A stretch of 38,680 nucleotides of DNA, from assembly GCA_964435355.1 (NCBI GenBank), contig CAYSYL010000002.1:1-38680 (forward strand). Reading direction: 5' to 3'. This document shows positions 1 through 38,680 of the stretch, one piece after another. The translations under genes were made by a program, and so were the position numbers. Each line of letters opens with the position of its first letter. The stretch's first letter is position 1. The notes beneath the pieces were generated by a model. The model was not told the DNA's origin, did not search any database, and worked only from the letters and a program-made list of their open reading frames with translations. This stretch comes from an uncultured Candidatus Peribacteria bacterium. GTDB lineage: Bacteria; Patescibacteriota; Gracilibacteria; UBA1369.

Positions 1-1542
1 ATCAAGGACGGCCCAAGCTATGAGACGGGTTACGGTGGCGCGTAACATGGTTCTTTGAAAAACTTTCGGATCTTTCCCTTCTTTTACGGGGGCTTCCAAG
101 AGTGTTTCCAAGTTATTGGCCCGATCCAGAAGTTTTGCTATGAGAGTTATTTGTCTTTTATCATCTTTGGTGAGAGCGTTGAGTCGTATTAAGAAAGCGT
201 CTAATTTACTATCGGTGTCTTCCGGAAAATCGATGAAAGTTTTTCGTGGAGTTTGAATGTTCTGGGGATTTATTTCTAAGCCAGCATAATACTTCTCTAA
301 ACTTGCTTGATCAACCGGCTCTTCAAGCGTTGGAAGAGTATGGGGATATAGCTTGGATTTTATAAGAATTTCTCTCATTTTTTTTGGACCGGCGATATTT
401 TGTTTCAGAGCGGTATTGAGTTCTTCCTTATGGAAAATGGTATTTTTCGATAAGGCCCTCAATATGCCTCGAAGCCATTGTCTTGTTTTCTGTTTGATGA
501 GAGAAAGAAATTTCTCTCGTATCTCTTTTTTAATTTTGTGAAATCCTGCTTTGATATCCTGACTAAGAGTGCTATCGACGGTGTCGGTTCTTCCCGCCAA
601 AAATTCGTCAATAAGCTCTTCGAGTGGTTCATCCGCGTCTTCATCGATATCGTGCAGTACGGTAGCCGTCACGCCTAATATGAAGTCGCTTTCCATTCGC
701 GATTCCTCGATAATATAAGGGGTAACATCCTGGATGTAGGCCCCCATGACGGCTAACGGGTGTGTCCAATAAGCTACATTCCCTTTTCTTCTGAGACGCC
801 CTTTTTTCTGTTGATGATGAACAGCCTTTGCGATGGTAGCTGCTTGGTGAGTCGTATCAATAAGACGCAAGTATCGGTTTCTTATCATGATTTCATGTCG
901 TCTGGGATGGTCGAGGGCTAAGATAGACTCTCCTCTTGCTGTTTCGGGGCCATTTGATTCTAAAAAATCCGGTTCTCCTTTTTTTTCCAGAAGCATTTCA
1001 TAATAAAGCCGGAGTGCTAAAAGATAGTTTTTATCAGCACGATAAAAATTCCAACGCAATCCTCTTTCTTCCGCTTTCCACATTCCCAGTTCGGTTAAAT
1101 CTCTCTCTTCTCCTTCCATCACGGGCCCATTACTTTGGATTGCCTCAAACCCTTTCTGGAACTTAGTTCTGATGGCAGCTCTCCGTTCGCTCAATTCTAT
1201 CACCACCTTTGGTTCTTCCGAGAAATTATCGTTTACTGGTTCTTGTTGCCATTTTCTCGTGAGAGCTTTGTGGGCTACCTCCCAAGCCATTCGCGCTTTT
1301 AGGACTCCCCCCCATATACTTTTCAATCGCTCTTTATGAGCTTCTGGAATATCTTTTTCTAAAGCATCGAAGCCTAGTTCTGCAGGTATTCTCATGTGCT
1401 CTTTTTCCAAAGCCAAGAAAAAAGCGCTTTCGAGAGTGGCGCACTTCGCAATATCTTGATTGAACGGATATCTTTCACTGAGTTCATGGGCATACTGGAC
1501 TGCTAAGATCCGATCTTCCTGGTTACGACTGAGGGCTTCCAT
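1..1542 (-). CDS. HD-domain protein, RelA/SpoT (Mesh1)-type (p)ppGpp-hydrolase-like; partial, C-terminus runs off the left edge
   Basis: Manual minus-strand translation from ATG at 1542 gives 514 uninterrupted codons down to position 1. It is absent from the ORF track because no stop lies in the window. Motifs: YWTHPLAV, VLHDIDED (HD..ED) and IAKLLDRANNLETL (compare DRLHNMRTL of SpoT hydrolase domains). Confidence 0.6.
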   Translation of the reverse strand, partial: MEALSRNQEDRILAVQYAHELSERYPFNQDIAKCATLESAFFLALEKEHMRIPAELGFDALEKDIPEAHKERLKSIWGGVLKARMAWEVAHKALTRKWQQEPVNDNFSEEPKVVIELSERRAAIRTKFQKGFEAIQSNGPVMEGEERDLTELGMWKAEERGLRWNFYRADKNYLLALRLYYEMLLEKKGEPDFLESNGPETARGESILALDHPRRHEIMIRNRYLRLIDTTHQAATIAKAVHHQQKKGRLRRKGNVAYWTHPLAVMGAYIQDVTPYIIEESRMESDFILGVTATVLHDIDEDADEPLEELIDEFLAGRTDTVDSTLSQDIKAGFHKIKKEIREKFLSLIKQKTRQWLRGILRALSKNTIFHKEELNTALKQNIAGPKKMREILIKSKLYPHTLPTLEEPVDQASLEKYYAGLEINPQNIQTPRKTFIDFPEDTDSKLDAFLIRLNALTKDDKRQITLIAKLLDRANNLETLLEAPVKEGKDPKVFQRTMLRATVTRLIAWAVLD

Positions 1543-1733
1543 TCGATATTATTTAAGGAGGGAGGTGTTTTATGTAAAGACTTTCATAGCACGTCTATAT
1601 TTACTGAAATTATGCCGTCCCTATTTTGTTGGAATAGGGGACTCCTTCAAGATCTAAAATTTGCGTAAAAGGGTTATAGGGAACCGGCGATTAAAAAATA
1701 TCTAGAGTGAGAAGAGCCCACGACGGTATATAT

Positions 1734-1890
1734 CCCATTCGAATGGGCTCATTTTAGAGTTCTTTTTTAGCTTATATATCCCGTATTTAGAAAGCTGCCT
1801 TGGAATGTCGTCATGAGTGTGGACGCCCGGACCCACGAAAAGTTAAACAGCGATGGGATTCTATAGTCGCTTTTTGGTTTTTGCAAATTG
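1734..1890 (+). repeat. Direct repeat R1, left copy of a ~160-nt pair bracketing the Fic module
   Basis: Alignable by eye with 3488-3646. Shared blocks: CCCATTC, TTTTTrGCTTATA, ATTTAGAAAGCTG (1785-1797 vs 3542-3554), GGAATG, GAAAGTTrAACAGCGA (GTTAAAC at 1842-1848 vs GTTGAAC at 3598-3604) and TTTGCAAA. Spacing between blocks is the same in both copies. Confidence 0.6.
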
Positions 1891-1893
1891 TAA

Positions 1894-1971
1894 AGTTTGT
1901 ATCCATCGCTTGACTCAATGTATACAAACTACTATACTTTGTATACATATTTTAAAAGATAGATACAAACT
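1894..1971 (+). promoter_or_regulatory. Sigma70-type promoter (TTGACT-17-TATACT) with four AGTTTGTATAC-type operator half-sites, upstream of fic
   Basis: -35 TTGACT at 1910-1915, 17-nt spacer, -10 TATACT at 1933-1938. Half-sites AGTTTGTAT (1894, forward), TGTATACAAACT (1919-1930, reverse), TTTGTATACA (1938, forward) and GATACAAACT (1962-1971, reverse) form two inverted-repeat pairs around the promoter. Confidence 0.55.
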
Positions 1972-3123
1972 ATGAAGTCAGTTGAAATTGGCATTTATAG
2001 ACAACAAAAAGAGGGTTTTAAAGCTTTTATTCCTAACCCCTTCCCTCCAAAGGAAGGTTTTGACTTTGATGCGGGAATATTAAAGAAAAACGATCAAGCC
2101 ACAAGATTGCTCGGAAAACTTGATGGTATCACAAAACTATTACCTGACGCCGATTTCTTCCTTTTAATGTATTTGCGCAAAGATGCTGCCTCTTCAAGCC
2201 AGATTGAAGGAACACAGGCAACGATGATCGATGCCATCGAAGCGGAAGCGAAAGTAAATACGAAGGTTCCAGCCGACGTCGATGATATTTTACACTATAT
2301 TAACGCTCTCAATTATGGGATGAAACGTGTTACGAAGGATGATTTCCCGATATCACTTCGATTCATAAAAGAACTCCATAAAAAATTGATGGATCAAGCG
2401 CGAGCCACACACTTCTCTGATCCAGGCGAATTCCGTAAAAGCCAGAACTGGATTGGGGGAACAAGGCCGGATAACGCCCGTTTCGTTCCACCTCCCGTTG
2501 AAGAAATGCGGACGGCGCTTAATGAGCTCGAAAAATTCCTGCATGGAAACGATACGACATTAACGCTCATTAAAGCCGGGCTTCTCCACGCTCAATTCGA
2601 AACTATCCATCCTTTTCTCGATGGCAATGGAAGAACCGGGCGAATGCTTATCACCTTCTATTTATGGAAGGAAGGTTTCCTCGAAAAACCTGTTTTATTT
2701 CTATCGTCATTCTTCAAAAAACACCAAGAGTTATACTACGAAAAACTGTCTAATTACCATAATGGCAAGGTTTCGGAGTGGATAGATTTTTTTCTTGATG
2801 GAGTAATAGAAATCGCAAATGAAGCTATAGACATCGTTGGCAAAATAACCGTGCTTCGCGAAAAAGACAGGCAAAAGATTCAAAAACTTGGAACTCGCGC
2901 AGTTGAGAGTGCCTCGGTAATTTTACCAAAATTGTATGCCCAACCTATCGTGAATGTGGCTCTTGTCCAAAAATGGACCGGCTACACCAGAGCAGGAGCG
3001 CAGCGTGTTATCGACCGCTTTATTGAAATGAAAATCCTTTCTCCCAAAGACGAGGACAAGAAATATGGCCAATCGTATGCTTACAAAGAGTATCTTGCCA
3101 TTTTTCAGGATAGTAAAAAGTAA
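1972..3123 (+). CDS. fic: Fic family protein (AMPylase-type), class II with N-terminal inhibitory helix and C-terminal winged-helix
   Basis: Canonical Fic motif HPFLDGNGRTGR (HxFx[DE]GNGRxxR). Inhibitory motif SSQIEG ([ST]xxxE[GN]) lies N-terminal of the core. The C-terminal region ...WTGYTRAGAQRVIDRFIEMKIL looks like a wHTH. Confidence 0.9.
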   Translation: MKSVEIGIYRQQKEGFKAFIPNPFPPKEGFDFDAGILKKNDQATRLLGKLDGITKLLPDADFFLLMYLRKDAASSSQIEGTQATMIDAIEAEAKVNTKVPADVDDILHYINALNYGMKRVTKDDFPISLRFIKELHKKLMDQARATHFSDPGEFRKSQNWIGGTRPDNARFVPPPVEEMRTALNELEKFLHGNDTTLTLIKAGLLHAQFETIHPFLDGNGRTGRMLITFYLWKEGFLEKPVLFLSSFFKKHQELYYEKLSNYHNGKVSEWIDFFLDGVIEIANEAIDIVGKITVLREKDRQKIQKLGTRAVESASVILPKLYAQPIVNVALVQKWTGYTRAGAQRVIDRFIEMKILSPKDEDKKYGQSYAYKEYLAIFQDSKK

Positions 3124-3129
3124 AATCTT

Positions 3130-3438
3130 ATGACACATTCACTGTTGTTAAAAATCGGCAATACTTACAAAGTGTCAGACTCACTAAATCGTGAATATAC
3201 GATAGTATTAGATCTATACAAAAACCATAATCATGAAAGAAAGCCCCTTTATCATTATAATGGAGAAGAAAAAGCGGATGATATAGTTATCACTATTCAA
3301 AACGACGATCCTCCACCTTATCCGTCACCGTATGCAGGAACTATTGAAAAAAAATGGCACGTTATGCGAAAGAACTGCATTTTACATTTTACCGTACTAG
3401 ATAAAACAAGCGTTAAATTGGAGTTAGAAGAAAAATAA
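3130..3438 (+). CDS. Hypothetical small protein (102 aa) co-directional with fic, 6 nt downstream
   Basis: ORF lies immediately after the fic stop. No recognisable motif. Contains a Pro-rich patch, DDPPPYPSPY. Confidence 0.45.
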   Translation: MTHSLLLKIGNTYKVSDSLNREYTIVLDLYKNHNHERKPLYHYNGEEKADDIVITIQNDDPPPYPSPYAGTIEKKWHVMRKNCILHFTVLDKTSVKLELEEK

Positions 3439-3487
3439 ATTACAGGAAATATCAAATTTAAGAAAACAAGCCCAGGCACTTGTGCAA

Positions 3488-3646
3488 CCCCATTCAAGGC
3501 AGTACTTTTTTGGAAGGCGTTTTTGGCTTATAGAAGCTCTGATTTAGAAAGCTGTTTCGGAATGAGCAGTATGGCGCAGACGCACACACCCGTGAAAGTT
3601 GAACAGCGAACTAAATATTAAGATAAGTTTTAGCAATTTGCAAAAC
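3488..3646 (+). repeat. Direct repeat R2, right copy of the pair bracketing the Fic module
   Basis: See R1 (1734-1890): same orientation, same block order and spacing. Confidence 0.6.
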
Positions 3647-3689
3647 TAAGAAAATAATCAAGCTAAGCACTAATTATCAGCCATAACCT

Positions 3690-4460
3690 TTAATCAGTCT
3701 TTGTCTGTTGATAGGATACAATCATTTCCGTAAAACAAAGAATCAAATTATAGGTTTTATCAATCCATTCACTGAAAAATTGATCAATCGGATAATATTT
3801 ATCGGCGTCTCCCCTATCTCCCGTAAGATAATTAGGTATTCTTATTTGATTGTGCACTATTAACCAGGCAGTATGAGAAGGATAGCCCGTCATATCCTTT
3901 TTCATTTGAGAAAAGTTGAATGCCTCAATTCTTGGAACCAAAGAACAGGCAAATGAGTTGTCATGAGAATTTATAGCTGCATACGTACTGATACCACCCA
4001 TGTGATGAACAATATTCCTATAGGGAAATACTTCATTTTTTACCCACTCATGGCAAATGTCCAAACAAGGCGACGGAGTAATACCCTTAGCCTGAAGCAC
4101 CTCTTTAACTTTTTGTATAAAACGCGTTTTTTGTAAAGAAACATCCGCACCCTTAAAGTCTAACCGTAAAAAATGATTAATAGTCGTTGCCATAGCATCA
4201 GCACAAGCCAGGACAGAATTTAAATAATTTTCTAATAAAAAATCGCTATAGATATCGTCTGTTTTCTTGTCTTGTAGTAAGGAATTAACCTTGAGCAATC
4301 TCCAAAATCGCATGGAAAAGTTTCCAATAAATCCACAATCCAACATACGTTCCTGCCGCTCATCTGAATGGCTTAATTCGGTAAAAGGAGGTCGATCAAA
4401 GTATTGTTTCAATTCAGGTAATCTATTGAACCAAAATGATTCACGTAAATAATTTGTCAT
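3690..4460 (-). CDS. Hypothetical protein with HEPN-like Rx4H motif (AbiD/AbiF-like RNxxxHH)
   Basis: 256-aa ORF. FPYRNIVHHMGG resembles the LRNRVAHHE signature of Abi_2/HEPN families. An upstream helix, ACADAMATTINHFL, is consistent with the HEPN first helix. The family assignment comes from memory of motifs only. Confidence 0.45.
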   Translation of the reverse strand: MTNYLRESFWFNRLPELKQYFDRPPFTELSHSDERQERMLDCGFIGNFSMRFWRLLKVNSLLQDKKTDDIYSDFLLENYLNSVLACADAMATTINHFLRLDFKGADVSLQKTRFIQKVKEVLQAKGITPSPCLDICHEWVKNEVFPYRNIVHHMGGISTYAAINSHDNSFACSLVPRIEAFNFSQMKKDMTGYPSHTAWLIVHNQIRIPNYLTGDRGDADKYYPIDQFFSEWIDKTYNLILCFTEMIVSYQQTKTD

Positions 4461-4587
4461 GACAGATTATTAAAGGAGCATAGTTACAAAACAGTTTATG
4501 CAAGCTCTTGGCAGCCGCTTCTCTCATATTTGCTGGTATTGAGTTCGCCATAATTAAGCCGTGGGAATAAGTTTATTGGGCATATAA

Positions 4588-5190
4588 TCACTTACATGAA
4601 TCATATTGTGTATTAGCTTTTTTAGCCAAATTAGATTGTGGGTAAAGCTTATAACATAGTAGCTTCAGCCCATTATCTCGATGCAAAATGAAATTTTCAA
4701 CTTGAGCATTATTACATAAAGGCCCAATAAGATGTTGGAAATTTATTCTGATATCCTCCATGGTAAGTAAGCCAGTTTTACACTGCTGGTATACATCTTC
4801 AAAACCATTTAAGTATAAGCCTAAATAGAATTCATTTTCGATATGTTCTCCATTTTGCAATTTTCGAATAACAAGAGAATTATGATCATCAAATTTATAA
4901 AAATCTTGATAAAGAGTATTAATTACATCAAAGGCTAGCTTTTTCCTCTCTAATTCCAGTTGTAAATTAGAATTATGTACTGTAGCTGAACTTATATCAT
5001 TTGCTGCTTTACTAATATCATTCGCAGTACTACTTAATTGCCAGGTTCCATATGTAAAAATACAGCCAATGAATAAGAGTAATAATTCGCCTATAGCAAT
5101 TTTCTGGTCGATCGACAATTTTCTATATTTATCCCAGCAAACAATAACTAAAATAATGATTATTAAGCCTATAAGTAAAAAGAAATTCAT
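4588..5190 (-). CDS. Small membrane protein with two N-terminal TM helices and a soluble C-terminal domain
   Basis: 200-aa ORF. Hydrophobic stretches FFLLIGLIIIILVIVCW and IAIGELLLLFIGCIFTYGTW. It lies upstream of, and co-directional with, the HEPN-like gene across a 127-nt gap. Confidence 0.5.
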   Translation of the reverse strand: MNFFLLIGLIIIILVIVCWDKYRKLSIDQKIAIGELLLLFIGCIFTYGTWQLSSTANDISKAANDISSATVHNSNLQLELERKKLAFDVINTLYQDFYKFDDHNSLVIRKLQNGEHIENEFYLGLYLNGFEDVYQQCKTGLLTMEDIRINFQHLIGPLCNNAQVENFILHRDNGLKLLCYKLYPQSNLAKKANTQYDSCK

Positions 5191-5261
5191 TCGGTATATG
5201 AAACAAAATATTTATTTTTCCATCAGTGATAAAGATATAAAAGCTAGTGAAGTATTGGCAG

Positions 5262-6053
5262 TTATACGTCTTCCAAACTCCTAGCAATCATCTCCGCAGC
5301 CTTAGCTCGTGATAACCCTTCCGTCGGCATACTACCGTCAATATCGATGCCCAAGGATTTCGCTTTATCAATATACGTTTCATACCAAACAGCAGTTTGC
5401 CCATCAGGCTTTAGGCCAAATGTTTCCAGAGCGATCTTTAAAGCTTCGACATAATTCACCTCCTGAACTGGTTTGAAAGTACCATCAGCATATCCTCCAA
5501 CAAACCCCTGCGCCTTCGCAAAACAAACGGGTTTGGTATACCACTGATCTTTTTGAATGTCCTTAAAACAGTTTTGATTATAGCTGTCATCAATTGTCGG
5601 ATACTTAGCTCCCACTACTATTTTTAAAAGCTCAGCACGGTTTAAAATCCTGAAAGGCTGATAGGTACCGTCGGGATACCCGGAAATGATATTTTTCTCT
5701 TTCAAAAGTTCAATAGAAGATTCGAAAGGAGTAGTACTATCAACGTCACTAAAAACGGATGATGGCATCGAAGGCTCAGGTGGTACAACAGGTTCCGGAG
5801 CAGGTGGTTGAATCTCGAGCTCGGAAGGAGAACCGGCGCACATCACCATCGAAGAGTAAGAAACCGAACTATTTTCCCAACCGTCCTTGCATATAACGCT
5901 ACCGTCGCTATCTGCACCCGCGCTACAATCCACTCCTCCATGCCCAGAACAGGCGCCAGAAGTTGCAAATGCAAAAGGAATAATAAAAGATACGCTCACA
6001 AAAAGCGCCACGGCTGTTAAAAGGGAAAATGGTTTCTTCATATAGTGCAACAA
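5262..6053 (-). CDS. Secreted SLH-domain (S-layer homology) protein
   Basis: N-terminal signal/TM segment and a Cys-rich and Pro-rich linker. Repeated SLH signatures follow: FSDVD...ISGYPDGTYQP...NRAELLKIVV and FKDIQKDQWY...GGYADGTFKP. Confidence 0.8.
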   Translation of the reverse strand: MLHYMKKPFSLLTAVALFVSVSFIIPFAFATSGACSGHGGVDCSAGADSDGSVICKDGWENSSVSYSSMVMCAGSPSELEIQPPAPEPVVPPEPSMPSSVFSDVDSTTPFESSIELLKEKNIISGYPDGTYQPFRILNRAELLKIVVGAKYPTIDDSYNQNCFKDIQKDQWYTKPVCFAKAQGFVGGYADGTFKPVQEVNYVEALKIALETFGLKPDGQTAVWYETYIDKAKSLGIDIDGSMPTEGLSRAKAAEMIARSLEDV

Positions 6054-6326
6054 AAATATTAAAATTCTCTAAAATATTAATCTAACAAGATTTCCTTCAA
6101 AAGAAGGATGCGATGACAAAAAGTAGAAATGATGAATAAAAACTTGTCGAATTTGAAGTATAATTAAGGCAACTTTAATTACTTCAATGAAAAGCGTTCG
6201 AAACAAATGGCATTGGCCAGAGCTAAAACTGGAATTCTTTAGATCAAACTTTGCCGAAGTAAAAGGATTTTTTCAGGAACAATACGACGCTCCAGAGGCT
6301 CTTAAAGAATCCAGGCGGGGATATAC

Positions 6327-6403
6327 TGGTCGGGGTACTGGGACTTGAACCCAGGGCCTCACCCACCCCATGGGTGCGCGCTAGCCAACTGCGCCATACC
6401 CCG
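6327..6403 (-). tRNA. tRNA-Pro (anticodon GGG), CCA encoded
   Basis: Manual cloverleaf on the minus strand: acceptor CGGGGTA/TACCCCG, D arm GCGC-AGTTGGCTA-GCGC, anticodon stem CACCC/GGGTG with loop AT-GGG-GT, T arm CTGGG-TTCAAGT-CCCAG, discriminator A plus CCA. Confidence 0.85.
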
Positions 6404-6487
6404 ACGTTGTGTGCCGCAGCCAGGAACAATTTTTATCTTTTCGTCGCTATGCTGGGCGCGCGGGCATCAATATACCAAAAAAATGCC

Positions 6488-7525
6488 TTATTTGAAATAT
6501 TTCACTTCGGCTGCTACGGTTTTGCCGTCGACGATTTCAATTTCGGCGTATGATTTTCGCTTTTTTCGCATATCTTTATATACTTCGAATTCGCTGCGCC
6601 AGGTGTCGGTCACTAGAATGCGCATGTTGCCATGGTTAAACTGGTTGACGCTGTGGTAATGACCTAAAATCAAATATTTTCGGTCTGCGTATTTTTTGAG
6701 GAGTAATTTGATGTTTTCCTTTAAAAATGTGTCATCATCCAATACTTCCAAACCGTGATTCCAAATGTGTCGAATGAAACGACGGAAGGGCGCACGATAA
6801 GTTGGATCGTAAAAACGCAGAAAGGGGTTCACTAAAATGTGTTTCACGATCAAATCCCGGAACATTTTTTGAGCATAGTCGTGCAGCTTTTCATTGTCAC
6901 GGAAATACTGATGACGTGGAACGAGCGCTTCTTCGCGAGGAAATTTTTTCTTCAGCTCCACCAGGTGAGTGAAGCAGGCGTAAGCTCCCCATGGAAGATT
7001 CAGGATTTTTTTTCGACGATAGTGGAGAAATGGCTTATTTGTGTCGGAGGCGAAAAAAGTGTCGATCAGGTGACCGTGTTCGAAGTGTAAATCTCCTGTG
7101 TCATAGCCATAACCGAAATGGACGTGGGTATGATTTTCGAGGGAAGACCGGAGTTTATTCTGAACGGAAGGCCAGATGAGATCCGCGTCGTGATTGCCGA
7201 TGACGAAAAATATCTGATGGTTTTCGTTTTTGAGAAAATTGCGGAGTGCTTCAAATACGGCTGGATGACTTCGGATTACTTCATCCATTTTCCACAGCGA
7301 AATTTCTTCGGTAATGTAACGAGGATATTTGCCGTGGTAGGCCATTTTTAGAAAGTCGAAACTGTCTCCGTTGAAAAGAAGGGTAATTTTTTGATCTGTA
7401 TGCTCTTTTGCTTCTCGACTGATGAAAGTGAAAAAACGGATGAGGTCGGTATCGTCTGAAAAATCGTCAGTAATGTCTCCGCGGCCCATTTCTACGTCGC
7501 TGATGGCAAAAATTTTTTCTTTCAT
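6488..7525 (-). CDS. Metallophosphoesterase (calcineurin-like phosphoesterase) family protein
   Basis: Motifs ISDVEMGRG, NGDSFDFL, VIGNHD, FEHGH and LGHYH match the conserved metallophosphoesterase blocks. Its ATG overlaps the stop of the upstream gene (ATGA). Confidence 0.75.
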   Translation of the reverse strand: MKEKIFAISDVEMGRGDITDDFSDDTDLIRFFTFISREAKEHTDQKITLLFNGDSFDFLKMAYHGKYPRYITEEISLWKMDEVIRSHPAVFEALRNFLKNENHQIFFVIGNHDADLIWPSVQNKLRSSLENHTHVHFGYGYDTGDLHFEHGHLIDTFFASDTNKPFLHYRRKKILNLPWGAYACFTHLVELKKKFPREEALVPRHQYFRDNEKLHDYAQKMFRDLIVKHILVNPFLRFYDPTYRAPFRRFIRHIWNHGLEVLDDDTFLKENIKLLLKKYADRKYLILGHYHSVNQFNHGNMRILVTDTWRSEFEVYKDMRKKRKSYAEIEIVDGKTVAAEVKYFK

Positions 7526-8319
7526 CGTTTTTTAGGGGTCACAATAACAATATTTTGCGGGATATCTATTTCTGCGTAATATTTTTCGCCTGTTTTCATG
7601 CCGGTTGAGGGACCCCCATCGAGATTGAGAACGGAATGGAGCGAAAGAGAACGGAATTCGGGACTATCTTTTAGCAGTTGAGCAAACTCATAGAGTGATG
7701 ACATATTATCACGATTGAAAAAAGTTTGCTTCAGTATAATTACTACTATTTTGCCATCTTTATCAAGACCTATCGCCGTTCGACTCGCTTTTTTGTGATC
7801 ATCACTTTTTATCCCGATTTCCCGTTTTTCGTTGAGGAGAATCGGGCCATTTTGTATAGCGAAAATAAAAGGACTCATGTCAGTTATTTGGTTTGGATCG
7901 TAGAGTTTCGGACGGTTATTTTTATCGATGGTAAAAATGCCGTTTAATAGCTCGGCCTCTGAACTTTTATGGAGCAGTTTCTCTTGACTGATAAGTAAAC
8001 CGGTTGGTTTGAAATCTTTTGTAAAAAAATTCCCGTTAAAGGTGAGGAAGGAATGATTCTCTTCATGTATTTTTTCAATAGTTTTGGCTTCCACACGACT
8101 GGTATTTTGTACGATTTGCAAATCGTATTTTAAGGGATCGATGATGGCTACTACTAAACTTTTTGGCTCTTGCTTTTGAACAGATGCTTTTATGAGGCTG
8201 ATTTTTAATCCGGGAGCCATCTCTTTCCATTCCGTTTTTGTTTCACGGGTCGCATAGTAGAGTACGCCTGATGCTACGAGAAAAATGACGGCAAGGAGTA
8301 ATACAATGTAACGTTTCAT
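7522..8319 (-). CDS. Phosphodiester glycosidase (NAGPA/DUF2233-like) family protein, membrane-anchored
   Basis: N-terminal TM helix. Motifs FNGNFF, QNGPILL, RTAIGLDKDGKIVVI and NLDGGPSTGM are typical of this family. Confidence 0.6.
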   Translation of the reverse strand: MKRYIVLLLAVIFLVASGVLYYATRETKTEWKEMAPGLKISLIKASVQKQEPKSLVVAIIDPLKYDLQIVQNTSRVEAKTIEKIHEENHSFLTFNGNFFTKDFKPTGLLISQEKLLHKSSEAELLNGIFTIDKNNRPKLYDPNQITDMSPFIFAIQNGPILLNEKREIGIKSDDHKKASRTAIGLDKDGKIVVIILKQTFFNRDNMSSLYEFAQLLKDSPEFRSLSLHSVLNLDGGPSTGMKTGEKYYAEIDIPQNIVIVTPKKR

Positions 8320-8333
8320 ACAATCGAAGGATT

Positions 8334-8813
8334 TTATAATTCAATGAAATGTACCGGACTTCCGTGCCAATCGAAGAATTTTTTCATATCTTCACGCTTT
8401 ACTTCGAGAGTTTCAGTATTTATGTTCGGATGAAAATTGAGATACTCATTTTTCCACAGGCCTTCATCAACAATGATGACGACCTCTTTATTTTTATCGT
8501 GAATCAGGGCGAAAGGGGATACCGAACCGGGAGTGACTCCCAAATGTTTCAATAACCTTTCTGGAGATGCAAAGCTCATTTCTGACTCATTCAGAAGTGT
8601 TGCCAATTTTTTCAGATCCGCTTTTTTCGTGCTTTCAATAACGACAAGGTAATGTTTGAGTCCTTTTCGGTTCCGAAGGAAAAGATTTTTGCTTTGCCCT
8701 CCCCGCATGTTTTTATTATATGGTTCCGCATCCTCGCAGGTAAAAAGGGGAGGGTGCGTATGTTTTTTATAGGCAATGTGCAGTTCTTCCAGTATGTGAT
8801 AAAGATCGGGCAT
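8334..8813 (-). CDS. proX: Prolyl-tRNA editing protein ProX/YbaK family (aminoacyl-tRNA deacylase)
   Basis: MPDLYHILEELHIAYKKHTHPPLFTCEDAE...SKNLFLRNRKGLKHYLVV...LSFASPERLLKHLGVTPGSVSPFAL matches ProX/PrdX-type proteins. The start was trimmed to ATG 8813 because the track ORF (to 9143) reads through the tRNA-Pro gene on the opposite strand. Confidence 0.75.
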   Translation of the reverse strand: MPDLYHILEELHIAYKKHTHPPLFTCEDAEPYNKNMRGGQSKNLFLRNRKGLKHYLVVIESTKKADLKKLATLLNESEMSFASPERLLKHLGVTPGSVSPFALIHDKNKEVVIIVDEGLWKNEYLNFHPNINTETLEVKREDMKKFFDWHGSPVHFIEL

Positions 8814-8975
8814 GTTGAAAGAATACGAAACGTCGTTTCTTTTGGCAATAAGAGTTTCGAAAGTAAGAGCACTAAGCATAGAGTTAGTGAAGCTCTTCAC
8901 ATTATTGAAACTTTCTGGCAAGGTATGGAGGTCATCATTATTATGAAATTTTATTGGGGGAATTTTTAGATGATG

Positions 8976-9052
8976 CGGGGTGTAGCGCAGTTGGCTAGCG
9001 CGCAGCGTTCGGGTCGCTGAGGTCGTGGGTTCAAGTCCCGCCACCCCGACCA
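8976..9052 (+). tRNA. tRNA-Pro (anticodon CGG), CCA encoded
   Basis: Manual cloverleaf: acceptor CGGGGTG/CACCCCG, D arm GCGC-AGTTGGCTA-GCGC, anticodon stem CAGCG/CGCTG with loop TT-CGG-GT, T arm GTGGG-TTCAAGT-CCCGC, then A plus CCA. Confidence 0.85.
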
Positions 9053-9283
9053 AGTCCAGCTTCAGCTGGAGTAAAATATAATTATGGAGTCGAGAATCGA
9101 ATGGGTGTTTATAATCTACTACTTTCCTGTTTTTATTTTTCAAAAATGGAGGTAAAACGGCCTTCAGAGATAACTTTTACTACCTCTTCCGGCTCAAAAA
9201 CTCTTCAATTATTCCTGAATCAAAAGGGGTGTTTTTAGAAGTAGTGAGAGGGTATCAGTCAGGATTTTGCTGAGGAAATTTTC

Positions 9284-9337
9284 TTCACGAAATATTCACG
9301 GTGACTTCAAGCTCTCTTCATGAAGAGTGGCTATAAT
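9284..9337 (+). promoter_or_regulatory. Four phased TTCA(C) direct repeats (11-bp spacing) abutting a TATAAT -10 box; putative OmpR-family response-regulator binding site and promoter of the downstream operon
   Basis: TTCA starts at 9284, 9295, 9306 and 9317, exactly 11 bp apart. TATAAT at 9332-9337. Located about 60 nt upstream of the 9396 ORF, which heads the RR/HK gene cluster. Confidence 0.5.
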
Positions 9338-9395
9338 GGCATTATGAACCAATTGGCCAGTTGATGTTCTCATTTACTTCATAATTTTTACTTCT

Positions 9396-10181
9396 ATGAA
9401 AAATAAAGAAAAATATATGGTGGTTGCCGGATTGGCGGTTACCGCTTTGGGACTTTTAAATGCCTCTTCTTTTGATACCGTTTTTGCTCAGACGATTACT
9501 TCGGCTTCTGACTCAGCAGTGACCCAGATGAGTGAGCGCCCTCTTCTTAAAAATATTCAGCGCCAGGTGAAAAATATCGATAATGGGGTTGTTGTCACCA
9601 TGACTTCAACGGATGCCGATACGGTTAAAAAGCTTCAGTCGAAGGATCGGCCAAAGTTCCCTCAGGATAAACTGGCTGATAAGAATATTACCGTGACCCA
9701 ATCGAATATTACGAATGGTGTCCAGCTCACCATCACTTCTACTGACGCCACCATGGTAAAAACTATTCAGGAAAGGGAGGCGCAGGGTGGATTTATGGGA
9801 AAAGGCCATGGGATGTTCGGTCAGAAGGGTATGCTTAAAAATCTCGATCGATCTGTTACGAATGTCGCTAATGGCGTTGAAATCACCATGACTTCAACGG
9901 ATGCTGATACGGTTACCAAACTTCAGGCTATGGAACGCCCAAAATTTCCGGAAAAGGTTTTAGCGGATAAAAATATTACGGTTACCCAGACCAATATCAC
10001 GAATGGCGTGCGTGTCACTATTACTTCGACTGATGCTGATACGGTGAAAACCATTCAGGAGAGAGAACAGCAACATTCCTTCCAAGAAGCGAAGGGTTTG
10101 GGTATGATGGGACGAGGGCATAGGCATGGCATGTTTAATCATAAAAACACCGTGACGACCAGTTCAGCAATCAACAGCTAA
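9396..10181 (+). CDS. Secreted/periplasmic repeat protein with His/Met-rich linkers (internal tandem duplication)
   Basis: Signal peptide (MVVAGLAVTALGLLNASS). Two ~96-aa units (aa ~50-145 and ~146-245) each contain two N[GV]V.[VL]T[MI]TS[TD]DADTV.K[LI]Q modules. Units end in KGHGMFGQKGM and GMMGRGHRHGMFNH. Confidence 0.7.
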   Translation: MKNKEKYMVVAGLAVTALGLLNASSFDTVFAQTITSASDSAVTQMSERPLLKNIQRQVKNIDNGVVVTMTSTDADTVKKLQSKDRPKFPQDKLADKNITVTQSNITNGVQLTITSTDATMVKTIQEREAQGGFMGKGHGMFGQKGMLKNLDRSVTNVANGVEITMTSTDADTVTKLQAMERPKFPEKVLADKNITVTQTNITNGVRVTITSTDADTVKTIQEREQQHSFQEAKGLGMMGRGHRHGMFNHKNTVTTSSAINS

Positions 10182-10279
10182 GGCCTTATGTATCATGTCA
10201 TTTTTTGAAGAGTTAAAGCTCCGACGACGATTATGTCCTAGGAATCGCTCGGAGCTTATGACTCTTCCTTACTTATTTT

Positions 10280-10984
10280 ATGAATCAAAACATTTTCAAA
10301 AAAATATTGCTCATTGATGATGAAAAACCTATTGCTGAGACCATTGCTGCCTATGCAAAAAAAGAGAATATGGAGATCGTTTATGCCGATAACGGAGAAA
10401 CTGGATTGAAGATTTTTTCTGAACAAACCTTTGATATGGTCATTGTGGATTGGATGTTGCCGGGTATGTCTGGCCTTGAGATTATTAAGGCGATTCGGGA
10501 TAAAAATGATGTGCCGATATTGATGTTAAGTGCGCGGAATGATGAAACGGATGTTGTGGTTGGGCTGGAGCTGGGGGCTGATGATTATATGACGAAACCT
10601 TTTGGACCACGTGAGTTGATGGCTCGTATCCATTCTCTTTTCCGACGTTCCAATAAAACTTTGACTGAAGAAAACGATGTTGTGTGTGGCGATTTGGTTT
10701 TTTCTTTTTCTAAGAAGGAGGTTTTGAAAAATGGGAAACCGGTTCGTCTCACGCCTGCCGAGTTTAGGATTTTGGAGGAACTTTATGCCCATAGGGATAA
10801 AGTTGTTTCTCGGGAAGACTTGATGGTAAAGGCTCTGGGATATCATGATTTCCTTAATGATCGAACGCTGGATACCCATATCAAGAACCTTCGAAAAAAA
10901 ATTGAAAACAGTCCGCAGGATCCTCAGATTATTAAAACCGTGAGGGAAGCGGGATTTAAATTTACTTTCATTTCTCCTCTATGA
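10280..10984 (+). CDS. OmpR-family two-component response regulator (REC + winged-helix)
   Basis: KILLIDDE...DMVIVDWMLPGMSGLE...LSAR (receiver domain). C-terminal LTPAEFRILEEL...LDTHIKNLRKKIE...IKTVREAGFKF (Trans_reg_C). Confidence 0.9.
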   Translation: MNQNIFKKILLIDDEKPIAETIAAYAKKENMEIVYADNGETGLKIFSEQTFDMVIVDWMLPGMSGLEIIKAIRDKNDVPILMLSARNDETDVVVGLELGADDYMTKPFGPRELMARIHSLFRRSNKTLTEENDVVCGDLVFSFSKKEVLKNGKPVRLTPAEFRILEELYAHRDKVVSREDLMVKALGYHDFLNDRTLDTHIKNLRKKIENSPQDPQIIKTVREAGFKFTFISPL

Positions 10985-12105
10985 AATTGCAGGCTAAATT
11001 TACGCTCAGTTTTATACTTTTCGTTTGTATTACGATCGTTATCAGTTTTCTTCTGATTAACTGGAATTTGCAATCTGAATTTGATCGTTTTGTCCAGCAG
11101 CGGGTTCAAAATCGCACTCTTATTATTGAGCGAAAAGCCATGGATCAAATAATGTTTATACGGCCGGTCCGGGAAACTCCTGAAGAGCGATTTTCACGAA
11201 CGGTCAGTGACTCTTTGATATTGGCGGGTATTATAGATGTGTTGGTTGCCATGATTTTCGCTTATTTTTTGAGCAATGTATTGTTGCGTCGTATCAAGAG
11301 TTTGGAGGCTGCCATGAAGCAATATATGAAGGACGGTCAATCAAAGGCTGTTGTTCATGGGGCGAGTGATGAAGTGGATGATTTGGCAACCATGTATAAT
11401 CTTCTTATTGAAAAGATCGCGAAAGAAGAAAAAATTCGCCGGGACTTTTTTGTCGATATGTCTCACGAACTTCGAACACCTCTCACCTCTGTAAAAGGTT
11501 ACCTTGAGGGACTTATTGATCATATTTTCGATCAGACGAAAGAAACGGAAATTCATACCAAAGCTTTGAACGAAACGGATCGCATGATTTATCTGGTAAA
11601 AGAGACGACGTCGCTTTCTAAACTTGAATCGGATCCGCCCGAACTTTCTTTGGAGGAGATTGATTTGAGGAGTTTTACTGTAGAGGTCCGAGATATGTTT
11701 TCCGCTGATATCGAGCAAAAGAAATTATCCGTCAGAATTGAAGGAGGTGCTCACGTTTTGATTGATCGGTATAAATTCAAACAGGTCTTCATTAATCTTT
11801 TTGATAATGCCATTCATTATTCTCCCGAAAATGCCGCTATCGTTATTTCGATGGAGGAAAAAGAGGGTTTGATTTCCTGGAGTATCCGAAATCCCCTCAT
11901 AACGCAACCATCATTTGAGGTCGAGCATTTATTTGAGCGGTTTTACCGTGCGGATAAGTCCCGAAAGCATGATGCAAAAAAGCCTCATTTGGGCATAGGA
12001 CTTACTATTGTAAAGAAGATTGTTGAGCAGCATGGAGGAACTATTACGGCCCGGATGGAGAATGAACATATTGTCTTTGAGATTTTGTTTGCAACAAAAG
12101 GTTGA
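10981..12105 (+). CDS. Sensor histidine kinase (2 TM, HAMP-like, HisKA, HATPase_c)
   Basis: H-box FFVDMSHELRTPLTSVKGY, N-box NLFDNAIHYSP and G-box GIGLTIVKKIVEQHGG. Its start overlaps the RR stop (ATGA). The loop between the TM helices is short (~50 aa). Confidence 0.9.
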   Translation: MKLQAKFTLSFILFVCITIVISFLLINWNLQSEFDRFVQQRVQNRTLIIERKAMDQIMFIRPVRETPEERFSRTVSDSLILAGIIDVLVAMIFAYFLSNVLLRRIKSLEAAMKQYMKDGQSKAVVHGASDEVDDLATMYNLLIEKIAKEEKIRRDFFVDMSHELRTPLTSVKGYLEGLIDHIFDQTKETEIHTKALNETDRMIYLVKETTSLSKLESDPPELSLEEIDLRSFTVEVRDMFSADIEQKKLSVRIEGGAHVLIDRYKFKQVFINLFDNAIHYSPENAAIVISMEEKEGLISWSIRNPLITQPSFEVEHLFERFYRADKSRKHDAKKPHLGIGLTIVKKIVEQHGGTITARMENEHIVFEILFATKG

Positions 12106-12153
12106 CTTTGGAGCTTTTTTGGCTATGATAGCTCTGCTTTTTAGTATTTCGAT

Positions 12154-12336
12154 ATGCCTATTGGAAAAAGTCAGTTTGCCGCTTGGTACTGCACTACCTG
12201 CAACGCCGCTAATTATACTCTTGTGTACAACAAAAAAAGTAACGAGAAGATCAAGCGTGAGTTAAAGAAATTTTGCAAGACTGAACGAAAACGCGTTATT
12301 CACAAAAGAAAAGATCTCAAGAGCGGTAAAAAATAG
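12154..12336 (+). CDS. rpmG: 50S ribosomal protein L33
   Basis: 60 aa. WYCTTCNAANYTLVYNKKSNEKIKRELKKFCKTERKRVIHKRKDLK follows the L33 pattern C..C...NY....NK.....E.KK.C....K...H.E.K. Confidence 0.75.
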   Translation: MPIGKSQFAAWYCTTCNAANYTLVYNKKSNEKIKRELKKFCKTERKRVIHKRKDLKSGKK

Positions 12337-12364
12337 TATTTTATATCACTGTATCCCTTGTTTT

Positions 12365-12880
12365 ATGAAAGTTTCACTTTTTCGTGTCTCTTTTTTTGCA
12401 GTTCTTGCTTTTTTACTTGTCGGCTGCAGTTCCCGCCAGTCCGTTGATGCCGTCAATTATAATAATAAGATTGTCCAGATGCAGTCTCAGGTTGTAGAAA
12501 GCATTATAAGTTTTACCAGCTCTTTGCCGGGTCGTGATAAGAAGGTTTTAGATGAGAAAAATGAGCAATTAAGAACGGTTTTGGATGAAAAGATAAAGGA
12601 GCTGAACGAACTTCAGGCTTTTCCTGAAGATCAGGGTTTGAAAGCGGTAGCTATGGAGTTTTTTCTTCATTATAAATCTTTGGCGGATAATGAATATAAA
12701 ACTATGATGGAATTTTACCTTAAGCCGAAATTAACGGATGAGGAAATTGAAAAGGCAAAAGCTTTGGCTCAAGACATGACTAAAAAAGAAGAAGAGTTGG
12801 ATACGAAATTTATGCTGGTTCAGCAGGCTTTTGCTAAGAAGTATAATGTTCCTTTGGTTGAAAATACTCTTTCGAAATAA
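12365..12880 (+). CDS. Hypothetical lipoprotein
   Basis: Signal peptide with lipobox LLVGC, followed by a helical, charged domain. Confidence 0.6.
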   Translation: MKVSLFRVSFFAVLAFLLVGCSSRQSVDAVNYNNKIVQMQSQVVESIISFTSSLPGRDKKVLDEKNEQLRTVLDEKIKELNELQAFPEDQGLKAVAMEFFLHYKSLADNEYKTMMEFYLKPKLTDEEIEKAKALAQDMTKKEEELDTKFMLVQQAFAKKYNVPLVENTLSK

Positions 12881-12888
12881 ATATGATT

Positions 12889-13461
12889 TTATAACGGTTC
12901 TGCGGAGAGCATCATATCCTGTCCCATCATCTTGAAGCAGTATATCCGATATGGTTTTTTATCTTCGAATGCCTCGTATACTTCCGGTTCATTCGTGTAC
13001 ATTTTCGTACCCTGAACTTCGATGCAATAGGCCTGTAATGAAGTTTGAGAGATTCCTTCGATCGCTTTGATTTTCGCTCCGCTTGCCTCCATTATTGATA
13101 TTTTGACAGGGCCTTCCACGCTTTTTATCGTAATAGTCCCTTTCATTATTTGTGCGGTTTTCTGTTTCGAATAATGATATATTCCGGCATACAACAGGAT
13201 AGTTCCGATAATTATTCCAGGAAGCAGGAGTGGATTCTCTTTAAAAACTGGCCCCATTTCTTCATATTGGCTCACTATCCCAATAGCCATGATAACTCCC
13301 ACGGCCCCCATAATTTTTATCATTGTTTTTTGATTTTTTTCAAATTTTTCACCGAGATGTTTTTTTTGCGAGTCTGATACGGCCCCATTTTTATTCATTT
13401 CAAGATCCTGTTCGGTAAAGTGGAGAGCCGTCATGAGTTGTTCGAGGGGAGTGGATGGCAT
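12889..13461 (-). CDS. Hypothetical membrane protein (2 central TM helices)
   Basis: The track ORF extends to 13629 but overlaps the divergent 13513 ORF. It was trimmed to the internal ATG at 13461 (MPSTPLEQL...). Hydrophobic segments: IMGAVGVIMAIGIV and LLLPGIIIGTILLYAGIY. Confidence 0.5.
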   Translation of the reverse strand: MPSTPLEQLMTALHFTEQDLEMNKNGAVSDSQKKHLGEKFEKNQKTMIKIMGAVGVIMAIGIVSQYEEMGPVFKENPLLLPGIIIGTILLYAGIYHYSKQKTAQIMKGTITIKSVEGPVKISIMEASGAKIKAIEGISQTSLQAYCIEVQGTKMYTNEPEVYEAFEDKKPYRIYCFKMMGQDMMLSAEPL

Positions 13462-13512
13462 ATGAAATATGAGGTAGGATATAATTGCTTCTGAAATTAT
13501 TAAACTATTCCC

Positions 13513-14403
13513 ATGAATTTTCAATCCCCGCGCTACGGGTCTCTTCTTTTTTTTATCGGACGTTTTGAACAGACGAAGGATGCCTCCCTGCCTCCCTTCA
13601 TTGCCGGCCCCTTGAAAGAACTGGCCCACGATGTGAAAAATATCAAAACTTCTTATGACCGGGCGATGTCACTTATTGTTTTGAGTCTGGCGTATAAATT
13701 ATTTGGTGTTCAGGAGTATAAATCGGCCCTGGAATTTTTGGCGACGAGCGGAAAGCAGCATGCTTCTCACGATGCGCTGCAGGATTTTGCATGGAATATT
13801 TTAGAAGGGACTGGGCTGATTTTGGCATATCGAATATTGAAGGATGTTCAATGGCTCGATGAAGCCCGGTCGATTTTTGTTACATCTTATAAACAGATTC
13901 GTGAATCTTTCAATAGCAAGAATGAGGAGTATTTGTCTTACTATGTGACGCTTCTTCTTCTAGTTACCTATCTTCATGAGGAGGAGCCGCAATATATTGA
14001 AGTTATAGGTTGGCTCCGGGAGAAGGTGGGCGGATTTTTTGATAATAATCAGTGGTTTTTGAAGAGAGTTAATGGCGTGTGTTCCGATAAGGCGTATTTT
14101 TCGGATTATCCGTTTATTTCTTTCGCCTCGCTTGCAGAATGGGCTTTACTTCGGAGTGACCATCTTCTTGAAAAGCCGGAAGAAAAACGGATGCTTACGT
14201 ATTTTATTCCTTTGGAAAGTGATTTTGCCAATCTTGTCGTGTGGTGGAAGAATGGCTTTTCACATATGATTCATGGGCCAGCTCTGAATTTGGTTTCTTT
14301 GCCTTTCGGTAGTGTTTTTGCACATGGCCCCCGATTTATGGACTGTTATAAAAAAATGTGCCGGATGTTTAAGACGGAAGAGGATTTGGCAAAGATTTTA
14401 TAA
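13513..14403 (+). CDS. Hypothetical protein (start uncertain; alternative ATG at 13666)
   Basis: 296-aa ORF with protein-like composition and no motif recognised. Confidence 0.5.
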   Translation: MNFQSPRYGSLLFFIGRFEQTKDASLPPFIAGPLKELAHDVKNIKTSYDRAMSLIVLSLAYKLFGVQEYKSALEFLATSGKQHASHDALQDFAWNILEGTGLILAYRILKDVQWLDEARSIFVTSYKQIRESFNSKNEEYLSYYVTLLLLVTYLHEEEPQYIEVIGWLREKVGGFFDNNQWFLKRVNGVCSDKAYFSDYPFISFASLAEWALLRSDHLLEKPEEKRMLTYFIPLESDFANLVVWWKNGFSHMIHGPALNLVSLPFGSVFAHGPRFMDCYKKMCRMFKTEEDLAKIL

Positions 14404-14497
14404 TCTGTTCTTTATTTTCCTGGTTTTTGCTCAGCAAATTTGACGGAATGTCTTTTATCCTCAATAATGTCTACTTGTCTATCACTTTTCATATTTT

Positions 14498-16759
14498 ATG
14501 GCGGAAAATCTGGTGATTGTTGAGTCTCCGGCAAAGGCAAAAACTATCTCGAAAATTTTAGGTAAAAATTATACCGTTCGGGCTTCCATGGGCCATGTTC
14601 GCGATTTGCCGAAATCGAAAATGGGAATCGATATTGACCATGATTTTCAGCCGGATTATTTAATTCCTGCTGAAAAGAAAAAAGTTATTAAGGAGCTGAA
14701 AGGGTTTTTGAAAAAAGATACCACCCTCTATGTGGCGACTGATGAAGATCGTGAAGGAGAGGCGATTGGCTGGCATTTATTGCAAGCTCTTGATGTTAAT
14801 ACCAAGAAGCGTGAGGTCAAACGCATTGTTTTTCATGAAATCACCTCGGGAGCCATTAAAGATGCTCTGAAAAATCCCCGCGATATTGATCAAAATCTCG
14901 TGGATGCTCAACAGGCACGACGGGTTCTGGATCGTTTGGTGGGTTATGAACTCTCTCCGCTTTTATGGAAAAAGATTCGCTACGGACTTTCCGCCGGCCG
15001 TGTTCAAAGCGTGGCTGTTCGCTTGCTGGTAGAGAGAGAACGTGAAATTCGTGCTTTTAAACCTGAGGAGTACTGGACGATTACCGCGAATTTTTTGAAA
15101 GGAAATGACTCCTTTGAGGCGACTCTTAACAAGTTTAAGGGGAAGGATGTCGTTTTACATAACGGTAAAGATTCCGACCAGGTTTTGAGTGAGCTGAAGG
15201 GTGCTACCTATGAAGTTACCAAGGTGGAGGAAAAGGAAGTAAAGCGATATCCGGCTCCTCCTTTTACCACATCGACTTTGCAGCAGGAAGCTTCCCGCAA
15301 ACTTGGGTTTTCCGTTAAAAAGACCATGACGCTTGCGCAACAGTTATATGAAGGCGTGGAGCTTGGTAGTGGCGTTACCGGTCTTATTACCTATATGCGT
15401 ACGGATTCCGTTAATTTGTCTCAGGTGGCTTTGAAACAGGCGCAAGAGGTGATTACGAAAGATTTCGGGAAAGAGTATGGATTGGATACTCCCCGCTCTT
15501 TTAAATCCAAGAAAGGGGCTCAGGAGGCGCACGAAGCAATCCGTCCAGTGGATCTTTCCTTGAAGCCGGAAGAGGTTGAACAGTATCTGGATAAGGATCA
15601 GTTGCGATTGTATGAACTTGTATGGAAAAGAACGCTTGCCTGCCAAATGAAAGAGGCTCGTCTTAACGCGTTGGGGGTGGATATTACGCCTTCAGTTTCC
15701 GGGAAAAAACTGGAATATATTTTTCGTGCCACTGGTCAGACAATTGAGTTTGCCGGCTTCATGCGTGCTTATGTCGAAGGTTCTGACAAGCCTGAAGAGG
15801 AGTTGGCGGATCAGGAAAAGTTGTTGCCGAAACTTCAGGAAGGCGATAATGTGAAGGCAAAAGAACTTCTTCCTCTTCAACATTTTACCAAACCTCCCGC
15901 CCGTTATACGGAAGCAAGCTTGGTTAAAAAATTGGAATCTGAAGGCATCGGCCGTCCGTCAACGTATGCTCCTACCATAACTACGATTATGACCCGGGGG
16001 TATGTCGAGAAAGAAGCGAAACAATTGAAACCGACGGATCTTGCCGAAGTGGTGACTGATATGCTCGTGAATCATTTCGCCGATATTGTGGATTATAAGT
16101 TTACGGCGGAAATGGAAGATACCCTGGATTTAATTGCTGAGGGTAAGAAGAAATGGGCTCCCGTTATGGCAGAATTTTATAAACCTTTTCATAAAGTGAT
16201 TGAAGAAAAACAGAAAACTTTGAAGAAAGAGGATATCGTCAATTTGGAAGAAACAGATGAGAAGTGTGAAAAATGTGGCAATAAGATGATCGTGAAATTG
16301 GGCCGATTCGGGAAATTTTTATCCTGCTCTAACTACCCCGAGTGTAAGAATGCCCGGCCACTCGCCGGTGGTGGGAAGGGAGAACCTGCCGAAAAAAGTG
16401 AGGAGCGGAAAGCGCTTGAAAAGAAATTCAGTGATAAGAAATGTGAAAAGTGTGGAAGTCCTATGGAAATAAAGACAGGACGTTATGGTGAGTTTTTGGG
16501 ATGTAGCGGGTATCCGAAATGTAAGAATATCCAGCCTATCGTGAAGTTTGCCGGGGTCAAATGTCCAGAATGTGGAGAGGGGCAGATGATTGAACGCCGT
16601 GCCCGAAAGTCAGGTAAACTTTTTTATGGTTGCAATAAGTATCCGGCTTGTAAATCTGCACTGTGGGATAAACCGACGGGGGAAAATTGTAAAACATGCG
16701 GCGCTTTGATGATCGAGAAAAAGGGAGCGGTTATGTGTAGTAAAGACGCTTCCCATTGA
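14498..16759 (+). CDS. topA: DNA topoisomerase I (type IA) with four C-terminal C4 zinc ribbons
   Basis: TOPRIM start LVIVESPAKAKTI, DEDREGE, and the active-site region ITYMRTDS. C-terminal repeats include CEKCGNKM...CSNYPECKN, CEKCGSPM...CSGYPKCKN and CPECGEG...CNKYPACKS. Confidence 0.95.
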   Translation: MAENLVIVESPAKAKTISKILGKNYTVRASMGHVRDLPKSKMGIDIDHDFQPDYLIPAEKKKVIKELKGFLKKDTTLYVATDEDREGEAIGWHLLQALDVNTKKREVKRIVFHEITSGAIKDALKNPRDIDQNLVDAQQARRVLDRLVGYELSPLLWKKIRYGLSAGRVQSVAVRLLVEREREIRAFKPEEYWTITANFLKGNDSFEATLNKFKGKDVVLHNGKDSDQVLSELKGATYEVTKVEEKEVKRYPAPPFTTSTLQQEASRKLGFSVKKTMTLAQQLYEGVELGSGVTGLITYMRTDSVNLSQVALKQAQEVITKDFGKEYGLDTPRSFKSKKGAQEAHEAIRPVDLSLKPEEVEQYLDKDQLRLYELVWKRTLACQMKEARLNALGVDITPSVSGKKLEYIFRATGQTIEFAGFMRAYVEGSDKPEEELADQEKLLPKLQEGDNVKAKELLPLQHFTKPPARYTEASLVKKLESEGIGRPSTYAPTITTIMTRGYVEKEAKQLKPTDLAEVVTDMLVNHFADIVDYKFTAEMEDTLDLIAEGKKKWAPVMAEFYKPFHKVIEEKQKTLKKEDIVNLEETDEKCEKCGNKMIVKLGRFGKFLSCSNYPECKNARPLAGGGKGEPAEKSEERKALEKKFSDKKCEKCGSPMEIKTGRYGEFLGCSGYPKCKNIQPIVKFAGVKCPECGEGQMIERRARKSGKLFYGCNKYPACKSALWDKPTGENCKTCGALMIEKKGAVMCSKDASH

Positions 16760-16765
16760 TTTTAA

Positions 16766-16887
16766 GGCCAAGTTTAAAAATTGGCTCTTGCGGCGTTGAA
16801 AATTTAAGAGCAGCTCACCGTATTTTTAATACGGCTTGCTTTGCTCTTAAATTTTCGCCTTGCCATAGCCAATTTTTAAACTTGGCC
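16766..16887. repeat. 122-nt nested palindrome (long hairpin) immediately after topA, plus a 21-nt direct partial copy at 16939-16959
   Basis: Outer arms GGCCAAGTTTAAAAATTGGCT (16766-16786) and AGCCAATTTTTAAACTTGGCC (16867-16887) are a perfect 21-bp pair. Inner arms are GAAAATTTAAGAGCA / TGCTCTTAAATTTTC. The apical hairpin is CCGTATT-TTT-AATACGG. AAGAGCAGCTCACCGTATTTT recurs at 16939-16959. Confidence 0.8.
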
Positions 16888-17026
16888 TGTGTGCTTACTG
16901 AGATCACTGTTGAATGTCATTAAATGTGGAAAAAATTAAAGAGCAGCTCACCGTATTTTGGATAGTTCTTCTTCTAAAATTTGCAGGTTTGTAGTATAAT
17001 TAACGGATAGAATTTAATTTGCTACT

Positions 17027-19690
17027 ATGAACTTGTTAAAAACTTTTGCATTGGTTTTGGTGGGTTTTGCTTTTTTTTCATTTGCCCACCCTGTTTTTGT
17101 GTATGCCGATGCGTCTGCCTGTGAAGACATCACCGGGAGCAGTCATAATTTGGGGAATAGTGGAGTTTTTCATTTTGATGCTCCTTACGAACCCGATGCT
17201 CAATATGCCGCCTGCGCTAAAAATCTCGGCAATGGAACCATTCAGCTCCAGGGATGGGTTTGGAATAGCAATCTTCAGTGGGTGAGTCTTTATTGTGGAG
17301 ACGAAGCTAATGATAATGCGCCTCCTTATACTAATTTGGGACTTGATTGTGGTAACCAAAAATATGGCATAACAGTCGATAGTGATGATGGAGAGTTTCA
17401 CGGATTGGCATGGGGAGATAATACGGAATGGATCAGCTTCAATTGTGCGGATGATGGAATCGGTTGTACCGGAACGAATGCCTATAAAGTGAAGGCCTCT
17501 CTTGAACCGGGCTGTATGGGATTAATTTATGGAGACCCGTCGGTTTCTTTACCGGAAGGATGTTCTCCTCATACCTATAACGAAAGCTCGGCCTGGAGCG
17601 ACAGTGTTCACTGGTTTGATTTAACCGGAGTTATTTTGCCCTTTAGTACAATCCTGGTACCGCCGACACCTCCATTGGATGCCCAGGTAGAGGTAAAAAC
17701 TATGCCTGAAGCTTTACAAGTTACTATTATTGATACGGCTACTGGAAATTATGTTGTTGACGATTCTCATCCTTACCAGGTGACTCTTACGCCGGTTTGG
17801 GCTGCTGATACCGTTAAAATGGATCAAACCCTTCCTCCCAATGCACCGGGGGGTACGGGAAATTTTGTTGATAATAATAACGGAGCGGTAACGAAGCCCT
17901 TGAGTGATGAAGATTTTACTTTTGGTGGATCTTTCTATTCGGCAAGCGTTACTTCAAAAGCTCCTACAAGTAATGCGAACTATTATATGGATTATAACGA
18001 ACCGGCTTTTTATAATGAAATTTTCATTCTTCCACCTCCCGGATTTACTCCGGTTCAACCGAACCAATTGATACTTAGCGGCGTGAAGGTAGCTATAAAA
18101 AATATGGAGACAGGGGATTGTGTCTTGCCTCAGGCTTCCGGGCCATGTCCTGATGGGGTTTTGTACCCTCCCGTCAATGGAAATGAGTACACCTTTTTGC
18201 CCCTTATAAATTTTTCACAATTTGATGCCCCTGGGTCTAAGAATTATATTAATTTAGTGGCTGGCACTTCTGCTCCGTTTCCTTTTACACCCACGTGTAT
18301 GGCGCCTGATCCGGCTATTTGCAATGCCGCTACCGTGGATTTTTCCCTTTCGGCTGATGCTCCTTTTGTATTGGTTAAGCCGCAAGGTGATAATGGCGCC
18401 ACTGTTGATGACCCTCAAAACTTTTCTCTTTCTTATTCAACTTTTAATCCTATTGGCGATTCTTTTCAATTGGCCGCTGTGTGCTCTCAAGAGGCCTGCC
18501 AAGGGTACGGAAACAATCTTTCGGTTTATACGACGGTATCGTACCCTGTCGGAGGGCAGACTGTTAAGTATTTTTCGGCCAAACTCCCACGCGTTCCTGG
18601 GACTCTTGTTCTTAATCCCGCTATTTCCGTCAAAGGAAATGTTTATTCAACCGGCATTACCAATCCGAATACCGATATAACGGCTGTTAAATCTTTAGGG
18701 GATGTTAGTACGAACATTTATCGTGACGTCATTTTCCGCAATGTTTCCAATATTATCGCGGGAGTTATGACTCCAGCATCTCAAACGGTTACTCTTTCCA
18801 CTGACATTAACGGGAAAGGGTTTAAAGGAGGTGGGGTTGGTTTATTGAAAGAAGATGATGGTACTCCCCGGGTTTATTATTTTCGAGGAGATGTCGTCTT
18901 AGATGATCAAGATAATGATCCCGAAACCGATATTACCTGGAAAGGGGAACGGACCATTATCGTGGTGGGAGGCAATGTTTATATTAACAGCAGTTTATAT
19001 AATCCTTCCGGGGTCGCCCCTAAACCAAAATTGGGAATTATTGTTCTCAAAGATTCCAGCGCTTCTCCTGCTTCCCAGGTTTCCAAAGGGAATGTCTATA
19101 TTGGTCCTAAGGTTCGTAATATCCAGGCAAATATTTTTGCCGATGGAAGCGTCTTCCCTTACAATCAAGTCAGTAACGATGTGTCGATTAATCCTAACGG
19201 TGAGCCATATTTCGAAGGCGAATCGGATCGTGAGATATATCTTCAAAATCAGTTGTATATCGAGGGATCTATCGCTTCATGGAATACTATCGGAGGATCT
19301 TCGGCGCAGCCTGCCCCTTTGCTTGGGAATGGAAAAACTGAAAGTCCTGTTGCCGGGGCTTATGGATCGGCTCCTTACGGCCGATCACGGGCGCGTTTGT
19401 ATGATTTGAATTTCTTACGATATTTCGGACTTGCCTTTCAACGAGTGGACGGTAACCCCGTAGATCAGCAAAATGATCCTCCCGGCAGTCCGAATTATTT
19501 AGAGTCCCGTTATGTTTTGCAGGAGGTAAATGGGCATGGTGGTGATCTTGTTTTGAATCAAGCGGGTGCCGCTAAAGGTCTATCTCCTAATGATTTTAAT
19601 GCCGTTTACATTACATCGGATCCGCCGACTCCAACATTGCCAGGATTTGCCACTCAACCCGGATTTAATTTGCAACAAAGACCGCAATAA
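17027..19690 (+). CDS. Large secreted protein (887 aa), unknown function, with N-terminal GW.W..N..W[IV]S[FL] repeats
   Basis: Signal peptide. Repeats LQGWVWNSNLQWVSLYC and FHGLAWGDNTEWISFNC. Long Pro/Gly/Asn-rich beta-type sequence. Confidence 0.7.
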   Translation: MNLLKTFALVLVGFAFFSFAHPVFVYADASACEDITGSSHNLGNSGVFHFDAPYEPDAQYAACAKNLGNGTIQLQGWVWNSNLQWVSLYCGDEANDNAPPYTNLGLDCGNQKYGITVDSDDGEFHGLAWGDNTEWISFNCADDGIGCTGTNAYKVKASLEPGCMGLIYGDPSVSLPEGCSPHTYNESSAWSDSVHWFDLTGVILPFSTILVPPTPPLDAQVEVKTMPEALQVTIIDTATGNYVVDDSHPYQVTLTPVWAADTVKMDQTLPPNAPGGTGNFVDNNNGAVTKPLSDEDFTFGGSFYSASVTSKAPTSNANYYMDYNEPAFYNEIFILPPPGFTPVQPNQLILSGVKVAIKNMETGDCVLPQASGPCPDGVLYPPVNGNEYTFLPLINFSQFDAPGSKNYINLVAGTSAPFPFTPTCMAPDPAICNAATVDFSLSADAPFVLVKPQGDNGATVDDPQNFSLSYSTFNPIGDSFQLAAVCSQEACQGYGNNLSVYTTVSYPVGGQTVKYFSAKLPRVPGTLVLNPAISVKGNVYSTGITNPNTDITAVKSLGDVSTNIYRDVIFRNVSNIIAGVMTPASQTVTLSTDINGKGFKGGGVGLLKEDDGTPRVYYFRGDVVLDDQDNDPETDITWKGERTIIVVGGNVYINSSLYNPSGVAPKPKLGIIVLKDSSASPASQVSKGNVYIGPKVRNIQANIFADGSVFPYNQVSNDVSINPNGEPYFEGESDREIYLQNQLYIEGSIASWNTIGGSSAQPAPLLGNGKTESPVAGAYGSAPYGRSRARLYDLNFLRYFGLAFQRVDGNPVDQQNDPPGSPNYLESRYVLQEVNGHGGDLVLNQAGAAKGLSPNDFNAVYITSDPPTPTLPGFATQPGFNLQQRPQ

Positions 19691-19700
19691 GGTTTTAAGG

Positions 19701-19742
19701 AAAAAAAGTCCCTCCGGCTTAATATGACCTGAGGGACTTTTT
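19701..19742. terminator. Bidirectional rho-independent terminator between convergent genes
   Basis: AAAAAAAGTCCCTC-(16 nt)-GAGGGACTTTTT: a GC-containing stem flanked by an A-run and a T-run. It sits between the stops at 19690 (+) and 19776 (-). Confidence 0.7.
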
Positions 19743-19775
19743 AATGGGTAAATTTTATATTTTTTATTTGGTGGT

Positions 19776-21191
19776 TTATTCCTTATACCATTCCAAATTT
19801 ACTTCCGGATATTTTTTAAGTTCTTTTACCATTATTTTCTGGATAGCCTGAAGCTGTTTCTTGTCCGGAGCTTCAAAGCGCAATGTTAGATTAGGACTGG
19901 TGTTTGAGCAGCGGATGGCTCCCCACGACTTATCGTCAAAATTTACCCGAACGCCATCGATCGTGATGCAGCGATGGGTTCTGGTGAAGCGTTCCGTGAG
20001 CGCTTTAACGATTTGAAATTTTTTTTCATCCGGACAAAATGCTTTGAATTCGGGAGTTGTTTCCATTTGAGGGAGGTCCTTGAAATGTTCCGAAAATTTT
20101 CGTTCTGATTGGGAAAGAATATCTAAAATCTTGCAGGCGGCGAAGAATGCGTCATCGAAGCCATAATAGTTATAATACTGTTTCCCAAAGAACATGTGCC
20201 CACTGATTTCTCCGGCAAGAGGAGCATCGATTTCCCGCATTTTTGTTTCGATGAAAGAATGGCCTGTTTTACTCATGATTGGCATCCCCCCCATTTCCGT
20301 AATTTCATTAATCAATATTTGAGAAACTTTGACATCAAAAACTATTTGGCTTTGGGGTTTGTGGGTGAGAAGATCACGGGCTAGTAGCAGTAATAAATAA
20401 TCAGCGGAATAATGTTTTCCATTCTCATCCACGATTCCAACTCTGTCTCCATCACCATCGAATCCGATTCCCAGATCCGCGTTGTTTTTTCTGACGGTTT
20501 CAGCTAAATCCAGCATATTTTTTTCTTCTTCCGGATTTGCTTCATGGTGGGGATAGTTGCCGTCTAATTCACAATAAAGTTCGATTACTTCGCACCCTAT
20601 GGCGCGTAAAAGTCGTGGTGCAAATTTTCCGGCGACGCCATTGCCGGTATCGACGACTATTTTGAATGGTCGTTTAAGTTTTATTCGACTTTGAACATCT
20701 TTTAAATAATCGTCGAAGTTGTCTTCTTTCATTTTGAGTGTCGCAATGCCGATTTCGAAATCCTCGTCCTGGATGAGTTTTAAAATTTCCTGCAATTCAT
20801 CCCCGCATATTGAATGGGCCATTTTTCCCACTATTTTTACCCCGTTATACTCTTTGGGATTGTGACTGGCCGTTATGTTTACTCCACTATCCATTTCATA
20901 ACGGGATACGGCATAGTACAGGAGTGGGGAGGTGGAGAGGCCTATATCGACAACATCTATCCCTGTTGAAAGAATTCCCTCAATAAAAGCTTTTTGTAAC
21001 GTTTCACTGTGCAGTCGATTGTCTCGCCCGATCATCATGTTTTTGGTTCCGTACTTTCTTTTCAGATGGGTACCCGTTCCTTTTCCAATGAGTTTGATGG
21101 TTTCCGGTGTGAGATCAGATTTTTTATCATTTTCTTCTGAGGCGATGCCTCGAATGTCGTAGGCACGGAATATGAGGGGGTTGATTTTCAT
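19776..21191 (-). CDS. Phosphomannomutase/phosphoglucomutase (alpha-D-phosphohexomutase)
   Basis: Active-site TASHNPKEYNGVK, Mg-binding GFDGDGDR and N-terminal IFRAYDIRG. ATG at 21191 is preferred over the TTG at 21200 used by the track. Confidence 0.9.
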   Translation of the reverse strand: MKINPLIFRAYDIRGIASEENDKKSDLTPETIKLIGKGTGTHLKRKYGTKNMMIGRDNRLHSETLQKAFIEGILSTGIDVVDIGLSTSPLLYYAVSRYEMDSGVNITASHNPKEYNGVKIVGKMAHSICGDELQEILKLIQDEDFEIGIATLKMKEDNFDDYLKDVQSRIKLKRPFKIVVDTGNGVAGKFAPRLLRAIGCEVIELYCELDGNYPHHEANPEEEKNMLDLAETVRKNNADLGIGFDGDGDRVGIVDENGKHYSADYLLLLLARDLLTHKPQSQIVFDVKVSQILINEITEMGGMPIMSKTGHSFIETKMREIDAPLAGEISGHMFFGKQYYNYYGFDDAFFAACKILDILSQSERKFSEHFKDLPQMETTPEFKAFCPDEKKFQIVKALTERFTRTHRCITIDGVRVNFDDKSWGAIRCSNTSPNLTLRFEAPDKKQLQAIQKIMVKELKKYPEVNLEWYKE

Positions 21192-21444
21192 GTGGAACAA
21201 TAAAAGAAGCCACTATTTTATGCTTTAACAGTGGCCAGAGTACCAAAAATATCCTTATTTGACAAGTGTTAAATTCAGTACATAATCGATTTCCGTTTTG
21301 ATATTTATTCAGCTCAATATTGTGCTGAAATTCTGAAGTGGTGGTTTATAAAAATGGTGATCAGTGAGCTTTAGCCTTTTATTATTAGAGCCATCAAGTT
21401 TATGGTGACAGTCCGATTTCCTTGAGTTTCTTATAGCGTATAGG

Positions 21445-22155
21445 TTATTCGATGTTAAGGCGACGGAAGGCATGGGCCGCATCCCTTTTGGTGACTGAAG
21501 TTTCTGGTTGGAATTTATTCGATATTTTTATGAAAGGATCCGGAAGGAGGTTTTGTTTGGCATTTAAGTTTGCTCCGGCGGTAAACCAAGTTTGGGTTGG
21601 GACATCGGTGTAGGAGGAGTAAGTATCTTGCGAAGTACAATCATTTCCCAGGAGCCGGCAGACCATGGTAACAAATTGGGCTCTGTTCGTTATATCTTCA
21701 GGTCCAAAATGGCCGGGAGCCGGTGGACCTTTATATCCGGTGATCATTTTTTCTTGTACGCCGGCGCACACCACTTGTCCTACTTTTGCCACCGTTCCTT
21801 CTTCTGTTAATGCTTTTACGTCAGGGAAGGGGTCTTGGCCGTTACAATAATCTTGGCTATTGTGAAACTTTCCAAACTTTTTCAAGACCGCTTCAGCGGT
21901 AGTGGCACGGTCTATTTTATTCTCCGGATGGAATTTCCCATCCTCTTCAAGCAACAAGATGTTATTTCTTGTCACATCTTGAATTGCTTTGCAGTCAGGA
22001 TCGGAGTTGGTTATATCTGGAATCCCTTCACAGATATCCGGAAAAAAGGATACGTCCGGTTTTTTGGTAAAATCGGTTTGTGAACCACCGCAATCTGTTA
22101 GCGCGATGGCTCCGACGACTCCTACCATTCTTAATGCTGGAGGAAAATTTTTCAT
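21445..22155 (-). CDS. Putative lipoprotein with degenerate SLH-like repeats
   Basis: Signal peptide with LTDC lipobox. Segments FPDVKAL...ITGYKG..GHFGPEDITNRAQFVTMVCRLL and DGKFHPENKIDRATTAEAVLK resemble SLH modules. Confidence 0.55.
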   Translation of the reverse strand: MKNFPPALRMVGVVGAIALTDCGGSQTDFTKKPDVSFFPDICEGIPDITNSDPDCKAIQDVTRNNILLLEEDGKFHPENKIDRATTAEAVLKKFGKFHNSQDYCNGQDPFPDVKALTEEGTVAKVGQVVCAGVQEKMITGYKGPPAPGHFGPEDITNRAQFVTMVCRLLGNDCTSQDTYSSYTDVPTQTWFTAGANLNAKQNLLPDPFIKISNKFQPETSVTKRDAAHAFRRLNIE

Positions 22156-22334
22156 AGTGAAAATTTAAAATATAAATAAAAAGTGAAAGCTTATTCCTAA
22201 TGATATTTAAACTATCCCAATTAATGATCGAGCGCGAAAAAAAATATGGAAGAATAAAAATAGTTCTTCACTTAGCAGCATTAGCTTGCCGGCGATTCAT
22301 GTCTCAATAAATGTCGAAATTTTCTCTCCATTGA

Positions 22335-22862
22335 TTATTTCTCCGCTTCCTGGATGGCTTTCAAACGGTTGAGGCCGTCCCATTTTTTAATAAGAAGGGC
22401 GACACTTTTTGGAACAAGGGTTTCCCAAGCTTGATCTTGCAACATTTTTTCACGGATGCGGGTGCCGGAAATTTTCAGCTCTTTTTCCACCTCAATGACA
22501 GGGTGAGGAGTTTTTGAGCTTTGATTATGAATTTGAAAGAGATATTTTACCGTTTCCGATCCTGTGTAGATTTTTTCAAATGGCGGGATGTAAAGCTCCA
22601 AATGTTGTATCCAGAGGGCAAAATTATCGATGTTGCGAATAGTGACGATATCGTATTTTTCACGGGCGATTTTTTGATTATCAAGAGCCGCTTCTATCAT
22701 TTGAAATCTTTCGCTACAGGTAAAAGGATTGTCTGGCCGAAAGTTCGCTTCGCTACTTCCTATGCCTATAAAAAGTCGATCATTTTCTTTTACCGCTTTA
22801 GTAATGACGGAAAGGTGTCCCAAGTGGAAAGGTTGAAATCGGCCGATAAAAAGTGCATTCAT
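22335..22862 (-). CDS. Nicotinamide/nicotinate-nucleotide adenylyltransferase (archaeal-type NMNAT, cytidylyltransferase fold)
   Basis: N-terminal FIGRFQPFHLGHL (HxGH motif) and a C-terminal ISGTRIR-type motif. It lies directly downstream of nadE with a 1-nt gap. Confidence 0.75.
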   Translation of the reverse strand: MNALFIGRFQPFHLGHLSVITKAVKENDRLFIGIGSSEANFRPDNPFTCSERFQMIEAALDNQKIAREKYDIVTIRNIDNFALWIQHLELYIPPFEKIYTGSETVKYLFQIHNQSSKTPHPVIEVEKELKISGTRIREKMLQDQAWETLVPKSVALLIKKWDGLNRLKAIQEAEK

Positions 22863-22863
22863 G

Positions 22864-23613
22864 TTAGCGTCTTATTTTTAAAATGGGAGGAGTTTGGCTT
22901 TTGTGCTTATTATTTTCAACTCTTTTGAAAATCGCATGGACGAGCGGAGCATTAATTCCCCTTTCAAGTAAACCTTCTCTTCCAAGATCCAGGCGTTTTA
23001 AAATTGGGTCCAATTCGCTGTAGCTGGCTCCCAGTTCACTTTCGTCGGTTTGTCCGGGGTAGAGTTCGGCCGTCGGAGCTTTTTCAATGATTTCACGTGG
23101 TAAGCCAACGTAATCGGCCAGGGCAAACACTTCATCTTTGTATAAATCTCCCAATACTTCAATGTCGGCAGCAAAATCGCCGTATTTTGTTCCATATCCC
23201 AGAAGCATTTCACTTCGGTTGGATGTTCCAAGCACCAGGGCGTTTTCACTGTTGGCATAATGATATAAAAGTACCATCCGAATTCTTGCTTTGAGGTTTT
23301 GTCTTGCAAGAGTACTCGGTTTCCAGGGGAGATGTCCGAAACTTACGAGTAAAGGATTGAGTGGAACTGAGTAGAAAGTTACTCCGCAGGCTTCGCTTAG
23401 TTTTTTTGCGTGGAGTATGTTTTTATGGGAAGAAACTCCTGCTTCGGGCATGGAAATGGCAGTAATTTTATCAGCTCCCAGAGCATCAACGGCTAATTTT
23501 AGGGTTAATGATGAGTCCACGCCTCCACTGACTCCGAGGGTTGCCCGCAAAAGGCCACTTTTTTTGAAGTATTTTTGCAGTCCTTTCACGAGTTGTTCAT
23601 ATATTTCCTGCAT
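22864..23613 (-). CDS. nadE: NH3-dependent NAD+ synthetase
   Basis: PP-loop LGVSGGVDSS, plus GTSNRSEMLLGYGTKYGD and DYVGLPREIIEKAPTAEL, typical of NadE. Confidence 0.85.
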   Translation of the reverse strand: MQEIYEQLVKGLQKYFKKSGLLRATLGVSGGVDSSLTLKLAVDALGADKITAISMPEAGVSSHKNILHAKKLSEACGVTFYSVPLNPLLVSFGHLPWKPSTLARQNLKARIRMVLLYHYANSENALVLGTSNRSEMLLGYGTKYGDFAADIEVLGDLYKDEVFALADYVGLPREIIEKAPTAELYPGQTDESELGASYSELDPILKRLDLGREGLLERGINAPLVHAIFKRVENNKHKSQTPPILKIRR

Positions 23614-23642
23614 GGTTTTTAAAAACAGCTTTTTTTAAAAAT

Positions 23643-24083
23643 TTAATATTTTTTCAGACTTCGTTTTATTTCCAGATTTTGCGCTTTCTTTTTGAGTTCT
23701 TCCCTTCGATCATATTTTTTCTTGCCGCGACATAGGGCGATAGTCACTTTAATCCGATTATGGCTTACATGAAAATCTAAAGGAACAGCGGTGATTCCTT
23801 TTGTTTCCAATACCTCTTTTAGGTGGAAAATTTCTTTTTCATGAAGAAGGAGTTTACGTTTTTGTGTGGGGTTGTAATCTTTTTGTGGTGCTTGTTTATA
23901 AGGAGAAATATGAATGTTGCGGGTAAAGACTTCGTTTTTATCACTGATTTCGACAAAGCTTCCTTTAAGGTTTATTTGACCTCCTCGCGCTGATTTCACT
24001 TCTGCTCCGGACAAAACGATGCCAGCCTCGAATTTTTCGAGGATTTCATATTCTGCAAAAGCTTTGCGATTTTGGGCAAGCAC
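23643..24083 (-). CDS. smpB: SsrA-binding protein SmpB
   Basis: NRKAFAEYEILEKFEAGIVLSGAEVKS ... RKLLLHEKEI ... C-terminal basic tail. GTG start. Confidence 0.9.
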   Translation of the reverse strand: MLAQNRKAFAEYEILEKFEAGIVLSGAEVKSARGGQINLKGSFVEISDKNEVFTRNIHISPYKQAPQKDYNPTQKRKLLLHEKEIFHLKEVLETKGITAVPLDFHVSHNRIKVTIALCRGKKKYDRREELKKKAQNLEIKRSLKKY

Positions 24084-24092
24084 GGAGAGATT

Positions 24093-25388
24093 TTAGGGAG
24101 TGATCCGATAAATGGTTCGTGGAAATGGAATGGTGGCTCGAATATGTTCAAGACCGCAGATCCAAGAGACGACTCTTTCCAGACCGAGTCCAAAGCCGCT
24201 GTGCGGTACGGATCCATATTTTCGCAAATCCAGGTACCATTGGAAAAATTCTACCGGCAAATTATGCTCTTTGATTCTTTGGAGGAGGGTGTCGTAGTCG
24301 TCTTCACGCTGGCTACCTCCAATGATTTCTCCATACCCTTCAGGAGCGAGAAGATCCACACAGAGAGCTTTTTCCACATCCTTCGGGTCACGTTTCATGT
24401 AGAATGCCTTAACTTTGGCCGGGTATTTCTCCACGAAAATCGGTTTATCGTATTTTTTTGTGAGGAGCGTTTCGTCATCTCCTCCCAGATCGTCATCTTC
24501 TTTGATATCGGAACCCATTTCGCGGAGTTCTTTTACCACTTCTGCATGTGTTTTTCGGATAAAAGGTGGGACTATTTTTTTGAGCGGTTCAATGTTTCTT
24601 TCAAGTACCATGAGATCCTGCGTATTTTTTTCCAGCACTTTTTTGACAATGTGAGTCAGAAGCTCTTCTTCAATTCGGATGTTGTCTTCGTGTTCGGCAA
24701 AAGCGGTTTCGACATCGAGCATCCAAAATTCCGTCAGATGACGTCTGGTTTTGGATTTCTCTGCTCGGAAAACCGGCCCGAAGTCGAAACATTTTCCCAC
24801 GCCGAAGATGGCCGCTTCGATGTAGAGTTGTCCCGACTGGCTTAAATAAGCTTTTCCCAAATCGAAGTATTCCATTTCGAAAAGTTCGGTCGTTCCTTCG
24901 CAAGCATTGGGAGTTAAAATCGGGGAGTCGATTTTTATGTACCCTTCATTATTGAGGTATTCATAGATCGCATTAATGATGGTATTTCGAACGCGCTGTA
25001 TGGAGGCCTGTTTGCCTGATCGTAGCCAAAGGTGCCTATTATCCAATAAAAAGTCGACGCCGTGATCTTTTTTTGAAATCGGATACTCTTCAGTGACGAG
25101 TTGAACGATTTCGATATTTTCGACATGAAGTTCGTAGGTGTTTTCGATTTTTGGATGTTTACTTACCATACCGGTTACTTTCAATGACGATTCCATTGTC
25201 AATTTTTCAGCTTTTGCCAATGTGTCAGCATCGACGCTTGAAGCTTCAACAATGGCCTGAACGGTTCCGCTTCCGTCACGAATTTGGAGAAAATAAATTT
25301 TCCCGCTTCCGCGTTTATTGAACATCCAGCCTCGGACTTGGACTTTTTGATGTACGAATTCTTTTAATGAGGAAATAGAGGTTATCAT
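24093..25388 (-). CDS. asnS: Asparagine--tRNA ligase
   Basis: OB-fold start VQVRGWMFNKRGSGKIYFLQIRDGSG. Class II motifs FRAEKSKTRRHLTEFWMLDVE and GFGLGLERVVSWICGLEHIRATIPFPR. Trimmed to ATG 25388 (MITSISSLKEF...). Confidence 0.85.
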   Translation of the reverse strand: MITSISSLKEFVHQKVQVRGWMFNKRGSGKIYFLQIRDGSGTVQAIVEASSVDADTLAKAEKLTMESSLKVTGMVSKHPKIENTYELHVENIEIVQLVTEEYPISKKDHGVDFLLDNRHLWLRSGKQASIQRVRNTIINAIYEYLNNEGYIKIDSPILTPNACEGTTELFEMEYFDLGKAYLSQSGQLYIEAAIFGVGKCFDFGPVFRAEKSKTRRHLTEFWMLDVETAFAEHEDNIRIEEELLTHIVKKVLEKNTQDLMVLERNIEPLKKIVPPFIRKTHAEVVKELREMGSDIKEDDDLGGDDETLLTKKYDKPIFVEKYPAKVKAFYMKRDPKDVEKALCVDLLAPEGYGEIIGGSQREDDYDTLLQRIKEHNLPVEFFQWYLDLRKYGSVPHSGFGLGLERVVSWICGLEHIRATIPFPRTIYRITP

Positions 25389-25505
25389 ATATCTACAAAA
25401 TTCAGGAATACGTGTGATACGATAGTGAAATAGCAAAAGAGTCGCAAGCAGGGCCAAAAATACTTACTTGCCTCAAGTGCCATATGATGTCGAAATTACC
25501 GGTCT

Positions 25506-26090
25506 TTATTTTCTGGATTTTTTCAGCAATTTTTTGAGCTTTAAAACCGGTAGCCCTATTACATTGTCATAATCGCCTTCGATTTTTTCTACCATTTTCC
25601 CTCCCACTCCTTCGATTCCGAAGCCTCCGGACATTTTTAAAACATGTTCTTGATTCAGGAGAAGCTGAATATCTTCTTCCATCAGTTTTTTAATTTTAAG
25701 ACGTGTTACTTCGTGTGCACTCGAACAGCTTTTAATCCCGCCTTTTTCATCGGTCTGAATGACGGCGATTCCACTTATGACCTCGATCCATTGATTGCTC
25801 ATTTTTTCCATTATTTTACGGGCCTGTGGTAAGGAGGAAGGTTTTCCAATTTTTTCATCATGCAATGCAATGAAAGTATCAGCCCCAACGATGATGGAAG
25901 AAGAGAATTGAGGAGCGATATATTCCGCTTTTCCTCTTGCCAAAAATTCCGCGAGTTCCCCGTTTTCTTTTTTTGCCCCCATGTCTTCTTCGTACCCACT
26001 TGGATATATTTCAAACGGTATTGGCAACTTTTTTATGAGTTCTTTTCTTCCGATGGAACCGGAGGCCAGGATGTATCGTAAGGATGGCAT
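25506..26090 (-). CDS. maf: Maf-like nucleoside triphosphate pyrophosphatase
   Basis: ILASGSIGRKELIKK, GADT, and a C-terminal GGFGIEG...IEGDYDNVIGLP pattern typical of Maf/YhdE. Confidence 0.8.
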   Translation of the reverse strand: MPSLRYILASGSIGRKELIKKLPIPFEIYPSGYEEDMGAKKENGELAEFLARGKAEYIAPQFSSSIIVGADTFIALHDEKIGKPSSLPQARKIMEKMSNQWIEVISGIAVIQTDEKGGIKSCSSAHEVTRLKIKKLMEEDIQLLLNQEHVLKMSGGFGIEGVGGKMVEKIEGDYDNVIGLPVLKLKKLLKKSRK

Positions 26091-26134
26091 AATTTTTCGT
26101 TTGGCGACTTTAATCCATTATTGACTAACTTTCG

Positions 26135-26812
26135 TTGGTGCTATTAGATAAGTATCTCTTTCATTTTTTCATGCGACTCATGCGACCGTACCTTAAATAT
26201 ATCTTTCAACTTGCGTTGCGTCAAAAACGACTTTTTGTCCAATTGATCCTCTTTGTTGTCGCTGATACGGTATTACGACTTTCCCAGCCATATTTTCAAA
26301 AAATAATTGTCGATACATTGACGAATGGCTTTGTGGCTCACAGCCTTTCTGCGAATCAGATCTAATTATTGGTCATTAATCTTTCTATCTGGTTTTTCCG
26401 TTATGTTGGTGATCGCTTTTACCATGTGTTGGGAAATGATGCACAGTCTGATAATTATGACACCCTTATTGGTGAAAGAGGGGTCCGGCTCTCTGGCGGT
26501 GAGAAGCAACGTTTAGCTATTGCACGGGCTATTTTAAAGAATCCGGTGTTGGTAGTTTTGGATGAGCCTACGAGTGCCCTTGATAGTATTACTGAGATGA
26601 AAGTTCAAAAAGGGCTGGAAATTTTGATGGAAGGGCGTTCCACCATCACTATCGCCCACCGGCTTTCTACCGTTCGCAGTGCTGATAAAATTCTCGTTGT
26701 GAGTGGAGGTAAATTAGTAGCTATGGGGTCTCACTTGGAGCTTTTAAAAAATTGCAAGGAGTATGCCGAGATGGTAGAGCTTCAAACGGGTGGCTTTTTA
26801 GCTGATGAGTAA
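26135..26812 (+). pseudogene. Remnant of an ABC exporter (MsbA-like permease/ATPase fusion): N-terminal ~75 aa plus C-terminal ~130 aa, with in-frame TAA and a large internal deletion
   Basis: ORFs 26135-26365 and 26369-26812 are in the same frame, separated by TAA (26363-26365). The first encodes a TMD N-terminus (MRPYLKYIFQLAL...PYFQKIIVD). The second jumps from TM-like LSIWFFRYVGDRFYHVLG directly to YDTLIGERGVRLSGGEKQRLAIARA...VLDEPTSALD...IAHRLST. Walker A and most of the TMD are missing. Confidence 0.7.
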
Positions 26813-26862
26813 TCGTCGGTTTTATATACCAACGTCTAATCTGCTGGTGGTTTTCACCCTCA

Positions 26863-27903
26863 TTATTCTTCTCCTTCTTCTGAGAGAATTTTGTTGAGAG
26901 GTTGGTCATTAATGTAAATGTCAGCCTCTTTTACGGTGTAAAATTGAAGGATTGTTTCTTTCAACTGCGCTTCAAACCGTGGATTATCACATACTCCTCC
27001 AAACATGTAGGTGCCTTTCAGTTTTACGGTCGCTTTACCGTTTTCGTAAGTGACGCCTTCTACCGTGAGATTTGATAAGTGAAATGCATTGTAAAGTTCC
27101 GTTTTGTCATAATTTACCGCTTTTTCAGAGAGGAGTTTTTCAAGTGCGGCTTGGATAAGCCCTTCATTTGAAGGAAGGACTTCAAGTTCTTGTTCGACTG
27201 GGACGATGCTGTCATCACAGCCTATTTTTTTGCCGGTTTTTCCATTGTCACCCATGGCTACAAAGAAAAGTTTAACTTTCCGCAGCTCTTTTTTTTCTTC
27301 GTTTCCATTTATGGCTGCAAGACAGTCGTTGGCTCCTCCTGTTAAACAGCTTGATTCGTCATGCGGTTTGCCTCTTTCCGGGCATTTTTGTGATTGAATG
27401 CAGGCTTTGTCCGTAACAGCATCGATTTGTTTTTGAATAGTTACCTCATCGTCGTTTCCATAGGTGATCAAAATTTGATCGAGATCTTTGAATTCGTAAT
27501 TTCCGAAATCGCTCTTTGATTTTCCGTTTACGAACATTTTTAATTTTTTATCATCTTTATTGCAGTATTTCGCTCCTCCTTCTGTGGCAAAACAGTCTGA
27601 TGTCAGTTCCATTCCCACTGATTCAAAAAAATCCTTCAGAGTTATGCCGCTCATATGTTGGTGAATGACTTCTCCATCCATGTCATGAAGATGAACAAAA
27701 TTGCTGATAAGTTTATCTTTGGTGGACATGTATTTTTCCTGGGCGAAATTTAGTGGCGTATTGTTGAGATACACTTTGAAGTCGGCATGATTATGGACAT
27801 CACCGAGAATTGGCAGCTTTTTCTCTTCCTGGCAGCCCGTTAAAAAGAGCAGAAGAAAAATAAATATGGTGGTGAGAAAAATGGGAGAGCGGGATTTTTT
27901 CAT
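26863..27903 (-). CDS. Lipoprotein with C-terminal GerMN-like domain
   Basis: Trimmed to ATG 27903 (MKKSRSPIFLTTIFIFLLLFLTGC, lipobox). The C-terminal ...IGCDDSIVPVEQE...LIQAALEKLLS...GKATVKLKGTYMFGGVCDNPRFEAQLKETILQF..V..ADIYIN resembles GerMN/sporulation-germination domains. Confidence 0.55.
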   Translation of the reverse strand: MKKSRSPIFLTTIFIFLLLFLTGCQEEKKLPILGDVHNHADFKVYLNNTPLNFAQEKYMSTKDKLISNFVHLHDMDGEVIHQHMSGITLKDFFESVGMELTSDCFATEGGAKYCNKDDKKLKMFVNGKSKSDFGNYEFKDLDQILITYGNDDEVTIQKQIDAVTDKACIQSQKCPERGKPHDESSCLTGGANDCLAAINGNEEKKELRKVKLFFVAMGDNGKTGKKIGCDDSIVPVEQELEVLPSNEGLIQAALEKLLSEKAVNYDKTELYNAFHLSNLTVEGVTYENGKATVKLKGTYMFGGVCDNPRFEAQLKETILQFYTVKEADIYINDQPLNKILSEEGEE

Positions 27904-27910
27904 GGCATGG

Positions 27911-28615
27911 TTATAAGGATCTTTTTTTAAGATACCATTGTCTTTTATTTTCCGGAAATTTTTCGATGGCATACCGTAGCATGGTCCGTGGCATTTTGGC
28001 CGCATATTTTTCAAGAAACTCTTCTTCAGCGGATATTGAACATCTTTTTCCCACCTCTCGAAGCATCCATCCTACCGCTTTATGAATTAAATCATGTTCG
28101 TCTTTTATAAGTCGGGTGGCAATTTTAAGTGTCAGATTTGGATCACCATGTTTTATGCAATGAAAGGTCGAGATTATGGCTATCCTTCTTTCCCATATAT
28201 TTTCTGATTCTGCCATTTTCAGGAGAAGATTTTTGGGGAAATTATTTTTACAAAGATAGCTTCCGATAATGTACTCCGCGCTGGTGTCGACAAGATCCCA
28301 GTTATTTATATATTTGAGATTTTTTAAATAAAATGAATAGGCTTCTTCTGGTTCTTTTTTACTTTTTTTCGTCAATAGAATAAGGGCGCAGAGCCGGGCT
28401 TCATGGACAGGACTTTCTATAAGTTTCTGCAGTTCGAATAATGAAATGGAATCAAATTTTTTTGCTATTTCACGCGTTTCGGGAACTGTCACTCCCAGAA
28501 ATATGTCACCTTCGGCGTACTCTCCTTTTCCGGTTTTAAAGAAACGCTGTGAATGTAGAGCTTTTTCAGGGTGAGCTTTTCCTTTGAGCAATTCCGTAAT
28601 TTGTAATGCTTTCAT
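27911..28615 (-). CDS. DNA alkylation repair protein (AlkD-like HEAT-repeat glycosylase family)
   Basis: N-terminal ...AHPEKALHSQRFFKTGKGEYAEGDIFLGVTVPETREIAKKF, plus INNWDLVD and ERRIAIIST, typical of the DNA_alkylation family. Confidence 0.7.
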   Translation of the reverse strand: MKALQITELLKGKAHPEKALHSQRFFKTGKGEYAEGDIFLGVTVPETREIAKKFDSISLFELQKLIESPVHEARLCALILLTKKSKKEPEEAYSFYLKNLKYINNWDLVDTSAEYIIGSYLCKNNFPKNLLLKMAESENIWERRIAIISTFHCIKHGDPNLTLKIATRLIKDEHDLIHKAVGWMLREVGKRCSISAEEEFLEKYAAKMPRTMLRYAIEKFPENKRQWYLKKRSL

Positions 28616-28634
28616 GGCTGTTCTATTATTTATT

Positions 28635-28670
28635 CTGGAAGCCAGTATGATTGAATTTTATTTTTTAACA
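28635..28670 (+). repeat. Intergenic element copy Y (divergent, tentative)
   Basis: CTGGAAGC (28635-28642) followed about 17 nt later by ATTTTATTTTT. Same order and orientation as copies B and E, with the central part diverged. Confidence 0.35.
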
Positions 28671-28677
28671 AATTTTT

Positions 28678-29820
28678 ATGAAAAATCTGAAAAGCATTTC
28701 AGGCATTTTATTAGTGGGCTTGTTGTCGATTAATTCAGCTTTCCCTGCACTTGCCGATGTTTTGCCTGAAGGGAAAAAGTATGTCGAAAGTTGCGCTATC
28801 ATGGCCGGAGATTTTCCTAAAATTGCATTGGTGGCAGTCGAAACGGGTCCCACGCTTTCGGAGCCAAATGTTTATGAGTACAAACCTGAAGGAGATGTGT
28901 GTTTAGATGTCGGTTATAAGTTCAATACCCTTACCATTTATGCTTTGGATGTCCAAAATTATAAGGGTAAAAAAAGTGTGGCTGGTTATGATGTCACCAA
29001 GGATCCTTATGCCTATAAGACCAGTATTCCTCTTGATGTGAGTGATAAGCTGGTTGAGATGAATGATCCTACTCAATACTTGCACCGTGAGTATCTTATT
29101 CATGGGGTTGATAATCAAAAGAAACAGTTAGTGATTGCTCTTGCCGCTGAGGTGACGGACCTTATGGTGGCTGATTATCGAAATGCACCTCCTGCCGGTT
29201 TGGATGATCATATTATTATCCCTCAAGAATCAGCTTCTTTCACGGATGTCCCTTTGAACTCTCCTTACTACAATGCCGTGCAATATCTGAAGACGGCGGG
29301 AATTGTCGGCGGTTATCCGGATGGCAGTTTCAAGCCGAATAATCTTATTAATCGGGCTGAATTCACGAAAATCATTGTGGGAGCAACTCGACGTCAGCCT
29401 GATAACGGCCTTTGTCTTGAAACTTTTGCGCAAGCCGATGGAAGTTATACGGACATGTTTACTGACATCTCCTCATCTTCTGGTGCACAAGGGCCGGTCT
29501 GGTATTTAAACGATCTTTGCTATGCCAAAGTAGAGAAACTTATCTCCGGTTATCCTGATGGAAGCTTTAAGCCAGCTAACAATATAAATTTTGTTGAGGC
29601 CGCCAAGATTATTGATAACGGATTTCAATTATATGGTGATGGGGCTGCATCCCCTTGGTATGCCGTTTATGTAAATATCTTGGCTTATCACAAAGCTATA
29701 CCTCAAACCATTAATCGGTTTGATCAACACATCACCCGTGGGGAAATGGCTGAAATGATCTATCGCTTGAAGGCTGAAAAAACTGATTTGCCTTCGAAAA
29801 CTTATAGTGAATTGAAATAA
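28678..29820 (+). CDS. Secreted SLH-domain protein
   Basis: Signal peptide. C-terminal SLH modules: FTDVPLNSPYYNAVQYLKTAGIVGGYPDGSFKPNNLINRAEFTKIIV, then ISGYPDGSFKPANNINFVEAAKII, then ITRGEMAEMIYRL. Confidence 0.8.
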   Translation: MKNLKSISGILLVGLLSINSAFPALADVLPEGKKYVESCAIMAGDFPKIALVAVETGPTLSEPNVYEYKPEGDVCLDVGYKFNTLTIYALDVQNYKGKKSVAGYDVTKDPYAYKTSIPLDVSDKLVEMNDPTQYLHREYLIHGVDNQKKQLVIALAAEVTDLMVADYRNAPPAGLDDHIIIPQESASFTDVPLNSPYYNAVQYLKTAGIVGGYPDGSFKPNNLINRAEFTKIIVGATRRQPDNGLCLETFAQADGSYTDMFTDISSSSGAQGPVWYLNDLCYAKVEKLISGYPDGSFKPANNINFVEAAKIIDNGFQLYGDGAASPWYAVYVNILAYHKAIPQTINRFDQHITRGEMAEMIYRLKAEKTDLPSKTYSELK

Positions 29821-30173
29821 TGGAGTACGAACTACGCTTTTTACTGGCTTTATGCCTTACGGTTATTTCTGAGCTGGCGCTAGCGTTTTCCCTTAAAAGA
29901 GTAATGAAAAAACGGCTGGAGAATCTTACTTCCGGCCGTTTGATGTTGGCGGTTATGTTTGCTTCCTGCTTAACCCTTCCGTATGTTTGGTTCGTGGCGC
30001 CTTTTTTTTTACGGGAAAGGAATGTGTATATGACCCTGAGTGAACTGATTGTTTTTCTCGTAGAGGCGGGGTGGTATAGGTTTTCTCTCTTTGCCATGTG
30101 GAGATATGCTCTTATGTTTTCCTTCTTTTTGAATTTTTTTTCCGTGGTTATCGGGAAAATTTTTATGGGATGA
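29820..30173 (+). CDS. Small integral membrane protein (about 4 TM)
   Basis: 117-aa hydrophobic ORF. Its ATG shares a base with the TAA of the upstream SLH gene (TAATG). Confidence 0.55.
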   Translation: MEYELRFLLALCLTVISELALAFSLKRVMKKRLENLTSGRLMLAVMFASCLTLPYVWFVAPFFLRERNVYMTLSELIVFLVEAGWYRFSLFAMWRYALMFSFFLNFFSVVIGKIFMG

Positions 30174-30270
30174 ATTTTTCCAATGACTTTTGTAGAGGAA
30201 ATATATCAATTTTTACTGCCGGGAATTTCTCTTTGTAATTTCATTCTTTTGGTCGATTTCTATCCCGTAT

Positions 30271-30291
30271 GCCTGAGTCTTTTGTGTTTTG
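30271..30291 (+). repeat. Intergenic element copy Z (3' part only; possible further degenerate part from ~30215)
   Basis: CCTGAGTCTTTTGTGTTTTGG vs copy A CCTGGGTTTATTTTTGTGTTTTGG, with an exact shared 13-mer TTTTGTGTTTTGG. Upstream, CTCTTTGTAATTTC resembles the tail of copy E. Confidence 0.45.
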
Positions 30292-30292
30292 G

Positions 30293-31618
30293 TTAAAAAA
30301 ACATTAAAAAACTTGAAATCTTCCCGTCCCATACAAAATCATCATTGCAACTTATATAAAACGGTCCACCAGCTGGGTCGCTATCATCCGAATCAGAGCA
30401 GCCTGAATAAGCATAGCTTCCGCCATCCGGCAGTGAAGTATTGTATTCTACATTTGCGAACACATTGGTTTTTAGCCAATAATATTTCTGTTTCAGAACA
30501 GGATTTTGCTTTGCTGCTTCACGAAATATATTTCCTGCCATTACATATTCTGTAAAAGACTCTGCAAAATCTTCATGGGGGGCGCCATAATTTGAACCAA
30601 AATCAGTGCACGGGAGACTATTGCTCCCATTATATCCGTACCGAGTAATAAACTCTTTTACATCATTTGTTTTTCGTTCCAGACAGGAGGTGGAAGGATC
30701 TTGATTTAGTTTAAAGGAGATTTTATAAAATTCTGAAGTATTAATAATACCTCTATTAAGATCTGAATTGGTAATATAAAGACTATTGTCTAAATAGTGA
30801 GCATATTCATGTAAAATAACATGAGCCAAGTAAAGAGATTTTTGTATTTCAATGCTATTTCCGTCAGCACTTACTGGAAAAATATCTGGAATAAAAAGAA
30901 AATTTCCTTGATCATAGGCTTGTGGATCAGAAGGAGATCCATACACTGAGCCATCCCATTTTTGAATACTTCCATTGCACTGATAAATGATACATAGGAA
31001 ATAATTTGATGGAGTTAAATTTTGAGTTAAATGAGTCGGTAAAACCTCGAGGGGATAATTAAAAATCCAACCAATATAGTCTTTAGGAATGGCCGTTTGG
31101 GAACTGGCAGCTGGTAAGGATACAAAAATGCTACCAGATTTTTTTGAATAATCTTTAATAGTCAATTCTTTGTCATATAAAAAACTATCAAGTTTTTTAA
31201 GGGCATTTATATCAAATACGGGAGTAACTGGTAAATTATTTTTTTGTTGAAATTTAGATAGAAGTGAAACCACAACATTCGCCGATTTTATACTGGAGGT
31301 ATTATTTTGGTATCCAAGCATATGCAAGGAAAGAAATATCCTGTAAGGCAAAGATGCCATATATACGGCATTGGTATTGTTGTAAAGAGCTGGATTACTT
31401 ACATCAAGTGTTTGTCCCTGAAGGATTTGTTGGGCCTGGGTGTTATTTTTAAATACGCTTGATTTAAGAAAATATGGCGAAGGGGTAGGAGTTGGGAAAT
31501 TAATTTTTGCTTGTAGGGAAGTAGAATTTGAAAATTTATAAAGACCAAAAATAAGAATACCCAATACCATAAAACCAATCACCGTAGTATATTTTTTCAA
31601 AGCCATAGTAAAAAACAA
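30293..31618 (-). CDS. Membrane-anchored/secreted protein with HExxH zinc-metalloprotease-like motif
   Basis: N-terminal TM/signal (VIGFMVLGILIFGLY). VILHEYAHYLD (HExxH) and a downstream acidic motif HEDFAESFTEYV. The start may instead be the ATG four codons in (MALKK). Confidence 0.55.
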   Translation of the reverse strand: MFFTMALKKYTTVIGFMVLGILIFGLYKFSNSTSLQAKINFPTPTPSPYFLKSSVFKNNTQAQQILQGQTLDVSNPALYNNTNAVYMASLPYRIFLSLHMLGYQNNTSSIKSANVVVSLLSKFQQKNNLPVTPVFDINALKKLDSFLYDKELTIKDYSKKSGSIFVSLPAASSQTAIPKDYIGWIFNYPLEVLPTHLTQNLTPSNYFLCIIYQCNGSIQKWDGSVYGSPSDPQAYDQGNFLFIPDIFPVSADGNSIEIQKSLYLAHVILHEYAHYLDNSLYITNSDLNRGIINTSEFYKISFKLNQDPSTSCLERKTNDVKEFITRYGYNGSNSLPCTDFGSNYGAPHEDFAESFTEYVMAGNIFREAAKQNPVLKQKYYWLKTNVFANVEYNTSLPDGGSYAYSGCSDSDDSDPAGGPFYISCNDDFVWDGKISSFLMFF

Positions 31619-31687
31619 TTATAATCTAAAAATCTTTTAATTATAATACAAATAGCAATAATTATCCACTTTTTACGATGTAGATCA

Positions 31688-31731
31688 CTGAAGATCCAAA
31701 TTTTTTTCCTGGGTTTATTTTTGTGTTTTGG
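31688..31731 (+). repeat. Intergenic element copy A
   Basis: CTGAAGATCCAAATTTTTTTCCTGGGTTTATTTTTGTGTTTTGG aligns position by position with copy D CTGGAGCTACAGATTTTTCGACCTATTTTATTTTTGTGTTTACG. Confidence 0.6.
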
Positions 31732-31997
31732 ATACAGAGAGAAAATACCTACTTACATAAATAATTGTTCTCTTAATAAAAGCTTGAATCAAAAATTTCC
31801 CTGAACAGAAACAACGGGAAAAAATAATCCGCCAATAAAGCATATTCCATCATAAGACTTTGGAACAGTTCTTGAGATCCCTCTTCAGCTATGACTCTTT
31901 TTTTAGAAACAGATTTTCGTGATATTTTGCTTCCAAAGTTAGAATATAATGTAAAAAATTGCATTAAATAACAATAGTATGGGTTCATATCTAATAA

Positions 31998-32421
31998 TTG
32001 GAAGACCTCAGGGGCCAAGAGTATGGGCGTGATTATTGGGCATCCGAATGGGGTGATTTGCCACAATGGTTAAAGGATGAGGAGATGTACTTAGAATTTC
32101 TTTCGGATGATCCTAAAAACTTATTAGAAAAATTAAGAGTTATTGATCTTCTCTGTACCTATGGTTCAGATCTAGGATGGACAACTCACCATAGCTATGC
32201 GTTTCCTTATTGGAAAACTCGACTGTGATGGGATGGGAAGAAGGTATCAACTGAGTACTCAATTGAATGAAAATTTAGAGGCAATTTATGAAGTAATTTT
32301 TGGAGAGGGAAGAAATGAATTAAAAGGATGGCTCAGTACAACAGAGAAAAATGGATTTATAAAACTTCTTGAAGAACTAAAAAATCACAGTGAAGAAGAA
32401 AAGTTTCGAGCGTTTAATTAG
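31998..32421 (+). pseudogene. Two short overlapping ORFs (76 + 74 aa, frames differ by +1): possibly one frameshifted gene of unknown function
   Basis: ORF 31998-32228 and ORF 32197-32421 overlap by 32 nt in adjacent frames. Both have protein-like composition. No homology recognised. Confidence 0.35.
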
Positions 32422-32529
32422 GAAAATAGCAAAAGAAGTAGATGGCGCTAGGGAAGAAGATGTCCCAGGTTTTTTCGCGTGTTGAAGGGAGACAGAAAAC
32501 TTCAGCCTTGTAAAAGAGCTATTTTTAAT

Positions 32530-32568
32530 CTGGAAGCACAAACTTTTCTACGTATTTTATTTTTGTGG
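32530..32568 (+). repeat. Intergenic element copy B
   Basis: CTGGAAGCACAAACTTTTCTACGTATTTTATTTTTGTGG is nearly identical to copy E. It is bracketed by a 9-bp inverted repeat, AAGGGAGAC (about 32484-32492) and GTCTCCCTT (32568-32576). Confidence 0.7.
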
Positions 32569-32628
32569 TCTCCCTTGACCGAATACAAACCTTTTTGATT
32601 CAATAATAAAAATTATATATTTTAAAAC

Positions 32629-33743
32629 ATGGAAAGAATATACCCTTTTATTTATTTTGGTCATGGCACAAGCTATGCCAGAAAGGCTCTAGGCTGTTAT
32701 ATACTCTTTAAAAAAGAAATACCTTCAAAATTTCATAAAGATATAGAAAAAACTATCCCTATCCCTCTAAATTCTTTTTTGAATGGGGAAAACAATCAGT
32801 TTGTTTTGGAAGTAATGAATCATATGATTCTGAGATTGAAGAAATATACAAGGGAAAGGGTTCTCCATGGGATGTTTTTGAAAAAAAATTAGAACAAGAA
32901 ATTATAGCGCTTCATAAAAAGTATCCACTGGAGATTTTCTATAAACCTTCAAATGCTTCACATGGTCGAATATTAAGCTCCTGGCATTCTTGGAGTATAG
33001 AACAATTGGAGGGGAAAATTATTCCTTTTTTAGATAATTTTTCAAAAAAGCATACATCTGGCCTTGATCAAAAAGCTGCTGAGCAAACATTTGAAGGTTT
33101 TTTAAATGAGCATATAAATCTTAAGCATCAATTCTCACCTTCGTTAAGTAAGAAAATAATAACAATCCTAGAACATCAAATTGATATAACTGGAGGTCAT
33201 TTATACAAGAATTACATAAAAAAAATGCCCTATGAGCTTATACTGAAAGCCCGAATCATTAATCGATTACTCACTGGTCTCAATGCCAAGGAGCGCGCAA
33301 AATGCTTCGCCTCTTTATCAGCGCATTGTCAGCTTTATTGTTATGCTGATAATTACGAATGGCTTTTAAAAAATCCAAAAGAATTAGACATTCAAAAAAT
33401 TCAAAATATCACGGAATCACTAAGGGGAAAAAATCCCGATCTTGTCGCATTTTTTTTAGCTGAAATATTAACAAAGCTTCCATCGATAAAAAGAGAGAAT
33501 CAAATGAAATTACTGGAATACATTGAAAAATATCTTGCCAATGAAGGTTTTATAAATATTGATTTAGCAGTAAATCTTCTTTACCAATGTCATATTCTCT
33601 TACAATACAAAAAATATAAGCCTAATTTAAAGAAACTCATTCACTTTATTATGGATTTTGCCGGAACCGATCAAAATGCTATAACAAACGTCTATCTAAA
33701 ACAAAACATGGAGATAGTTGTTAACCTAATGAAAAAGGTATAA
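32629..33743 (+). pseudogene. Frameshifted gene of unknown function (~370 aa if repaired)
   Basis: The frame of ORF 33006-33743 is open back to 32739 (checked codon by codon) and overlaps ORF 32629-32892. Protein-like sequence switches frame near 32812-32820 (...NNQFVLEV | NESYDSEIEEIYKGKGSPWDVFEKKLEQ...). Confidence 0.55.
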
Positions 33744-33842
33744 ATTGACATAATCTTATCTCTATTTATTTTAATTATAGTATAGGACAATATTTCGGGG
33801 AGACATCTTACAAATTTATAAATTTTATTATATCACAAAAAC

Positions 33843-33935
33843 GCCTAACAGTGTGATGGACAAGCACTAAACCGTGTTTTGTATATTTTAATACTGGAGC
33901 TACAGATTTTTTGACTTGGTTTATTTTTGTATTTC
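33843..33935 (+). repeat. Intergenic element copy C (core 33894-33932 plus 5' extension starting GCCTAACA)
   Basis: Core CTGGAGCTACAGATTTTTTGACTTGGTTTATTTTTGTA. The 5' extension begins with a GCCTAAC box, as in D (CACTAAC) and E (CTCTAAC). Confidence 0.65.
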
Positions 33936-33938
33936 GGA

Positions 33939-34685
33939 TCATAAGGAAAAATTATAAAGGTTAAATTCTTTCATTTTTGGTGGAGCATGGCCGATTTTTT
34001 CGATCAATACTGCACTTGATGCTGAAAGATAGAATTTTTCGTCAAAAGCAAAGATGCCCAACTGCTCCAAATAATATTTTAAAAGCTCAAAGGTAAAACG
34101 ATCTTTTACTTTACGATTGTGATATTGGTCAGTTTTTTCAAAAACCAATGGTTCGCCGGTCTCGCAAAACTCCCATTTTGCACTGTTATTACCCTGATTA
34201 CTAAGTTGGATACTACGAAGAAAATTCAGAAAATGAGTTTCTGATGGGCCATACATTTCCAGAGTAAGGGCGCCATATGTTTTTTCCGGAAGAAGTTTTT
34301 CCCGATTTTCATCCGGTATGGCATTCATTTTGACGCCTTTACATTTAAGTTCCCGTGCCATGAAACTAATAACGGGAAAAGCATCGGTTCTCCGATGTCC
34401 ATTATCAAAATACGCCGTCCATCTCGATGCTGTCGGAATAAAAAGATACCATCTTCTTACTACGTTTGTTAAAGGTAAAAGAGCTTTCAGCGTCTTTGCA
34501 AGAGTACCGGGAATATTTTTATGAATTATTTTGAGTTCATCCTTGTAAATTTTATTCTGTCAGTCCAAAAAACATTTGACCGCTTGAGACAAATCCGTTT
34601 CCAAAAACCCTGTTTCATAAGTTAATGGAGCTAATTGATTATGGAACAATAAACAGTCCGAAAAATTTTCCTTATCCTTTTTCAT
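33939..34685 (-). pseudogene. Hypothetical protein gene (248 codons) interrupted by one in-frame TGA (34560-34562)
   Basis: The ATG at 34685 overlaps the TGA stop of the upstream gene (ATGA). It is followed by 41 sense codons, then TGA, then 66 further open codons without any ATG/GTG/TTG, leading in frame into track ORF 33939-34361. Verified manually. Confidence 0.6.
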
Positions 34686-35143
34686 GATGGGCTTTTCATA
34701 TAATTTAAAATATTTTCCATACTCTGGAGTTTTTCAAAAAACGGAAAAACATATTCGGTAAGATGTTTATAAATAGTACCTTTGAGTTGCTCAAAATCAA
34801 CACTTTCATCAAGGTCATACCAATAATCATGATTATTTATAAGTATTCCTATTCGCTTACTAATATGGCATTCAGACATTGCAGGAAATTCAGGAATCGA
34901 CCGTGGTACAGTACAATGTTCTCGATAAATTTCCGGGATAAATATGCTACAATTAAAGGTAAAGCTGATCTGATCTTTTGAACCATAAGCGCTTTTTTGA
35001 ATATTAAAATGCCATCCAAAAGTATCAAAACCTTTATAAAAATTATAGCGCTTCTTTTTAAAACCTTTTGCCTTGAAAAGTGGAGCAATAAGATCTTTTA
35101 CCATTTTCTCAAATTTATTTTCAGTGAAAGTTTTAGTAGACAT
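34682..35143 (-). CDS. DUF4304-like small cytoplasmic protein (immunity-protein-like)
   Basis: FEKMVKDLIAPLFKAKGFKKKRYNFYKGFDTFGWHFNIQKSAYGSKDQISFTFNCSIF follows the pattern I recall for DUF4304 (L.P.L...GFKK.G..F.R......I.FQ.S....F..N.G). Confidence 0.5.
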   Translation of the reverse strand: MSTKTFTENKFEKMVKDLIAPLFKAKGFKKKRYNFYKGFDTFGWHFNIQKSAYGSKDQISFTFNCSIFIPEIYREHCTVPRSIPEFPAMSECHISKRIGILINNHDYWYDLDESVDFEQLKGTIYKHLTEYVFPFFEKLQSMENILNYMKSPS

Positions 35144-35169
35144 TCCTTGATAAAAAATATGGTTTGCAT

Positions 35170-35460
35170 CTAACTGCCCGTATGAATAATATATCGATTA
35201 CTTTCTAGATCTTGGTTTAATCCCTCAAAAAATTGATGATCACCCAAATCATATTGAGCAACGAAATTATGTAATTGAAACATGAAATCAAGGGCCGTAA
35301 AGTTCTTATTATTTTCACTTTTGAGCGTACATTCAACTCTATCATTGGGCGGCTCATTCCAATTCATTTCTAATAATATATCCATTTCAGGTTTATCAAT
35401 AACAATTTCATCCGGTTTCCATGTATCTTTCCCAATCATTTCAACTTGATATTGTTTCAT
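35170..35460 (-). CDS. Hypothetical small acidic protein (96 aa)
   Basis: ORF co-directional with the two downstream genes. No motif recognised. Confidence 0.45.
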   Translation of the reverse strand: MKQYQVEMIGKDTWKPDEIVIDKPEMDILLEMNWNEPPNDRVECTLKSENNKNFTALDFMFQLHNFVAQYDLGDHQFFEGLNQDLESNRYIIHTGS

Positions 35461-35683
35461 GGCATTACTGAATTCTTCTTTCGAAGTATATTTTCCCTGA
35501 TCAAAAGCTCAAAGGAGATTATTTAACATGGCTTGGTTATATTAAAAAAATACTGTTTTTACAGAGAATATATGAATATTAAAGAAATTGAAATTTGATT
35601 ATAATAAGACGAACATTTTGAGACCATTACTTTCGGGAAACTACGCCAATAAATGTGGTAGTTCATATGATTATGAAAACTCC

Positions 35684-35789
35684 TAAAAAACTGCACTAAC
35701 ATAACCTTTGGAGATTTGTGAAGTTTTACGGTTTGGAAGGTTTTGAAACTGGAGCTACAGATTTTTCGACCTATTTTATTTTTGTGTTT
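35684..35789 (+). repeat. Intergenic element copy D (full ~105-nt form; core 35749-35789)
   Basis: Shares with copy E the blocks TAACCTTTG (35702-35710), GGTTTGGAAGGTTTTGAA (35730-35747), the CTGGAGCTACAG core and TATTTTATTTTTGT (35772-35785). Confidence 0.75.
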
Positions 35790-35821
35790 ACGCTTTCACG
35801 ATAAATCTGAAAAAACCGATC

Positions 35822-35850
35822 TTTACAGGAACGTATATACTTTGTATAAT
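35822..35850 (+). promoter_or_regulatory. Sigma70-type promoter of mazEF (TTTACA-17-TATAAT) with internal palindrome GTATATAC
   Basis: TTTACA at 35822-35827, 17-nt spacer, TATAAT at 35845-35850, 25 nt upstream of the mazE ATG. Palindrome at 35833-35840. The 13-mer TATACTTTGTATA (35836-35848) is identical to 1933-1945 in the fic promoter. Confidence 0.55.
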
Positions 35851-35875
35851 AAAAATGTTTTATAATTAAAACTCT

Positions 35876-38680: not shown

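Follow-up and report, generated by a model that had tools for sequence, protein, structure and literature searches.

A lone toxin-like defence gene in the genome of an uncultured Candidatus Peribacteria bacterium lies between two look-alike non-coding stretches, R1 and R2. These stretches probably mark the joints of old mobile-DNA insertions and represent neither an RNA gene nor a novel type of element. The reading that we favour, at a probability of roughly 0.6, is that genomic islands that integrate at tRNA genes left them behind as two decayed copies of their distal junction. It would explain the odd position of the defence gene, and it ties the window (the whole 38,680-nt stretch of DNA that was analysed) to a family of tRNA-targeting islands whose junction sequence is found again in 15 or more of the other genomes sampled, from six families of the order. 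R1 and R2 would then be a new but decayed example of something already known. The junction sequence of the family is a practical marker for the slots that hold accessory and defence genes in these small, poorly studied genomes.

The repeats R1 and R2

R1 (1716..1894) and R2 (3469..3646) both lie on the + strand, at an offset of about 1756 nt. Between them are the fic gene (1972-3123) and an ORF of 102 aa (3130-3438), in agreement with the arrangement proposed in a sequence-only reading of the window. But is the repeat real? Formal local alignment gave 72% identity between 1764-1854 of R1 and 3519-3609 of R2, with a score of 49 compared with 17.4 ± 2.3 (maximum 27) for 1000 dinucleotide shuffles, which rules out a chance similarity; the runner-up 226-nt segment in the rest of the window scores 28-34. 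The right tails (1855-1895 and 3610-3652) are independently alike (p = 0.001). Similarity of the left parts (1715-1763 and 3468-3518) is not significant (p = 0.12), yet they are collinear. The short blocks noticed by eye are all in place, with collinear offsets of 1754-1758 nt: ATTTAGAAAGCTG at 1785-1797 and 3542-3554, with GGAATG 4 nt 3' of it in both copies; GAAAGTT[A/G]AACAGCGA, with the heptamers GTTAAAC (1842-1848) and GTTGAAC (3598-3604); and TTTGCAAA at 1880-1887 and 3638-3645. The longest identical block measures 13 nt. Mismatches fall on the three codon positions in the proportion 7/4/8, and because they lack a codon phase the repeats look non-coding, as had been supposed; R1 has stop codons in every frame.

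The possibility that R is a widespread intergenic repeat, an objection raised with the original observation, is ruled out by its copy number: there are only two copies in the 1.42-Mb genome (blastn and nhmmer), and blastn found none among 40 relatives. A 19-base R pattern had two matches in a collection of genome contigs, both of them chance occurrences within coding sequences, and a two-block pattern of 24 bases had no match in a collection of metagenome contigs. R1, which aligns to R2 and is collinear with the family alignment described below, can be divided into a possible decayed remnant of a tRNA core (~1716-1745, with CCCAT), an arm-like part (~1746-1854) and a tail ending in TTTGCAAATTGTAAAG, against which the left edge of the fic cassette abuts.

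The fic gene and its neighbours

Judged from its sequence, the gene enclosed by the repeats is a SoFic-type anti-phage defence gene, SoFic being a single-gene system (Millman et al. 2022 preprint, 10.1101/2022.05.11.491447). Its product is a class II Fic protein of 383 aa (1972..3123, + strand) with the Pfam domains Fic_N and Fic, which matches the PADLOC model for SoFic over its full length (2.2e-111, positions 5-359 of the 361 in the model). The catalytic motif, HPFLDGNGRTGR, and the inhibitory motif, SSQIEG, are both retained. A promoter scan placed a promoter/operator directly upstream (1891..1971, + strand), with TTGACT-17-TATACT among AGTTTGTATAC and GTATACAAAC half-sites. This element is kept in 10 of 10 close fic loci and is the leftmost part of the conserved SoFic cassette; in about 70 loci, blastn homology with the window begins at 1888-1897. 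Homologues of the Fic protein, at 73-88% identity, are scattered over other genera and families. The commonest home of the cassette is a type I restriction locus, and locus-specific direct repeats flank SoFic cassettes at further loci without any att family.

The 102-aa ORF (3130..3438, + strand) is co-directional with fic, starts 7 nt past the fic stop and belongs to a small conserved family that has no Pfam or PADLOC match. Is it a partner of the Fic protein? In EcSofic the gene is followed by a small ORF, AS1, which encodes a 47-aa antitoxin (PMC12249575), and the ORF of the window occupies the same position directly after fic. Unlike AS1, at 102 aa it is twice as large, and it is unlinked to fic in other genomes. 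It is absent from all 98 other fic loci; of 200 other genomes from the order, 12 have a homologue of it, without a fic ORF being seen at any of the seven loci retrieved, and where a genome has both, the best homologue of the ORF and the fic match are on different contigs. A conserved partnership is ruled out by these loci, and they do not support the proposal that fic and the ORF form a module.

Between R2 and the nearest tRNA gene lies an accessory block (3690..6053, − strand) in which the ORF list has a 256-aa orphan, a 200-aa membrane protein and a 263-aa protein with an SLH domain, the sole Pfam match of the block. No homologue of the 256-aa protein was found among 200 genomes of the order. 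For the two flanking genes, of 514 aa and 256 aa, homologues are few or absent and none is in synteny, and exact-protein look-ups with four window proteins found no record. The tRNA gene itself, tRNA-Pro(GGG) (6327..6403, − strand; ARAGORN and Rfam), is the presumed proximal anchor of the island that the sequence-only reading had placed beside it. It is on the strand opposite to R, as is the intact tRNA-Thr in the family members compared (G020, G078 and G117), which agrees with such a placement. No partial copy of tRNA-Pro(GGG) reaches significance within 1-6290, the tRNA-Thr(GGU) gene of the source genome is on another contig, and neither PF00589 nor a tyrosine recombinase is encoded on the contig of the window.

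A family of island junctions in related genomes

In the unit of the family, a conserved arm of ~110 nt follows the 3' part of tRNA-Thr(GGU), which runs from the anticodon loop onwards to the 3' end of the tRNA. It sits at the far end of an island that carries the intact tRNA-Thr(GGU) at its near end. When 150 genomes of the order were searched with a covariance model, strong members turned up in 14 further genomes from six families. Several of these genomes carry two to seven copies of the unit, spaced 0.6-1.5 kb; often there are two to five, and the recurring units split the accessory genes into small groups. The orientation is [tRNA-half][arm], cargo and then the intact tRNA-Thr on the opposite strand (10 loci mapped; G020, G078, G117, G145, G094, G022). 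Tyrosine integrases (PF00589) adjoin the tRNA in G117, at L159 14876-15772, and in G145, at C1 714-1160; none was found near the arrays of G020, G078, G128 and G187.

How is R connected to this family? Searched against 80 metagenomic fic loci, a profile of R had no match at E <= 1, and in G020 it had only a weak one; the link surfaced only via a third repeat copy, in G187. G020 is a relative whose Fic is 88% identical to that of the window (80% at the DNA level). Here, a perfect 51-nt repeat of the 3' half of tRNA-Thr(GGU) brackets fic and one ORF, with the intact tRNA on the far side. The sequence just inside this repeat is homologous to a repeat of ~134 nt in G187 (150-165 nt by profile match), which is present in at least four copies, all in one orientation, separating single genes including fic. 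An earlier profile of four sequences, none from the window, had its best match in the window in R2 (3490-3542, E = 0.0019). The family HMM was built from 20 sequences from 14 other genomes of the same order, leaving out the window sequences; its top match in the window is again R2 (3490-3592), with E = 1.3e-6, or 4.9e-5 when the whole genome is searched. R2 thus belongs to the family. At the equivalent position of R1 (1757-1813) the same HMM matches weakly (E = 1.2), and since the family model misses R1 alone, the membership of R1 follows from its homology to R2.

Of the two parts of the unit, it is the tRNA part that is hard to see in the window. R2 has no recognisable tRNA part, and the tRNA-like traces in the two copies are limited to CCCAT and a CCCA(G/C)G block. 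At the column of the anticodon loop, CCCAT is read in both R copies and in tRNA-Pro(GGG); the aligned members of tRNA-Thr type, 14 in all, have ACCAT or ACCAA. Comparison of the R copies with tRNA-Pro(GGG) gave p = 0.79 and 0.09, thus no statistically supported tRNA-derived core, and when R was compared with the tRNAs and tmRNA of its own genome no match was significant and no tRNA stood out. Every clear family member uses tRNA-Thr(GGU), in contrast to the Pro(GGG) that adjoins the repeats here. The arm has no consensus RNA structure (RNAalifold, 16 sequences: −0.1 kcal/mol, two pairs, no covariation), which fits protein-binding DNA.

Origin of the repeats

Islands that are inserted into tRNA genes by tyrosine integrases are bounded by attL/attR repeats, can accrete in tandem and include integrase-less cis-mobilisable elements (CIMEs), as is familiar from the ICESt1/ICESt3 literature. 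The window resembles such islands in having direct repeats of the same orientation that bound accessory DNA beside a tRNA gene, and the family resembles them in that its repeat joins the 3' part of a tRNA to adjacent element DNA, with an integrase by the tRNA in some members. As in CIMEs and accretion, repeated junctions of the family separate units that lack an integrase. The differences are that the window has no recognisable tRNA core and no integrase, that its copies are only 72% alike, and that the units between junctions in some relatives are unusually small, one gene or 0.6-1.5 kb. The match of R2 to the family, taken together with the tRNA-island architecture of the family, makes decayed att-type junctions by tRNA-Pro(GGG) the best reading of R1 and R2. 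Among the possibilities first offered for the pair (an att site, a mobile cassette or paired non-coding RNAs), the att or mobile option is the one that gains from the membership of R2 in the family, while the RNA option loses, there being no Rfam match and no consensus structure.

What would have happened at this locus? Each junction would be attR-like, made of a displaced 3' core of the tRNA and the P-type arm of the element. Further insertions at the same tRNA, or the persistence of pieces without an integrase, would repeat the junction in one orientation, and the repeated junctions would cut the accessory DNA into small units. Read leftwards from tRNA-Pro(GGG) (6403 to 6327), the sequence of parts would be cargo block B (the SLH protein and the 200-aa and 256-aa genes), R2, cargo block A (the 102-aa ORF and the SoFic cassette), R1 and then the flank with the 514-aa gene, which may be either core or accessory DNA. 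Two site-specific integrations could have produced R1 and R2, as could a single integration beside an older scar, and the integrase responsible may since have been lost or may act from elsewhere. With 72% identity and an unrecognisable core, the R sites are now presumably relics that are no longer active, and nothing suggests a present function.

The very small units between junctions in some relatives raise the idea of an integrase-driven exchange of cassettes that does not involve integrons. Units of tRNA half and arm could be the working sites of an integron-like cassette system in the order, a tentative idea that we think unlikely. A tyrosine integrase by tRNA-Thr (or tRNA-Pro) would capture and shuffle single-gene defence cassettes with their own promoters, such as SoFic, one unit would bound each cassette, and R1 and R2 would be an old, inactivated example with two cassettes. 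Integron arrays and CALINs (attC clusters without an integrase) offer a parallel, with a repeat of constant orientation between small unrelated gene units and no recombinase nearby, and relatives show arrays of three to five junctions. Unlike those arrays, the family has no attC hairpin, its repeat derives from a tRNA half and an arm, and its cassettes have their own promoters.

Alternative explanations

Could fic instead have brought about the duplication of R on its own? In this case fic, with or without the 102-aa ORF, would have been inserted without a dedicated recombinase, duplicating R as a long target duplication or ‘landing tag’; R would be local or co-travelling flank DNA, for example after single-crossover integration of a circle that carried the cassette and R. 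Such insertion of restriction-modification units is described in a passage of Furuta et al. 2010 (PMC2853133) that cites Nobusato et al. 2000. By the criteria of PMC2853133, the fic insert, like many other SoFic loci, has a defence gene without mobility genes of its own, between direct repeats of > 30 bp that are unique in the genome, and the end of R1 coincides with the start of the cassette. At 15 of 90 fic loci, and at 0 of 109 shifted-window controls, direct repeats in the flanks exceeded the 99th percentile of cross-locus controls; these repeats are locus-specific and often lie exactly at the cassette edges. Some of these repeats are coding, and their copies differ by synonymous and other changes in the ratios 7:2 (L076) and 7:4 (L096), counted by hand in the hsdR frame, and 4:4 (L062), 3:2 (L095) and ~14:6 (L114). 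An automated count is biased, as it takes the best of six frames, and the argument uses only the real frames of flanking genes. Copies that differ mostly at synonymous sites suggest diverged alleles, not a decayed fresh duplicate. Locus-specific repeats at further SoFic loci that lack the att family make a different origin of the R duplication conceivable. Against this, sequences homologous to R2 stand at the ends of islands in other genomes and families, which is unexpected for a duplicated local target and points to R as an element-type and not a purely target-type sequence. R2 also lies off the right cassette edge, with the 102-aa ORF intervening, and R1 and R2 share no identical block longer than 13 nt. 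We consider an origin of this kind unlikely.

A second possibility, which we find quite improbable, is that R is duplicated regulatory DNA or a pair of small RNAs: a minus-strand promoter and leader, with R1 serving the 514-aa gene and R2 producing an antisense RNA against the 102-aa ORF and fic. The minus strand does carry TTGCAA-17-TAGAAT in R1 (about 1858-1887) and TTGCAA-17-TAATAT in R2 (about 3617-3645), with an equal 17-nt spacing, but promoter-like matches are not in excess (nine found, 7.3 expected in shuffles). Folding of both strands, proposed along with the original observation, brought little to this idea: the fold of the R2 minus strand is somewhat more stable than those of its shuffles (z = −2.05), but the other three z-scores are near 0 (−0.02, −0.10 and 0.04), Rfam returns only tRNAs, and the lack of consensus structure and covariation across the family alignment speaks against an RNA. 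A paper on an RptR-type regulator proved not relevant.

That R is what remains of decayed coding sequence, such as hsdS 3' ends that were duplicated and carried along from a type I restriction locus, is very improbable. In many loci fic is preceded by an hsdS whose final ~20 nt (..GCTTTTGCAGGGAAATTGTAA) are similar to the R1 tail (GCTTTTTGG..TTTTTGCAAATTGTAA), but a DNA profile of 14 hsdS 3' ends had no match in 1501-3900 (E <= 50) or anywhere in the genome, and the unphased mismatches and interrupted R1 frames noted above do not fit a coding origin.

Least probable of all are integron-type attC sites bounding a gene cassette, in favour of which are the GTTRRRY cores (GTTAAAC and GTTGAAC) at equivalent positions of R1 and R2, because two defining features, the hairpin fold and an integron integrase nearby, already fail: R has neither an inverse core nor a hairpin of the imperfect-palindrome type (fold z ~0), and the contig encodes no tyrosine recombinase. 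The tails of R had also been likened to the repeat of the cassette array at 31.6-38.2 kb, a resemblance that did not survive, since the array profile gives no match in R and the two repeats are unrelated. A degenerate 7-mer such as GTTRRRY is expected by chance in AT-rich DNA.

Repeats around the fic gene

The sequence-only reading had described two direct repeats on the plus strand, R1 and R2, enclosing fic (1972-3123) and a 102-aa ORF (3130-3438), and every repeat block that it quoted was found where it had been placed. Are these repeats real? In a formal alignment 1764-1854 and 3519-3609 share 72% identity with a local score of 49, against 17.4 ± 2.3 (maximum 27) in 1000 dinucleotide shuffles, and the other 226-nt segments of the window reach 34 at most against R. 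The right tails (1855-1895 and 3610-3652) are alike by themselves (p = 0.001); the left parts are collinear and, taken alone, not significant (p = 0.12). The direct repeats are thereby confirmed. Their mismatches are spread evenly over the codon phases (7/4/8) and R1 has stops in every frame, so the repeats are non-coding, as had been claimed. Since R carries no codon-phase signal, it is probably by chance that the frame of the 102-aa ORF, past its TAA stop, is open for ~60 further codons through R2 (3436-3621). R has only two copies in the 1.42-Mb genome by blastn and nhmmer, and blastn of 40 relatives gave no match.

Between the repeats, fic encodes a 383-aa protein with the Pfam domains Fic_N and Fic and a full-length match to the PADLOC SoFic model (2.2e-111). 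As a single-gene system against phage, SoFic has been described before (preprint 10.1101/2022.05.11.491447); an antitoxin of 47 aa, AS1, has been reported downstream of it in E. coli (PMC12249575). Fic homologues at 73-88% identity are patchy across the order, in other genera and other families, and all share a promoter/operator of 80-95 nt. Alignments (blastn) of the window with other fic loci start at 1888-1897 in about 70 loci and end on the right at 3104-3134 in 58 of 91 long alignments, with none beyond this interval; these limits therefore point to a conserved SoFic cassette at about 1891-3123, whose left edge is the exact end of R1. The suggestion that fic and the 102-aa ORF form one module did not hold, as the ORF is missing from all other fic loci and lies outside the cassette. 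It belongs to a conserved ~100-aa family (window 3130-3438; L022-L028) with the motif ..CDLFKDHDHKNKPIYYYHD..DD.VATVEGND.. and no Pfam or PADLOC match. Of 200 other genomes of the order, 12 have homologues, in varied surroundings; no fic ORF lies near them in seven fetched loci, and where such a genome also has a detectable fic, the best match is on a different contig.

A repeat family made of a tRNA half and an arm

In G187, another genome of the order, at least four copies of a ~134-nt repeat, all in one orientation, separate single genes including fic. In G020, fic is bracketed by a perfect 51-nt tRNA-Thr(GGU) repeat, and the DNA just inside it is homologous to the start of the G187 repeat (score 39 vs null 16). 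With a profile of four non-window sequences from these two genomes, R2 (3490-3542) is the top match in the window (E = 0.0019). A sequence-only covariance model, run on 150 genomes of the order, added strong members (E 1e-8 to 1e-4) from 14 more genomes, which belong to six families; several of these genomes have 2-7 copies. Each member joins the 3' part of tRNA-Thr(GGU), from T arm to anticodon loop (..CCTTACCATG), to a conserved arm of ~110 nt with the blocks GAAGGgcGTTTTTsGCT.., TAGAG.. and GAGGGGCACACCCAGTG. An HMM of 20 members, window sequences left out, has R2 (3490-3592) as its top match in the window (E = 1.3e-6; whole genome, 4.9e-5) and matches R1 weakly at the homologous place (E = 1.2).

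Ten mapped loci share one layout: an intact tRNA-Thr(GGU) at one end, then accessory genes, and at the far end one or more units of tRNA half and arm, on the strand opposite to the tRNA and with the arm towards the cargo. Such an arrangement would be expected if the units were attR-type junctions (P arm plus core), left behind by site-specific integration into a tRNA gene and multiplied by successive insertions. A PF00589 tyrosine integrase adjoins the tRNA in G117 and G145, G117 having two such genes 5.6-8 kb from the units. In G022 a lone unit follows the intact tRNA after 55 nt with no cargo (L164 9410-9677); this is a minimal island, emptied or nearly empty, and could be the reference 'empty' state for the repeat family. 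In G128, G117, G078 and G187 the units are spaced 0.6-1.5 kb apart, each interval holding one or two genes; near the arrays of G128, G078 and G187 no integrase turned up. The arm has no conserved RNA structure (RNAalifold -0.1 kcal/mol, 16 sequences), which fits DNA bound by proteins better than an RNA gene. The family is the more interesting by-product of the analysis: it is widespread in the order, with arrays of very small units in some genomes, so that a cassette system driven by an integrase, yet different from integrons, is conceivable with a modest probability.

Origin of R1 and R2

Among the three origins first proposed, a duplicated att site or mobile cassette fares best, R2 matching the tRNA-half and arm family: R1 and R2 are probably rather worn junction repeats of a tRNA-associated island, set around a defence gene that is already known. 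Their orientation relative to tRNA-Pro(GGG) (6327-6403, minus strand) is that of the family: a possible core remnant comes first, the arm lies to its right, and still farther right is the tRNA, on the opposite strand. Reading leftwards from the tRNA, cargo B (SLH, 200-aa and 256-aa genes) is followed by R2, then by cargo A (the 102-aa ORF and the SoFic cassette), R1 and finally a flank with a 514-aa gene. In the anticodon-loop column both copies read CCCAT like tRNA-Pro(GGG), an agreement of one nucleotide only, the C occurring in 0 of 14 other aligned sequences; the remaining tRNA core is not statistically recognisable in either copy. The contig carries no integrase. We read R1 and R2, with a probability of roughly 0.6, as decayed att-type junctions, now inactive, of two units that would have accreted in the island. 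Against this reading, the membership of R1 depends on its homology to R2, and the adjacent tRNA is Pro(GGG), not the family target Thr(GGU).

The 514-aa gene (1-1542) is itself patchy: of 35 genomes in the bacterial family, only 3 have homologues, at 37-40% identity. The accessory region may therefore really extend past the end of the contig. On the plus strand at 1553-1578, just upstream of the start of this gene and in the opposite direction, stands a strong Shine-Dalgarno-like AAGGAGGGAGG; 5 nt after it comes ATG-TAA, a start and directly a stop.

Could R1 and R2 instead be the product of insertion with long target duplication, the mode that Furuta et al. 2010 (PMC2853133) describe for restriction-modification genes? 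This is the main rival, and the flanking repeats of other fic loci agree with it. In 15 of 90 fic loci they lie above the 99th percentile of cross-locus controls, against 0 of 109 equally spaced window pairs not spanning fic. These repeats are locus-specific, 14-290 nt long and frequently at cassette edges, and come from a downstream hsdR (its 5' end), an upstream gene (its 3' end) or tRNA sequence; R itself is absent from the 80 metagenomic loci fetched with the Fic protein. Copies of the coding ones differ mostly at synonymous sites (synonymous to non-synonymous, 7:2 in L076 and 7:4 in L096, counted by hand in the frame of hsdR; 4:4 in L062, 3:2 in L095, ~14:6 in L114), as if a foreign allele were the second copy.

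SoFic cassettes in L056-L135 and L030-L048 comprise promoter/operator and gene (~1.25 kb) at 88-96% DNA identity in unrelated contexts, homology stopping at most ~25 nt from each edge. Cassettes outside restriction loci carry edge stubs of 13-60 nt from an hsdR start (ATGAACGA[AG]..) or an hsdS end (..AFAGKL*), at ~5156-5180 in L114, just 3' of the fic stop in L075, L063, L082, L112 and L102, just 5' of the cassette in L096/L098 and upstream in L057. These stubs suggest that such cassettes derive from the common hsdS-fic-hsdR arrangement, found in ~20 loci.

A structured ncRNA pair, also proposed at first, is unlikely: structured-RNA tests of R gave no support, and the family arm likewise shows no conserved structure. 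Integron attC sites (the integrase is missing from the contig), hsdS remnants as the origin of R and the suspected kinship with the repeat of the cassette array elsewhere in the window were tested and found unsupported.

The minus strand of both copies has a promoter-like TTGCAA-17 nt-TA(G/A)(A/T)AT, at 1858-1887 (from a promoter scan) and 3617-3645 (read off the sequence); such matches are not commoner than in shuffles. The site in R1 is directed at the 514-aa gene with a leader of ~300 nt, and the predicted one in R2 would transcribe antisense into the 102-aa ORF and fic.

What the first reader, a model, noticed from the sequence alone, without database searches (positions are those of the whole stretch)
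3690..5190. Candidate two-gene defence/abortive-infection module: 2-TM protein followed by a HEPN-like (RNxxHH) protein
Two co-directional minus-strand genes of unknown function sit in the tRNA-adjacent island between the Fic module and an SLH gene. The downstream 256-aa protein has YRNIVHH, matching the Rx4-6H catalytic signature of HEPN RNases and specifically the RNR[IV]AHH form of AbiD/AbiF-type proteins. The upstream 200-aa protein has two N-terminal TM helices plus a soluble domain, an architecture typical of membrane-disrupting effector or sensor partners. I do not recognise this exact pairing as a named system. The 127-nt gap means they may or may not be co-transcribed.
Basis: inference. 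Interest (0 to 1): 0.6.

Follow-up and report, generated by a model that had tools for sequence, protein, structure and literature searches.

The report
Stand-alone divergent HEPN gene, unrelated membrane neighbour
The 256-residue gene is a rare, very divergent member of the HEPN family of predicted RNA-cutting toxin/defence proteins. The membrane-protein gene next to it is a separate accessory gene found beside it only in this genome, so this is not a new two-gene defence system.

Summary
Both ORFs exist as described: 3690-4460(-), 256 aa, with YRNIVHH; 4588-5190(-), 200 aa, with two N-terminal hydrophobic helices; 127-nt gap.

The HEPN reading holds, but not as AbiD/AbiF. The 256-aa protein belongs to a tiny family (23 hits among 1.84 billion representative proteins). 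R148, H152 and H153 are invariant in all 14 close members; D88 and N47 in all 17 aligned. A profile-profile comparison links the family (96.9%, E 1.4e-10) to proteins matching Pfam HEPN_Cthe2314, the only Pfam family recurring among members. Predicted helices fit the published HEPN layout, but Foldseek found no HEPN structure, so the fold is unconfirmed.

The two-gene module is not supported. The two families co-occur only in this window. Several HEPN homologues sit alone between attC-like elements in integron-type cassette arrays, or beside AbiL, OLD, Mrr or PIN/ATPase genes. The membrane-protein family, seen in Peregrinibacteria-type genomes, follows other partners (HsdR, AAA_15 ATPases) and probably exposes a four-cysteine domain outside the cell.

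Most likely this is an autonomous HEPN RNase toxin/abortive-infection gene in a small low-GC defence islet beside a SoFic-type Fic gene. It is a new member of a known kind, of modest interest.

The parts
3690..4460 (-). 256-aa stand-alone HEPN-like protein, a divergent sister clade of Pfam HEPN_Cthe2314 and a predicted metal-independent RNase
   Evidence: ORF. The family alignments are. hhalign to the Cthe_2314-like group gives 96.9%, E 1.4e-10. PF18730 is the only Pfam family that recurs among members, 8 of 17. The AF2 model has pLDDT 80.6 and pTM 0.82.
4002..4019 (-). Codons for R148-N149-I150-V151-H152-H153, the R-x4-H motif (predicted active site)
   Evidence: Read. R148, H152 and H153 are invariant in 14 of 14 close members, and N149 in 13 of 14. 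The motif lies at the C-terminal end of predicted helix 131-158, which is where the HEPN motif sits according to PMC3710099.
4197..4199 (-). Codon for D88, an invariant acidic residue in predicted helix 69-97 (the HEPN helix-2 position)
   Evidence: D88 is invariant in all 17 sequences, including the Cthe_2314-like group.
4461..4587 (.). 127-nt spacer between the two genes, unique in the genome, with no promoter or terminator signal above chance
   Evidence: There are no tandem repeats and no Rfam match. A 24-bp near-palindrome at 4448-4471 spans the HEPN start codon (I15).
4588..5190 (-). 200-aa membrane protein: two N-terminal TM helices, a helical linker and a conserved C-terminal four-Cys helical domain (about residues 83-200, encoded at 4591-4944) with no known family. 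It is an independent accessory gene.
   Evidence: ORF. The family of 12 has invariant C137, C159, C179 and C199. No Pfam, PADLOC, PHROG or PDB match was found. Topology heuristic. Contexts. AT-rich relative to host DNA in every locus.
1972..3123 (+). Context: Fic-domain gene of the SoFic defence type, convergent with the HEPN gene
   Evidence: PADLOC SoFic, E 2.2e-111, full length. Pfam Fic_N plus Fic. A 72% identical orthologue lies 2.4 kb upstream of a homologue of the 200-aa membrane protein in L012.
6327..6403 (-). Context: tRNA-Pro(GGG) at the edge of the accessory islet
   Evidence: ARAGORN and Rfam tRNA.

Best explanation
The 256-aa gene encodes an autonomous, single-gene HEPN protein from a very rare, divergent sister clade of the Cthe_2314-like HEPN family.

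Inferred mechanism, by analogy with characterised HEPN RNases: R148, N149 and H153 (or H152), together with D88 from the second core helix, form a metal-independent RNase site. The site is probably completed by dimerisation. It cleaves cellular and/or phage RNA when activated, causing growth arrest or abortive infection. The clade-specific N-terminal segment and the 65-residue insert between core helices 3 and 4, which carries an invariant PSHTAW block in the close clade, are the likely regulatory or sensing parts.

The gene sits in a small low-GC accessory islet next to a SoFic-type Fic gene in a Peregrinibacteria-type genome.

The 200-aa gene upstream is a separate accessory gene. It encodes a membrane-anchored protein whose conserved four-Cys helical domain probably faces outward. 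Elsewhere it follows other defence-type genes. Its position next to the HEPN gene here is a one-off result of defence-island shuffling, not a functional pairing.

Shown: the ORFs, motif conservation, the profile link to HEPN_Cthe2314, the lack of co-occurrence, and the defence or cassette contexts. Inferred: RNase activity, the toxic or abortive role, the membrane topology, and independence in this particular genome.
For: HEPN homology:
- An exhaustive profile search found only 23 proteins. The distant ones carry WRDALIHR-type R-x4-H motifs.
- Those distant proteins match PF18730: P0037 scores 28.1 bits against a cut-off of 27.1, and 5 of 6 group members match.
- hhalign of the close family against that group gives 96.9%, E 1.4e-10, over 209 columns.
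- PF18730 is the only Pfam family hit by more than one member, 8 of 17.
- R148, H152 and H153 are invariant in the 14 close members. D88 and N47 are invariant in all 17.
- The predicted helices match the published HEPN layout: acidic residue in helix 2, insert between helices 2 and 3, motif at the end of helix 3.

Autonomy:
- The two families co-occur only in the window.
- Homologues in L005, L020 and L022 are flanked by elements with GCTAACAG ... CGTTAGC terminal boxes. L020 reads element | HEPN | element | 314-aa gene | element | OLD nuclease.

Defence context:
- AbiLi plus RloB lie upstream in L003. OLD lies in L020. PIN_12 plus an AAA_15/21 ATPase lie in L001. Mrr_N lies in L002. SoFic lies in the window.

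Independence of the 200-aa gene:
- Its homologues sit 3 nt after an AAA_15 ATPase gene (L008), overlap the end of hsdR by 20 nt (L012-L014), or lie near NYN or ABC-ATPase genes (L009).
- Its GC is 8-21 points below its host DNA in every locus, whereas HEPN homologues match their low-GC hosts.
Against: - Foldseek of a confident model (pLDDT 80.6, pTM 0.82) found no HEPN structure in PDB or BFVD. The best hits were generic helical bundles at E > 0.5.
- The window protein itself scores only 13.7 bits on PF18730, so the HEPN assignment is transitive.
- Single-sequence comparisons with PF18730 hits from the same phylum were not significant.
- Alignments place the Arg of the close clade one column away from the Arg of the Cthe_2314-like group. 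Which His is catalytic, and the exact spacing (x3 or x4), are therefore unresolved.
- No PADLOC model matches, and no family member has been tested experimentally.
- In 4 of 8 informative HEPN loci the gene just upstream encodes some unrelated predicted membrane protein. This leaves a small opening for a variable membrane partner.
- Only about 8 independent contexts were available, and several contigs are short.
Confidence: 0.55

Rival explanations
1. The two genes form a real two-gene system, with a membrane sensor or effector plus a HEPN RNase. The membrane partner would be replaceable by non-homologous membrane proteins in other lineages.
For: The genes are co-directional and 127 nt apart, with no terminator-like site between them. 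In 4 of 8 informative HEPN loci a co-directional predicted membrane ORF lies just upstream: the window, L001 (63 aa), L002 (167 aa, 4 TM) and L021 (82 aa, 8-nt gap).
Against: The four upstream proteins share no sequence similarity. Four of 8 is not above the background of 26-39% hydrophobic ORFs in this genome. Cassette-borne homologues have no partner between their flanking elements. The closest homologue of the membrane protein (73% identical, L007) and all the others lack a HEPN neighbour. The two genes differ in GC, 35.4% against 29.7%. The conserved domain of the membrane protein is predicted to lie outside the cell, away from a cytoplasmic RNase.
Confidence: 0.12
2. The HEPN gene is a selfish toxin or addiction element rather than an anti-phage gene. 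It would stabilise cassette arrays or islands, as toxin-antitoxin cassettes do in chromosomal integrons.
For: Homologues are carried as integron-type cassettes. HEPN domains are common toxins of toxin-antitoxin systems and of integron cassettes (PMC3710099, Table 1).
Against: No antitoxin candidate is conserved next to the gene. There is no MNT nucleotidyltransferase, no conserved small ORF, and no tandem-repeat RNA. The neighbours are mostly anti-phage genes. Integron cassettes are also known to carry phage-defence genes (bioRxiv 10.1101/2024.07.02.601719).
Confidence: 0.12
3. The protein has a HEPN-derived fold but is not an RNase. It could be an RNA- or ligand-binding regulatory protein, with the R/H residues kept for binding.
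For: Many HEPN families are non-catalytic (PMC3710099). The clade has large extra conserved blocks, such as PSHTAW and PN..TG..GD, that are not part of the HEPN core.
Against: The full catalytic signature (R, a polar residue after it, H, and an upstream acidic residue) is invariant in a family that is otherwise only 23-45% identical. This is the pattern of active HEPN RNases. The distribution is sporadic and the context is a defence island.
Confidence: 0.13
4. The protein is not HEPN at all. It would be an unrelated all-helical protein whose R..H motif and weak profile matches are coincidental.
For: There are no structural matches to HEPN. The direct Pfam score is below threshold. The comparison profiles are shallow, with 6 sequences each.
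Against: The HMM search reaches the Cthe_2314-like proteins at E 4e-6 to 5e-4 in a library of 1.84 billion sequences. hhalign gives 96.9%. The same Pfam family recurs in 8 of 17 members, while every other family is hit once. The motif, the Asp and the helix positions all fall where HEPN predicts.
Confidence: 0.08

Closest known systems
Cthe_2314-like HEPN family (Pfam PF18730; Anantharaman et al. 2013, PMC3710099)
   Same: Both have a conserved R-[ND]-x3-H motif at the end of a long helix and an invariant Asp in the preceding helix within a 'FLD/CTD' block. Both have a 'G..I.L' loop after helix 2 and are stand-alone proteins of about 230-260 aa. They are linked by profile-profile comparison (96.9%) and by recurrent weak Pfam hits. 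The 2013 survey detected no conserved operon for Cthe_2314, and none was found here.
   Different: The window protein scores 13.7 bits against a cut-off of 27.1. Identity to the bridging proteins is only about 18%. The close clade has a double His (HH), a longer insert between core helices 3 and 4 with an invariant PSHTAW block, and its own N-terminal segment. Neither family has been characterised experimentally.
AbiD/AbiD1/AbiF abortive-infection proteins (Abi_2, PF07751)
   Same: Both are single-gene, stand-alone HEPN proteins of similar size. Both occur in defence islands and R-M neighbourhoods (PMC3710099).
   Different: No Abi_2 match in Pfam and no Abi model match in PADLOC was found for any of the 17 family members. 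The relationship is at superfamily level only.
Integron-cassette HEPN proteins and other toxin or defence cassettes of integrons
   Same: Several homologues (L005, L006, L020, L022) are single genes lying between 125-135-nt elements with inverted terminal boxes, GCTAAC...GTTAGC. These elements sit in one orientation and form arrays with other accessory or defence genes.
   Different: The window copy has no such element. No integrase was seen on the short contigs. The terminal box GTTAGCA fits the canonical GTTRRRY only in part. The sequence family differs from the solved integron HEPN (3jrt), and no PDB relative was found.
HEPN-MNT toxin-antitoxin pairs
   Same: Both involve a predicted HEPN RNase toxin. 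An AMP-transferase-type enzyme (Fic) happens to be encoded nearby in the window.
   Different: There is no MNT nucleotidyltransferase gene next to any family member. Fic is absent from all other HEPN-family loci. The HEPN protein here is about twice the size of the HEPN toxins of MNT pairs.

Membership tests
HEPN superfamily | Conserved R-x4-6-H motif | tested here: met
   R148-N-I-V-H-H153 is the only such match in the protein. R148, H152 and H153 are invariant in 14 of 14 close members. The bridging group has R-[DTE]-x3-H at the same place. A one-residue alignment offset leaves x3 versus x4 unresolved.
HEPN superfamily | Polar residue (N/D/H) immediately after the Arg | tested here: met
   N149 in 13 of 14 close members and H in the other. 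The criterion is taken from PMC3710099.
HEPN superfamily | Conserved acidic residue in core helix 2, upstream of the motif | tested here: met
   D88 is invariant in 17 of 17 sequences and lies in predicted helix 69-97. The usual E-x3-[KR] form is not present.
HEPN superfamily | [quoted passage not shown] | tested here: inconclusive
   The secondary structure of the AF2 model fits: H1 35-65, H2 69-97, insert with helix 112-124, H3 131-158, H4 225-254. Foldseek retrieved no HEPN structure from PDB or BFVD.
HEPN superfamily | Metal-independent RNase activity dependent on R and H | not testable with these tools
   This needs expression, mutagenesis and an RNA cleavage assay.
Pfam HEPN_Cthe2314 (PF18730) | Score at or above the curated cut-off (27.1 bits) | tested here: not met
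   The window protein scores 13.7 bits, E 0.063. Only the distant relative P0037 passes, at 28.1 bits. The link is transitive: hhalign gives 96.9%, and 8 of 17 members hit PF18730 at E <= 1.
AbiD/AbiF (Abi_2, PF07751; PADLOC Abi models) | Match to the family model | tested here: not met
   No Abi_2 hit at E <= 1 for any of the 17 members. No PADLOC Abi model was hit.
Conserved two-gene membrane-protein + HEPN module | The two families co-occur as neighbours in other genomes | tested here: not met
   tblastn of both proteins against all fetched loci shows they are together only in the window. Five informative loci for each family lack the other. Neither was found in 60 related genomes.
HEPN-MNT toxin-antitoxin | Adjacent minimal nucleotidyltransferase antitoxin gene | tested here: not met
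   No nucleotidyltransferase domain was found in the window neighbours or in the neighbours of homologues.
Integron gene cassette (window copy) | attC-like element with inverted terminal boxes flanking the gene | tested here: not met
   The elements that flank homologues in L005, L020 and L022 have no counterpart in the window. The 127-nt spacer is unique in the genome.

The most novel reading that the evidence does not exclude
The most novel reading not excluded is that the HEPN clade works with an interchangeable, non-homologous small membrane protein encoded just upstream. The membrane protein would act as an envelope-stress or phage-entry sensor that gates a cytoplasmic HEPN RNase, and the window pair would be one instance. 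A related possibility is that the 200-aa family is a new outward-facing four-Cys membrane module that acts in phage exclusion and rides behind diverse defence NTPases in Peregrinibacteria.
Probability: 0.1. Interest if true: 0.6.

Novelty: new member of a known kind. Interest (0 to 1): 0.3.

Why it matters
The result adds a rare, previously unmodelled branch to the HEPN superfamily. About 20 proteins were found among 1.84 billion representatives, and no Pfam or PADLOC model captures them at threshold.

The branch gives some context to the uncharacterised Cthe_2314-like family, for which the 2013 survey found no context at all. Here its relatives sit in defence islands and travel as single-gene integron-type cassettes.

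For candidate-phyla-radiation (CPR) bacteria, whose small genomes have few recognised defence systems, it marks a small defence islet of SoFic, a HEPN gene and an unknown membrane protein.

It also removes a false lead. The attractive 'TM + HEPN' pairing is a chance juxtaposition and should not be catalogued as a system.

The membrane-protein family, AT-rich in every host and found behind HsdR or AAA_15 genes, is an uncharacterised defence-island passenger that may deserve its own test.

Tried and rejected
1. Direct family scans of both proteins against Pfam, NCBIfam, PHROGs and PADLOC found nothing above threshold.
2. Foldseek of both AF2 models against PDB, and of the HEPN model against BFVD, returned only generic helical noise.
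3. HMM searches of PDB sequences with alignments A1-A4 found nothing.
4. hhalign of A1 and A3 against single PF18730 hits from the same phylum was not significant.
5. Viral contig scans for both families found no relatives, so a phage origin is not supported.
6. Tests for a type III-like RNA antitoxin or other RNA element were negative: no tandem repeats and no Rfam hit in 3300-6500.
7. The promoter and terminator scan of 3300-5500 gave counts at or below shuffled expectation, so co-transcription cannot be decided.
8. The idea that Fic acts as an AMPylating antitoxin for the HEPN protein, by analogy with MNT, was rejected. Fic is absent from all other HEPN loci.
9. The idea that the 200-aa protein is itself HEPN, since it has R148-x4-H153, was rejected. 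The His is Tyr in 2 of 12 members, the residue after Arg is non-polar, and hhalign to the HEPN profiles gives 0.2%.
10. The 3818-aa hit P0032 is a low-complexity repeat protein matching through 'YFWRV' repeats. It is spurious.
11. The upstream membrane ORF pattern, 4 of 8, is not above background.
13. The search for related loci with the broad alignment A3 failed because no conserved stretch was available. It was repeated with A1.
Full report
**Observation**

The ORF listing confirms two co-directional minus-strand ORFs, 3690-4460 (256 aa) and 4588-5190 (200 aa), separated by 127 nt.
- They lie between a Fic gene (1972-3123, +; Pfam Fic_N plus Fic; PADLOC SoFic at 2.2e-111 over the full length) followed by a 102-aa ORF, and an SLH-domain gene (5262-6053, -).
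- tRNA-Pro(GGG) is at 6327-6403.
- YRNIVHH is residues 147-153, with R148 to H153 encoded at 4002-4019.
- The 200-aa protein has two N-terminal hydrophobic helices.
- The genes have 35.4% and 29.7% GC, against 40.4% for the 1.42-Mb genome.
- Neither family was found in 60 related genomes of the same family or order, 52 of which are of high quality.
- Homologues carry Peregrinibacteria or Peribacteria labels.

**Is the 256-aa protein HEPN?**

Direct scans are negative or sub-threshold. Pfam gives only HEPN_Cthe2314 at 13.7 bits (cut-off 27.1), and PADLOC, NCBIfam and PHROGs give nothing.

The family is tiny.
- Five relatives at 39-44% identity were found among 5.8 billion clustered proteins.
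- Twenty-three proteins were found in an exhaustive profile search of 1.84 billion representatives. One of them, P0032, is a spurious repeat-protein hit.

Conservation within the family is strong.
- PYRNIVHHMG and PSHTAW are invariant in the closest six sequences.
- Across 14 close-clade members R148, H152 and H153 are invariant and N149 is nearly so.
- Across all 17 aligned sequences N47, D88, W139 and P194 are invariant.
- R148-x4-H153 is the only R-x4-6-H match in the protein. What counts is the conservation, not the mere presence of the motif.

The most distant hits give the link to a named family.
- P0036, P0037 and P0040 carry W-R-[DT]-x3-H-R.
- P0037 passes Pfam's cut-off for HEPN_Cthe2314 (28.1 bits). 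P0036 scores 25.1 bits.
- Five of six members of that group hit the family.
- A profile-profile comparison of the close family with this group gives 96.9% probability, E 1.4e-10, over 209 columns.
- When all 17 sequences are scanned one by one at a lax threshold, HEPN_Cthe2314 is hit by 8. Every other Pfam family is hit by only one.

The published description of HEPN (PMC3710099) makes four predictions.
- The R-x4-6-H motif lies at the end of core helix 3.
- A polar residue follows the Arg.
- A conserved acidic residue lies in helix 2.
- Inserts are frequent between helices 2 and 3.

The AF2 model (pLDDT 80.6, pTM 0.82) has helices at 35-65 and 69-97 (containing D88), a short insert helix at 112-124, a helix at 131-158 (ending in R148-H153), and a helix at 225-254. 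This is the predicted layout, with an unusual 65-residue insert before the last helix.

Against this, Foldseek found no HEPN structure in PDB or BFVD. Sequence searches of PDB were empty.

I conclude, at about 80%, that the protein is a divergent sister clade of the Cthe_2314-like HEPN family. It is not a member of AbiD/AbiF. No Abi_2 or PADLOC Abi model matches any of the 17 proteins.

The alignments place the Arg of the two groups one column apart. Whether H152 or H153 is the catalytic His remains open.

**Is it a two-gene module?**

I fetched every context I could.
- Eight independent loci for the HEPN family: L001-L006 and L020-L022.
- About six independent loci for the membrane-protein family: L007-L014, L018 and L019.

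tblastn with both proteins against all loci shows the two families together only in the window. Five HEPN loci have 1.1-6 kb of upstream sequence and five membrane-protein loci have more than 3.5 kb downstream, so the absence is informative. The closest homologue of the 200-aa protein (73% identical, L007) has no HEPN neighbour.

The neighbours of the HEPN homologues vary.

| Locus | Neighbouring genes |
|---|---|
| L003 | AbiLi ATPase plus RloB, upstream |
| L020 | unknown 314-aa gene, then an OLD-family nuclease |
| L001 | PIN_12 and an AAA_15/21 ATPase |
| L002 | Mrr_N protein |
| L021 | transporters |

Four homologues are single-gene cassettes.
- In L005, L006, L020 and L022 the 17-mer GTTAGCAGSCATAGTAA lies 10-15 nt before the start codon, once per locus.
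- The genes are bracketed by 125-135-nt elements with inverted terminal boxes, GCTAACAG ... CGTTAGC.
- L020 reads element | HEPN | element | 314-aa gene | element | OLD nuclease.
- L022 reads element | beta-barrel protein | element | HEPN.
- This is the layout of integron cassette arrays, in which units are normally single genes. Such arrays are known to carry phage-defence genes (bioRxiv 10.1101/2024.07.02.601719).
- Fold energies of the elements are unremarkable, and no integrase was visible on these short contigs.
- A HEPN gene that moves alone argues strongly for autonomous function.

One residual pattern deserves mention. In 4 of 8 informative loci the co-directional gene just upstream encodes some predicted membrane protein: the window, and L001 (63 aa), L002 (167 aa) and L021 (82 aa). 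These proteins are unrelated to one another. The two loci of the bridging group have soluble upstream proteins. The background rate of hydrophobic ORFs in this genome is 26-39%. The pattern is not significant, and I keep it as a 12% rival.

**The 200-aa protein**

- Its family has 12 members at 44-61% identity overall. The closest, P0008, is 73% identical over the conserved C-terminal part.
- The N-terminus is variable, with one or two TM helices. The C-terminal helical domain is well conserved (pLDDT above 90 for residues 110-200) and carries four invariant Cys.
- It matches no family in Pfam, PADLOC, PHROGs or NCBIfam, no solved structure, and not the HEPN profiles.
- In every member the last TM helix is preceded by a Lys/Arg-rich stretch and followed by a stretch poor in them. 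By the positive-inside rule, which is an inference, the Cys-containing domain is outside the cell in both one-TM and two-TM members.
- Its gene follows an AAA_15 ATPase gene by 3 nt in L008 and overlaps the 3' end of an hsdR-like gene by 20 nt in L012-L014. It lies near NYN and ABC-ATPase genes in L009, and near an AAA_21/AAA_15 gene in L007.
- In L012 a Fic gene 72% identical to the window's lies 2.4 kb upstream.
- In all loci the gene is 8-21 GC points below its surroundings, whereas HEPN homologues match their low-GC hosts.
- It therefore looks like a separately mobile defence-island passenger of unknown function. I would guess an envelope-exposed role such as exclusion or sensing, at low confidence.

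**Between the genes**

- The 127-nt spacer is unique in the genome.
- It has no tandem repeats and no Rfam match.
- Promoter-like and terminator-like sites in 3300-5500 are no more frequent than in shuffled sequence.

**Mechanism proposed**

Shown:
- a conserved HEPN-type catalytic signature in a rare, sporadically distributed, horizontally mobile single gene;
- a location among defence genes.

Inferred from established knowledge of HEPN RNases (PMC3710099):
- a metal-independent endoribonuclease, probably a dimer with a composite site;
- an enzyme that is latent until triggered and then cleaves RNA to stop growth or abort infection;
- clade-specific N-terminal and insert regions as the candidate regulatory parts.

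**Novelty and score**

- Stand-alone HEPN toxin or Abi genes in defence islands and integron cassettes are a well-known kind. This is a new, unmodelled branch of one of the least characterised HEPN families.
- The proposed new pairing does not hold.
- Interest is modest, at 0.3.
- The scan had not noted these proteins elsewhere.
- Earlier notes on the same window bear on context only. They cover a Fic module flanked by weak direct repeats, which I partly reproduced, the island edge at tRNA-Pro, and a cassette-like array at 28.6-38.2 kb.

Noticed in passing
L005 26-42 and 842-972; L006 296-312; L020 17-122, 914-1043 and about 2052-2175; L022 215-341 and 1015-1149: Homologues of the HEPN gene lie in integron-type cassette arrays. 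Elements of 125-135 nt with inverted terminal boxes (GCTAACAG ... CGTTAGC) separate single genes, and a conserved GTTAGCAGSCATAGTAA lies just before the HEPN start codon. L020 carries an OLD-family nuclease as a neighbouring cassette. No integrase was seen on these short contigs.
   Followed up: partly
window 4448-4471: A 24-bp near-perfect palindrome, AATAATCTGTCATGACAAATTATT on the minus strand, is centred on the ATG of the HEPN gene. It could be an operator or a start-codon hairpin, or chance in AT-rich DNA. Homologues show nothing similar at their start codons.
   Followed up: partly
window 4432-4454 and 4586-4608: An inverted repeat of 23 nt, 83% complementary, brackets the 127-nt spacer. 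One arm covers the stop of the 200-aa gene and the other covers codons 3-10 of the HEPN gene. It is one of 35 such pairs in 5 kb, so it may be chance.
   Followed up: no
L012 1497-5579; window 1972-5190: A Fic gene 72% identical to the window's lies upstream of an hsdR-like gene in L012. The 3' end of that hsdR-like gene overlaps a homologue of the 200-aa membrane protein by 20 nt. Fic and the membrane-protein family are thus near each other in two otherwise non-syntenic loci.
   Followed up: partly
L008 5001-5618, L009 5001-5507, L018 2-511, L012 5001-5579, window 4588-5190: Genes of the 200-aa membrane-protein family are 8-21 GC points below their host DNA in every locus, for example 26.5% against 47.7% in L008. 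This suggests a recently transferred or persistently foreign gene in Peregrinibacteria-type genomes.
   Followed up: partly
window 4588-5190, residues 148-153 of the 200-aa protein: The membrane protein has its own R148-x4-H153 (RINFQH). The Arg is invariant, but the His is Tyr in 2 of 12 homologues and the residue after Arg is non-polar. hhalign to the HEPN profiles gives 0.2%. This is probably a coincidence.
   Followed up: yes
The second copy lies just downstream of the HEPN stop codon.
   Followed up: partly
window 3130-3438 (+): The 102-aa ORF directly after Fic has no match in Pfam, PADLOC, NCBIfam or PHROGs, and no counterpart next to the Fic orthologue in L012. Its function is unknown.
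   Followed up: no
L029 1578-1742: The 54-aa ORF that abuts a Cthe_2314-like HEPN gene looks by eye like the C-terminal fragment of an IS transposase. This would suggest insertion-sequence activity next to that homologue.
   Followed up: no
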